Origin: Alphaproteobacteria bacterium
GTDB lineage: Bacteria; Pseudomonadota; Alphaproteobacteria; SP197
Direction of reading: 5' to 3'
DNA: 64,000 nt
Assembly (NCBI GenBank): GCA_964291265.2
Contig: OZ219747.1
Location: 2,464,001-2,528,000 of the forward strand
The notes beneath the pieces are model-generated. The model was given only the letters and a program-made list of their open reading frames with translations. It did not search any database and was not told the DNA's origin. A program made the position numbers and the translations under genes. Below, in pieces: positions 1 to 64,000 of the stretch (position 1 is the stretch's first letter; each line of letters starts with the position of its first letter).

Positions 1-12428: not shown

Positions 12429-14822
12429 ATGCATGAAGAATCAAAACACAACGCGCGACTCGACCCGCTTGCCGATCTCATCGATTCCGTCGATCGGCCC
12501 GGCGACTACTGTGCGCATGGCCAAGTCCTTGCTCCGATGCCGCGAATCCGGGTGGGCACGGGCGAGATCCTGTCGTTTCCCATCCCTCCTGCGCAGGCGG
12601 TGGCGCTGATCGAATCGGCTTCAAGGGCGCCCTATGGCCGTGGTCCGGAGACGATCGTGGATCGCACGGTTCGCGATTGCTGGCAGATCGAACCCGGTCG
12701 GGTCGAGGTGGGCGGTCGTGCATGGCCCGAGACGCTGCGCGACATCCTGAGGCGGACCGCCGAAGGCTTGGGCTACTCGTCGGAGGCGGTGTCGGCGAGC
12801 CTGTACAAGGTTCTGATCTACGAAAGGGGCGGGTTCTTCGCACCGCACCGCGACACGGAAAAAACCGACGGGATGGTCGCCACTCTGGTGATTTCGTTGC
12901 CCGTGGCGGGCACCGGTGGAGAACTGGTTGTCCGTCACCGGGACCGGGAAACCACCGTCGACATGCTAACCGACGAACCCTCGGAACTGGTGTATGCCGC
13001 CTTCTATGCGGACTGCGAGCACGAAATCCACCCCGTGACCGAAGGATACCGAGTTTGTCTGGTCTATAATCTGGTGGTCGAGGAAGGCAGGAGCGTTCCG
13101 ACGAAGGCACCGGATTACGGCACCAAGGTGGCCGCCATTGCGGATGAGCTCGACGCCCGTTTCCGCGACCCCGAATCAGCCGCGAAGCTCGTCTGGATGC
13201 TTGAGCACGACTACAGCGAGGCCGGACTCTCGTTCCGCACCCTGAAGAACACGGACAGCGCCGTCGGACGGGTGATGATGGAGGCCGCCCGGCGTGCCGG
13301 TTGCGTGCTGCACGCTGCAACCGTGCACATCGAGGAACACGCCTCGGTCATCTGGTACGGCGGCTGGGAGCACGAGACCGAAGATGTCGATGAGAGCGAC
13401 TACGATTTGGTGGAGACTGTCGATTCCCTCCGTTGGCTCGATGGTTGGGTGTGCGCCGACGGTATGTCGGCGGAGTACGGCAAGCTGGAACTGTGCGATG
13501 GCGAACTGATGCGGGCGGACGAGCTTGCAGACGAGGAGCCCGACTCGCATCGCCTGTTCGAAGCCACGGGAAACGAGGGGGCCAGTGTCGAACGACTCTA
13601 CCGTCGGGCCGCGCTGGTGGTCTGGCCGCAGGCGGAGAGCATGAAGGTGCTGGCTCCTGCGGGCGGTGGCGCCCTGGTGTCGTTTGTGGAGGCCGAACGG
13701 GATCGGGAACGGGCAGGGACGGGTACTGGCCGTTCGGTCCGGGACTGGGCCTGCGAATTGGCGAAGGCATGGCCGAAACCCTCACCCACTCTCCATTACC
13801 TGAAGGGCGGCATCGGATCGTGGCGGGAACACTGTGTGAAGGCCCTGCAACTGCTGCACGCGATCGGCAACCGAAGCGCAGTGGCGCACTTTCTCGAAAC
13901 CGTGGTGCTGCCTTACTACGGGGCTGCCATGAACGATGCGTTGGTGGCCGTCATCTCACGAGAAGACGCAAGGGAGATGGGTGTTCTCTTGGACCGACTG
14001 GTGCGTTCCCAACTCGGTCGGGAGATCGATGGTATCCTGAACCTCATATGCATCCTCTGCGAGCGATTGGACGGTGGGAGAGACACGCCTTGGCGGCCGG
14101 TTCTGCGGGAGACCGTACTGGTTGCCTGTGCGTCGCTTCACGCCCTTTGCCGACCTCGCGATGATGCCCGGGGCACGAGGACGGAGAACCGCATGGTGCC
14201 TGTTTCCGTAGACACTCTACAGGCGCTCTTTCGCCTGGTGTGGCGGTACGATCTGGAGCAGCAGGCGTCCGAGGCGGCATCCTTCTTCAGGGCTCAACCC
14301 GATCTGCTTCCTCCTGACCGGAACGTGCCGACCCTGCTGGCCGCTCTGCACACAGAGCACGGCAATGGCCGAACCGGAACCAGCGCGGCGTTCGAGGCGC
14401 TGTGGCGGCACGGGGCCGCGTTCCTTTTGTGCCGGAGCAGCCATCCACCCGCGCCGCCAAAGGACTGGACCCTTCCGATAGATGGCCTCCGGTGCTCGTG
14501 CGAGCGGTGCGACGCTTTGCGTCAGTTCTGCCTCGACGGCGAAGCGCGGGTTCGGCATTTCGCGGTTCGGCAGGACTTGAGAAGCCACCTCAGGCAGCAG
14601 ATCGAAACCAGCGGAATCGACATGTGTTACAAAACCGAGAGGCGGGGCAACCCGCACCGTCTCGTTTGTACCAAGACTCGTGCCAGCCATGAAAATCGCA
14701 TGCAACAGTACAACGGCGACATCGTCGAAATGCGCCGGCTGATAGGGCTGGCAAGGAGTGTGCCCGGTGTTGCCGGCGTGGCGGAGGATCTGAGTGCAGC
14801 CGTCGGGCGGGCGCAGAGTTAG
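12429..14822 (+). CDS. Large 2OG-Fe(II) oxygenase-domain protein (~800 aa)
   Basis: LYKVLIYERGGFFAPHRDTEK (HxD), DCEHEIHPVTEGYRVCLVYNL (distal H and R); C-terminal CSCERC motif; start could be 12396. Confidence 0.85.
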   Translation: MHEESKHNARLDPLADLIDSVDRPGDYCAHGQVLAPMPRIRVGTGEILSFPIPPAQAVALIESASRAPYGRGPETIVDRTVRDCWQIEPGRVEVGGRAWPETLRDILRRTAEGLGYSSEAVSASLYKVLIYERGGFFAPHRDTEKTDGMVATLVISLPVAGTGGELVVRHRDRETTVDMLTDEPSELVYAAFYADCEHEIHPVTEGYRVCLVYNLVVEEGRSVPTKAPDYGTKVAAIADELDARFRDPESAAKLVWMLEHDYSEAGLSFRTLKNTDSAVGRVMMEAARRAGCVLHAATVHIEEHASVIWYGGWEHETEDVDESDYDLVETVDSLRWLDGWVCADGMSAEYGKLELCDGELMRADELADEEPDSHRLFEATGNEGASVERLYRRAALVVWPQAESMKVLAPAGGGALVSFVEAERDRERAGTGTGRSVRDWACELAKAWPKPSPTLHYLKGGIGSWREHCVKALQLLHAIGNRSAVAHFLETVVLPYYGAAMNDALVAVISREDAREMGVLLDRLVRSQLGREIDGILNLICILCERLDGGRDTPWRPVLRETVLVACASLHALCRPRDDARGTRTENRMVPVSVDTLQALFRLVWRYDLEQQASEAASFFRAQPDLLPPDRNVPTLLAALHTEHGNGRTGTSAAFEALWRHGAAFLLCRSSHPPAPPKDWTLPIDGLRCSCERCDALRQFCLDGEARVRHFAVRQDLRSHLRQQIETSGIDMCYKTERRGNPHRLVCTKTRASHENRMQQYNGDIVEMRRLIGLARSVPGVAGVAEDLSAAVGRAQS

Positions 14823-15071
14823 GCCGCTTGATGTGTTGAGGTCCGTCCGGAGGATTCTGGTAGGTGACGGCCGGAGCGCCGTCACTGAGCCATCGCTTCA
14901 GTTGAACGGTTCTCGGCATGCCCGTTCGGCCCAAGGTGGGTTCAGCAGACGGGCAGTGTTCCGCACTCCGGATCGTCCTGTGTCGTAACTACCCAGGTAC
15001 CTCGTCAGGTCTGAGTCTGTGTTGACGTTGGGTGCGGTTTTGGTGTCGTCGGTTTGTTGATTCTGCGCGTC

Positions 15072-15100
15072 TTGACTTACTAGGCCGGTGAGCCTATGAG
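15072..15100 (+). promoter_or_regulatory. Putative IS-internal promoter for methyltransferase-transposase
   Basis: TTGACT-17 bp-TATGAG, followed by a CCCTC/GAGGG hairpin over the SD. Confidence 0.45.
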
Positions 15101-15128
15101 TTGCCCTCTGTCATGAGGGGAGCGGCCG

Positions 15129-15798
15129 TTGGGGTACTTCGGATCGAAGGCGACGCCGGGTTTGTGCCAGGCGCTGATTGCGATGATGCCGCCGCACTCT
15201 GTCTACATTGAGAGCCATCTGGGGGGCGGCGCGCTGATGAAGCGCAAGCCTGCGTCTGTGCGCTCGATCGGGATTGACCGTGATGAGCGTGCGCTTGAGG
15301 CCTTTGAGTGCGCTTATCCGGTGGAGTTGGTGCACGGCTGTGCTCACTCCTTCCTGGCTTCGTTCCCGTTTCTGGGTCCGGAGCTGGTCTACAGCGATCC
15401 GCCCTATCTGCACGCGACGCGGCGTTCGTCGCAGCGCTACCGCTTCGAGTACGAGGAGGCGGACCATGTTGCGCTCCTTGAACTGCTCAAGGGCCTGCCC
15501 TGTCAGGTGATGGTCTCGGGCCACCCGTGAAGCGCTCTATGACGATCTTCTGGCGGGCTGGCGCCGGGTGGCGCTGCAGGTGACGACCCAGGCCCAGGTG
15601 CGGACCGAGGTGGTATGGTTCAACTTTGCTCCCGACCGGGTGCACTGGTCGCGCTACGCGGGGCGGAACTTCACCGCCCGCCAGTGCATCAAGCGCAAGG
15701 CGGCCAACTGGGGGCGGCGCTATGAGGCCATGCCGCCGGGGGAACGTCTGGCCGTGCTGGCGGCGATCATGGCCGTCGAGGCCGGGGAGGGTTCGTGA
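15129..15798 (+). pseudogene. N6-adenine DNA methyltransferase (Dam/D12-like), interrupted at 15528
   Basis: YFGSK, ESHLGGGA (SAM binding), YSDPPY (catalytic); after TGA 15528-15530 the sequence continues in the +1 frame as ALYDDLLAGW...RTEVVWFNF. Confidence 0.85.
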
Positions 15799-17336
15799 CC
15801 GTCTCGCGCTGGCGCGAGGACCTCGCCGCCCATGACGAGGCCTTCGTGGGCCTGCAGGATCTGTTCAGTCCACACTCCTTCGCCGTGACTGCCGTCAAGG
15901 CCCTCCGGGATTGGGGCCAGGGGATGTTGCGCCTGAGCGTGGCGCTGGTCGGGGAGATCGAGGCGCTGGAGCGGGAGAACACCGGCTTGCGCGAACGGAT
16001 TGATGCACTCGAGCGCAGCGCCGCGCTCGACAGCTCCACCAGCTCCAAGCCACCGGCCAGCGACGGTCCGAAGAAGAAGAGCGGAAACCGACAGAAGCGC
16101 ACCCGGAGCCAGCGCGGCAAGTCCGACAGGCCCAGTGGCGGTCAGCGCGGCCACGAGGGAGTCACCCTGAAGCAGGCCGAGAACCCGGACCACGTCGTCG
16201 ATCATGCCCCATCCGCCTGTAAGGGCTGCGGCGCGGCGCTGTCGGATGATGACCGTCACGCAGAACCCGTCTGTCGGCAGGTCTTCGACATGCCCGAGCC
16301 GCAGCCCCTCGAGGTCACCGAACATCGCGCCCATCGCTGTCTCTGCGCCGCCTGCGGCGCCGTGACAACAGCCGCCTTCCCGCACGGCGTGAGCGCCCCG
16401 GTCCAGTACGGGCCGCGCATCACCGCCTGGGTGACCTACCTGTTGCACGCCCAGTTCATTCCCGAGAAGCGCGTCGCCGAGGTCATGAGCGACCTCTCCG
16501 CCGTCAGGATCTCAACCGCCACCATCGCCGCCATGGGCAGGCGCACCGCCCGGCGCTTCGAGAGCTTCCTCGATCATGTCGCAGAGATCATCCGCACCCA
16601 AGCCCCGGTCAAACACCTCGACGAGACCGGTATCCGCATCAACGGCCAGACCCACTGGCTCCATGTGCTGTGCACCCCCTTGCTCACCATCCTGCGCATC
16701 GCCACCGGGCGCAAACACATCGACGAGACACTCAACGGCATCGTCATCCATGACGACTTGGCCACTTACTTCACTCTCGAGGGCGTGCGCCACGGTGCCT
16801 GCAACGCCCATCGCTCGCGCGAACTCCAGGCTCTGATCGAGATCGAGAAGGAAGACTGGGCCACCGCCATGCACAGGCTCCTCACCCGTGCCAACAGAGC
16901 CGCCCGCTTCGCCCGCAAGAACGACCGCGACATCCCCGCTTCACTCCTCGCCCGCATCTCGCAAGCCTGGGACAGGATCCTCGAGCAGGCCATCGCTTCC
17001 CACGAACAGAGGCCGCCGCTCCAGCCCGGAAAGCGCGGACGACGAAAACGCCGCATCGGCCACAACCTCGCGCTTCGCCTTCAGAAGCACAAGGACGGCT
17101 GCCTGCGCTTCCTCACCAACCCGCAAGTCCCGTTCTCCAACAACCAGGCCGAGCAAGACTTCCGCATGAGCAAGCTGCGCCAGAAAATCTCGGGCGGCTT
17201 CCGATCCATGCAGGGCGCATGGGACTTCGCCAAGCTGCGATCCGTCATCTCCATCGCCCGAAAACAGGGCTGGAATGTCCTCGAAACACTGGCCCACCCC
17301 GATCCCATACAGCTGATCCCGAAACTGCGCTTCTGA
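15795..17336 (+). CDS. IS66 family transposase (TnpC-like)
   Basis: Coiled coil, SSKPPASD, CxxC...CxxC zinc finger, HLDETG, CNAH..REL, NNQAEQDFR..K..QKISGGFRS. Confidence 0.95.
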   Translation: MTVSRWREDLAAHDEAFVGLQDLFSPHSFAVTAVKALRDWGQGMLRLSVALVGEIEALERENTGLRERIDALERSAALDSSTSSKPPASDGPKKKSGNRQKRTRSQRGKSDRPSGGQRGHEGVTLKQAENPDHVVDHAPSACKGCGAALSDDDRHAEPVCRQVFDMPEPQPLEVTEHRAHRCLCAACGAVTTAAFPHGVSAPVQYGPRITAWVTYLLHAQFIPEKRVAEVMSDLSAVRISTATIAAMGRRTARRFESFLDHVAEIIRTQAPVKHLDETGIRINGQTHWLHVLCTPLLTILRIATGRKHIDETLNGIVIHDDLATYFTLEGVRHGACNAHRSRELQALIEIEKEDWATAMHRLLTRANRAARFARKNDRDIPASLLARISQAWDRILEQAIASHEQRPPLQPGKRGRRKRRIGHNLALRLQKHKDGCLRFLTNPQVPFSNNQAEQDFRMSKLRQKISGGFRSMQGAWDFAKLRSVISIARKQGWNVLETLAHPDPIQLIPKLRF

Positions 17337-17943
17337 CATCCCTCCTCGGCGCCATCAGACCGCAGCCATCAATCCACCTCCCGTCAGGACTCGGCGAAAT
17401 CAGACCTGGGCAGTTACCCTGTGTCTGCCTTGATGCCCGAATCCAGCTGCACTCGACAGGATGTCGGTGGGTCGGGTCGCTCTCAAGACAAGCGATCAGA
17501 GTGCGGCGTTGTTTGTTCGCCCGCCATTGTGCGACGTGCGCACCCGATGCCTTCGCGGAATCGCTCGCCGGGTGCGCACAGTGTGCCGTGGTCTGGACAT
17601 GGCTTTCGAGCGAGCAACTTCCCGATCGTCGGCAGGTGTATCGTCGGGGGCCAGGGCGCGGAACGCAGAGCTGTGGCGTAGCTCATGGAATCACGCATCG
17701 TCCAGGTTCGTGCAGGCCATGACAACGGCTCCGGGAGACCATCCACCAAGCGCGTGCGGCGGCGGAGCCAGTCGCCGTGGGAAGCACCGGAAGCGCGTTC
17801 GATCGCCTCGCACATTGCGCTCGTCTCGGCCTGTCCGGGGCTGGCGCCCTTGTCTGAACTCCTGCTCCTGAGCGTGGTGCGTGGGCAGGCGCAGGGTCTC
17901 GTTCCGGAGTGCAATGTTGCCTGCCGGACCACTGGGCTTGTCT

Positions 17944-18414
17944 TCACTCCTGTTCGCTGCGTTCCTGATCAAAGCGGCGACGACCCAGACGCGCCTGATA
18001 GTCATGCCCGCGCCAGCCCGCGCGGAACAGCCACTGTTCTTCCGGTTGCCGTCGGGCGAGCGCCGGGGAGACTTCCACCTCGTCGAAGCCGCTGCGCCGG
18101 ACCATGGCGTACTGATCGGCGAGGATGTGGCCTGCCGCACGCAGCCGGCCCCGGTAGCCCAAGAGCCGCAGGCAGCGAGCCAGCGAGAAACCGCGGCCGT
18201 CCGTGTGCGACTGGAATGAAACGCGAATGAGTGCAATGCGCTCGAAGTGTGGCACGAAATCCTCGGCCGTCGCCGTGTTCTCGACATCGAGCGCAACCCC
18301 CTCAGGCAGGGCAGCGTGATCGTCCTCTCGACTCCAGCGGACAAACTCGCCGTGCCAGTCGTCGTCATGAAAACCGGTGTCGCGAACGAGAATCCCGGAG
18401 ACCACGCTTCCCAC
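17944..18414 (-). CDS. DUF934 domain protein (sulfite reductase-associated)
   Basis: F..HTDGRGFSLARCLRLLGYRGRLRAAGHILADQY..RRSGFD; position after cysI. Confidence 0.85.
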   Translation of the reverse strand: MGSVVSGILVRDTGFHDDDWHGEFVRWSREDDHAALPEGVALDVENTATAEDFVPHFERIALIRVSFQSHTDGRGFSLARCLRLLGYRGRLRAAGHILADQYAMVRRSGFDEVEVSPALARRQPEEQWLFRAGWRGHDYQARLGRRRFDQERSEQE

Positions 18415-18416
18415 GG

Positions 18417-20086
18417 CTAGCGCCCTGCGATCGGAGCGGTGTCGGGATAGAGCGCCGCCTTGAAGGGCTGCATGCCGACGCGCCGGTATGTTGAGAGAAA
18501 GGCCTCGTCCTCGTTGGACCGGAGGTCGAGGTAGGCATCGATCAACCGCTCCACGGCAGGGATGATGTCGTCTGCCGCGAAGCCAGGGCCGGCGCGTTCA
18601 CCGAGCGCGGTCGTTTCCGTTCCGTCGCCACCGAGAGTGATCTGGTAGTTCTCTGCTCCGGCGCGGTCGAGACCAAGAATGCCGATGTGCCCGACATGGT
18701 GGTGCCCGCAGGCGTTGATGCAGCCGGATATCTTGATCTTGAGATCGCCGATCAGGCGCTCGTCCCCACGCTCCTTCATCCGGGTGGCGATGCCCTGGGC
18801 AATCGGGATGGAGCGGGCGGTAGCGAGGTTGCAGTAGTCCAGCCCGGGGCAGGCAATGATGTCCGATGCCAGCCCGACATTGGCGGTCGCGAGATCCGCC
18901 TTGCGCAGTGCTGCATGAAGCGCCGGCACATCGCGCTTGTGCACGTGGGGCAGAATGCAGTTCTGTTCATGGCTGATCCGGATTTCGTCATGGCCATATC
19001 GCTCCGCCAGGTCGGCGATGACGCGCATCTGTCCTGCGGTGGCATCGCCCGGCGTGGCGCCGTGGGTCTTGAGCGAGATGGTGACGATTGCGTACGCGGG
19101 ATTCCGGTGCGGGCAGAGGTTGGAATCGACGAACGATCGGAAAACCGGGTCGTGCGCAAGCGTCGCGTCGAATGCTCCTGTCGGCGCCTCGATGAATGCC
19201 GGCGCCGCGAACATCGCGCCGATGCGCTTCAAGAGAGCCTGGTGCGTACCGCGGAACGCCTTGCGTTGAATCAGGAAGCGTTGCTCGACACGGTCGCGGA
19301 AGGCCTCGAACCATGCTCGTTGACCGTGATCTTGATGCGCGCCTTGTACTTGTTGTCGCGGCGCCCGATGGTGTTGTAGACCTGCAGGATGGACTCGACG
19401 TAGGGTAGCAGGTCAGCCTCAGGCAGGTAGTCGCGGATGACCGAGCCTATCACCGGGGTGCGCCCGAGCCCGCCGCCCACCACAACCTCGTAGCCGATCT
19501 CATCCGCCTCATTGCGGATCATGCGCAGACCGATGTCATGAGCGCGGGTCACGGCACGGTCGACCGGGGAACCGCTCACTGCGATCTTGAACTTTCTCGG
19601 CAGGAACGCGAATTCCGGGTGATCCGTCGACCATTGCCGGAGCAGTTCGGCGGTCGGGCGGGGGTCGGCGACCTCGTCGGCGGCCGCACCGGCAAAATGG
19701 TCGGCTGTAATGTTGCGCACACAGTTGCCGGACGTCTGGATTGCATGCATCCCGACGTCCGCGAGAGCGTCGAGAATATCCGGCACGTCCTTGAGCCTGG
19801 GCCAGTTGAACTGGACGTTCTGACGCGTCGTGAAGTGTCCGTAGCCCTTGTCCCAACGTTCCGCGACTTGGGCCAGCTGGCGCATCTGCCGACTGTCCAG
19901 CGTTCCGTAAGGAATGGCCACACGAAGCATGTAGGCGTGCAACTGCAGGTAGAGCCCGTTCATCAGTCTGAGGGGCTTGAACTCCTCTTCGGTCAGGGAA
20001 CCTTCAATGCGGCGCTCCACCTGCTGGCGGAACTGCGCGACCCGTCTGCGTACGAATTCCCGGTCGAAGCTGTCGTATCTGTACAC
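18417..20086 (-). pseudogene. cysI: Nitrite/sulfite reductase hemoprotein, split by a 1-bp deletion near 19309 (possibly a sequencing error)
   Basis: RLMNGLYLQLHAYMLRVAIPYG, HFTTRQNVQ, ACPGLDYCNLA, ISGCINACGHHH; adding one base after GAG CAT GGT joins the two ORFs. Confidence 0.9.
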
Positions 20087-20089
20087 GCG

Positions 20090-20392
20090 TCAACTCCCCG
20101 CCTGCTTGCCATGGCAGTAGTTGGAGGGCCCGGTCGCGCGAAGGACCTCCCGGATGTGAACCGGTTCTGGTCCCCGGTGACCTTCACGCACAGCCGCCAT
20201 CAGATAGGGCCCGACAACGGCATCTTCTTGCGCCTCGGCTGCTGCAAGGCTTCGGTGCGCTTCGCCTTCGTCCTCGAAGAGGTAGGCATCAACCGGGCGG
20301 CGCGTCCAGGCGCCATCGGGCGCAAGATAGACCACGCCGCCATCGAAGAGGTCGTTCGCGGTGAGAACGCACGGCTTGAAGGCGCGGGCCAT
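20090..20392 (-). CDS. DUF2849 domain protein
   Basis: VLTANDLFDGGVVYL...VVGPYL...HIREVLRATGPS; conserved position between cysG and cysI. Confidence 0.85.
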   Translation of the reverse strand: MARAFKPCVLTANDLFDGGVVYLAPDGAWTRRPVDAYLFEDEGEAHRSLAAAEAQEDAVVGPYLMAAVREGHRGPEPVHIREVLRATGPSNYCHGKQAGS

Positions 20393-21795
20393 CACACGGC
20401 CTCCCGACTGACCTCGAGGTCCGCCTGCCCCTTGCGCATGGCGGCGCGAGGCAGGACTCCGAGCATCAAGACCACCGGCCCCCCAGGACGTGTCTCGTCC
20501 AGCGCGTCGGGCAGATCGAGAAGCGTCGTTGAGACGATCCGCTTGTCCTGGCGCGAAGCGTTCTCGATGATCGTGATCGGCGTCGATGGCGCAGCCCCGC
20601 GCATCAGAAGTCGTCCGCGCAGGAAGGCGGCCGCGCGCTTGCCCATGTAGACCGCGGCGACGGATCCGGGCCGGGCAAGGGTGGTCCAGTCATGCTCGGC
20701 GAACCCGTCAACGTCACGGGCCGCGATGAGGCGAAGCTCCGAGTTGCGACCGCGCCGCGTCAGCGAGACACCCATGTCCGCAGCCGCGCCAGCGGCCGCC
20801 GTGATTCCCGGAACAACCTCCCAAGGGATGCCCGCGGCCTCCAGCACCTGGATCTCTTCGTCCAGCCTGCCGAACACCGCCGGATCGCCGGACTTGAGGC
20901 GGATCACGTGCCCTCCTTCCCGGGCGCGGCGCACCAGCAGCGCGTTGATGCGCGCCTGCGACCACGACGGGCCGTATCCGGACTTGCCTGCGCAGATGCG
21001 TTCCGCTTCCCGTCGTGCGAGCTCAAGCACCTGTACCGAGACCAGTCGGTCATGCACCACGATGTCCGCCTCGTGCAGACGGTTGCGCGCCTTGAGAGTG
21101 AGCAGTTCCGGGTCGCCTGGCCCCGCGCCCACGAATGAAACCAGACCGGAAGGGCGCGTCGCGGCGGCAGTCTCATCAAGCAGCGAACGGAGCGCTTCCA
21201 GGGCGCCGTTCCTGCCCTCCCTGGCATAGCTCCGGGGGCCGCGCCGGAAGAAGTACTCTGACCAGAACGCCCGTCGCATCCGGCCCGAAGGCACGCCTTC
21301 GCACCTGCTCCGGAATACCTGTGCGATGCGCGCGAGCGGTCCCAGGGACATCGGCAGTTGCGCCTCGATTGCCGCCTTGAGGCTTCGGGCCAGCACCGGG
21401 GCGGTCCCTTCCGTTCCGATGGCCACCGTGACCGGATCGCGGTCCACGATGGCGGGCGTCGTGAAGTCGCTGTCCTTGAGATTGTCGACGATGTTGACGG
21501 GAATCCTGCGCCGCCTCGCCAGTGCGCCAACGCGCGCATCCTCCGAGGCATCGTTGCTTGCGCAGTAGACGAGCGCGGCACCGTCGAGGTCGCCGGTCAC
21601 AACGCGGCGCCAGACGTGGCGCAACGCGCCGTCGCGGTGCCACGCCAGGATCTGCTGATCCGGGTCGGGACCGAACACCGAGATCTCGGCGTCGCTCTTC
21701 AGCAGCAGGCGCAGCTTGGCCACCGCAGCCTGCCCGGCGCCAGAGATGACAGCCCGTCGGCCCGCGAGGCGGAGGAAGATCGGGAAATGCTGCAC
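20392..21795 (-). CDS. cysG: Siroheme synthase
   Basis: HFPIFL N-terminus, DFTTPAIVDRDPVTVAIGTEG, VGAGPGDPELLTLKA, RLKSGDP; GTG start inferred. Confidence 0.95.
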   Translation of the reverse strand: MQHFPIFLRLAGRRAVISGAGQAAVAKLRLLLKSDAEISVFGPDPDQQILAWHRDGALRHVWRRVVTGDLDGAALVYCASNDASEDARVGALARRRRIPVNIVDNLKDSDFTTPAIVDRDPVTVAIGTEGTAPVLARSLKAAIEAQLPMSLGPLARIAQVFRSRCEGVPSGRMRRAFWSEYFFRRGPRSYAREGRNGALEALRSLLDETAAATRPSGLVSFVGAGPGDPELLTLKARNRLHEADIVVHDRLVSVQVLELARREAERICAGKSGYGPSWSQARINALLVRRAREGGHVIRLKSGDPAVFGRLDEEIQVLEAAGIPWEVVPGITAAAGAAADMGVSLTRRGRNSELRLIAARDVDGFAEHDWTTLARPGSVAAVYMGKRAAAFLRGRLLMRGAAPSTPITIIENASRQDKRIVSTTLLDLPDALDETRPGGPVVLMLGVLPRAAMRKGQADLEVSREAV

Positions 21796-21941
21796 GGCGA
21801 CTGCCCGTTGTCGTTTTCTCAAGGGGTCCGACAACTGTACGGTTTTTCTGGACCTGAGACAACACTCCTATACAATTGGGATGATTTTCACGAATACGAG
21901 CGCGTTACGGAAATATCTTTACGCACGTTGCGGAGGTGGAG

Positions 21942-22403
21942 ATGGCAGTCCAGCTCGATGGTGTCGACCGGAAAGTTCTTGCGGCAATGCAGGAGGACGC
22001 TTCGCGCTCCCTTGATGACATCGCGGAGAAGGCCGGCGCCTCTCGGACGTCGGTGTGGCACAGAATACGGAAGCTTCGGGCTGCCGGGATCATTCGACAG
22101 AACACGGTTCTCCTCGACCCCGACAAGCTGGGACTGGAGGCGTGCTTCTTCGTGCTCATCCGGACTTCCGAACACCAGAAGGACTGGCAGGACCGGTTCC
22201 TGGAGACGCTGAAGGGGCGCCCGGAGGTGATGGAAGCCCACCGTCTGGCGGGCGATGTCGACTACATCCTCAAGGTCCGCGTGGAAAACGCCAGGGCCTA
22301 TGACGATTTCTATCAGGCGCTCATTTCCCAGGTGAAGATCTTCAACATCACCTCCCTTCTGTCCATGGAGGAAATCAAGTCGTCGACCGAGTTGCCTCTG
22401 TGA
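21942..22403 (+). CDS. Lrp/AsnC family regulator (DecR-like)
   Basis: LDGVDRKVLAAMQEDA...HTH, HRLAGDVDYILKV; divergent from cysG. Confidence 0.92.
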   Translation: MAVQLDGVDRKVLAAMQEDASRSLDDIAEKAGASRTSVWHRIRKLRAAGIIRQNTVLLDPDKLGLEACFFVLIRTSEHQKDWQDRFLETLKGRPEVMEAHRLAGDVDYILKVRVENARAYDDFYQALISQVKIFNITSLLSMEEIKSSTELPL

Positions 22404-22859
22404 GTGCAGGATGATGGCAGGCGCGCCTTGGCACGTGGCGAACACCGATCGGAGTTCGAAACAGCCAGCCGGTCGACCAGGTGGCGGACCCGGCGCCGGT
22501 CGAACCCAGCATGCTTCCCACTTGCGCCAGGTTGATCGCGATGCGTCGCTCGGCGAGACCACTTGGCGTCAATGTGTCGGGGAGAGAAGCACCCGCTCAT
22601 CGCATCGCGGCGGCGCCGAACCAAACGTTCGGGCCGCCATGTCGTTCACTGCAGCGTCGGGATGCTGAAACAGGTCTTGGCCGCATCCGCTTGCGTCACT
22701 GCGTCCGTTGCGCCGTAAGAGAGCTGAGCACCTGCGATCATGCGGCCAGCCCAAGGACGCCCGGACTCGTCGGACGGCTGTTGACGCAATCCGTTCGTGC
22801 CGGCTGGAACCAGTTGCGCATTCGCACCGAGGCTGGAGCGCGTATCAAACCAGTGACGG

Positions 22860-24827
22860 TCACGCGCCGATTGCCATGCCGGCCCTGAGCCCGTCGAGCA
22901 CCGCCTCCTCCGCCGTACGAGGCGATAGCGCATCGCCGATCACGTGCACTTCGCCCGGCCAGCCGGCGAGTTCGCCGGCAAGCGCCGTATCGCTCGCCGT
23001 GCCCTGACACAACACCAGGGTCTCCACGTCATCGCAGATGATCGAATCGTCGGTCACCGTGTGCTGCAGATAAACGGTGTCACGGTCGGCGCCGAACAGC
23101 CGTGCGTAGGTGATGATCTCGACGCCGAGCCTGGAGAGCTGGCCGATCCAGTGATCGCGCACTGCCTCCTGAAGGTTCTGTCCCGGGACCATTCCGGTGA
23201 CCGCCAGGCGTACACGGCAGCCGTCTCGGGCCAGCTTTTCGGCGAGGCCCAACCCGATCCAGTCACTCTTCCAGTCCGCAATCAGTACGGAGCTGCCGAC
23301 ATTGGCTTCGCCCCGGATGACCGACCAGGACTCGACCACGTGGGTCTCGTCTTCCCCCTCGACCGCGGGCAGGTAGGGCCGGCCACCGGTCGCGACGACT
23401 GCGGCGTCGGGACCGGCGTCGCGAATGGCCTTCGCCGTGACTGCGGCGCTGCGCTTGACGCGTACGCCCATGAGCTCCATCTCGCGAACGAGGTTGGTCA
23501 CGATACCGCCAAACTCGGCTCGCCCGGGAAGGGCCTGGGCCAGAAGGGCCTGCCCGCCGAGCCTGCCGCTCCGTTCGTAGAGTGTCACGTCGTGGCCGCG
23601 TTCCGCAAGCACCGCGGCGGCCTTCATTCCCGCCGGACCACCGCCCACGACCCAGATAGTCCTGCGCCGGTGCGCCGGCGACTTGATGTGGTCGAACGCG
23701 AGTTCGCGTCCGGTTTCGGGGTGCTGGATGCAGGAGACGGCGTGATACTGCAGTCGATGACCGAAGCATGCCTGGTTGCAGGCGATGCAGCTGCGGATGT
23801 CGTCCACGCGCCCGGCTTCGGCCTTCGCGGCGAACATGGGATCGGCGATCATGCCACGCACCATGCCGACCATGTCGGCCTGACCGCTGGCAATGATGTC
23901 CTCGGCGAGGTGTGGCTGGTTGACTCGCCCGGCCACCAGAACCGGTAGCGTCAGATGCTGTCTCAATGCTCCCGCGCAGGCCGCGACGTGACCCGGTTCG
24001 ATCGCCATGGGCGGAACGACCTCAATCCAACCTCGCGCCGTCTGCGTGTTGCCTCCGATGACGTTGATGTAGTCGACAAGGCCCCGGTCCTCAAGCACCC
24101 GGCAGACCTCCAGCACCTCGCCGGAGTCCATGGCCCCGGGCGTGGCGTCTGCGTCGCTGATCCTGACACCGAGGATCGGATCACAGCCGATGCGGGCCCG
24201 CGCGGCCTCGAGGATCTCGACGAGGAACCGCATGCGATTCTCGAGGCTTCCACCGTAGGCGTCGTCGCGCCGGTTCACCCTGGGATTCAGAAACTGGGCG
24301 ATCAGATAGCCCATGCTGGCCAGGATCTCGACGCCGTCGAGGCCGCCTTCGACGATATGGCCGGCGGCTCGCGCGTAGGAGTCGACCAGCTCGGCAAGCA
24401 GCGCCGGAGTGGCCGGTGTCGGCATGACGCTGTAGCGCTCGAACGGCACCGAAGACGACGAGACCGCCGGACGACGCGCGCCGTCCGGCGTGGCCCGAAC
24501 GGCCGCGCCCGGGTGAAAGAGCTGACCCAGGATCATGCAGTCGTGCCCGTGGACGGCGTCGGCCAGGCGCCGGAAGCCGGGCACGATGCCGGGCTCGCCC
24601 GCCAGCAGGTAACCGAAGGCGAGATCGAAGCTGGGATGCATCGACATCCCTTCGATGACGATCATGCCGGCGCCACCCCGGGCGCGTGCCTCGTGATAGG
24701 CGATGAGCGCGTCGGAGACCTTTCCCCGGTCACCGAGCGACGTACCGTGGGCCGGAAAGAACAACCGGTTCCGGATCCTGTGGCCCCGGATCCTGATCGG
24801 CTGGAACAAGTGCGGGAAGACGGACAT
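22860..24827 (-). CDS. NADH:flavin oxidoreductase (OYE/TMADH-like; StcD/DgcA type)
   Basis: FPHLFQPIRI, YHEARARGGAG, NRRDDAYGGSLENRMRF, CIACNQAC...C Fe-S motif, VVGGGPAGM. Confidence 0.9.
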   Translation of the reverse strand: MSVFPHLFQPIRIRGHRIRNRLFFPAHGTSLGDRGKVSDALIAYHEARARGGAGMIVIEGMSMHPSFDLAFGYLLAGEPGIVPGFRRLADAVHGHDCMILGQLFHPGAAVRATPDGARRPAVSSSSVPFERYSVMPTPATPALLAELVDSYARAAGHIVEGGLDGVEILASMGYLIAQFLNPRVNRRDDAYGGSLENRMRFLVEILEAARARIGCDPILGVRISDADATPGAMDSGEVLEVCRVLEDRGLVDYINVIGGNTQTARGWIEVVPPMAIEPGHVAACAGALRQHLTLPVLVAGRVNQPHLAEDIIASGQADMVGMVRGMIADPMFAAKAEAGRVDDIRSCIACNQACFGHRLQYHAVSCIQHPETGRELAFDHIKSPAHRRRTIWVVGGGPAGMKAAAVLAERGHDVTLYERSGRLGGQALLAQALPGRAEFGGIVTNLVREMELMGVRVKRSAAVTAKAIRDAGPDAAVVATGGRPYLPAVEGEDETHVVESWSVIRGEANVGSSVLIADWKSDWIGLGLAEKLARDGCRVRLAVTGMVPGQNLQEAVRDHWIGQLSRLGVEIITYARLFGADRDTVYLQHTVTDDSIICDDVETLVLCQGTASDTALAGELAGWPGEVHVIGDALSPRTAEEAVLDGLRAGMAIGA

Positions 24828-24935
24828 GGCCGATTTCCGTGACGTTCGGACCGCCTGAGCAACGCAATGTGGCTTGATGCCATGGTCTCCGCCAATTGTA
24901 TACTCTTCAGTGGACTCGACCCCGGGGGTACAGCC

Positions 24936-26087
24936 ATGGACCACAGGGTTGTTGGGCGGCGCTCGTCCTGGAGCGACGTGGAGGCGCTTGCTGGGGCGGA
25001 TGCCCTGGAAGCACTGGAGAGGCCGGTCGACAGGGCGTCGGCATTGCCCAACGTGTGCTACACGAACGCGGCGTGGCAGGAGCTTGAGTTCGAGCGCCTC
25101 TTCGCCCGAAGCTGGTTTGTCGCCGGCTTCGTCCAGGACGTGCCGCAGCCCGGTGATGTCATGCCGGTCGATGCCCTCGGGACGCCGCTCCTCGTGCTGC
25201 GCGGCGTGGATGGCGAGGTCCGCGTCTTCCACAACGTGTGTCGCTACCGGCGCGCGGTGCTGGTCTCCGAGCAGTGCTCGGGGCTCCGGGAACTCGTCTC
25301 TCCCGGCCACGGCTGGACCTACGGGCTCGATGGTTCGCTCCGGGGCTGTCCACGCGGCGGTCACGACGATGCGCCTGGACTGGTGCCGGTGCGTTCGGAG
25401 GTGTGGCACCACTGGATATTCGTCAACTTGGATGGCGAGGCGCCCGCGCTGCAGGACTACCTGGCGCCGGCGGCAGACCTCGTCCGTGGCTACGACCTTG
25501 CGGCATCACGTCATGCCGGGACAGTGCGTTTCGAGGTCGCGGCCAACTGGAAGCTGGCGCTGGAGAACTACATCGAACCCTACCATGTCTTCTCGGCCCA
25601 TCCGAGGTTGCATGCCTTCGTTGCGATGTCGGAACGGACGCCGAGCCGAATCGATCGTCACGTGATGTGGAATCGCTATCTCTTCAAGGCGGCCGAACCT
25701 GGAAGAGGCGACGGACTGCCCTACTTCCCGAACCTGTCGGACGAGGCCGTCCGCCAGGGTGTCTGGTTCATCCTTCCCACGGCCTTTGGCGTCGAAGTCT
25801 ATCCGGATCACGTGGCGAGCTTTCACGTTGCGCCGGTCGCACCTGACCGTTGCCGCGAGCGCATCGACGTCTACCTGGTCGGTGAGGCTGCCACCTCGCC
25901 TGACTGGGCGGACGGACGCCAGGCCGTGCTCGACATGTGGGACGAACTCAATCACGAGGACATGGGCCTCATCGAGAGCATGCAGAGGGGCCGGATGTCG
26001 CCGGCCTACGATGGCGGTTGTCTGTCGGAGTACTGGGACGAGGCTCCTCTCCATCTCAGCCGCATGGTCGTCGAAGGCATGCGCTGA
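24936..26087 (+). CDS. Rieske non-heme iron oxygenase alpha subunit with a degenerate Rieske motif
   Basis: FHNVCRYRR...VSPGHGWTY; ANWKLALENYIEPYHVFSAH; NHEDMGLIESMQRG. Confidence 0.85.
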   Translation: MDHRVVGRRSSWSDVEALAGADALEALERPVDRASALPNVCYTNAAWQELEFERLFARSWFVAGFVQDVPQPGDVMPVDALGTPLLVLRGVDGEVRVFHNVCRYRRAVLVSEQCSGLRELVSPGHGWTYGLDGSLRGCPRGGHDDAPGLVPVRSEVWHHWIFVNLDGEAPALQDYLAPAADLVRGYDLAASRHAGTVRFEVAANWKLALENYIEPYHVFSAHPRLHAFVAMSERTPSRIDRHVMWNRYLFKAAEPGRGDGLPYFPNLSDEAVRQGVWFILPTAFGVEVYPDHVASFHVAPVAPDRCRERIDVYLVGEAATSPDWADGRQAVLDMWDELNHEDMGLIESMQRGRMSPAYDGGCLSEYWDEAPLHLSRMVVEGMR

Positions 26088-26467
26088 CCCTTGTCGGGTT
26101 CCAGGCGGTCATGATCCCTCCGACGTCCTGGATTGATGTCATTGGTTGTGCAGCGGGTCGTGGTCCTTCGCCGTGATGTTCATGGGAACACTCCGGTCGG
26201 GAATGTCCTTCCGGAGCCAGAAGGCGCGGTTCCGCTGCCTGGCTCGGGTCGCCTCTTCCTTGCCGCCGTCCGGGTGTTCGGGTATCGAATGAAGCCTGTT
26301 GTCGATTCCGAGTACCCACGGTCAGGATCGCGAGGTGCGTCCGGTTTCAGATTCCGATGTCATCTGACGCCGAGCGGAACCGGTCGGCATGGGCCGACCG
26401 ACGGACGTGGTGGTCGCCTGGCGATCCTGATCGCGATACCGTCATCCGGACCCGACAAGGAGGGATC

Positions 26468-28099
26468 ATGCGCGCAAGCAAGTCGAGAATCGTGCTCATC
26501 GCCATGGCAGCTGTCGTTCTGGCGGGCAGCCTCTCCCCGGCCTGGAGCGCTGACGCCCACCCGGTCACGGGCGAAACCCTGTCGGACGACCAGACCTTCA
26601 CCTATCGCCTGCTCGACCAGTTTCCGACCCTCGACCCGCAGCTCAACCAGGACGTGTCAGGGTTCCACGTGATCCGCGACCTCTTCGAAGGCCTCCTGAG
26701 CCAGGACGCCGAGGGCAACCTCGTGCCGGGGGTGGCGACGCATTTCGTGGCGTCTGACAACAACACGACCTACACGTTCACACTGCGCAGGGACGCCGAA
26801 TGGTCGAACGGCGATCAAGTGACTGCGCATGATTTCGTCTACGCATGGAGGCGGGCGGTAGACCCTGTCACCGCTTCGCCCTACGGCTGGTACCTTGAAC
26901 TCACTCAGATCGAGAACGCAGCGGACATCCTGACCGGTGAAAGGGAGCCTTCCGAACTCGGGGTGCGTGCCGTGGACGATCACACCCTCGAAGTGAGGTT
27001 GTTCGCTCCCCTGCCTTACTTTCCGGCGATGACGACCTATGCGACGCTGTTCCCGACGCACCAGGCGACCATCGAGGCTCATGGCGCCAAGTGGACGGAA
27101 CCCGGGAACATGGTCTCCAACGGTGCCTACGTGCTCACGGATCTGGTGCTGAACGAATACCACAGGCGCGTGAAGAATCCCGAGTACTGGGATGCCGACA
27201 GCGTGATCATCGAGGAGGTGACAGGCCTCGTCATCAACGATGACAACCAGGCCCTGACCCGTTATCGCGCCGGTGAACTCGATCACCTCCAGCCCCTGCC
27301 CGCCGGCCAGTTTCCGGCGCTCAGGGAAGAAATGCCCGACGAGGCCACCAGTGTCCCGCGTCTGTGTTCCTACTACTACGCCATCAACCACAGCGAGAGC
27401 GGGCATGCCGCACTGCAGGACGCGCGCGTGCGCAGGGCACTCGGCATGGCCATCGACCGCGACGTGATCGTCGAACGCCTGCTCAAGGGCGGCCAGTGGC
27501 CCGCCTACAGTTTCACGCATCTCAAGACTGCAGGCTTCGTGATGCCCGAGATCGCTTATGCGGCGCTCTCTCAGGCCGAGCGCGACGGCGAGGCCAGGCG
27601 CCTCATGGAGGCTTCCGGGATCGAAGACCTGACGCTCAGACTGATCTACAACACCTCCGAAAGCCACAAGCAGATCGCCACTGTCATCAGCCAGATGTGG
27701 AAGCAGAAACTCGGCGTGACTACGGAACTGGCCAACTTCGAATGGAAGACCTACCTCAACATCATGGACAATCAGGAATTCGACCTCGCCCGATCAGGGT
27801 GGTGCGGCGACTACAACGAGGCGTCGACCTTTCTCGACCTGCTCACCACTGCCCATGGCGCGAATCGCGGCAAGTACTCGAACCCTGACGTCGACGAACT
27901 CATGAGCGCCTCGAAGACCGTCGGCGACCCGGGCGCGGTCTACGCCGAGGTCGAACAGATCCTTGCCGAGGACATGGCCATCATTCCGATCTATCACTAC
28001 GCCAACACGTTCCTGCTCTCCAGCGACATACGGGGCTGGCCCTATGACAACGTCGAGAACAACTGGTACTCGAAGAACCTCTATCGCGTAGCGGACTGA
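26468..28099 (+). CDS. oppA: Oligopeptide ABC transporter substrate-binding protein
   Basis: Signal peptide; WSNGDQVTAHDFVYAWRRAVDP; VSNGAY; GWCGDYNEASTFL. Confidence 0.93.
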   Translation: MRASKSRIVLIAMAAVVLAGSLSPAWSADAHPVTGETLSDDQTFTYRLLDQFPTLDPQLNQDVSGFHVIRDLFEGLLSQDAEGNLVPGVATHFVASDNNTTYTFTLRRDAEWSNGDQVTAHDFVYAWRRAVDPVTASPYGWYLELTQIENAADILTGEREPSELGVRAVDDHTLEVRLFAPLPYFPAMTTYATLFPTHQATIEAHGAKWTEPGNMVSNGAYVLTDLVLNEYHRRVKNPEYWDADSVIIEEVTGLVINDDNQALTRYRAGELDHLQPLPAGQFPALREEMPDEATSVPRLCSYYYAINHSESGHAALQDARVRRALGMAIDRDVIVERLLKGGQWPAYSFTHLKTAGFVMPEIAYAALSQAERDGEARRLMEASGIEDLTLRLIYNTSESHKQIATVISQMWKQKLGVTTELANFEWKTYLNIMDNQEFDLARSGWCGDYNEASTFLDLLTTAHGANRGKYSNPDVDELMSASKTVGDPGAVYAEVEQILAEDMAIIPIYHYANTFLLSSDIRGWPYDNVENNWYSKNLYRVAD

Positions 28100-28129
28100 T
28101 CGCAGGTCCCGAAACGTCCGGATTGGCGG

Positions 28130-29053
28130 ATGATCCAGTACGTTGCCAGGCGTCTTGCGGTCGCTGTGCCGACCCTCCTCGTTCTCATCATCGTTTCCTA
28201 TGTCCTGATGCATGCTGCTCCGGGCGGCCCGTTCGACACCGAGCGTACCCTGCCGCCGGAGGTCATGGCCAATCTTCAGCACAAGTACGGTCTCGATCAG
28301 CCGCTCGTCGTTCAGATCTGGCGCTATGTCGTTTCCGTCGTGACCAAATTCGATTTCGGACCGTCGTTCCAGTACACGGACCAGACGGTCAATGACGTGA
28401 TTCGCCAGGGTTTCCCGGTGACACTGACCTACGGCGCGTGGTCGTTCCTGGTGGCGGTCCTGGCGGGCGTCTCGCTGGGTATCGCGGCGGCCATCTCCCA
28501 CAACTCCTTTCTCGACTACCTCTGCGTTGGCGTTTCCGTCGGCGCCCAAGTCCTCCCGAACTTCGTTCTCGCGCCTGTGCTGACAATGGTCTTCACCCTT
28601 TGGCTGGCCTGGCTTCCGGGCGGAGGCTGGCAGGGCGGGCACTGGTCCTACGTCATCCTGCCGGTCATCGCGCTCTCGACGTCGTTCATGGCCTCGATCG
28701 CTCGCATGACCAGATCGTCCATGCTGGAGGCGCTGAATGCCGACTTCATTCGCACCGCACGGGCCAAGGGGCTGCCGATGCGCCAGATCGTGTGCCGCCA
28801 CGCACTCAAACCCACGATGCTGCCGGTGATCTCCTATCTCGGGCCGACATTCGTTGGCATGATCACCGGCTCCGTTGTGATTGACGTGTTCTTTGCGACT
28901 GGTGGAATCGGCCAGTTCTTCGTCAACTCGGCGCTGAATCGCGACTATCCGGTGATCATGGGAATCACCATCCTGTCGGGTGCGCTCACCATTGCCTTCA
29001 ACCTCGCGGTCGACCTGCTCTACGCCTGGTTGGACCCGCGCATCCGGTACTGA
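28130..29053 (+). CDS. oppB: Oligopeptide ABC permease
   Basis: HAAPGGPFD, EAA motif FIRTARAKGL, LDPRIRY end. Confidence 0.93.
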   Translation: MIQYVARRLAVAVPTLLVLIIVSYVLMHAAPGGPFDTERTLPPEVMANLQHKYGLDQPLVVQIWRYVVSVVTKFDFGPSFQYTDQTVNDVIRQGFPVTLTYGAWSFLVAVLAGVSLGIAAAISHNSFLDYLCVGVSVGAQVLPNFVLAPVLTMVFTLWLAWLPGGGWQGGHWSYVILPVIALSTSFMASIARMTRSSMLEALNADFIRTARAKGLPMRQIVCRHALKPTMLPVISYLGPTFVGMITGSVVIDVFFATGGIGQFFVNSALNRDYPVIMGITILSGALTIAFNLAVDLLYAWLDPRIRY

Positions 29054-29054
29054 C

Positions 29055-29990
29055 GTGTCGCCCCTTCTCTTCGGCCACCGCGCCATCCGGTCCCCGGCCA
29101 CGACCGGCGACTCGGATGCCTCCGGTGGCCGCTCGCTCTGGCAGGACGCACGTGGCCGCTTTCTCCGCAACCGTGCCGCGGTGACCAGTCTTGCGGTTCT
29201 CGCACTCCTTGTTTTCTTCGTGCTCTTCGGTGACATCCTTGCAGCCTGGTCCAACGAAGAGATCGACTGGTCCATGCTCGGCAAAGTTGCGGAGGAAGGC
29301 GGCCCCTCGTTCACCAACGGCCACTACTTCGGGGTGGACGAACTGGGGCGCGACCTCTTTGCGCGTACGGTACAGGGAACCGGAATATCGCTGATGGTCG
29401 GCGTTCTGGGGGCCCTGGTCTCGATGGTGGTCGGTACCCTCTACGGGGCCGTGGCGGGATACGTCGGCGGCGCGGTGGACAACGTCATGATGCGCGTTGT
29501 CGATGTGTTGATGGCCATTCCCTACATGTTCGTGCTGATCGTGTTCATGGTCGTGTTCGGTCGTTCCATCCTGATGCTGTTCGTGGGCATCGGACTCATC
29601 AGCTGGCTCGACATGGCGCGCATCGCGCGGGGACAGACGCTCTCCATCAAGAACCGTGACTTTGTCGAAGCCGCCGTCGCGATCGGCGTCGGCCCTGGAA
29701 AGATCATCCTGCGCCACATCATCCCCAATCTTCTGGGCGTGGTCGCTGTCTACGCGACACTGCTCGTACCTTCTATGATCATCTACGAGAGTTTCATCAG
29801 CTTTCTCGGCCTCGGCGTGCAGGAACCCGACACGAGCCTGGGTGCGCTCATCAGCGACGGAGCGGGCCAGATGCAGTACGGCACACTCTGGCAGCTCCTG
29901 TTCCCGCTCTTCTTCTTCGTCACCACGCTGTTCGCGTTCTTCTTCGTCGGCGACGGATTGCGCGATGCGCTGGATCCCAGGGACCGATGA
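29055..29990 (+). CDS. oppC: Oligopeptide ABC permease
   Basis: GRSLWQDA..RFLRN, HYFGVDELGRDL, GDGLRDALDPR; GTG start inferred. Confidence 0.92.
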   Translation: MSPLLFGHRAIRSPATTGDSDASGGRSLWQDARGRFLRNRAAVTSLAVLALLVFFVLFGDILAAWSNEEIDWSMLGKVAEEGGPSFTNGHYFGVDELGRDLFARTVQGTGISLMVGVLGALVSMVVGTLYGAVAGYVGGAVDNVMMRVVDVLMAIPYMFVLIVFMVVFGRSILMLFVGIGLISWLDMARIARGQTLSIKNRDFVEAAVAIGVGPGKIILRHIIPNLLGVVAVYATLLVPSMIIYESFISFLGLGVQEPDTSLGALISDGAGQMQYGTLWQLLFPLFFFVTTLFAFFFVGDGLRDALDPRDR

Positions 29991-29993
29991 GTC

Positions 29994-30965
29994 GTGACCC
30001 TGCTTCAGGTGCGTGACCTCAGCGTTTCCTTCCGGACAGGCGACGGCACGGTCAACGCCGTGAACGGGGTCGACCTCGCGGTCGCGGATGGACAGGCAAT
30101 TGCCGTGGTCGGCGAGAGCGGTTCGGGCAAGAGCCAGATCATGCACGCCATCATGGGACTCCTGGCGCGAAACGGCACGGCGTCGGGCTCGATCCTGTTT
30201 GATGGCACGGAACTGCTGGGTCTTGACGAGCGTGCTTTCAACCGGATTCGCGCACGCGAGATCGCGATGGTCTTTCAGGATCCGATGACGGCGCTCAATC
30301 CCTACATGAGAGTCTCGCACCAGATGACCGAGGTGCTGACGTTGCACGAGGGCCTGGGCCGGGGCGAGGCGCTCGGTGAAGCGGTCCGCCTGCTCGACGC
30401 CATGGAAGTGCCCGAGGCGCGTACCCGCATCGCCATGTATCCGCATGAATTGTCCGGCGGCATGCGCCAGCGGGTGCTGATCGCGATGGCGCTGCTTTGC
30501 CGTCCTCGCCTGCTGATCGCAGACGAACCCACCACGGCGCTCGACGCCACGGTTCGCGGCCAGATCATGCGCCTTCTCGGAGACGTGAAGTCGAGGTTCG
30601 ACACCGCCGTCATTCTCGTCACTCACGATGCCGGCATCGTCGCGGGACACTGCGACGAGATGGTCGTGCTCTACGGCGGCCAGGTGATGGAAAGCGGTCC
30701 GGTGGCTCAGACATTCGCCGCACCGCACCACCCCTACACACGCGGCCTGCTGGATGCCGTGCCGAGGCTCGACCGCGACGACGAGAGGTTGCGCGCCATC
30801 CCCGGAGACCCGCCGGGCATGCACCGGCTTCCCGGCGGCTGCCCCTATGCGGCGCGTTGTCCGCGGGCGGACGAGCGCTGTCATCATGTGCGGCCTCCCG
30901 GCGTCAGTCATGCACCGGGCCGGAGGGTTGCCTGTCACTGGCCCCTGGTAGGCGGTGGGGAATGA
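29994..30965 (+). CDS. oppD: Oligopeptide ABC ATP-binding protein
   Basis: [29 protein letters not shown]. Confidence 0.93.
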
Positions 30966-31942
30966 ACGAACCCCTTCTTTCCGTGAGGGACCTATGCGTC
31001 ACCTTCCGCGTGCGTCCGGGAGGGCGTCCCCCCTGGTCCCCACCGAAAGAGCTTCGAGCCGTCCGGGGCGTCGGATTTGATCTCGCTCCGGCCGAAACGC
31101 TCGGTATCGTCGGCGAGAGCGGATCCGGCAAGTCCACCCTTGCCCGCTCCCTGATCGGGACGGTGCCCGCCACCGGGGGCCGGGCGCTGTGGCAGGGCAG
31201 GGATATGCTGGCTCTGGATCCCGCAGAGCGCCGGCTCCTGCGCCGCGACATGCAGATGATCTTCCAGGATCCCCTGGGGGCCCTGGATCCCCGCATGACG
31301 GCTGGCAAGATCATCGCAGAACCTCTCGTGACCCATGAACCGGGCCTGTCAAGGCACGAGATCGCATCGCGAGTGAGAGGGCTGCTCGAGCGGGTGGGCC
31401 TGCTTCCCGAACACATCAACCGCTACCCCCACGAGTTTTCCGGCGGCCAGTGCCAGCGCATCGGCATTGCCCGCGCACTCATCGTCGAGCCCAGGCTCCT
31501 GATCTGCGACGAACCCGTCTCGGCGCTCGACGTCAGCGTGCAGGCCCAGATCGTCAACCTGCTTCGCGACCTGCAGCGCGACCTTGAACTCTCGCTGATC
31601 TTCATCTCTCACGATCTGAGTGTGGTGAAGCACATCGCTGACCGGATTCTGGTGTTCTACCTCGGCAGGGTCATGGAGCATGGCGCGGCACGCGATCTCG
31701 TTCGCGATCCACGCCATCCCTATACCCGCGCCCTGATCGCGGCGACGCCGGTCCCCGATCCCGCCAAGGAGCGCGGAGGTCCGGCCGCGGGTCTCGAGGG
31801 CGAGGTGCCGTCGCCCCTGTCGCCCCCTTCCGGATGCGTGTTTCGCACCCGCTGTCCTCTGGCCCGCCAATCCTGCGCCGAGGCCGTTCCGGCATTGCAG
31901 GAACACGACGACGGTCGTTTCGTGGCCTGTCCTTTTGGCTGA
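30962..31942 (+). CDS. oppF: Oligopeptide ABC ATP-binding protein
   Basis: [30 protein letters not shown]; ATGA overlap with oppD. Confidence 0.93.
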
Positions 31943-32758
31943 GACGGGACAGACCGGGTCGAGCGTGCCTGACCTCGCTCACTGGAAGGCGCCAGACGTC
32001 AGGACACCTCTCCCGTCGCCCTTGACCGCGGTGGGCGCGTTGTCGGTCGTCAGACCTCCATCCGGTCTCACACCCTGGCCACCGCCGACGAGATCGCAGA
32101 GGCGGCGCACGGTCACATGACAAGGAGTGTCGTCGGCACAGGCCCTTTCTGCGTCCGGCGCGCGTGCGCCAGAGATCCCCGATGAGTCTTCCGGATCCCG
32201 TTTCAGATTGGCCAGTTCAACGTGACAGCCGAAATGATGGCGACGCGGAAAGTTGGGTTGTCCATTGCGTGCGCCTCCGTCGGCCGGACAATCGTGAGAC
32301 GCAACAAGGCGTCAAGGCCGGCGATCAGGGCACGGGGAACGATCGGCTTGACTGGCATTGTCGCGTATGGCCCATGGCGAGGACGTGATTCGGGTCGGAG
32401 GAGGCTCGGAGCGGGTCTCTCCGCGATTCCACATGGATCGGCATGTCCGCTCCGGAAGGTCGCAGGGATGATCGGTTTGCCCGAGCGCCTGCTTCTTCGC
32501 CGGAATCGAGAAGACGACGATGTCTGCGAGAACAAACGCGAGCGCGACGAAGAGGCATTCGTCTGTGCTCCTCGGTTTTGTCGAGTGCCGCGGGGAATCC
32601 CTGTATTTGCAAACGAAGGCGAGCAATGTCTGCAGGAAGTAGAAGGAACGGGGGGATCCAGAGCGGGATTGCAGAGATACCGCATCCGGGGCCGAGAGAC
32701 AGCCTTGATTCCCGTTACGGCCGACCGATAGTGTCATTCACCACACCGGGGCACAGTC

Positions 32759-33912
32759 ATGCCGCTTCTTCACTTCCCCCGCCACGAATTCGATCGCCGT
32801 CTCGCCAGGGCCGTGCCGCCATCGAGCGTCAAGGGCTTGATGGTCTGGTGCTGTTTCGCCAGGACAGCATGTACTATCTCACCGGCTATGACACGAGCGG
32901 CTACTCCATGTTCCAGGGCATGTACCTCGGAACGGACGGTGCACTGGCACTGCTGACACGTTCGGCGGACCGAATCCAGTCCCGCGAAACGTCCATCGTC
33001 GAGGACATTCGCATCTGGCAGGATCGCGAGGATGCATCGCCTGGCGACGATCTGAGAGACATGCTCGAGGACCACGGGTGCCGTGGAAGGCGTCTCGGCG
33101 TCGAGTATCACGCCTACGGTCTCACCGGACAGCGCGCGAAGATGGTCGATGCTGCGCTCGACGGATTCTGCCAGACTATCGATGCTTCCGATCTCGTCCG
33201 CCTGCTCCGGCTCTTCAAGAGCGAGGCGGAACTCGCCTACGTGCGCAAGGCAGGATCGCTGTGCGACCGGATTCTTGATGTCAGCATGAAGCGCACAGTC
33301 CCGGGCGCCTCCGTGAAAGCGGTCTACGGGGCGATGATGCAGGCGTTGATGGAGGGTGGTGGCGATCCGACCGCTGGCCGCTGGCCCATGGGTGCCGGCG
33401 AGGCGGCCGTGTTCTGCCGCTATCACACCGGCGACGAGATCGTGGCAGAGCAGGATCAGGTCGTGTTCGAACCGGCTGCAGCCTTCCGCCACTACCACGC
33501 GGCCATGATGTACAACATTCTTGCCGGAACCCCGGATCACCGCCATGTGAGCATGAACCGCGCATGCGCCGATGCCATCGATGCCTGCCTGGAGACTCTG
33601 CGCCCGGGAAGGACGGTTGGCGACGTGTTCGACGCACACGCAACGACACTGGGCAAGGCCGGATTCGGCCATGCCCTGCTTGCTGCCTGCGGCTACACGA
33701 TGGGGGCGATGTATCCCCCGACATGGATGGACTGGCCGATGGTGTGGGCCGGGAATCCGCAGGTTCTGGAGCCCGGCATGGTGTTTTTCCTTCACATGAT
33801 CCTGCTCGACGACTCCACCGGACTGAGCATGTGCATCGGTGAGACCGCGATCGTGACCAAGGGCGAATGCGAACGCGTCAACCATGTCCCCCGGGAGCCT
33901 ATCGTCAACTGA
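32759..33912 (+). pseudogene. M24 (Xaa-Pro peptidase / ectoine hydrolase-like) protein with a 1-bp frameshift near 32811 (possibly a sequencing error)
   Basis: MPLLHFPRHEFDRRLAR joins RAAIERQGLDGLVLFRQDSMYYLTGYD if one base is added; C-terminal PGMVFFLHM...IGETAIV. Confidence 0.85.
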
Positions 33913-34126
33913 CACGGCATCGTCCCACCGTGCTTCCTGCGAAGAAAACGGGAAGGCTGATCGCAGGAGAGTCTTCGGGCGCCACGACAGCAGGCCTGCT
34001 GAGGGACCCGAAGTGGGCGGTGCACATGGAGATGGCATTGCTGCCGGAGGCGACGGGACGTGTGTACCGCATCAGACGTCGAGGAAGGCCGGGCGTCGCT
34101 TCCGTCCGCAACTGGATGCTCAACGG

Positions 34127-34732
34127 ATGACCGTCGGCGCCGGTCATCATGGCCCCCGGATCCGTTCGGCGCTGGAGCAGGACTTCGCCGACATTGCCTG
34201 GATCTATGCCTGGCACGTGTTGAATGGAACGGCATCGTTGGAAATCGATCCACCGGATGCCGGGGACATGATCGCGCGCTGGCGGGCAATCCGCGCACGT
34301 GGTCTCCCCTGGCTCGTTGCCGAAACGGCCGGCGCCATCACGGGATACGCGTGTGCCTCGCCCTGGCGGTCGCGGTCTGCCTACCGCCATTCGGTAGAGA
34401 ATTCGGTCTACGTGCGTCACGGGTACGACAGACGGGGAACGGGACACCTGCTGATGGAATCACTGATTCGGCAGTGCGCGGCCCTCGGATACAGGCAGAT
34501 GGTCGCTGTCATCGGGGGTTCCGCCAACCGGGCCTCTGTCGGCTTTCACGAACGGCTCGGCTTCCGTCATGTCGGTGTCCTGGAATCTGTCGGCCACAAG
34601 TTCGATCGCTGGGTGGATACGGTTCTCATGCAGCGTGCCCTTGGCGAGGGTGATGCATCGCCCCCCGGATCTCCCGATCTGCCGGGAGACTCCGATAGGC
34701 AGGAGGCCCGGTTGCGCCGCTGCGACGGCTGA
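34127..34732 (+). CDS. GNAT N-acetyltransferase (phosphinothricin acetyltransferase/MnaT-like)
   Basis: GTASLEIDPP, RSAYRHSVENSVYV, ASVGFHERLGF, VGHKFDRWVDTVLMQ. Confidence 0.88.
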   Translation: MTVGAGHHGPRIRSALEQDFADIAWIYAWHVLNGTASLEIDPPDAGDMIARWRAIRARGLPWLVAETAGAITGYACASPWRSRSAYRHSVENSVYVRHGYDRRGTGHLLMESLIRQCAALGYRQMVAVIGGSANRASVGFHERLGFRHVGVLESVGHKFDRWVDTVLMQRALGEGDASPPGSPDLPGDSDRQEARLRRCDG

Positions 34733-34806
34733 ATGGACCGGTGATGCATGTCACGTCACGGTGATGGTATGGTGATCGGCGCTTCGACCGGAAATGGGAC
34801 ACAGTC

Positions 34807-36192
34807 ATGGAGAACTTTGAAAGCCAGAACCTGACCGACGAGATCCTGGCACTCGATGCCCATCTGGTTCATTCCTTCGCCAATCTCGACGGATTGAAGG
34901 CCGAGGGAGCACGCACCGTCATCGCCGAGGCAGACGGCGCCTTTGTCTATGATGCGGATGGCAACCGAATGCTGGACGGCATTGGCGGCCTGTGGTGCGT
35001 CAATGTCGGTCACGGGCGCCGCGAAATCATCGATGCGGTCGCCGCGCAGTTGCGCAAGCTCGATTACTATTCGACCTTCTACAACCTCACCCATCCCGAA
35101 GGTGCACGCCTCTCCCACAAGGTGGCCTCGTTGGCTCCGGGTTCGCTCAACCATGTCTATTTCGGCAATTCCGGCTCGGTGGCCAATGACAGCGCCGTGC
35201 GCATCCTCCACCACTACTTCAACCGACTCGGCGAGCCCTCGAGACGGATTATCCTCTCGAGGATCGGCGCCTACCATGGCTCGACGCACCTTTCGGTCGC
35301 CCTGACGACCCCGGCCTATCGAGCGGACTGGAATTCGGCCGAGGATCTCGTGCACCACCTCTCGTCGCCCTATCCCTACAGGCGGCCCGACGGCATGACG
35401 ATCGACGAATTCTCGGACTTTCTCATCCAGGAGATGGTCGAAGCCATCGAGAGGATGGGCGCCGAGAATATCGCCGGCTTCATTGCCGAACCGATCATGG
35501 GGGCCGGAGGCGTCATCGTGCCGCCCGACGGCTACCACAGGCGGACCAGGGAGGTATGCTCGACCTACGGCATCAAGTACATCTCCGACGAGGTGGTCAC
35601 AGCCTTCGGACGTCTCGGTCACTTTTTCTCGTCACGGGATGTGTTCGGCATCGAACCCGACATCATCACCTCGGCGAAAGGACTCACCTCGGGTTATCAG
35701 CCGCTCTCGGCGACGATCCTCTCGGAGGAGATCTACGATGTCATTGCCGCACCGGGAGCGATGTTCCTTCACGGCATGACCTATTCGAGTCACCCCGCCG
35801 CCTGCGCGGCCGCCCTGGCGAACATCGCCATCATGGAGAACGAGGACCTGTGCGGGCATGTCCGGACCACAGGACCGTTGTTCGAGGCAGCGCTCCATCG
35901 TCTTGGAGATCTCGATGCCGTGGGCGAGGTTCGGGGGAGCCACTTCATGCAGGGTATCGAGTTCGTCCGCGACCAGGCCACCGGAGAACTCCATGACGCG
36001 GAAGTGGATTTTGGCGGGCGCGTGGCACGCCATGCGCAGAGACGCGGACTCATCGTCAGACCTCTGGGCCACATGGCGGTGCTGTCACCTCCGCTCATCA
36101 TCGGAGAAAGGGAAATCGGCATCATCGAGGATGTCCTGCGCAAGAGCATCAAGGCAGCACTCGACGACATCGCGGCAATGGGTCAGGCCTGA
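34807..36192 (+). CDS. Class III PLP aminotransferase (omega-amine type)
   Basis: LDGIGGLWCVNVGHGR, FIAEPIMGAGG, DEVVTAFGRLG, TSAKGLTSGYQPL. Confidence 0.93.
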   Translation: MENFESQNLTDEILALDAHLVHSFANLDGLKAEGARTVIAEADGAFVYDADGNRMLDGIGGLWCVNVGHGRREIIDAVAAQLRKLDYYSTFYNLTHPEGARLSHKVASLAPGSLNHVYFGNSGSVANDSAVRILHHYFNRLGEPSRRIILSRIGAYHGSTHLSVALTTPAYRADWNSAEDLVHHLSSPYPYRRPDGMTIDEFSDFLIQEMVEAIERMGAENIAGFIAEPIMGAGGVIVPPDGYHRRTREVCSTYGIKYISDEVVTAFGRLGHFFSSRDVFGIEPDIITSAKGLTSGYQPLSATILSEEIYDVIAAPGAMFLHGMTYSSHPAACAAALANIAIMENEDLCGHVRTTGPLFEAALHRLGDLDAVGEVRGSHFMQGIEFVRDQATGELHDAEVDFGGRVARHAQRRGLIVRPLGHMAVLSPPLIIGEREIGIIEDVLRKSIKAALDDIAAMGQA

Positions 36193-36530
36193 TCGGGTCA
36201 GTCCCTCGGCACTTCTTCGGCACGAGCGCATCGGACAGTCGAGCACAATCGCCTAGTGCGCCATGTGTGAGGACTCACCGCCCCGCCCGCCGTTTGCACC
36301 CCGCAGCGAATTCTGTTGCGTTGACCGGGCGACAAGGCAGATCGGCTGCCGGCCGATCAGGTCTCGCCAGGCACTGCGACGTGGCGCGGTCCCTTGACGA
36401 TGACGCCGTGGAACCCCAGAGTGTGGTGCCCCTCCACCGGCCGGTCCAGGCGTCAGTCGGCCCTGGATTGTGGCCGCCGTCGATCAGGTCTAGATTGACA
36501 CGTCCAACGACACCGGCAAGAGAGTGATCC

Positions 36531-37010
36531 ATGAAGGGCAACCCTGAGGTCATCGGATTTCTGAACAGTGTTCTGAAGAACGAACTCACTGCGATCAATC
36601 AGTATTTTCTCCATTCGCGCATTCTCAAGGACTGGGGGGTGACCCGTCTGGCTGAACACAACTACCGGGAATCCCTGGAGGAAATGCAGCATGCCGACAG
36701 TCTGATCGAGCGTGTTCTCTTCCTCGAGGGCCTGCCCAATCTCCAGGAACTCGGCAAGCTGATGATCGGCGAGGACGTGAAGGAGATCCTCGAGTGCGAT
36801 CTCAGGCTCGAGTACGCCGCAGTGCCCGTGCTGCGTGACGGGATCGTCTGCTGCGAGAGCAACAGCGACTTCGTCAGCCGCAACCTGCTGCGCGACATCC
36901 TGATGGCCGAGGAAGAGCATGTCGACTGGCTCGAAACGCAACTCGGCCTCATCGAGAAAACCGGACTCGAGAACTACATCCAGCTGCAGAGTCAGCCTGC
37001 CGCCGGTTGA
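36531..37010 (+). CDS. bfr: Bacterioferritin
   Basis: MKGNPEVI...ELTAINQYFLH...EEMQHAD...LEGLPNLQ...EEEHVDWLETQ. Confidence 0.97.
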   Translation: MKGNPEVIGFLNSVLKNELTAINQYFLHSRILKDWGVTRLAEHNYRESLEEMQHADSLIERVLFLEGLPNLQELGKLMIGEDVKEILECDLRLEYAAVPVLRDGIVCCESNSDFVSRNLLRDILMAEEEHVDWLETQLGLIEKTGLENYIQLQSQPAAG

Positions 37011-37011
37011 G

Positions 37012-37221
37012 TCATCCATCCAGGGGGCGTGGTTCCATGTGCCGTCGAGCCGGGTGACTGCCGTGGAAGAGGTCGATGAGCGCCTGGGCATCCTTCAGAC
37101 ACTGCCCGCACCGGGGGCCGGAGCCAAGCATGACATAGGCCTCGCGGGCGCAGTGAACGCCCGATTGCGCCATGCCGGCAATGTCGCATTCACGATAGGC
37201 GTTGCAGACGCAGATGAACAT
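37012..37221 (-). CDS. bfd: Bacterioferritin-associated [2Fe-2S] ferredoxin
   Basis: MFICVCNA...CGQC motif, 69 aa, adjacent to bfr. Confidence 0.88.
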   Translation of the reverse strand: MFICVCNAYRECDIAGMAQSGVHCAREAYVMLGSGPRCGQCLKDAQALIDLFHGSHPARRHMEPRPLDG

Positions 37222-37266
37222 CGTGTGCCTCACCCCCGGGGACAGGTGGGATATGCTGACTGCAAC

Positions 37267-37283
37267 TGCAAATGATTGTCAAT
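37267..37283 (-). promoter_or_regulatory. Fur-box-like site overlapping the -35 of bfd
   Basis: Minus strand ATTGACAATCATTTGCA, AT-rich near-palindrome containing TTGACA, about 45 bp upstream of bfd. Confidence 0.5.
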
Positions 37284-37308
37284 CCCGAAATCGACTCTGG
37301 CCGGTCAC

Positions 37309-37789
37309 TCATCGGCGAAGGGTGCGTCGAGGGGCCTTTCGATGGATTTCGGCGACATCGGCTTCGGGACAGGCCGGCAGGATCCGGTGACGCGTGCCGC
37401 CTTCCTCGGGAGGATGGCACATTGCGGCAACGGCCGTTCGTGCGGCAGGGCGAAGGGGATGACCGCAGGCACCGGTGCTTGATGGCCGCAAGGGCGATTG
37501 ACTTGCATGCCTGTTTCACGGCGAGGTCACAGCAACGGCCCCACACCGCTCGTTCCGCCCTGCCAGACGCGACCCGCGGTGCGAATCACGCGACGGCCGG
37601 GCAGATGCCAGCTGCCGGTCAGTTTGGCATGAGCGGTCTTGCAAAGCCCGTGCGGCGCTCCCTGAGCAGCCTGGGTCCTGCGGCCCGGTGATTGCCGCGG
37701 TCGACGCCACCGCCGCCGGGCAGCGCACGGTTGGCGATGGCATCGAAGGCGCGTGTGGTGATGTCGCCTTCGAACACCTCGATTAGCAA
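37309..37789 (-). pseudogene. Macrodomain (YmdB-like ADP-ribose hydrolase) pseudogene
   Basis: Colinear fragments in several frames: IEVFEGDITT..DAIAN..GGGGVD...HRAAGP; AKLTGSWHLPGRRVIRTAGRVWQGG; KSIALAAI/STGACGHP. Confidence 0.75.
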
Positions 37790-38066
37790 GCCGGGGGAGG
37801 CACAGCGGCTCGCCTGCGGAGGAGATCCTGGAAACGCTGCAGTCCGATCGCCATCAAGGGAGAGGCGAAGCGGTGTTCCGCCAACCCCTGTCGGTGCATG
37901 GCATGGCGCCAGGAGTGATCTCTCCACCTCCGGCATGCGCGACTGCCCATTGCGCCTTGACGGGATGCGTGGTTCGGCACTCCGGGAAGGGAGTGTGAGG
38001 ACATCGAGGAGCGGGTGCACCGGCAGTCCCTTGCCGGATCGTGAGTCGTGGCTGTAATGTCGGCTC

Positions 38067-39257
38067 ATGACACGCACGGACGCCATCAGGCTCCATCTCA
38101 GTGATTCGCGAGCGCGGGGCAGAGTCTATGATGAGCCCCAGGCGCGCGTGTTGTCTCGGACGACACGCCGTGCCGCAAGACAGGTGATTGCGCGCTGGCC
38201 GGACTATGCTCCCACACCGCTTGTCGATCTCCCCGGACTCGCCTCGCGCCTCGGCGTTGGCGGTCTCAGGATCAAGTGCGAAGGCCACCGTTTCGGTCTT
38301 GGAAGCTTCAAGGCCTTGGGCGGCGCCTACGGCGTGCTGCGGGTGCTGGCTCGGGAAACCGCTCGCACCATGGACGACATCATGGCCGGACGCGCCAGGG
38401 ACGCCGTTGCCGACGTCACGGTGTGCTGCGCCACGGACGGCAATCACGGACGGGCTGTGGCGTGGGGAGCAGGACTGGCGGGCGCCCGTTGCGTCGTCTA
38501 CCTCCATGACCATGTCAGTCAGGGTCGCGAAGACGCGATTGCGGCCTACGGCGCCGACATCATGCGCGTCAGGGGAACCTATGACGACTCGGTCCTGAAG
38601 GCTGCGGAGGATGCCGGGAGTCTCGGCCGGATCGTCCTCTCCGATACGTCATGGCCCGGTTACGAGGACATTCCCTCGTGGGTAATGCAAGGCTACACGG
38701 TGCTCACGGACGAGGCGATGGAGCAGATGGCCGGACGCCGGCCGAGCCACGTCTTCATCCAGGCAGGTGTCGGCGGGCTGGCAGCAGCGGTGGCCGGGCC
38801 CATGTGGGAGGAATGGGGGAGCGCGCGGCCCCTGACGGTGGTTGTCGAACCCCACGAAGCCGACTGCGTCTATCAGAGCGCCGTTCACGGCCGCCCGACG
38901 GAGGGAACGGGGTCTCTCGACACCGTCATGGCCTGCCTTTCTGCGGGAACGATGTCGCCGCTCGCCTGGGACATCCTGAAATACGGGGCCGACGCCTGCA
39001 TCACCATTGCCGACCGGTATTCCCCGCAAGCGATGGTGATGCTTGCGAACGACGCCGACGTGCCGCTTGTTGCAGGCGAGTCGGGCGCTGCCGGCCTGGC
39101 CGGCCTGGTGGCTGCGCTGCAGGAGAGCGATGTGCACCAGGCGCTGGGTCTTGATCGTGCGAGCGATGTCCTTCTGGTCGCCAGTGAGGGAGCGACGGAC
39201 CCTGGGATCTACACGAGGATTGTCGGACGGCGTCCGGAGGAGGTGTCGGATGGTTGA
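38067..39257 (+). CDS. dpaL: Diaminopropionate ammonia-lyase
   Basis: YAPTPL, RFGLGSFKALGG (PLP Lys), ATDGNHGRAVAWGA, SDTSWPGY, MQGY. Confidence 0.92.
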   Translation: MTRTDAIRLHLSDSRARGRVYDEPQARVLSRTTRRAARQVIARWPDYAPTPLVDLPGLASRLGVGGLRIKCEGHRFGLGSFKALGGAYGVLRVLARETARTMDDIMAGRARDAVADVTVCCATDGNHGRAVAWGAGLAGARCVVYLHDHVSQGREDAIAAYGADIMRVRGTYDDSVLKAAEDAGSLGRIVLSDTSWPGYEDIPSWVMQGYTVLTDEAMEQMAGRRPSHVFIQAGVGGLAAAVAGPMWEEWGSARPLTVVVEPHEADCVYQSAVHGRPTEGTGSLDTVMACLSAGTMSPLAWDILKYGADACITIADRYSPQAMVMLANDADVPLVAGESGAAGLAGLVAALQESDVHQALGLDRASDVLLVASEGATDPGIYTRIVGRRPEEVSDG

Positions 39258-39744
39258 CGGCAGGATCCGCTCATGTCTGACGGTGGTTCTGACACTCCTT
39301 GTCGCGACACCGGCCACGGGAGACGATCCCGCGATCATGGAGGCGCAGCAGGTCCTCCAGGTCATGGGCTACGATCCCGGTCCCGTCGATGGCGCCATGG
39401 GGGAGAACACCCGGCGTGCCGTGAAAGCGTTTCAGGGGGAGTTCGGCCTTGCTGTCGACGGCAGGATCGATGACGCGCTGCTCACGAGGCTTCGCGCCGA
39501 GTCTGTCCTCGATGCGGCGTCGCCGGAGAGGCGGCTGGCTCGCAGGGGGGTGCTGCGCAGCTATACGCGGGCGGTGCAGGATGGCCTCCATGATCTCGGG
39601 TTCAATCCTGGTCCCGTCGACGGGATTGTCGGTCCCTTGACGAGGAAGGCCGTGCGCGCCTTTGAGGCTGCGGCGAACGTGGATGTGACGGGGACGATCT
39701 CTCCGCAGCTCCTCCAGGCCATCAACGATGCGAGGGGCCTGTGA
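39250..39744 (+). CDS. Secreted protein with two peptidoglycan-binding (PG_binding_1) domains
   Basis: Signal peptide; two 'L..GY/FNPGPVDG..G..TR.AV.AF' repeats. Confidence 0.85.
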   Translation: MVDGRIRSCLTVVLTLLVATPATGDDPAIMEAQQVLQVMGYDPGPVDGAMGENTRRAVKAFQGEFGLAVDGRIDDALLTRLRAESVLDAASPERRLARRGVLRSYTRAVQDGLHDLGFNPGPVDGIVGPLTRKAVRAFEAAANVDVTGTISPQLLQAINDARGL

Positions 39745-40409
39745 CCTCCTCCTTCTACCCGGGTCTCTCTGCGGCGGACCGGGATGACCGGCTCCATGCA
39801 CCGGCGGCGGAGCGCAACTGCGGGCCCATCCTCGAAGTCCTCCAACGCTACTGCGCCAGCGGCACACAGGTGCTGGAAGTCGCCAGCGGTCCGGGTCAGC
39901 ACGTCGCCCGCTTCGCCACGGTCCTTCCTGACGTCCGCTGGCAACCCAGCGACCCGGACGACGCCATGCGGGCAAGCGCGTCCGCGTGGACAGATTCGCT
40001 GCCCAATGTCGCGCCTCCTCGTGCCCTCGATGTCCTTGACGAGACGTGGTGGGAGCAGCTTGACGGGGAGTTCGGTCTTGTCCTCTGCATCAACATGCTT
40101 CACTGCACGGAACGCGCCACGATTGAGGGGCTCGCTGCCGGTGCCGGCTGCCTGCTGCCGACCGGCGGCCATCTCCTGATTTACGGCCCCTTCACGTTCA
40201 ATGGCGAGTTTGGCGCCAGGAGCAACAGGAGTTTCGATGCCATGCTGCGCCAGCAGCATCCAGGGTGGGGATTGCGCGATGTCAACGACATTGCGGCCAC
40301 GGCGCACGATCATGGTCTCGAGTTCGAACACGCCATCGCGATGCCATCGAACAACCACATGCTGGTCTTCTCCCGCGGCCGAGTCACCAACCCGGGCAAG
40401 CCGGTATGA
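39741..40409 (+). CDS. DUF938 family SAM-dependent methyltransferase
   Basis: APAAERNCGPILEVL, VLEVASGPGQH, WQPSD, YGPF, SNRSFD..L, MPSNN. Confidence 0.9.
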   Translation: MTSSFYPGLSAADRDDRLHAPAAERNCGPILEVLQRYCASGTQVLEVASGPGQHVARFATVLPDVRWQPSDPDDAMRASASAWTDSLPNVAPPRALDVLDETWWEQLDGEFGLVLCINMLHCTERATIEGLAAGAGCLLPTGGHLLIYGPFTFNGEFGARSNRSFDAMLRQQHPGWGLRDVNDIAATAHDHGLEFEHAIAMPSNNHMLVFSRGRVTNPGKPV

Positions 40410-40429
40410 CACCCGATGACAGGCCGGCG

Positions 40430-40818
40430 TGCGAGGTTATGGTGCTCTCAAGGGGCCGATGCCGGATCGCTTGAGCGTGGCGAAATTCGAACGTTTCGTT
40501 CCTGACGCGGAGTGCCACGAGGGGTGGCGGGCCGTCGAACAAGAGATGGCCTGGCGCGGGACCAATGACCGTTGCGGCGATGTCCTCTGGCCCGATGTCG
40601 AGGGGTGTTGACCAGGATCCAGGGCGCACCACGGTCTGCGGCAGGAAGCCGCGGTCGTCGGAACGAAGTGTGAAGATGACGACATCTTCGAGGAGGGAAT
40701 GGCGATCGGTGTCGAGGCCTTCTTCGGCCTCGCAAGCGCGGGTTTCGAGCAGAACATGCTTGTTGGCGGGACGGGCGCCGAGATCCTGTCGACACGGCCC
40801 ATGATCTGGTGGGACTGA
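40430..40818 (+). pseudogene. Relic of an M24 metallopeptidase C-terminus
   Basis: EDDDIFEEGMAIGVEAFFGLASAGFEQNMLVGGTGAEILSTRPMIWWD*; upstream part scrambled. Confidence 0.5.
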
Positions 40819-40828
40819 TCCGCCTCCG

Positions 40829-41860
40829 TCACGGTTCCTCACCGACATCGCGCCGCACCAGATCCTGGAACGCTGCGGTATGGCACTCCATGACGGGGGA
40901 AAGAACCCCTTCCGTGAAGGAGTGCGCCTCCAGATTGTGCTGAACCGATTCGCAGATGGCGAGGTCCTCCTCGACGATGGTTCTTGCCCAGGCGAAGCTG
41001 TCGGCGATGTCGTCCCCGCTCATGGCAGGATCGTACCATGCCCAGTTGATGGAGCGCAGGCCCGAGGGGCCTGCCGGTTCGATCCGCTCGACCTTGAATC
41101 CGGTGGCGCCCAGGACGCCCTGGAAACCGGGATAGCGCCAGAACCAGATGCCGTCACCACCCCGCAGGCTGGCGCCGTCCCCCCGATAGGTGACGTGAAA
41201 GACGACCAGGCGATGATCATCGTAGCTGCGGATGGTGACCGCCCGTGCATCGAGTGATTGCGCAAGGCGTTCGTGAACGAAGGAAAGGTGGTAGCCCTCC
41301 AGGGTGTTGTCGCAGTAGGTCTTCCAGTTGGCATGGCCCTCCACCGTGAAGTCTCCCCGGTATGTGAAGGCGGTCGTTTGCGGCCATGGTTCCGCGAGGG
41401 AGGGAAGGGAGCCCAGCCAGGCGCAGAGCGGCGGTGTGGCCGGGTCGATGGCGATGAAGAGACATCCCCGCCAGGTGGCCACGCGGACCGGCCGCAGAGT
41501 CATGGCGTCCTTGTCCAGCTTCTCACCGAACCGCGGAGCCAGGGCGAGAGTGCCGTCGAGCTCATAGGTCCAGCCGTGGTAGGGACAGACAAGCCGTGCC
41601 GGACAGGAGCCGGCGCCTTCGGGCATGAGGGCGGCGGCGCGGTGGCGGCAGTGGTTGTGGAAGGCACGCAGGTTCCCGTCGCCGTCTTTCAGCACGACAA
41701 CGGGCCAGCCGTTCACCTCGCGCGCCGCCCAGGTTGCCGGGCGCGCCACCTCATGTTCGGGCCCGAAGAGGGCCCAGTTGCGGGCAAAGATGCTGTCGCG
41801 TTCCCGGCGCGCCATCGTCGCTGACGTGTACCAGGAGGCGGGAAGTGTCGACTGCGCCAT
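40829..41860 (-). CDS. Rieske oxygenase alpha subunit (choline monooxygenase-like)
   Basis: Intact CRH...CPYH Rieske motif; DNTLEGYHLSFVH and EEDLAICESVQ iron site. Confidence 0.9.
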   Translation of the reverse strand: MAQSTLPASWYTSATMARRERDSIFARNWALFGPEHEVARPATWAAREVNGWPVVVLKDGDGNLRAFHNHCRHRAAALMPEGAGSCPARLVCPYHGWTYELDGTLALAPRFGEKLDKDAMTLRPVRVATWRGCLFIAIDPATPPLCAWLGSLPSLAEPWPQTTAFTYRGDFTVEGHANWKTYCDNTLEGYHLSFVHERLAQSLDARAVTIRSYDDHRLVVFHVTYRGDGASLRGGDGIWFWRYPGFQGVLGATGFKVERIEPAGPSGLRSINWAWYDPAMSGDDIADSFAWARTIVEEDLAICESVQHNLEAHSFTEGVLSPVMECHTAAFQDLVRRDVGEEP

Positions 41861-41864
41861 GGCT

Positions 41865-42662
41865 TCAACCTGCGGGGCGGGCGGCGGCGGCCTCCCGGCA
41901 GGCGGTGCCGAAGGCGGTGAACAGCGCATGATCGCCGGTCCGCTCCCGAAACCGCCACTCGGGATGCCACTGCACGCCAAGCTGCATGACAGGAGCGTGC
42001 CGGACACTCACCGCCTCGATGAGTCCATCCGGGGCCGTCGCCTCGACATCGAGATCCGGCGCCAGACGAGAGATGCCCTGACCGTGCACCGAGTTGACGC
42101 GACAGCGTCCGAGGCCGGTGATGGCACGCAGCGTGCCGCCGTCAACGACCTCGATGTCGTGCAGCGGCAGGTACTGCTGATCGCGAGGCTTCGACTTGCC
42201 AACCCGGTGCGCCATCAGTCCGTCGACCTCCTCCAGAACCATGTGGAGAGTGCCGCCAAGCGCCACGTTGAGTTCCTGGAGTCCGCGGCAGACAGCCAGC
42301 AGCGGGATTTCGCGCTCGATGACGCGACGGATGAGCGGCAGCGCCAGCGTGTCGCGCTGGGTGTCCAGAATGGTGAATTCCCTCGGTTCCCCGTCACCGT
42401 AATGGCGCGGGTGCACATCACTCGGACTGCCGGGAAGGAAGATGCCGTCGACCTTGTCGAGAAGGTCGTCGATGGCGTAGAGGTCTTCCAGGGGTTCGAG
42501 GTCGCCGCCCCTGCCGAAGCAGGGGATCAGCATCGGTATCGCACCGGCGCCGTGGGCGACGGCATCGATGTACTTCTCACCCACTGCATGAAACGGGTGG
42601 ATGTCGATCGTGCGCACGTCACAGGGAATGCCGATGAGGGGCAGGGGATTCTTGTCCGCCAT
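41865..42662 (-). CDS. puuD: Gamma-glutamyl-gamma-aminobutyrate hydrolase family (peptidase C26)
   Basis: AVCRGLQELNVALGG, VNSVHGQG, GVQWHPE. Confidence 0.88.
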   Translation of the reverse strand: MADKNPLPLIGIPCDVRTIDIHPFHAVGEKYIDAVAHGAGAIPMLIPCFGRGGDLEPLEDLYAIDDLLDKVDGIFLPGSPSDVHPRHYGDGEPREFTILDTQRDTLALPLIRRVIEREIPLLAVCRGLQELNVALGGTLHMVLEEVDGLMAHRVGKSKPRDQQYLPLHDIEVVDGGTLRAITGLGRCRVNSVHGQGISRLAPDLDVEATAPDGLIEAVSVRHAPVMQLGVQWHPEWRFRERTGDHALFTAFGTACREAAAARPAG

Positions 42663-42739
42663 GGAGGATCACCTTGCTGCTGTCGCGAACGACGCCACCC
42701 TATCAGGGGGGCATGACCACTGGAACCGGATCGCGCGAG

Positions 42740-44077
42740 TCATGGAGCCCGTGCGACGTCACGGACGAGGCCGGGGTAGTGACGCCACAAGGCGAGGGCC
42801 CGGACGATGAACAGGAGAGCGAGACCCAGCCACAGGCCGTCGTTGCCGAGCTCGGCGTGGAGCAGGTAGATCGCCGGCAGGTAGATGAAGACCGCAAGGA
42901 TCATCGCGTTCCTGATATCGCGGCCCCGGGCGGCTCCCGTGAAGATGCCGTCGAACTGGAAGGACCACACCCCGATGACGGGCATGAGGATGGCATAGTG
43001 CACATGGGCGAGGGCCTCGGCCCTTACCTCGGGAATGTCGGTGAAAGAGAACACCAGGAGATCTCCACCGAGAGCATATCCCAGGCAGACCACCACCGCC
43101 GTGAGTCCCGACCACAGGAAGGTCACCCTCACGGTCTCTTCGAGCATCCCGGGATCCCTGCGGCCGCAGGCTTCGCCGACGATGGCTTCACAGGCGTTGG
43201 CGAAACCATCCAGGGCAAAGGCGGCGAAGGTGAGGAACATCAAGAGGATTTCATTGGCCGCCAGGGTGGTGTCGCCGATCCGCGCCGAAAGGCTGATGAA
43301 GACGCCGAACGCGACGTTCAGAAGGAATGTGCGGATCAGGAGATCGCGGTTGAGCGCCAGAAGCGGACGATAGGGTTCCAGGATCCGGGCGGCGCCCAGG
43401 GGCCAGGGTTCCCGCCCCTCCGGCAGGGCACGAACGAGCGCCACCAGACCGGTTGCAAGGCCCATGGCCTCGGCGATGGCGGTGGCGGCCGCCAGACCTT
43501 CCACTCCCCAGCCGAGGACGGGAACGAAGAGGATGTCGAGAGCCACGTTGAGCGATGCGATGACGGCCTGCACGATGAGAGCCAGACCGGTTCTCTGAAG
43601 CCCGATCAGCGCGCCCGCGATGATGAAGTTGCCCATCACGGCAGGTGCCGCCCAGATCCGCACATCGAAGTAGAGTGCCGCCTGGTGCGACACCAGGGGG
43701 CCGGCCTCGACGAGGTTCAGCGCCAGCCAGCGCAAGGGATCCTGGAGGAGAACGAGGGCCAAGGCGATCACCAAAGCGATCACGGCGGCCCGGATGACGA
43801 TCGCCTTCAGCTCCTTTCGATCGCCGCGTCCGAAGGCCTGGGCGATGTAGCCGGTGGTCGACAGGCGCAGGAATCCGAATGTCCAGAAGACAAAGCTGAA
43901 GATGAGAGCCGCCACGCCCACGCCGCCGAGATACTCCGGTCCCGGCAGGTGTCCGGCCATGACGGTGTCGACCATGCCAACAATGGGCAAGGCCAGATTC
44001 GACACCATGATGGGTACCGCGGTCTTCCAGATTCGCCGGTGTCGTTCCGCCCGCATCGCCCCGCTGGAAGGCGTCAA
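42740..44077 (-). CDS. MATE efflux transporter (DinF-like)
   Basis: PIVGMVDTVMAGHL, FGFLRLSTTG, ALDGFA, FQFDGIFTGA; many hydrophobic segments. Confidence 0.9.
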   Translation of the reverse strand: MTPSSGAMRAERHRRIWKTAVPIMVSNLALPIVGMVDTVMAGHLPGPEYLGGVGVAALIFSFVFWTFGFLRLSTTGYIAQAFGRGDRKELKAIVIRAAVIALVIALALVLLQDPLRWLALNLVEAGPLVSHQAALYFDVRIWAAPAVMGNFIIAGALIGLQRTGLALIVQAVIASLNVALDILFVPVLGWGVEGLAAATAIAEAMGLATGLVALVRALPEGREPWPLGAARILEPYRPLLALNRDLLIRTFLLNVAFGVFISLSARIGDTTLAANEILLMFLTFAAFALDGFANACEAIVGEACGRRDPGMLEETVRVTFLWSGLTAVVVCLGYALGGDLLVFSFTDIPEVRAEALAHVHYAILMPVIGVWSFQFDGIFTGAARGRDIRNAMILAVFIYLPAIYLLHAELGNDGLWLGLALLFIVRALALWRHYPGLVRDVARAP

Positions 44078-46794
44078 TGCATCGTCGCCCGTGCCGTCTC
44101 GCCCGCTTCTATGGCACGGAACAGGTGAGTCCGCAGATTCCCGAGCCCTGCCTCGGAAGTGATCTTGCCGCCACTAGCGTCACACAGATAGAAGGCGTCG
44201 ACCGCCCGCTCTCCGAACGTGGCGACGCGTGCGGTGACAATCGACAGGTGGAGTTCGGCCACGGCTCGGGCGAGATCCGAGAGCAGACCCCGCCTGTCGC
44301 GCGCCGTGATCTCGACAAGCGTGTGGCGGGTCGAGACCCCGTTGTCCACCAGCACACGCGGCAGGACTGCAAGAACCGGACCGTTGTGCCAGCCCTTCCG
44401 GCGGCGGTTGACTTCGTCCGCGAGATCGAGGTCCCCGGCGAGCGTGCGCCGGATGATGCCACGCAGACGGTCCAGGCGTCTCCTGTCCCTGAATGCCGAC
44501 TGGTGTTCGTCCTGCACCCGGAAGGCATCGAGCGCCATGCCGTCGAGGGTCGTGAAAATCCGCGCATCGACGATGCTGGCGCCGGCTACCGCAATGGCGC
44601 CGGCGATCTCGGCGAACAGCCCGGGGCGGTCCGGTGCGAAGACGGTCACCTCCGTGATGTCCCGGGCATCGTCAATCTCGGTCGCCACCGTCACTTCGCC
44701 GTTGGGACCGGGTCGCATCAGCTCGGCATGTCGTACGTGGGCGGCGCTGTCGAAGGCAAGCCAGTAGGGTGTGACGAGGCGGGCGACATGGTTGTCGATC
44801 ATGGCGGATGGCCAGTCCTCCAGTGTTTCCCTGAGACGGTGCATGCGGGCCTCAACCCGCGCCTGTTTGGCGATCGCGGCGCCATGACCGCCGGAGATCA
44901 CCTCCTCCGCCCGGTAGTAGAGTTCCCTCAGGAGATCACCCTTCCAGTTGTTCCACACCCGTGGTCCTACGGCGCGGATATCGGCGACCGTCAGGACGAG
45001 CAACAGCCGCAGGCGCTCGATCGACTGGACGATCCGGGCGAAGCCGTCAATCGTGCGTGGCTCTTCAAGATCACGACGAAAGGCCGTGTTGGACATGATC
45101 AGGTGATGGCGTACCAGCCAGGATACGGTCTCGGTCTCCTCCGCGGTGAAACCGAGGCGCGGCGCCAGGTGGCTGGCAACCCCGGCGCCAAGTACGGAGT
45201 GATCCCCGCCGCGCCCCTTCGCGATGTCGTGGAGGAGAACGGCAAGGTAGAGAACGCGACGCTGCAGGATCAGCGGAAACACCTCGGTGGCCAGGGGCAG
45301 TTCGTCGGCGATGTCGCCACGCTCAATGGCGGCGAGGATCCCGATGGCCCTGATGGAGTGCTCATCGACGGTGTAGACGTGGTACATGTCGTGTTGCATC
45401 TGGGCGACGACACGTCCGAAATCCGGCAGGAACCGGCCCATCACACCGGCTTCGTTCATGCCATGGAGTGTTCCAAGGGGATCATCCCTGGCGGTCAGGA
45501 TGTCCATGAACTGGCTGTTGGCACGGGCGTCATGACGCAGCCTGTCGTCGATCCTCGCGAGGCTCTGGTTCATCAGCCACATGGCCCGGGGATGGATGTT
45601 GACGCGCCGCTCCTGGGAGACGTGGAACATGCGCACGAGATCGCCGGGCGACTCCTCGAAATGCCGGCGGTTTCGGATCGAGATCATGCCGCCGGAGACG
45701 GGAAAGCCGTCGATTTCCGCGGCATCCGTCACGTACCTGGAGCGCGGACGGCCGCCATGTTGTTCGGCGATGACGGCAGCGAAGATGCGGGACAGTCCGC
45801 CGACCTCCCGGGTGGCGAGGAAATAGCGTTTCATGAAGCGTTCGACAGCCCGCTGGTTTCGCGTATCGGAAAAGCCCATGCGGAGTGCGATGTCCGTTTG
45901 CAGATCGAACGTCAACCGCTCCTCGGCCCGGCCCGACAGGAAGTGGAGGTGGCACCGGACCCGGTTGAGAAAATCCGCCGCCCGGCGGAACCTCGAGAGT
46001 TCGGCGCGACTCAGAACCCCGCGCGACACCAGATCCTCGATGTGAGCAGTCGGGTAGAGATACCTGGCGATCCACACGAGGACATGGAGGTCTCTCAGTC
46101 CTCCCTTTCCTTCCTTGACATCGGGTTCCAGGACATGGCGTGAATCGCCCGTCTTGAGATGCCGCCGGTCACGTTCCTCGAGCTTGGCACGCACGAACGC
46201 CGTGTCGCTGCCGGCCACCACCCGCCGCTGGAAGCGGTTGCGGAACGTCCGGAACAGGCTTCGATCGCCGGCAAGCAGACGGGCCTCCAGGACCGCGGTA
46301 CGGATCGTCATGTCGCTGCGGGCACTGTCGATGGCCTCGTCAAGAGTGCGTGTGGCGTGACCGACCTTGAGACCGAGATCCCACAGACAATAGAGTACGC
46401 GGCTGATCACCGCTTCCTGACGGGCTGTCGCCGGCCCGGCGAGCAGGAAGAGGAGATCGAGATCGGAGTGTGGTGCGAGTTCGCCTCGTCCATAACCGCC
46501 GACCGCGACGAGGGCCATGCGGGCCTGATCATCGCCGCCGCTTTCTCCTTGCCGGACACGGGCAAACAGTTCCTTCAGCACCGTGTCGACAAGCCGGCTC
46601 ATCGAGGTGACAAGCGCGGTCCCCGATGCACCTCTGTCGAGGTGGCGGCGTAGCCGCGCCAGGCCTTCATCGAGCGTGCAGCGCAGCACGCCTTCGAGAC
46701 CTTCATTCGAGTTCGGCAGGGCGGCGAGTGTCCGGCGCAGGTGCCGCCGGTTCACGAGGCTGCCAGGTACGGGCCTTCCCCGGGGATCAGTCAC
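44074..46794 (-). CDS. glnD: [Protein-PII] uridylyltransferase
   Basis: AVGGYGRGELAPHSDLDL, KEGKGGLRDL, YHVYTVDEH, LLHDIAKG, two ACT domains. Confidence 0.97.
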   Translation of the reverse strand: MTDPRGRPVPGSLVNRRHLRRTLAALPNSNEGLEGVLRCTLDEGLARLRRHLDRGASGTALVTSMSRLVDTVLKELFARVRQGESGGDDQARMALVAVGGYGRGELAPHSDLDLLFLLAGPATARQEAVISRVLYCLWDLGLKVGHATRTLDEAIDSARSDMTIRTAVLEARLLAGDRSLFRTFRNRFQRRVVAGSDTAFVRAKLEERDRRHLKTGDSRHVLEPDVKEGKGGLRDLHVLVWIARYLYPTAHIEDLVSRGVLSRAELSRFRRAADFLNRVRCHLHFLSGRAEERLTFDLQTDIALRMGFSDTRNQRAVERFMKRYFLATREVGGLSRIFAAVIAEQHGGRPRSRYVTDAAEIDGFPVSGGMISIRNRRHFEESPGDLVRMFHVSQERRVNIHPRAMWLMNQSLARIDDRLRHDARANSQFMDILTARDDPLGTLHGMNEAGVMGRFLPDFGRVVAQMQHDMYHVYTVDEHSIRAIGILAAIERGDIADELPLATEVFPLILQRRVLYLAVLLHDIAKGRGGDHSVLGAGVASHLAPRLGFTAEETETVSWLVRHHLIMSNTAFRRDLEEPRTIDGFARIVQSIERLRLLLVLTVADIRAVGPRVWNNWKGDLLRELYYRAEEVISGGHGAAIAKQARVEARMHRLRETLEDWPSAMIDNHVARLVTPYWLAFDSAAHVRHAELMRPGPNGEVTVATEIDDARDITEVTVFAPDRPGLFAEIAGAIAVAGASIVDARIFTTLDGMALDAFRVQDEHQSAFRDRRRLDRLRGIIRRTLAGDLDLADEVNRRRKGWHNGPVLAVLPRVLVDNGVSTRHTLVEITARDRRGLLSDLARAVAELHLSIVTARVATFGERAVDAFYLCDASGGKITSEAGLGNLRTHLFRAIEAGETARATMH

Positions 46795-49453
46795 CCTCCT
46801 CCTCCGCCAGATCCTTCAGCCGGTAGACCAGGTCGAGCGCCTGGCGCGGCGAGAGCTGGTCGGGCATGACATCATCGACAGCCTGTCTGACGGCGGAGAC
46901 CGGCGCAACATCCCGTGTGTGCCTCTGCGCCACCTCGAAGAGGGGAAGATCATCGGCAAGCCGCGTCAGGGCGTTTGCGCCATCACCGGTTTCGATGGTC
47001 TCGAGCACGTCCTTCGCTCGTTCGATGACCGGCTGTGGAAGGCCGGCAAGGCGTGCGACATGGATGCCGTAGCTCCGGTTCGCCGCACCGCGCTCCACCT
47101 CGTAGAGAAACACGATGTCGTTCTTCCATTCCTTGACCCGCATGGAGTGCGGTCTCAGTTCAGCCAATGTTGCCGCAAGGGATGCCAGTTCGTGGTAGTG
47201 CGTGGCAAACAGCGCCCGGCACCGGTTCACATCGTGAAGGTGCTCGAGGACTGCCCAGGCGATGGAAAGGCCGTCGAAGGTTGCTGTTCCGCGGCCGATT
47301 TCGTCGAGTATGACGAGGGAGCGTTCTCCAGCCTGGTTGAGGATGGCCGCAGTTTCGACCATCTCCACCATGAAAGTCGATCGTCCCCGCGCAAGATCGT
47401 CCGCAGCGCCGACGCGGCTGAACAGCCGGTCCACGATACCAAGCCTGGCGGCGTTCGCCGGCACGTAACTCCCGGCCTGCGCCATGACGACGATCAGGGC
47501 ATTCTGGCGCAGGAACGTCGACTTTCCGGCCATGTTGGGACCGGTGAGCAACCACAGGCGGGCGTCGTCCTCGAGAACGCAGCCATTGGCGACAAACTCC
47601 ATCGATTCGCTGGCCAGGACTTCGACTACGGGGTGACGTCCGCCCTCGATTGCGAAGTCGAGGCCCGCTGTCACCGTCGGACGGATGTAGCGGCGTTCAA
47701 CGGCAAGCTCCGCGAGCGCCGCAGCCACGTCAATGACGGCAATCGCCCCGGCGGCAGCGGCTATGGCGGGCGCCTCTGCGAGCACATCGGCCGTGGCCTT
47801 GTGAAAGGCGTCGAGTTCGAGGGCGATGGCGCGGTCGGCGGCACGGGACATCTCCGTCTCGAGGTCGCCCAGCTCGACAGTCGTGAAGCGCATGGCATTC
47901 GCCATGGTCTGACGATGGATGAACGTTGCCTCATCAAGATCCGCCGCATGGTTGCGGTTGACCTCGACGTAGTATCCCAGGACATTGTTGTGGCGAATCC
48001 TGAGGGATGTGACGCCGGTCGCCTTCTGGTAGGCCCCCTGGAGTCCAGCCACAAGCTGCCGGCTGTTGTCGCGCAGCTCCCTCGCCTGGTCGAGGTCCTG
48101 GCTGTAGCCGGCGCGCACGAAACCGCCATCCCGGGCAAGTGGCGGCGGATTGTCGACGAGGAGGCAGGCAAGGTCACCGGCGAGTGGAGGGATGGCCTGA
48201 ATGGCGCTCCCCGCTTCGGCGAGTTCCCCTGGCAGATCATCATGGCTCTGCAGTCTGCCAGCCAGACGGCCGGCTGCCGTGAGGCCGTCACGTATGGCTG
48301 CAAGGTCGCGTGGGCCGCCTCGCGAAAGTGCGAGGCGTGCCAGGGCCCTTTCGAGATCGGGTGTCTGCGCGAGGGTGGCTCTGACATCGCCACGCAGATC
48401 CGGATACGCGGCGAGTATCTGGACAGCGTCCTGGCGCCTGGCGATGGCGTCGGTGTCGGTCAGAGGCGCGGTCAGTCTCTGTTCGAGCAGGCGGGCGCCA
48501 GCGCCCGTCACGGTGCGGTCCATGATGCCCAGGAGGCTTCCCCGGCGATGGCCGTCAAGTGTGCGCATGAGCTCGAGATTGCGCCGCGTGGCCTGGTCGA
48601 TCAGCATCGACTGTCCTGCCACCTGGCGCAGCGGTGGCGAAAGTCGGGGGAAGCGGCCTTTCTGGGTCAGTTCGACATAGCCCAGAAGTCCGCCCATGGC
48701 CGCCAGTTCGGCCCGCGTGAAGGAACCGAAACCGTCCAGTGAGGCGACTGCGTAGAGCTCGCGCAGACGCCGTTCTCCGGTACGGCTGTCGAACCTGCTG
48801 TCGGGCTCCCTGACCAGTCGCTCGCTCCACGGCGCCAGCACATCCTGGAACGCGACATCATTGCCGATCCGTTCCGCCACCACGAGTTCGGCCGGTGCGA
48901 CACGTTCCAGGAGAGCGTTGATGTCGGCTGTTGCGATACTTGTGACAGTGAAACTGCCTGTCGACATCTCGATCCAGGCAACCGCGGTGGTGGAGCCAGC
49001 CTGAGCCAGCGCCGCCAGGTGATTGGTGGAACGGGCATCGAGAAGCGTGTCCTCGACGAGCGTTCCGGGTGTGACGATGCGGATGACATCCCGCCTCACG
49101 ATGGCACTGCTGCCGCGCTTTCGTGCTTCGGCGGGATCCTCGACCTGCTCGCAGACCGCTACCCGGTAGCCCTTGTGAATGAGCCGATCGAGATAGCTGT
49201 CGGCGGAGACCACCGGCACACCGCACATCGGAACATCCTTGCCCTGGTGCTGTCCGCGCGTGGTCAGCGCGATGTCGAGCGCACCGGCTGCGGCGACGGC
49301 ATCGTCGAAGAAGAGTTCGTAGAAATCCCCCATGCGGAAAAGCAGGAGCGCCTCCCGGTGCTCTCCCTTGATCCGCCAGTACTGCTCCATCATCGGCGTG
49401 ACACGACCGCCGCGCTTCGATGCGGACACCGATGGCTCCTTTCTCCCTGTCAT
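46787..49453 (-). CDS. mutS: DNA mismatch repair protein MutS
   Basis: TPMMEQY, FRMGDFYELF, TGPNMAGKSTFLRQ, STFMVEM, DEIGRGT. Confidence 0.98.
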   Translation of the reverse strand: MTGRKEPSVSASKRGGRVTPMMEQYWRIKGEHREALLLFRMGDFYELFFDDAVAAAGALDIALTTRGQHQGKDVPMCGVPVVSADSYLDRLIHKGYRVAVCEQVEDPAEARKRGSSAIVRRDVIRIVTPGTLVEDTLLDARSTNHLAALAQAGSTTAVAWIEMSTGSFTVTSIATADINALLERVAPAELVVAERIGNDVAFQDVLAPWSERLVREPDSRFDSRTGERRLRELYAVASLDGFGSFTRAELAAMGGLLGYVELTQKGRFPRLSPPLRQVAGQSMLIDQATRRNLELMRTLDGHRRGSLLGIMDRTVTGAGARLLEQRLTAPLTDTDAIARRQDAVQILAAYPDLRGDVRATLAQTPDLERALARLALSRGGPRDLAAIRDGLTAAGRLAGRLQSHDDLPGELAEAGSAIQAIPPLAGDLACLLVDNPPPLARDGGFVRAGYSQDLDQARELRDNSRQLVAGLQGAYQKATGVTSLRIRHNNVLGYYVEVNRNHAADLDEATFIHRQTMANAMRFTTVELGDLETEMSRAADRAIALELDAFHKATADVLAEAPAIAAAAGAIAVIDVAAALAELAVERRYIRPTVTAGLDFAIEGGRHPVVEVLASESMEFVANGCVLEDDARLWLLTGPNMAGKSTFLRQNALIVVMAQAGSYVPANAARLGIVDRLFSRVGAADDLARGRSTFMVEMVETAAILNQAGERSLVILDEIGRGTATFDGLSIAWAVLEHLHDVNRCRALFATHYHELASLAATLAELRPHSMRVKEWKNDIVFLYEVERGAANRSYGIHVARLAGLPQPVIERAKDVLETIETGDGANALTRLADDLPLFEVAQRHTRDVAPVSAVRQAVDDVMPDQLSPRQALDLVYRLKDLAEEEGD

Positions 49454-49490
49454 CGGACCGCCGCCTTCTGCGTTGCTGCGGGCCGGGTCA

Positions 49491-50336
49491 TCACCCGGTG
49501 GCCGTGCGTTTCGCGTGTTCCCTTGCCAAGGCACACCAGGAAGCGATGTCGACGTCCTCGGCCCGTGCCCGGGGGTCCACACCGGCGGAAACAAGCAGAT
49601 CCTGCGGATCTCCAGAAACGGCGGCAAGAGCGTTGCGCAACACCTTGCGCCGCTGTCCGAAGCCTGCTTGCGTCAGTGTGCGCAGGACTGATTCGAGGGC
49701 TGGTGAAAGAGGCGCTTCTCGTGGTGTGATGCGGACCACGGCCGCATGCACCTTCGGTGCTGGAACGAAGGAGGCGGAGGCAATGTCGAAACACCGTTCG
49801 ACCCGGCACAAACGCTGCATGAGGACACTCAGCCTGCCGTACTGACGGGATCCAGGCACTGCGACAAGCCGCTCGGCCACCTCCTTCTGGAACATCAGGA
49901 TCATGCGATCGATGAGGTGGCGATGCTCGATGAGACGCATGGCAAGCCGCGTCGAACTGTTGAACGGGAGATTGCCCATGACCACGACCCCCGACTCCAG
50001 GACCTCGTGAAGGTCGCACTCCAGGGCATCGCCTTCGACAATGGTGAGTCTGCCCGCAGCGGCGTCACGAAGACCAAAGAGGGCAGCGCAGCATCGCGGG
50101 TCCATCTCGATGGCACGGATCCGGCGTGCCCCGGCTCTCAGCACGGCCCGCGTCAGGCCGCCTGGACCAGGGCCGATCTCGACGACGACGGCTCCCTCAA
50201 GGCAGCCGGCGCTGCGGGCGATGCGGTCGAGCACGTTTTCATCAAACAGGAAATTCTGTCCCAGCGACTTGCGCGCCCTGAGAGAGAATGCATCCGCGAC
50301 ATCCCTCAGACAGGGAAGGTCGTCGAGTGGGTTCAA
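49491..50336 (-). CDS. rsmA: 16S rRNA m6,2A dimethyltransferase
   Basis: KSLGQNFLFD, EIGPGPGGLT, GNLPFN, FVPAPKV, FGQRRK; TTG start overlapping the surA stop. Confidence 0.95.
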   Translation of the reverse strand: MNPLDDLPCLRDVADAFSLRARKSLGQNFLFDENVLDRIARSAGCLEGAVVVEIGPGPGGLTRAVLRAGARRIRAIEMDPRCCAALFGLRDAAAGRLTIVEGDALECDLHEVLESGVVVMGNLPFNSSTRLAMRLIEHRHLIDRMILMFQKEVAERLVAVPGSRQYGRLSVLMQRLCRVERCFDIASASFVPAPKVHAAVVRITPREAPLSPALESVLRTLTQAGFGQRRKVLRNALAAVSGDPQDLLVSAGVDPRARAEDVDIASWCALAREHAKRTATG

Positions 50337-51604
50337 CGTGCTTCCTGGATGCGGATGTCGACGAACGCCTGGCGTCTGAGGTCGCGAAGATAGCTTCTCG
50401 CAATGGTGTCGTGCTGGCGTGCCTCCAGCGCGTTGCGGGCATCGCTGCGTGCCGGCAGGCCGTGTTCGACCCGTTCGCACAGCATCGTCACGCGCACTTC
50501 GCCAACGCTGACAACCGGAATGCCGGTCGTTCCCGGTTCCAGGCCTTCCACCTGGCGGCGCACGTCGTCGTGGAGGTCGGTCAGCCTTGCCGTCACGGGG
50601 TCGCTCACCTCCGGACCGCCGTCGGCTGCAGCGAGAGAGTCGAGGTCCTCGCACGAAGAGAGCAGGGAGACGGTGTCCGATACCCTCTGCACGGCATCCG
50701 TGGCGCCGTCGTCCACCGCGAAGACCGCCTGACGGATGGTGACCTCGATGTCTGCGTCACTGGTCTGATAGCCCGGACGGATCTCGCGCATCAGGATCAG
50801 GGTGTAGCCCCCGAGAGTGCGGATCGGTGGCGACAGGCGGCCGACAGGCAGTCTGGGAACAACCGCGGCGAGTTCCTCGGAGAGCTGGCTGTGACCGATC
50901 CAGCCGAGATCACCGCCATTTCTGGAACTGGCGCTCTGTGAGAACTGCTGGGCAAGAATGCCGAATCGGCCTCCTGAACGCAGGGCATCGGAGAGCCGCT
51001 CGATGTCCTCCCTCACGCGTGCTTCTTCCTCCGGGCTGTTCACGGAAAGGACAATCTCGGCGAGCAGGTAGTGGGGTTCGTGCGCGGCAGCGATCATGCG
51101 CTGGTACTCCTCCTCCACCTCCGCCTCGAAGACAGGCCGCTGACGCTGCCGGGCCCGGACGAGCTCACCCCAGACAACCTCAGCGGTCAGCTGATCGTCG
51201 AGGGAATTCAGGCTCAGGCTGCGCTCTTCCATGAAAGCGACGAGTTCTCCCGGACCAAGGCCAAGGCTGCGCTCGACGAAGCCGTAGGTCTCGTTGCGTT
51301 CGATGCGAAACGTGCCGAATCCCTGCCGGTCCCCTTCCTGCAGCTGCAGCTTTTCGTTGATCAGCATCGAGGTGACCTGCGGCAGGAGTTGCCGGCGACT
51401 CTCGGGTGTTTCGTCAATTCCCGACAGGGCGAGAACCAGGGACAGGCGCGCGTCCAGGTCCATTTCCGTGATCGCCTCGTCGTTGACGACCACGGCAATG
51501 CCAAGTGAGTCCTGGGTCCAGCCGGGCGCCGGGAGAGATGCCAGGACAAGGGCAAGAATCACCCGGACAGGCCGGAACCATGGCAGACGTCGGTTCATTG
51601 ACAT
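50333..51604 (-). CDS. surA: SurA-like peptidyl-prolyl isomerase/chaperone
   Basis: IAVVVNDEAIT, AQQFSQS..GGDLGW, YLRDLRRQAFVDIR; follows lptD. Confidence 0.9.
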   Translation of the reverse strand: MSMNRRLPWFRPVRVILALVLASLPAPGWTQDSLGIAVVVNDEAITEMDLDARLSLVLALSGIDETPESRRQLLPQVTSMLINEKLQLQEGDRQGFGTFRIERNETYGFVERSLGLGPGELVAFMEERSLSLNSLDDQLTAEVVWGELVRARQRQRPVFEAEVEEEYQRMIAAAHEPHYLLAEIVLSVNSPEEEARVREDIERLSDALRSGGRFGILAQQFSQSASSRNGGDLGWIGHSQLSEELAAVVPRLPVGRLSPPIRTLGGYTLILMREIRPGYQTSDADIEVTIRQAVFAVDDGATDAVQRVSDTVSLLSSCEDLDSLAAADGGPEVSDPVTARLTDLHDDVRRQVEGLEPGTTGIPVVSVGEVRVTMLCERVEHGLPARSDARNALEARQHDTIARSYLRDLRRQAFVDIRIQEAR

Positions 51605-51668
51605 GCACTCTCCAGACAACCGCCAAGGTGCTGGAATCGAACGGGTGAATCAAGGAGACAGCGGGATT

Positions 51669-53801
51669 TCAACTCAGCGTCGCGAGCCGGATCCTGAAGA
51701 CGACCACGGTTTCCGGGTCGTCGTCCACGGTTCGGGTGAACCGCCTTTCTCCGCTCAGGCTCAGCTCCACGCATTCGTCCCGGTAGGCAAGGGTGCTGCC
51801 GTAGACGATGGAGTTGCCCTTGTCCACGTCGCCGCGCCAGTTTCCCTTGAGGGTCCAGTTGTCGATCAGCCTGAACATGGCGCTGCTGCTGATCTGTGCG
51901 CGTTCCGTGAGAGGGTAGATGACGGGGTCGGTTTCCTCGTCGAGCCTGACGAAGCTGACTTCGAGATTCGCGTCGTCGGTGCCGACATTCACGCCGAGTT
52001 CCGAGCGGTAGAGGGATTCGAATTCGTCAGACACGCGGAACCGGTAGAGCATGTCGAAGTAGGGAAAGGGGTTGATCTGCAGGCGCCCGACATAGTCGGA
52101 AAAGTGTCCAGAGAGACCCTGGCTCTCGTCAAAGGTGCTGTCGTCGCGTGCTCGCCACACCTGACCGAGGAAAAGCTCGTAGCGGCCGGAATCATGGCCG
52201 TACTGACCGAGACGCAGGCCATAGTTGATCCGCAGGCCACCCTCGACCCTGTCGAGACCGGGGAACCGGTTGGTCGAGAAGAGGTTGACGTCGTCGAATT
52301 CGAAGTCCAGCCCGTCCTCGTTGGGAATCGTCCGGGGATTGCCGCCGTTGGGGCTCCACACGGCCATCGCCATCGGTTCGAGGAACTGGTGGGAGGGGCC
52401 GCTCATCCGGGCGAAGGGGTAGCGCCACTCGACGAGGGCTTCGGGAATGAACCGGTTGGCAAATCCGGATGTCCTGCGATCATCCAGGGGAACATCGGAG
52501 GCATGGTAGGCGTCGCCGCGCATCGACAGCCGCGTCCTGACGTGCTGGCCGTCTGCCGTCAGGAACGGAGCCTGCCAGGCGAAACCGGTGGAGAACCGGC
52601 GGCTGTCGGTGCCGTCGCCTCGTGTCAGAACGAGAAGGCTGGCATCGACGCTGGCAGACGATCCGGTCTTCGACGGAGGCGTGATGTAGCTGTATGTGAT
52701 GAGCGGAGCGACAAGGGGAATCTGGCCAGGGTCGTCATTCGGTCTCAGTCCCTGGTAGAGGTATCCGGAGGCACCGGAATAGGAGCGATCGTCGAAGTGC
52801 TCGACAAAGACATCCGAGACGAGCGTGTCGAGATCCGTGATACCGAATCGCGACAGGTAGGAGTCGTCGGATGAGCGGTGTACGTCGGCGCCGATGTGCG
52901 TGCTGGAATCGGCCATCCAGATGCCGTTGGCCTTGAGATGCCAGCGGGTATCGCGCCCCCCCTTGAGGTGGCCGCCGTTGTGGCGGGCCTTGGCGCGGAC
53001 GACGGAGCCTTCCACCAGAACGTCACCGGTCGCCAGGAACTCCCGATACTCGGCGGAAAGAACGGGACCTTCCTCGCGGGTGATGATGGGCGTCACCGTG
53101 AGGTCGCTCTCAGGCGAAAGTTCGAAGTAGTAGGGAACACTCGCGTAGGCGCCGAGCGTGCTGCTGCTTCCGTAGTCCGGCACCAGGAATCCGGTGCGCC
53201 GGTTCACGGTCGGGTCCGGATGACTGAGGAAGGGCGAATACGCGACCGGGACTCCGAAGACTTCGAGGGTCACGTTCCGGTATGTGATGTCGCTCGTCTC
53301 CTCGTCATGGGTCACGCTCTTGGCCTTCAATTGCCAGAGCGGCAGACCGTCGGGATCGTCCGGGCACAGTTCGCACGGACTGTAGACGGCACGCTCCATG
53401 ACCGTGATACGGCCATCGCTGCGCTCGGCTCTGGATGCAGCCAGTCTGGCGCCGTTGCCGAGCAGCAGCCGGATGCCTTCGATGACGCCTTCACGCAGGT
53501 CTCCGGTCACTTCCATATGGTCGGAATGAAGTGTCTGTCCCCGGCTGTCGACAACGACGACGCTGCCGGATGCCGTGACGCGATTGCCGGGCCGGTCGTA
53601 GACGAGTCTGTCGGCCTCCAGGACATAGCCTTCGGTGGTCAGGGTGACGGCGCCCAGGGCCGTGGTCACTCCGGTCTGGCTGTCGTGTGTGATCTCGTTG
53701 GCCTGCAGGGCAGCCGGGTCGGCATCGTGACCGTCCGCTGCCACCGGGCTGGCGAGGAACGCAAACACGAAAGCGGCCACCAGGCCGGTCGACCGGACCA
53801 T
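51669..53801 (-). CDS. lptD: LPS assembly protein LptD
   Basis: YSPCELC, RRTGFLVP, PNEDGLDFEFDDVNLFSTNRFPGLDRVEGG. Confidence 0.93.
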   Translation of the reverse strand: MVRSTGLVAAFVFAFLASPVAADGHDADPAALQANEITHDSQTGVTTALGAVTLTTEGYVLEADRLVYDRPGNRVTASGSVVVVDSRGQTLHSDHMEVTGDLREGVIEGIRLLLGNGARLAASRAERSDGRITVMERAVYSPCELCPDDPDGLPLWQLKAKSVTHDEETSDITYRNVTLEVFGVPVAYSPFLSHPDPTVNRRTGFLVPDYGSSSTLGAYASVPYYFELSPESDLTVTPIITREEGPVLSAEYREFLATGDVLVEGSVVRAKARHNGGHLKGGRDTRWHLKANGIWMADSSTHIGADVHRSSDDSYLSRFGITDLDTLVSDVFVEHFDDRSYSGASGYLYQGLRPNDDPGQIPLVAPLITYSYITPPSKTGSSASVDASLLVLTRGDGTDSRRFSTGFAWQAPFLTADGQHVRTRLSMRGDAYHASDVPLDDRRTSGFANRFIPEALVEWRYPFARMSGPSHQFLEPMAMAVWSPNGGNPRTIPNEDGLDFEFDDVNLFSTNRFPGLDRVEGGLRINYGLRLGQYGHDSGRYELFLGQVWRARDDSTFDESQGLSGHFSDYVGRLQINPFPYFDMLYRFRVSDEFESLYRSELGVNVGTDDANLEVSFVRLDEETDPVIYPLTERAQISSSAMFRLIDNWTLKGNWRGDVDKGNSIVYGSTLAYRDECVELSLSGERRFTRTVDDDPETVVVFRIRLATLS

Positions 53802-54896
53802 CTATCCGTCTTCCGTATGGAGAAGCATGGTGCTCCCGATCGAAGTGACAATGGCGACAGGCCCCCACACGGCGAGCAGGACCGGGAGATTGCCAGACAT
53901 CCCATAGGCGGCGAAGATATCCGATACCACGTAGACGACAAACCCGAATCCCAGTCCAGAAACGACGAAGAGACTGACATTGCCCTGACGCGTCAAGCGC
54001 AGCGAGAATGCGGCCGCCACCAGCACCATCGAAGCCAGGAACAGCGGCATGGCGAGCACGGCATGCCAGTGAATGCGGTGCTGCAGAGCAGAAAAGCCGG
54101 CACTTTCCATGACCTCGATGAAGCCGGGAAGATCCCAGAACGAGATGGTCTCGGGCGATGCGAAGGCTGCCTGCAGCCGATCGAGGGACAATTCTGTTGG
54201 CACCTCGATTGCGCTGACGCTCGCAGTGCGCTCATCGGGACGGCTGATCAGAACCTCCTCCATCTCCCAGTGATGGTCACCGAGGGTGGCCCGCTTCGCA
54301 TCGTAGCGCTCCATGAACCGGTCGTTCTCGCCGAACACAAGGATGATGACGTCCTCGAGTTCGGTGCCGCTGGCCGATATCTTGTGAGCGTGAATCACCG
54401 ACTGGCGCGTGCCGTCGCCTTCCCTGATCCACATGTTGCCGGGCGCGACTGCGAGAATGTTGGCCTGGCTTCTGACATTGCGGTTCTCGAGCTGTTCGAA
54501 GCGGGAGATCAGGGCCGACGCGACAGGGTTGAACACTGTGATGGTGACAATGCCGAGGGCGATCGTGATGGCGAGTGCCGGCAACAGGAACTGCCACACC
54601 GACACACCCGTGGCCCGCATGACAACCAGTTCGTGGGTCCTGGTGAGCCAGACATAGGTCAGCAAGGTGCCGAACAGGACGGCGAACGGGAGGATCTTCA
54701 CCACGAAGTAGGGGATGCGCAGCAATGCCATCTCCAGCACCAGGGCGAGATCTGCGTTGTCCCGCGAGGCAGCCCGACCACCCAGATTCACGATGTCGAC
54801 GAGAAAGGTGACGGCCACCATGATGACGAGAACCAGCATGACCGACATGAAGAATCGCCGGGCAATGTACTTCGACAGGACGAGCGAGAGATGCAT
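53802..54896 (-). CDS. lptG: LPS export permease LptG
   Basis: ELVVMRATGVSVWQFLLP, SFWDLPGFI, LLHTEDG end. Confidence 0.93.
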   Translation of the reverse strand: MHLSLVLSKYIARRFFMSVMLVLVIMVAVTFLVDIVNLGGRAASRDNADLALVLEMALLRIPYFVVKILPFAVLFGTLLTYVWLTRTHELVVMRATGVSVWQFLLPALAITIALGIVTITVFNPVASALISRFEQLENRNVRSQANILAVAPGNMWIREGDGTRQSVIHAHKISASGTELEDVIILVFGENDRFMERYDAKRATLGDHHWEMEEVLISRPDERTASVSAIEVPTELSLDRLQAAFASPETISFWDLPGFIEVMESAGFSALQHRIHWHAVLAMPLFLASMVLVAAAFSLRLTRQGNVSLFVVSGLGFGFVVYVVSDIFAAYGMSGNLPVLLAVWGPVAIVTSIGSTMLLHTEDG

Positions 54897-54900
54897 GACG

Positions 54901-56034
54901 CTACGTGCCTGACCTGAGGCCGCCGGACGCCGGGAACGGCAGAACGAAACGATGCTGCGTCATCGCCCAGACGGCGAGCCAGAACACGATGACAGGCAGT
55001 GCGTAGAGAGGAACGATGAGGAGCGTGTTCCTGACCATCAGGCTGACGAGAGAAAACGAGATCCCGAGATAGAGCAGGCCGAGGAACAGTCCGCTGGCAA
55101 TCCTCGGCCACTGGTGGCGGCGGTCGAATTCTCCGGCAGTCATCGCGGCAAAGCTGATGAGCGCCATGACGAGAGATGCCAGCGGCAGCACCAGACGTCT
55201 GTGGGCCTCCGCCAGGAACTCGCCCCGGTGGATGTCGTCGATGGCGGTGAACGGTCCGCTGACCAGTTCATGGAGATATCGCTCCTTGGGTTCCCTGTTG
55301 CGTGACGGAGGGGCACCCGAAAGCTGAGCGAGATCAAGGGCGTAGCTGTCGAAATAGAGCATGCGCAAGGAGCGCTCGTTGCCGGCGATCTCCTGGCGCG
55401 TACCGTTTGCGAGCACCAGCTGCAGGCCGCCGTCCTCCGCGACCAGCGATCCCCACTGCGCCAACATGGTGACCTTGCGGTCCGGATCGCGGGTATCGTG
55501 GATGAGAATTCCGCGGAAACGGCCTTCCCTGTCCTCATCCCGGTAATAGATCATGAACCCCGGAATGAGCTGGCTGAACGTTCCCTTGCGCAAGAGCAGG
55601 TGATGGAAGTCGCTTCTCAGGTGCGCCTGTTCATCCTTGAACTCCCTGAATCCCGCAGGTGACAGCCACAGGGTCAACACCCAGCCCAGAACGGCGACGA
55701 GAACGCCGAGGATGATCACGGACCGGGCCATCTCCCAGGGACTGAGTCCGGCGGACCGCATGACCACCAGTTCACGGTCGACCGTGAGCCGGTTGAAGGT
55801 GTAGATCACGGCACACAGCACGGCGACCGGCAGCGTCACCGGAAGGATCGACGGCATCAGGAGCAGCGTGATTTCAAGGAAAGCGAGGATCGAAAGGCCG
55901 CGGTTGATGATGAAGTCGAGGAACCTCAGGGACTGGGTGAGCCAGATCACGCTCACCAGCACCGCAGCGATGGTGAGAGTCGTCAACAGCAGTTGCAGGA
56001 GAATGTAGGACGTGTGCCTGCGGAACATCGGCAT
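54901..56034 (-). CDS. lptF: LPS export permease LptF
   Basis: IWLTQSLRFLDFIINRG, DRELVVMRSAGLS, EAHRRL. Confidence 0.93.
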   Translation of the reverse strand: MPMFRRHTSYILLQLLLTTLTIAAVLVSVIWLTQSLRFLDFIINRGLSILAFLEITLLLMPSILPVTLPVAVLCAVIYTFNRLTVDRELVVMRSAGLSPWEMARSVIILGVLVAVLGWVLTLWLSPAGFREFKDEQAHLRSDFHHLLLRKGTFSQLIPGFMIYYRDEDREGRFRGILIHDTRDPDRKVTMLAQWGSLVAEDGGLQLVLANGTRQEIAGNERSLRMLYFDSYALDLAQLSGAPPSRNREPKERYLHELVSGPFTAIDDIHRGEFLAEAHRRLVLPLASLVMALISFAAMTAGEFDRRHQWPRIASGLFLGLLYLGISFSLVSLMVRNTLLIVPLYALPVIVFWLAVWAMTQHRFVLPFPASGGLRSGT

Positions 56035-56389
56035 CGATCGTGCGTTGCTTACCCTCTCCCTGCGATATACAGCGGAAACGATGCCGAGTCACTCGCCCCA
56101 CCGGACACCGGCGAGACCTTCGATTGCGAGGCCGGCGACACGGTTGCTCATCGATCTTCAGCCGCCGGGGCGCCAGTATCGTCGGGCCCGGTTTCGCAAG
56201 GGCGCAGGCGCCGTGTCCTCCTGGCCCACGATCTCCACCGGAGTGACTTGCCGGAACCCGAGGCTCTGGTCCTTTCAATGACACGCTGCCGTCTCGATCC
56301 TGGCGTGCCCGCGCGCGGCGCGGTAGCGGGAACGGCCGGCACGACAATGCCTCCGACCCGCTGGCGTGCCCGCGCGCGGCGCGGTAGCT

Positions 56390-58111
56390 CTCGGTGAAGA
56401 GCGACAGGATCAGGTGTCCTTCGCAGGTCTTGTGAGCGCCCGGCATTGACCTGGCGCCTCGACGGGATGAATCCGGCGAGACGCCCGGTGTTGACGGCGA
56501 ACTCCGCGATCGCCTGATCCGGGTCGGGCGGGTCGCGCTGCTGGCGGTGATTCGGCTTCGACATGCAGGCGGCGAGCACGCGGATCTCGTCCTCGTGGAC
56601 GACCTCCGCGCGAGGCGCTCGACGGACATGACGGTGCATGCGGTCATGGCGTCGAAGGCGAGACGACTGCGCAGGTCGGTGATGGCCATGGGGCTGCGGT
56701 CCCTGATTCGCGTCCCGGTCCTGACGGTGAGCGAACCACTCTTCGTTCATCCGGCGTTTCTCGACGATGCGGAGTACGTTATCCTGCTTAGGGCTCAGCC
56801 TTCGGTGGTCAGGAGCAGCCAGTCGAGCCGGTCCCTGCCCGCCGGCGGCGTCTTCTCCAGGACGCGCACCGCGAGCATGCCGAGCGGGGCCGCGTCCTTC
56901 GACAGGTCGGCCGGCGGGGCGAGGTCGACGAGACCGGCCCGCCGCTCCAGCTTGACGTCCTTGCGCATCCGGGAGCCGCCACAAGGCCGCGATGTCGATC
57001 GTCTTCCCGCGACGACGTCCAGTTCGGCCGCGTGCGCGAACAGCTCCTTGACCCTGCCGTGACGGCCCGCCGCCGTCCGACAGGAGAGACCACATGTCGC
57101 CTTCACGGTCGCAGATGGCCACCACGCGGACTCGCGGCAGGCAGGCCGCCGCCAGCTCGGCGGACTTGGCGAAGGCCTCCGTCCAGCGTCCGCTTTCCTC
57201 GCCCTCCAGCGCCGTCGCCTTGTCCTCCGCGCGGAAGCCTCCATCAAGGCTGAATACCCCCAGTGCGCAACCGCCCTCGCTGAACGCAACGCCGGCATGA
57301 GCCGCGATCCCCTTGCTTCCAGAGCTGCTGCCGCCGATGTCGACAAGGCCCTGCGTCGCCTCCAGGCCGCTGTCGTTCAGCATCGTCGTGTCCTGAACCG
57401 CAAGCACGACAGACTGCCTGCGGCAACGCTCGACCATCGCCCCCTGATGCGGTTCAGGGATGTCTTGCATGTCGATCCTCAGGGTTCGACAGGAACCTGA
57501 CTCCGTCTCGGCGCACATCCCCTTCCGCCACGAGAGACGGGCCGCCGCCGATCAGCGGGTCCGGCGCGTTCCCGAGAGCCTCCGCAACCGTACGCCAGAT
57601 CCAGATCGACACCGTAGTGTTCCTTCCAGTCGTCCGCAACGCGACCGTGGAACAGCGACAGCGCCACGGACGCAAGCCCGCGGACGCCGGGAACGAGGTG
57701 AACGTCACGGGCTCCCCGGGACCAGCGGATGAAATCGCGCGCCTTCTGGTGCCAACTCGCCGCACCGAACACCAGGCCGCCGAGGCGACCGTGGCGCGAC
57801 GAGGTGATCCAGGTGCTCACCCGGGTGCGCCGGCCTCGCTCGCGGGATACCAGGTCGCCATCATCGACCGGGCCAGACGCTTGTCCTTGCCGTCGCCGAC
57901 CGCCTCCAAGGGTGACCTCGTCAAGGCCCTCGAGGGCGCAGGCCAGTGGCGTGTCGGGACAGTCCCGCTCAAGGATGCCGGTGTCGAGGGCGCGAGGCCC
58001 TGGTGCTGGAAGGACGATGTCGAGCGACGAGGCAAGACCAGGCAGGGCGGCACGCGCCGAGGTCAGGTACAGGGCGCCCTTCGCCTTGCGCCAGTGTCCT
58101 CGCGCTCGCAT
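56390..58111 (-). pseudogene. Degraded IS4 (IS50/Tn5-like) transposase with an N-terminal DUF4338 (DruA-like) region
   Basis: Fragments GGLVFGAASWHQKARDFIRWS and LAS.ALS....VADDWKEHYG (DUF4338-like); VLAVQDTT, DREGD, WLLLTT, EEWF, GRLAGF (IS50-like DDE); many frameshifts. Confidence 0.75.
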
Positions 58112-58354
58112 AATCCCCGCGCCAGGGACGAGCGCATGCTGCCCTCGCCAACCGACGCTTTCAGCCAGTCAACCGCCTCGCAGGCATGATGTCGCGAGCC
58201 TATCCTCATGCAACCGAGCCTGCGGCTTCAGCTGATTCGGGTTGACAGTGTCCGGTTGAGAGGCCCGGGGAGTCGCATGACGGGCGCCGGTGACGATCTC
58301 GCTTGGCCCGGTTTCGCCGTGTAGGCTGCCGCCGACAGGAAAGGGCACCGCACC

Positions 58355-59194
58355 ATGCCGCAATTCGACCGCGCCGGCGAGGATGTCGGCAACATCGTCG
58401 CGCTGGAACACGTCAATGTCCGTGTGCCGGACCAGGCGCGCGCGACGGACTTCTACATCACCGCGCTTGGTCTCACCCGCGACCCCTATCAGATGACGGG
58501 AACGGACAACATGTGGGTCAACGTCGGGCAGAACCAGTTTCACCTTCCGACAGGAGAGCCGCAGCGCCTCCGTGGCCGCACGGGCCTTGTCATGCCCGAC
58601 CTGGATGCACTCGAAATCCGGCTCACAGCTGTCGGCGTCCCCTGCGAGCGGCAGAGTGGCCATGTCGACACGGCCTGTCCCTGGGGCAACCGCATTCGCA
58701 TACACGGGCCCGGAGACGGACGAGCGCTCGCCATGGCCTACGTGTCCTTCGATGTGCCCGAGGGAACGGCCCGGGCGATCGCAGCCTTCTACCGCGAGGT
58801 GTGGAAGACAGGCGCATGGGTCGACCGGGAGGGCGTGGCCCATGTCCGGGTCGGGCACGGACAGGAGCTGCTCTTTGTCGAGTCCGCCGGGCCTCTGCCC
58901 GGCTATGATGGCCACCATGTCGCGGTCTACGTGGCCGATTTTTCCGGGCCTCACCGCTGGCTGGACGAGAGGGGTCTCGTCTCCGAGGAAAGCAACCAGT
59001 GGCAGTACCGCTTTCTCGATATCGTCGATCCCGGCACCAGCGAGCCCGTGTTCCGCATCGAGCATGAGGTTCGATCGATGACCCACCCCTTCTACGGGCG
59101 CTCCCTGGTCAACCGCAGTCCGGACGCGACCAGCAGTTCCTTCGCCACGGGCCACGAATCCCTCGCCTCAAGGGTTCCTCCCGGCCCATGCTGA
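58355..59194 (+). CDS. VOC/glyoxalase superfamily protein
   Basis: LEHVNVRVPDQ..ATDFY..LGL, QFHLP, CPWGNRIRI, GHHVAVYV. Confidence 0.8.
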   Translation: MPQFDRAGEDVGNIVALEHVNVRVPDQARATDFYITALGLTRDPYQMTGTDNMWVNVGQNQFHLPTGEPQRLRGRTGLVMPDLDALEIRLTAVGVPCERQSGHVDTACPWGNRIRIHGPGDGRALAMAYVSFDVPEGTARAIAAFYREVWKTGAWVDREGVAHVRVGHGQELLFVESAGPLPGYDGHHVAVYVADFSGPHRWLDERGLVSEESNQWQYRFLDIVDPGTSEPVFRIEHEVRSMTHPFYGRSLVNRSPDATSSSFATGHESLASRVPPGPC

Positions 59195-59297
59195 CCCTTT
59201 TACGCTCCCTGCTGTCGTGGAAATGTCGGGTTCCTGTCGTGGTCTCCAGTGGCAATGGGAGTCATGTTGGCTTGCCTGAACGGCGGGAGCGACACTG

Positions 59298-59795
59298 ATG
59301 ATCGTCCGCAAGCTGCGCCTCGAGCGGGGACTCTCCCAGGAGCAACTCGCATCGATGGCGGGTGTCAGCGTACGCACCCTGCAACGCATAGAGCGTGGCG
59401 CGACTCCGAGTGCCGAGACCCTCAAGTGCCTTGCCGCTGTTCTGGACACCGACTTTTCCACTCTGCGCAAGGAGCATGACATGACCGCCGCATCAGACAC
59501 GCCGAACCTCTCCGAAGAGGAACAGAATGCTATGGAGTACATCCGGGACATTCGGGGCTTCTACATCCACGCCGTCCAGTATGTCGTCATCATCGCCGTT
59601 CTTGCGGTGATCAACCTTGTTACCTACCCGGACTATCTCTGGTTTCTCTGGGCTGCGCTCGGCTGGGGAATCGGCGTCGCCGTCCACGGCCTCAGCGTGT
59701 TCGAGATCGTCAACCTGTTCGGCGACGAGTGGGAAAGGCGGCAGGTCGCAAAGCGGCTCGCCAGGGCCCGCCCGGACCGCAACAGGGGCTTCTGA
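59298..59795 (+). CDS. XRE HTH regulator with a C-terminal 2TM domain
   Basis: LRLERGLSQEQLA...VRTLQRIERG; GFYIHAVQY...INL...WFLWAALGWGIGVAVHGL...WERRQV. Confidence 0.88.
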   Translation: MIVRKLRLERGLSQEQLASMAGVSVRTLQRIERGATPSAETLKCLAAVLDTDFSTLRKEHDMTAASDTPNLSEEEQNAMEYIRDIRGFYIHAVQYVVIIAVLAVINLVTYPDYLWFLWAALGWGIGVAVHGLSVFEIVNLFGDEWERRQVAKRLARARPDRNRGF

Positions 59796-60076
59796 CCCGC
59801 AGGTTCCGGACGACAGCAACGCGCCACCGACTCCGGTCCGATGGGCACCGATGGCCGTCTTCAGCCAGATGTCGCCAGCGTCCGTTGCAGACAGCGGGGC
59901 CCGGGCTCCGCCTGCGGCGGTGACGACAGCGAAGCGGGCGTGGAAGGCCCGGTCGACGCAGTCGGCGGATTCGGGACCCTCAACTTCGCCGGGTCGGACA
60001 CGAAGACCCGAACGATGGAACCCGGATCCGTCATCTGCCTTGCTGCCGCGCCGGCGTGATTCCGCTGGAACGCTTA

Positions 60077-60461
60077 CTAGTCCGAAGTTCCGGACGATTT
60101 CAGCGCTATAACCACACCAACTAGTTGATCTTACTGATAAAAGTGTACAGAGACAACATGCAGAAGTTCCCATGTAACGGTGAAACACCCTGTTGACACA
60201 GGCGGCCTTTGCCCCCATGTACTTGGACATCGTCCCCAACCGCATGAGCCCCCCGCCACCAGTCTCTCCTCCTGGCCCATGGAGAACGTCGAAACCCTGC
60301 GGCCCTTCCAGGTCACCACGCGGCCCACGCCGCTCCATAAAAAGGGCCCTGAACCACCTCGGCGTGCGCCTCTAGCGTTCCCAGTAGCGCCACACTCGAT
60401 TCCATCAAACGTCAATACATTCATAACGATACGTCTGAACGGTGCTGGAACTTCGGGCTAG
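60077..60461 (+). mobile_element. Internally deleted IS1634-family element (MITE-like, 385 bp)
   Basis: Inverted ends CTAGTCCGAAGTTCCGG / CTAGCCCGAAGTTCCAG; interior keeps only transposase termini MYLDIVPNRMSPP, SSWPMENVETLR and TTRPTPLHKRALNHLGVRL*. Confidence 0.75.
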
Positions 60462-60960
60462 TCGATTCCGAAAGCCTCGAGGATCGCGGCCGCATCCGGT
60501 CCGGCGAGGGCCGACCACTCGGCGGACATGGTGGCGCCGATGGCGGCGAGATCGGCAGCGAGTTGCTGGCCGGGGGCACGAACGACCATGCCGTTGGCCG
60601 CGAGTTGCGCCCGGTACCAGTCGGTCAGCGCCCGCGCTCTTGCGGTGCCAGCCACTTCCGCCAGCAGCGCGGCGGCACGCAGGCAGTTTCGGGCATGGTC
60701 ACCCAGGGCATCGAACCCGTCCTGGTTCACGAGCATGTAGTTGCGCGGCAACCAGCCCTGGACATCGTAGAAATAACTCAGGTGTTCCCAGACCTTCCGG
60801 TCGAAACCGGTTGCGGCGGACGAGACGAAGGCTTCCGCCCTTCCGGTCGTCAGCGCCTGGATGAGTTCGGTTGCTTCGATCCGCACCGGCACCATGCCTG
60901 CCAGTTCGGCCAGTTGCGAGGTGGCGGCGTTGTACGTGCGGAACCTGATCCCTGCCATCA
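60458..60960 (-). pseudogene. C-terminal half of a TRAP transporter substrate-binding protein (DctP family)
   Basis: MAGIRFRTYNAATSQLAELAG..PVRIE..EL.QAL.TG; no N-terminus or signal peptide, no dctQM nearby. Confidence 0.8.
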
Positions 60961-61506
60961 ACACCCTGCACTCATCGGAGCAATACACATGCCCCCGGTC
61001 ACACGACCGGCAGAGAACAACCTGCTGTTGGCAACGCCTGCAGTTGAACAGTCGTCCTGTCGTGCACACCGTCCGTCTCGAGAGCGGGGGTGGACCCGGA
61101 CGCAAAATGGCTCGACAATACACGGGAGTTCGGTCCCCCGTGACCGACTCGTCCGGGTGCTGCGCCGGGGGTCGTCGGTAAAACTCTGCCCGGCGCCGCA
61201 TCGCTCTTTCTTTCGATGCCGATCTAGCATCCACCCGGGGCGGCGGCAAAGACGCCGCCCCGGGACCGGACAACGCGACCCAGACCACAGGGAAAACAGA
61301 CGATCCCGCGAGTGCCTCGGAACCGAAACCCTCCCGGCAACCGTCACCAAGACCGAAGCAGAGGCCGACGGAACAATCCGAACCGGACCAAAACGACAAT
61401 AGGAAAAGACGGCGACGCTCGGGGAGACAATCAACCGAACACTCAAACCACGACAACAGGACGTGACAATAGGACCTGACAACAGGGAAGAAACACGACC
61501 CTGACA
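60961..61506 (-). mobile_element. Truncated IS21-like element end with a Cys-rich accessory ORF fragment
   Basis: Minus-strand TGTCAG terminus at 61506; 13-bp-period repeats (GACAAYAGG core) at 61449-61486 and 61393-61403; ORF fragment GRLFNCRRCQQQVVLCRSCDRGHVYCSDEC from GTG 61069. Confidence 0.55.
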
Positions 61507-61892
61507 AAGCGCGGCAAATCGCCGAAATCCCGCCGTTCTATGCAGCCATCAACAACTGCGTCGCCGCCTACAGGCGCCGCGCACGTGCGTTCAGAACCGG
61601 CCGCAACATCACAAACTTGGCTCGCAGCGTATCGACCATCGCTTCCATGACATCATCGATAGCAAATCCACCGAAAAACAGTCTGTTTTGGCGAGAATCC
61701 TTGCGAGAAACTGCCCTCATGCGCGCGCGCAACGTTACAAACGCCTGACGTCAATGAGGAACCAAGCGGAATCCAGCGTGGGATCGTCTTGGTTCTGGGT
61801 CGTTTGCAGTGGCTGCCGGTACGGAATAAACTCTCGGCTCGGTATGCCTTCAGGCCCTGCCATGGAGACCCATCCATCGAGGAGTGAGCGCG

Positions 61893-64000
61893 ATGACACA
61901 GCATGTTTCCCGGACCGGCGGTGCGGACAACGACACCCTGACGGGCGGCCTCGGCGACGATACGCTGACCGGCGGCCTCGGCGACGACATCCTGACCGGC
62001 GGCGCCGGGGACGACACGCTGACGGGCGGAACCGCAAGCCCGGGTACCGACGCGAGCTTTCTTGCCATGAACCCCGGCAGTTCGGACGATGACACACTGG
62101 ACGGCGGTGCGGGCGACGACACGCTGGACGGCGGCGAGGGCGCCGACACGCTCACCGGCGGCGCCGGGGCGGACACACTCTATGGCGGCAACGGTGACGA
62201 CACGCTCGACGGGGGTGACGGCATCGACAGCCTGTTCGGCGGTCAGGGCGGCGACCGGCTGACGGGCGGCCGAGGCAACGACTACCTCTATGGTGGCCTG
62301 GGGGCCGATGTCTTCGTCTTCGCGGTGGGGGACGGGGCCGACACCATGACCGGTTTCGAGGCGGGCGAGATCATCGAGATTGCCGGCGTGTCCGGCGGCT
62401 TCGGGGACCTGGTGATCGAGCAGCAAGGCTCCAATACCGTCATCCGCTACGGTGACGGCGACACGATCACGCTGGAGAACGTGACGGCGTCCACCTTGGG
62501 CGCAGACAACTTCCGGTTCCTTCCCGTCGAGGCGTCCTCGCCGGAGGGCGGCGGCGAGGACGCTCTTGCACAGGGTGCACCGCCGGACGGCAATGATGAC
62601 GGCGACGATGATGACTTGAGCGGCGGGTCTGCCGGCGGGAAGGTGCTGAAGGGTGGCAAGGGCGCCGACACGCTGACCGGCGGGGCTGACGACGACACCC
62701 TGCGTGGCAACGGAGGCGCCGACACGCTGACCGGCGGGGCTGGCGACGACACCCTGCGTGGCAACGGAGGCGCCGACACGCTGACCGGCGGGGCTGGCGA
62801 CGACACCCTGAAGGGTGGCAAGGGCGCCGACACGCTGGCCGGCGGTGCTGGCGACGACACCCTGAAGGGCGGCAAGGGCGACGACACGCTGGCCGGCGGT
62901 GCTGGCGACGACACCCTGAAGGGCGGCAAGGGCGACGACACGCTGGCCGGCGGTGCTGGCGACGACACCCTGCGTGGCGACAGGGGCGCTGACACGCTCA
63001 ATGGCGGAGCGGGCTCCGACACGCTCACCGGCGGCAAGGGCGCCGACACCTTCGTGTTCGCGGCGGGAGACGGCAACGACACCATTGCCGACTTCGGGGG
63101 TGGCGACAGGATTCGCCTGGATGGCGTATCCGGCGGGTTTGAGGCACTGGTCATCGAGCAGGACGGCGCCGATGCCGTCATCCGCTACGGCGACGGCGAC
63201 ACGATCAGGCTGTCGGGCGTCTCGGCTGACAGCCTGGACGCGGACGACTTCATCCGGCCGGCCGGCGCAGGCGGCGGTGAAACGGTCGTGTACGGCGCCA
63301 GTACGAGAGACGATGACAACGACAACGACGGCGGCGACCCGAATGCCAACAACGACGGTGGCGCTCCGAATGCCAAGGACGACGGCGGCAAGGACACGAT
63401 CCCGGGCACTTCGGGCGATGAGTCGCTCGACATGGGCAAGCCTGCGGATCCGTCGGCCCGCAACGGCGTCACCTTCAACGGTGGGTCCGGCGTCGACTGC
63501 TACATCAGCGGCGAGGGCAACGACACCCTGAACGGCGGCGGAGGCGACGATGTGCTCTTCGGTCGCGGAGGCGACGACACCCTCAACGGCGATGCAGGCA
63601 ACGACGACCTCGCTGGTGGGGACGGCGACGACATCCTGAACGGCGGGGACGGCGATGATGACCTCTTTGGCTGGAGTGGCAACGACACCCTCAACGGCGG
63701 CGCGGGCGACGATGATCTCCACGGCGCGGGCGGCGACGATATCCTCAACGGCGGCGACGGCCGCGATCTCTTCGACGGTAGCACCGGAAACGACACGCTG
63801 ACGGGCGGCGGGGGTGCTGACACCTTCCGGTTCGAAGCGGGAGACGGGCATGACACGATTACCGACTTCGGGGGAGGCGACAGGATCGAAATCATGGGTG
63901 TGTCCCCCCGCAGGTTTGCGGCGCTGGTAATTGAGCAGGACGGCACCGATGCCGTCATCCACCACGGCGATGGCGACACGATCACCCTGTTGGACGTTGC
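61893..64000 (+). CDS. RTX/hemolysin-type Ca-binding repeat protein (partial, runs off the window)
   Basis: SD GAGGAG then ATG 61893; dozens of GGxGxDxL nonapeptides; three copies of the module 'ADxFxFxxGDGxDTITDF...LVIEQ.G..VI..GDGDTI.L'; frame open to the window end. Confidence 0.93.
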   Translation, partial: MTQHVSRTGGADNDTLTGGLGDDTLTGGLGDDILTGGAGDDTLTGGTASPGTDASFLAMNPGSSDDDTLDGGAGDDTLDGGEGADTLTGGAGADTLYGGNGDDTLDGGDGIDSLFGGQGGDRLTGGRGNDYLYGGLGADVFVFAVGDGADTMTGFEAGEIIEIAGVSGGFGDLVIEQQGSNTVIRYGDGDTITLENVTASTLGADNFRFLPVEASSPEGGGEDALAQGAPPDGNDDGDDDDLSGGSAGGKVLKGGKGADTLTGGADDDTLRGNGGADTLTGGAGDDTLRGNGGADTLTGGAGDDTLKGGKGADTLAGGAGDDTLKGGKGDDTLAGGAGDDTLKGGKGDDTLAGGAGDDTLRGDRGADTLNGGAGSDTLTGGKGADTFVFAAGDGNDTIADFGGGDRIRLDGVSGGFEALVIEQDGADAVIRYGDGDTIRLSGVSADSLDADDFIRPAGAGGGETVVYGASTRDDDNDNDGGDPNANNDGGAPNAKDDGGKDTIPGTSGDESLDMGKPADPSARNGVTFNGGSGVDCYISGEGNDTLNGGGGDDVLFGRGGDDTLNGDAGNDDLAGGDGDDILNGGDGDDDLFGWSGNDTLNGGAGDDDLHGAGGDDILNGGDGRDLFDGSTGNDTLTGGGGADTFRFEAGDGHDTITDFGGGDRIEIMGVSPRRFAALVIEQDGTDAVIHHGDGDTITLLDV
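62646..63050 (+). repeat. About 7 tandem copies of a 54-bp unit (two RTX nonapeptides)
   Basis: GGCG(C/A)CGACACGCT-like motif recurs at 62661, 62715, 62769, 62823, 62877, 62931 and 62985. Confidence 0.85.

Follow-up and report, generated by a model that had tools for sequence, protein, structure and literature searches.

The IS66 element in the window (the whole stretch of 64,000 nucleotides that was analysed) carries, directly ahead of its transposase, a broken gene for a Dam-fold protein related to plasmid Upf31, and we consider it on balance probable that this gene and the palindrome in its promoter are a portable autorepressor cassette, a negative-feedback brake whose product would occupy the palindrome and silence the transcript common to both genes. 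The cassette likely throttles transposase expression and thereby works as the element's own off-switch. To our knowledge, detailed accounts of how insertion sequences limit themselves exist for few families, and for IS66 there is hardly any. One and the same cassette is present inside three unrelated families, IS66, IS701, and IS4; it offers a defined promoter, a predicted covarying operator, and natural broken and intact alleles, so that a simple reporter would suffice to test copy-number control. Many proteins annotated as “DNA adenine methylase” (2728 matches) may likewise be regulators, and the definition of the site allows a base-by-base re-examination of the negative methylation result obtained with Upf31.

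The insertion sequence, its copies, and its broken gene

The element spans positions 14985-17417 (2433 bp; Table 1), with two genes between its ends, as the initial annotation had described; its terminal repeats GTAACTACCCAGGT and GTAACTGCCCAGGT are identical in 13/14 positions, and an exact CCTGTGTC pair encloses them. The transposase is supported by PF03050 (E 1e-38) and NF033517 (276.8 bits, cut-off 180), and has a GGAGG of its own 4 nt before its GTG, which at 15795 is indeed overlapped by the stop of the upstream gene (TGA 15796-15798); the translational coupling that the annotation proposed is putative. No cognate endonuclease lies between the ends, also in agreement with the annotation, and profile searches gave no tnpA or tnpB match among the frames of the element. 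The classical IS66 group is defined by tnpA and tnpB, and the window element differs from it in having neither. It resembles the single-ORF ISBst12 group in its IS66 transposase, GTAACT-type imperfect ends, 8-bp duplication, and absence of tnpA/tnpB, its GTAA-starting ends being comparable with those of ISDge4, but in contrast with that group, described in the available text of PMC12898284 as carrying the transposase only, it contains two genes, the conserved one having a promoter-operator pattern ahead.

Table 1. Features of the IS66 element (positions in the window)
Feature	Position	Strand	Remarks
Left target-site duplication CCTGTGTC	14977-14984		exact match to 17418-17425
Left terminal inverted repeat GTAACTACCCAGGT	14985-14998	+	common to all family-A copies
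Predicted -35 box TTGACT	15072-15077	+	TTGAC anchors the pattern in 72/80 metagenome loci
Predicted operator left half CTAG (consensus RTAG)	15080-15083	+	TAG at these columns in 72/72 anchored loci
Predicted operator right half CTAT	15094-15097	+	10 bp after left half; overlaps -10 box
Predicted -10 box TATGAG	15095-15100	+	17 bp after -35 box; without last T
Shine-Dalgarno-like GAGGGGAG ahead of TTG start	15115-15122	+	sequence
Upf31/Dam-like gene, N-terminal 133 codons	15129-15530	+	motifs X, I, II and DPPY; premature TGA
Out-of-frame rest of Upf31/Dam-like gene	15531-15798	+	catalytic-fold end and predicted two-helix C-terminal domain
Shine-Dalgarno-like GGGGAGGG of transposase	15784-15791	+	sequence
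IS66-family DDE transposase, 513 aa, intact	15795-17336	+	PF03050, DUF6444, zf-IS66, NF033517
Transposase acidic motifs	D276, D320/D321, E453		
Right terminal inverted repeat GTAACTGCCCAGGT	17404-17417	-	
Right target-site duplication CCTGTGTC	17418-17425		identical to left copy

Eight long copies in the genome (family A) share these ends, and therefore the element is not a chance arrangement; the methylase-like gene moves as part of it, as had been proposed, and is intact in 3 of the 8. Their duplications are three different exact 8-bp ones, one of 8 bp plus one extra base, and none in the remaining four. A second family (B), with a transposase 33% identical to that of family A, carries the same methylase-like gene, intact in all 8 full-length copies, and an 8-bp duplication in 12/12 copies; over the genome, 44 of 59 end-paired loci have such a duplication. 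The empty site was also found, in a single contig of run X2 that joins 14976 to 17418 with 34 letters on its short side. The window element is a real, recently spreading bacterial insertion sequence.

The methylase-like gene starts at TTG 15129 and is interrupted, where the annotation had placed the break, by the TGA at 15528-15530, its C-terminal part running on in another frame to the stop that overlaps the transposase start. This remainder (15531-15798) is, in sister copies, 100% identical to residues 135-222 of the protein of an intact natural copy, P0001 (222 aa; G000:C2:161879-162547). Given that five of the nine copies covering the break have the same allele, it is not an error of the window copy; the other four read through. 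A programmed frameshift or read-through at 15528 was rejected, with a plain open frame in 4/9 copies and a single frame in all sampled homologs. Copies with the broken gene have still spread: two of them (A1 and A2) are identical and sit at different target sites, and copies with this allele still have intact duplications. One further copy, A5, carries an insertion, a sixth sign of decay. Family-A copies are mosaic, however, and the spread of the broken allele may therefore be due to gene conversion. In pairwise comparisons, dN/dS was 0.12-0.17 for the methylase-like gene vs. 0.30-0.38 for the transposase (7 pairs, one query genome being common to all), the former thus being under the stronger purifying selection.

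A Dam-like fold related to plasmid Upf31

The model of P0001 matches E. coli Dam (Z 18.1, rmsd 2.4, 149 residues), T4 Dam (17.5), and DpnM (17.1), and it shares with the D12, alpha-class N6-adenine methyltransferases Dam and DpnM the motif order X-I-II-IV, with the SAM-binding residues E28, G32, G34, and D50 of motifs I/II followed by DPPY at 90-93. The DPPY motif is invariant in 120/120 close homologs and present in about 140-146 of 150 distant ones, and the motif I/II residues are also kept. Model residues 1-167 span Dam 8-270 and lack about 85-90 residues of the target-recognition domain, E28 and D90 being 62 residues apart vs. about 150 in Dam and DpnM; and unlike Dam and DpnM, there is an additional C-terminal helical pair (181-199 and 203-219, pLDDT about 60) bearing residues R184, R189, E205, and R206, invariant in the alignment with Upf31 homologs. 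The protein thus has a Dam fold without Dam's target-recognition domain, and the window allele has lost the helical domain that follows residue about 180. Against PF02086 (cut-off 22), P0001 scores 14.3, the family-B protein 34, the protein of genome G005 19, and Upf31 26.8; P0001 falls under the Pfam and NCBIfam cut-offs. A PDB sequence search with P0001 alone returned only DpnM (E 0.77), and the names of its ESM Atlas matches, all “DNA methylase”, are automatic ones. Methylase is also the annotation of homologs on conjugative plasmids and P2-like phages.

From its alignment with Upf31 of pBP136 (43.7% identity over 98% of the length, E 8e-52), P0001 is a full-length homolog of that protein (upf31.0 of IncP-1beta pBP136; Elg et al. 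2025). The two share size, the C-terminal helical domain, a conserved Trp (W198, aligned with W194) and Leu (L78, aligned with invariant L76), and an inverted repeat in their own promoter that follows a TTGAC box at matching register, the upf31 promoter reading TTGACA-N2-ATCG-N10-CGAG. Upf31 cut the activity of its own promoter from 4.76 to 0.09 XylE units, an autorepression that depends on its C-terminal domain, while the available text of PMC11997246 gives no SMRT methylation signal for it, the authors seeing no discernible kinetic pattern, and, upon overexpression, neither methylation nor GATC protection. They differ in the half-site, which is RTAG in the insertion sequences and ATCG in Upf31, and in that the IS gene heads a transposase within insertion sequences and has no KorB circuit; the available text of PMC11997246 contains 0 occurrences of transposase or insertion sequence. 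Site class follows protein class: homologs with YPGGKG have an ATCG-type site in their locus in 4/4 cases and the other plasmid or phage homologs ATAG-type sites in 4/5 and ATCG-type in none. Among 400 random genomes of the phylum, two contained a near-full-length match; both proteins belong to the YPGGKG class, with no transposase apparent, by eye, among the neighbouring frames. None of seven plasmid or phage homologs examined lies clearly within an insertion sequence, and at one metagenome locus (L182) the cassette precedes an Ogg-HhH gene instead of a transposase; the protein is therefore not IS-specific.

A cassette with its own predicted promoter and operator

Linkage to transposases was systematic, as anticipated, in 69 of 73 assessable metagenome loci, with the cassette lying within the ends and duplications of two IS701 elements (L086, L087) and one IS4 element (L200). 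It keeps a fixed place immediately ahead of unrelated transposases and in their orientation, its IS66 partners being only 21-37% alike; in the tree, the IS-linked proteins form one branch against the plasmid and phage homologs (100/95), and the gene was kept through repeated changes of transposase partner. The notion that it stands functionally in place of tnpA/tnpB fails on a 3631-bp IS66 element in G005, in which the methylase-like gene stands beside tnpC, tnpA, and a tnpB-like frame. Searches of the published literature, as distinct from the ISfinder, TnCentral, and REBASE catalogues, gave no publication describing this architecture, and the available part of PMC9208149 mentions only an IS1-methyltransferase neighbourhood.

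Ahead of the gene, 72 of 80 metagenome loci have the promoter-operator pattern TTGAC-N3-RTAG-N10-CTAY, located at 15072-15100 in the window element, and a TT[GT]AC box is found in 73/76 genome loci. Neither this pattern nor the Upf31 relation figured in the initial annotation. In the 72 anchored metagenome loci, the first base of the left half is A in 64, G in 8, and C in 0, so that the CTAG form of the window occurs in 0/72, its TAG being the only one on the + strand of the element; copy A8 has the ATAG form. The right half is conserved as C in 71, T in 72, and A in 71. The -10 consensus is TAYGCT, with the last T in 68/72 loci. A strict sigma-70 promoter and terminator scan of the element found nothing, which the missing -7 T may explain if the host is alphaproteobacterial, given that most alphaproteobacterial promoters analysed in PMC7703639 lack it; the most similar elements in named records come from that class. 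The half-sites covary, all 8 GTAG left halves pairing with CTAC right halves, while spacer pairing stays at chance level (15-28 of 72), and this fits a protein site; an RNA hairpin was accordingly discarded.

The motif is not found in the element ends, and its conserved site occurs once, at the promoter, which speaks against the earlier suggestion that the ends are methylated. Genome-wide, 28 of the 48 TAG-N10-CTA sites are in IS promoters, the remaining 20 falling within the 4-30 sites of other spacer lengths; neither a host regulon nor enrichment outside IS promoters was found. The pattern is also missing from 3 of 4 metagenome loci without a downstream transposase, and on plasmids the site goes with the gene where no transposase adjoins.

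Proposed autorepression and the rival readings

In the proposed mechanism, one transcript from the TTGAC-N17 promoter would cover both genes, and a dimer held together by its C-terminal helices would bridge the two halves of RTAG-N10-CTAY, masking the -10 box. In a naive host, which has no repressor, a transposition burst could then occur; as copies accumulate, the level of repressor would rise and dampen every copy in trans. The window copy, itself repressor-less, would rely on, or escape, the protein from intact copies, and since a separate ribosome-binding site precedes its transposase, transposase expression would survive the frameshift. Autorepression is favoured by the homology to Upf31 with its reported repression and absent SMRT signal (PMC11997246, available text), by the covarying palindrome in the upf31 register with site class tracking protein class, and by the behaviour of the site on plasmids and at loci without transposase. 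The recurrence of the cassette in IS701 and IS4 and beside tnpA/tnpB in G005, its lower dN/dS, and the identical broken copies A1 and A2 at different targets point the same way. Against it count the invariant DPPY and motif I/II residues, unlike those of a dead enzyme, the negative strict scan and the unmatched CTAG of the window, the occurrence of the protein outside insertion sequences, the only 44% identity to Upf31 with its different half-site, and the mosaicism of family A.

An active but very narrow methylase, modifying only its own bipartite operator and silencing the promoter, which would be briefly on whenever replication or transfer to another host had left the operator hemi- or unmethylated, is possible but rather unlikely. 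It would play the same regulatory role as the autorepressor by another chemistry, the CTAY adenine being -11A of the -10 box, and the invariant catalytic and SAM-binding motifs speak for it. Both site classes share a single adenine, that in C[TG]A (column 25, the second -10 base), although the -10 box alone also accounts for its conservation. Host Dam controls the transposase promoters of IS10 and IS50. As a precedent, the CfrBI methylase silences its own promoter through one site (bioRxiv 10.64898/2025.12.04.692298, available text); both these systems share with the present one a methylase-type protein and a site overlapping the promoter of a mobile or selfish gene. They differ from it in that the window element supplies the factor itself, lacks an endonuclease, and has a long, bipartite site. 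The Upf31 test consisted of SMRT motif finding in E. coli ER2796 with only an expression vector (PMC11997246, available text), and with about 4 sites expected in 4.6 Mb for 10 specified bp, or about 70 for 8 bp, we infer that methylation could be missed. Its authors, however, saw no discernible pattern at all, and a methylase of the 5-bp half-site (about 4500 sites a strand) is excluded for Upf31. We entertain just as tentatively the idea that three unrelated IS families recruited one portable epigenetic switch that they encode themselves. It would be a Dam-fold dimer devoid of the recognition domain and methylating only its own bipartite operator, at the -11 adenine of the transposase promoter; transposition would fire after replication or naive-host entry, lineages with a broken gene or an altered operator, like the present one, would cheat on their siblings' repressor, and the IncP-1beta repeat clusters would be Upf31 sites.

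Improbable, in turn, is an adenine methylase of low specificity, protecting the element or host DNA against restriction or changing the host methylome, both options of the initial annotation, with the palindrome serving only to limit the methylase's own expression. A Dam catalytic fold with intact motifs and no recognition domain would suit it, as would the methylase annotations of plasmid and P2-like phage homologs; but with overexpressed Upf31 neither methylation nor protection of GATC was seen (PMC11997246, available text), the fixed co-oriented position upstream of unrelated transposases is left unexplained, and the 20 non-IS TAG-N10-CTA sites are no more than other spacers give. The host-wide methylase role raised earlier is not supported, given the missing Dam recognition domain and these same results.

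That the protein takes over from TnpA/TnpB an accessory part in the IS66 transposition reaction has very little probability left and is already largely refuted: the upstream slot and the GTGA overlap in family A would agree with it, but the gene accompanies tnpA and tnpB in G005, is found in IS701 and IS4 elements and before dissimilar IS66 transposases, and is broken in copies with intact duplications. Least probable of all is that the gene hitch-hikes as neutral cargo after a single capture. The single IS-linked branch and the decay in family A (5/9 broken, with the insertion in A5) could be cited for this reading, but the selection estimates already contradict it, and the intact family-B genes and the retention through changes of partner also count against it.

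The window element and the two families of its genome

The window element is an IS66 member outside both the classical and the single-ORF groups, and the cassette ahead of its transposase, an Upf31/Dam-like DPPY gene with its predicted promoter and operator (TTGAC-N3-RTAG-N10-CTAY), likely supplies both a promoter and a negative-feedback repressor. Every coordinate that the initial annotation had assigned to the element was confirmed (see the table). Its 14-bp ends carry one mismatch between left and right, and it lies in an intergenic position, 162 bp past the gene of an oxygenase-domain protein without any Pfam match outside that domain. Also in the window are an HTH/MqsA-like antitoxin gene and, by eye, a series of siroheme synthase-, sulfite reductase- and DUF934-like genes with a possible frameshift. 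In the literature listings searched, no description of this cassette-transposase architecture turned up. The window contributes a lineage with a broken gene and a changed operator alongside intact relatives, to which are added the cassette together with tnpA/tnpB and the matching of protein class to site class.

Features of the window, its genome (G000; contigs C1 and C2) and homolog loci (L)
Feature	Position	Details
HTH/MqsA-like antitoxin gene	window 9633-10193 (-)	
Oxygenase gene	window 12396-14822 (+)	808 aa; PF13640 2OG-Fe(II) oxygenase domain at 138-224
IS66 element	window 14985-17417	2433 bp; between two exact CCTGTGTC copies
Predicted promoter/operator	window 15072; 15080; 15094; 15095	TTGACT; CTAG; CTAT; TATGAG
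DPPY gene	window 15129-15798	TTG start 15129; premature TGA 15528-15530; rest in other frame
IS66 transposase		513 aa; intact; second gene of element
Siroheme synthase-, sulfite reductase-, DUF934-like series	window 17944-21834 (-)	possible frameshift near 19232-19271
Family B example	G000:C2:3816123-3818578 (L012)	11 further end-paired copies
Miniature family A derivatives	G000:C2:517829-517960; C2:1456114-1456457	132 bp; 344 bp
A7 insertion	G000:C2:1375030-1377786	2.7 kb; equivalent window position 16592
A6 insertion	G000:C2:2257314-2262632	5.3 kb
IS701 elements with cassette inside	L086, L087	14-bp-type ends; 5-bp duplications
IS4 element with cassette inside	L200	23-bp ends; 9-bp duplication
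IS66 element of genome G005	L229:350-3980	3631 bp; cassette and tnpC on one strand, tnpA and tnpB-like frame on the other
Glycosylase-like loci	L182:3676-4527; L233:597-4718 (G167); L096:2414-5594	

Family A comprises eight long copies, from A0 (the window copy) to A7, and the partial A8, with 95–98% identity. Exact 8-bp duplications surround A0, A2 and A4, with A1 having 8 bp plus one base, and comparison of flanks revealed no target duplication at the long copies A3, A5, A6 and A7. The broken DPPY allele is present in A0, A1, A2, A4 and A5, while A3, A6, A7 and A8 read through that spot. An unbroken 513-aa transposase occurs in three copies (A0–A2), all with a broken DPPY gene, and the transposase is frameshifted or interrupted in every long copy whose DPPY gene is intact (three). 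A1 and A2 are identical across 2442 bp at different targets, most simply through one transposition by a broken-gene copy; the other copies are mosaic, and therefore gene conversion may also have spread the broken allele. In sequencing runs X1–X3, all from a single study and X1 possibly being the source sample, contigs accounting for part of the depth carry a one-base-shorter, open form of the gene, and one contig of X2 contains the empty site of the window element.

Family B, a second IS66 family of the same genome, is 2456 bp long, has ends (GTAACTACTCACCCC) unlike those of family A, and is much more uniform; its transposase is 33–34% identical to that of family A and its cassette gene 63%. 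8-bp duplications flank all 12 end-paired copies, the uninterrupted copies (8/8) keep both genes intact, a paralogous empty site was found in the genome, and the intact cassette has the operator GTAG-N10-CTAC. On C1, one copy is nested within another.

Several family A copies were themselves invaded. The insertion in the A7 transposase looks, by its ends and antisense frames inspected by eye, like a group II intron; since its junctions recur in run X2 as loose ends at position 16592, where another half-copy begins too, it may target window-type IS. The A6 insertion has frames resembling IS21 istA/istB (by eye), and a 246-bp insert of A5, ending in the reverse complement of the terminal bases of the A6 insertion, is perhaps its miniature. 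The miniature family A derivatives have both ends and no target duplication.

A portable cassette and its predicted promoter

Linkage was assessed among the closest relatives of the DPPY gene. Of the best 80 of 489 confirmed metagenome loci, 7 had less than 100 bases downstream, and a representative transposase was matched downstream in 66 of the 73 assessable ones (two being the Pfam-typed representatives themselves and one matching a C-terminal remnant only); a further 3/73 gave a weak match, and 4/73 had no downstream transposase match. In the genome set (76 loci from the best 80 of 578 confirmed), whose loci are not independent because they come from few genomes, 70 match the window transposase and 2 are IS701; paired IS66 ends flank 59/76, with an 8-bp duplication at 44 of these. 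Among 400 genomes drawn at random from the phylum, only 2 gave a near-full match, and seven homologs at 42–53% identity, on plasmids and P2-like phages, were mostly not IS-linked, one having an IS1380 gene 200 bp downstream. IS66 transposases behind the cassette are only 21–37% alike, and the cassette also lies inside IS701 and IS4 elements. A tree built from 51 selected proteins, with a long pBP136 branch and no inferred root, unites the 45 non-plasmid rows in a single branch (100/95), on which transposase labels change 15 times vs. a minimum of 11. The G005 element has an unusual gene order, with its tnpA/tnpB-like genes inverted at the far end and convergent with cassette-tnpC (tnpB-like frame recognised by eye); the copies, 6 of 11 fetched, are near-identical, and 5/6 have 8-bp duplications.

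TTGAC followed by TAG at columns 10–12 is present in 72 of those best 80 metagenome loci, with a spacing of TTGACA-N17-TAYGCT; in the anchored loci, columns 23–25 are CTA in about 70 and column 29 is T in 68. Where the left half is GTAG the right half is CTAC (8/8), with spacer pairing at chance level. In the remaining eight loci, the palindrome is absent from L184, L188 and L225 and retained in three whose -35 box is cut or changed; the last two loci are truncated. TAG-N10-CTA occurs 48 times in the genome, 28 of them in IS promoters (other spacer lengths, 4–30). Neither the window nor any of the 18 distinct promoters from genome loci has a T at the end of the -10 box, and a strict promoter scan of the window element returned no promoter.

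The upf31 promoter of plasmid pBP136, TTGACA-N2-ATCG-N10-CGAG, has the same register as the IS promoters, and its 5.7-kb locus holds five perfect ATCG-N10-CGAT repeats. Site class tracks protein class in 4/4 proteins with YPGGKG and 4/5 other plasmid or phage proteins; SEN5 is without either site, and a Synechocystis locus carries one of each. Plasmid loci L091, L094 and L095 have two to three CATAG-N10-CTAT sites clustered around the homologs, resembling the ATCG-type repeat clusters around upf31.

In family A, the left half-site is CTAG in A0–A4, A6 and A7, and ATAG in A5, A8 and one left-end remnant, so that the expanded lineage has an altered half-site plus, in most copies, a broken gene. 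This combination may amount to an escape from the repressor, a reading kept tentative because the upf31 promoter has a C-equivalent too, as do 3/72 right half-sites.

The Upf31/Dam-like protein and its proposed action

The structure model of the intact natural allele (P0001, 222 aa; mean pLDDT 77) places E. coli Dam first among the listed folds, predicted residues 1–167 superposing on Dam 8–270 (Z 18.1, rmsd 2.4, 149 residues), followed by T4 Dam and DpnM. The Dam target-recognition domain (~85–90 residues) is missing, with only 62 residues from motif I to DPPY, and two low-confidence helices are modelled at 181–219; judged by domain content, this protein is no Dam. By sequence it groups with pBP136 Upf31, its best tested relative (43.7% identity over 98%). 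For Upf31, Elg et al. found neither GATC protection nor a SMRT signal, saw its own promoter repressed about fifty-fold with the C-terminal domain required, and suggest that it binds IncP-1beta inverted repeats (PMC11997246). We infer by analogy that the IS-borne gene works likewise.

That the cassette is a regulator overall we hold with good confidence; anatomy, conservation, covariation and portability come from the present analysis, and autorepression, of Upf31, from the paper on that protein (PMC11997246). The DPPY gene and transposase would be co-transcribed, a dimer of the gene product would bind across the -10 box, and the repressor would act in trans among element copies. Regulation through binding alone seems, on balance, the probable form. 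Operator methylation is the less likely form; it keeps some weight through the invariance of the catalytic motifs, through the position of the adenine that both site classes share, as second base of the -10 box, and because a motif search in E. coli would meet only ~4 to 70 sites (10 or 8 specified bases). DPPY itself is kept in 120/120 close homologs and 140–146 of 150 cluster representatives (a set that includes fragments), and dN/dS is 0.12–0.17 for this gene vs. 0.30–0.38 for the transposase (seven pairs, simple counting method). Against binding and methylation alike stands the presence of the cassette ahead of non-transposase genes as well.

Homologs outside insertion sequences

Non-IS homologs repeatedly adjoin a gene resembling 8-oxoguanine glycosylase (in L182 an Ogg-HhH match in Pfam), accompanied by convergent QueC-like and PfkB-like genes in L096 (annotation) and L233 (by eye); these are possibly defence or base-modification loci under the same switch as the IS cassette. 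L184, L188 and L225 lie inside the IS-linked branch, have lost both promoter pattern and transposase, and keep an open frame, with a dN/dS of 0.19 for L188 vs. L225, a possible case of domestication.
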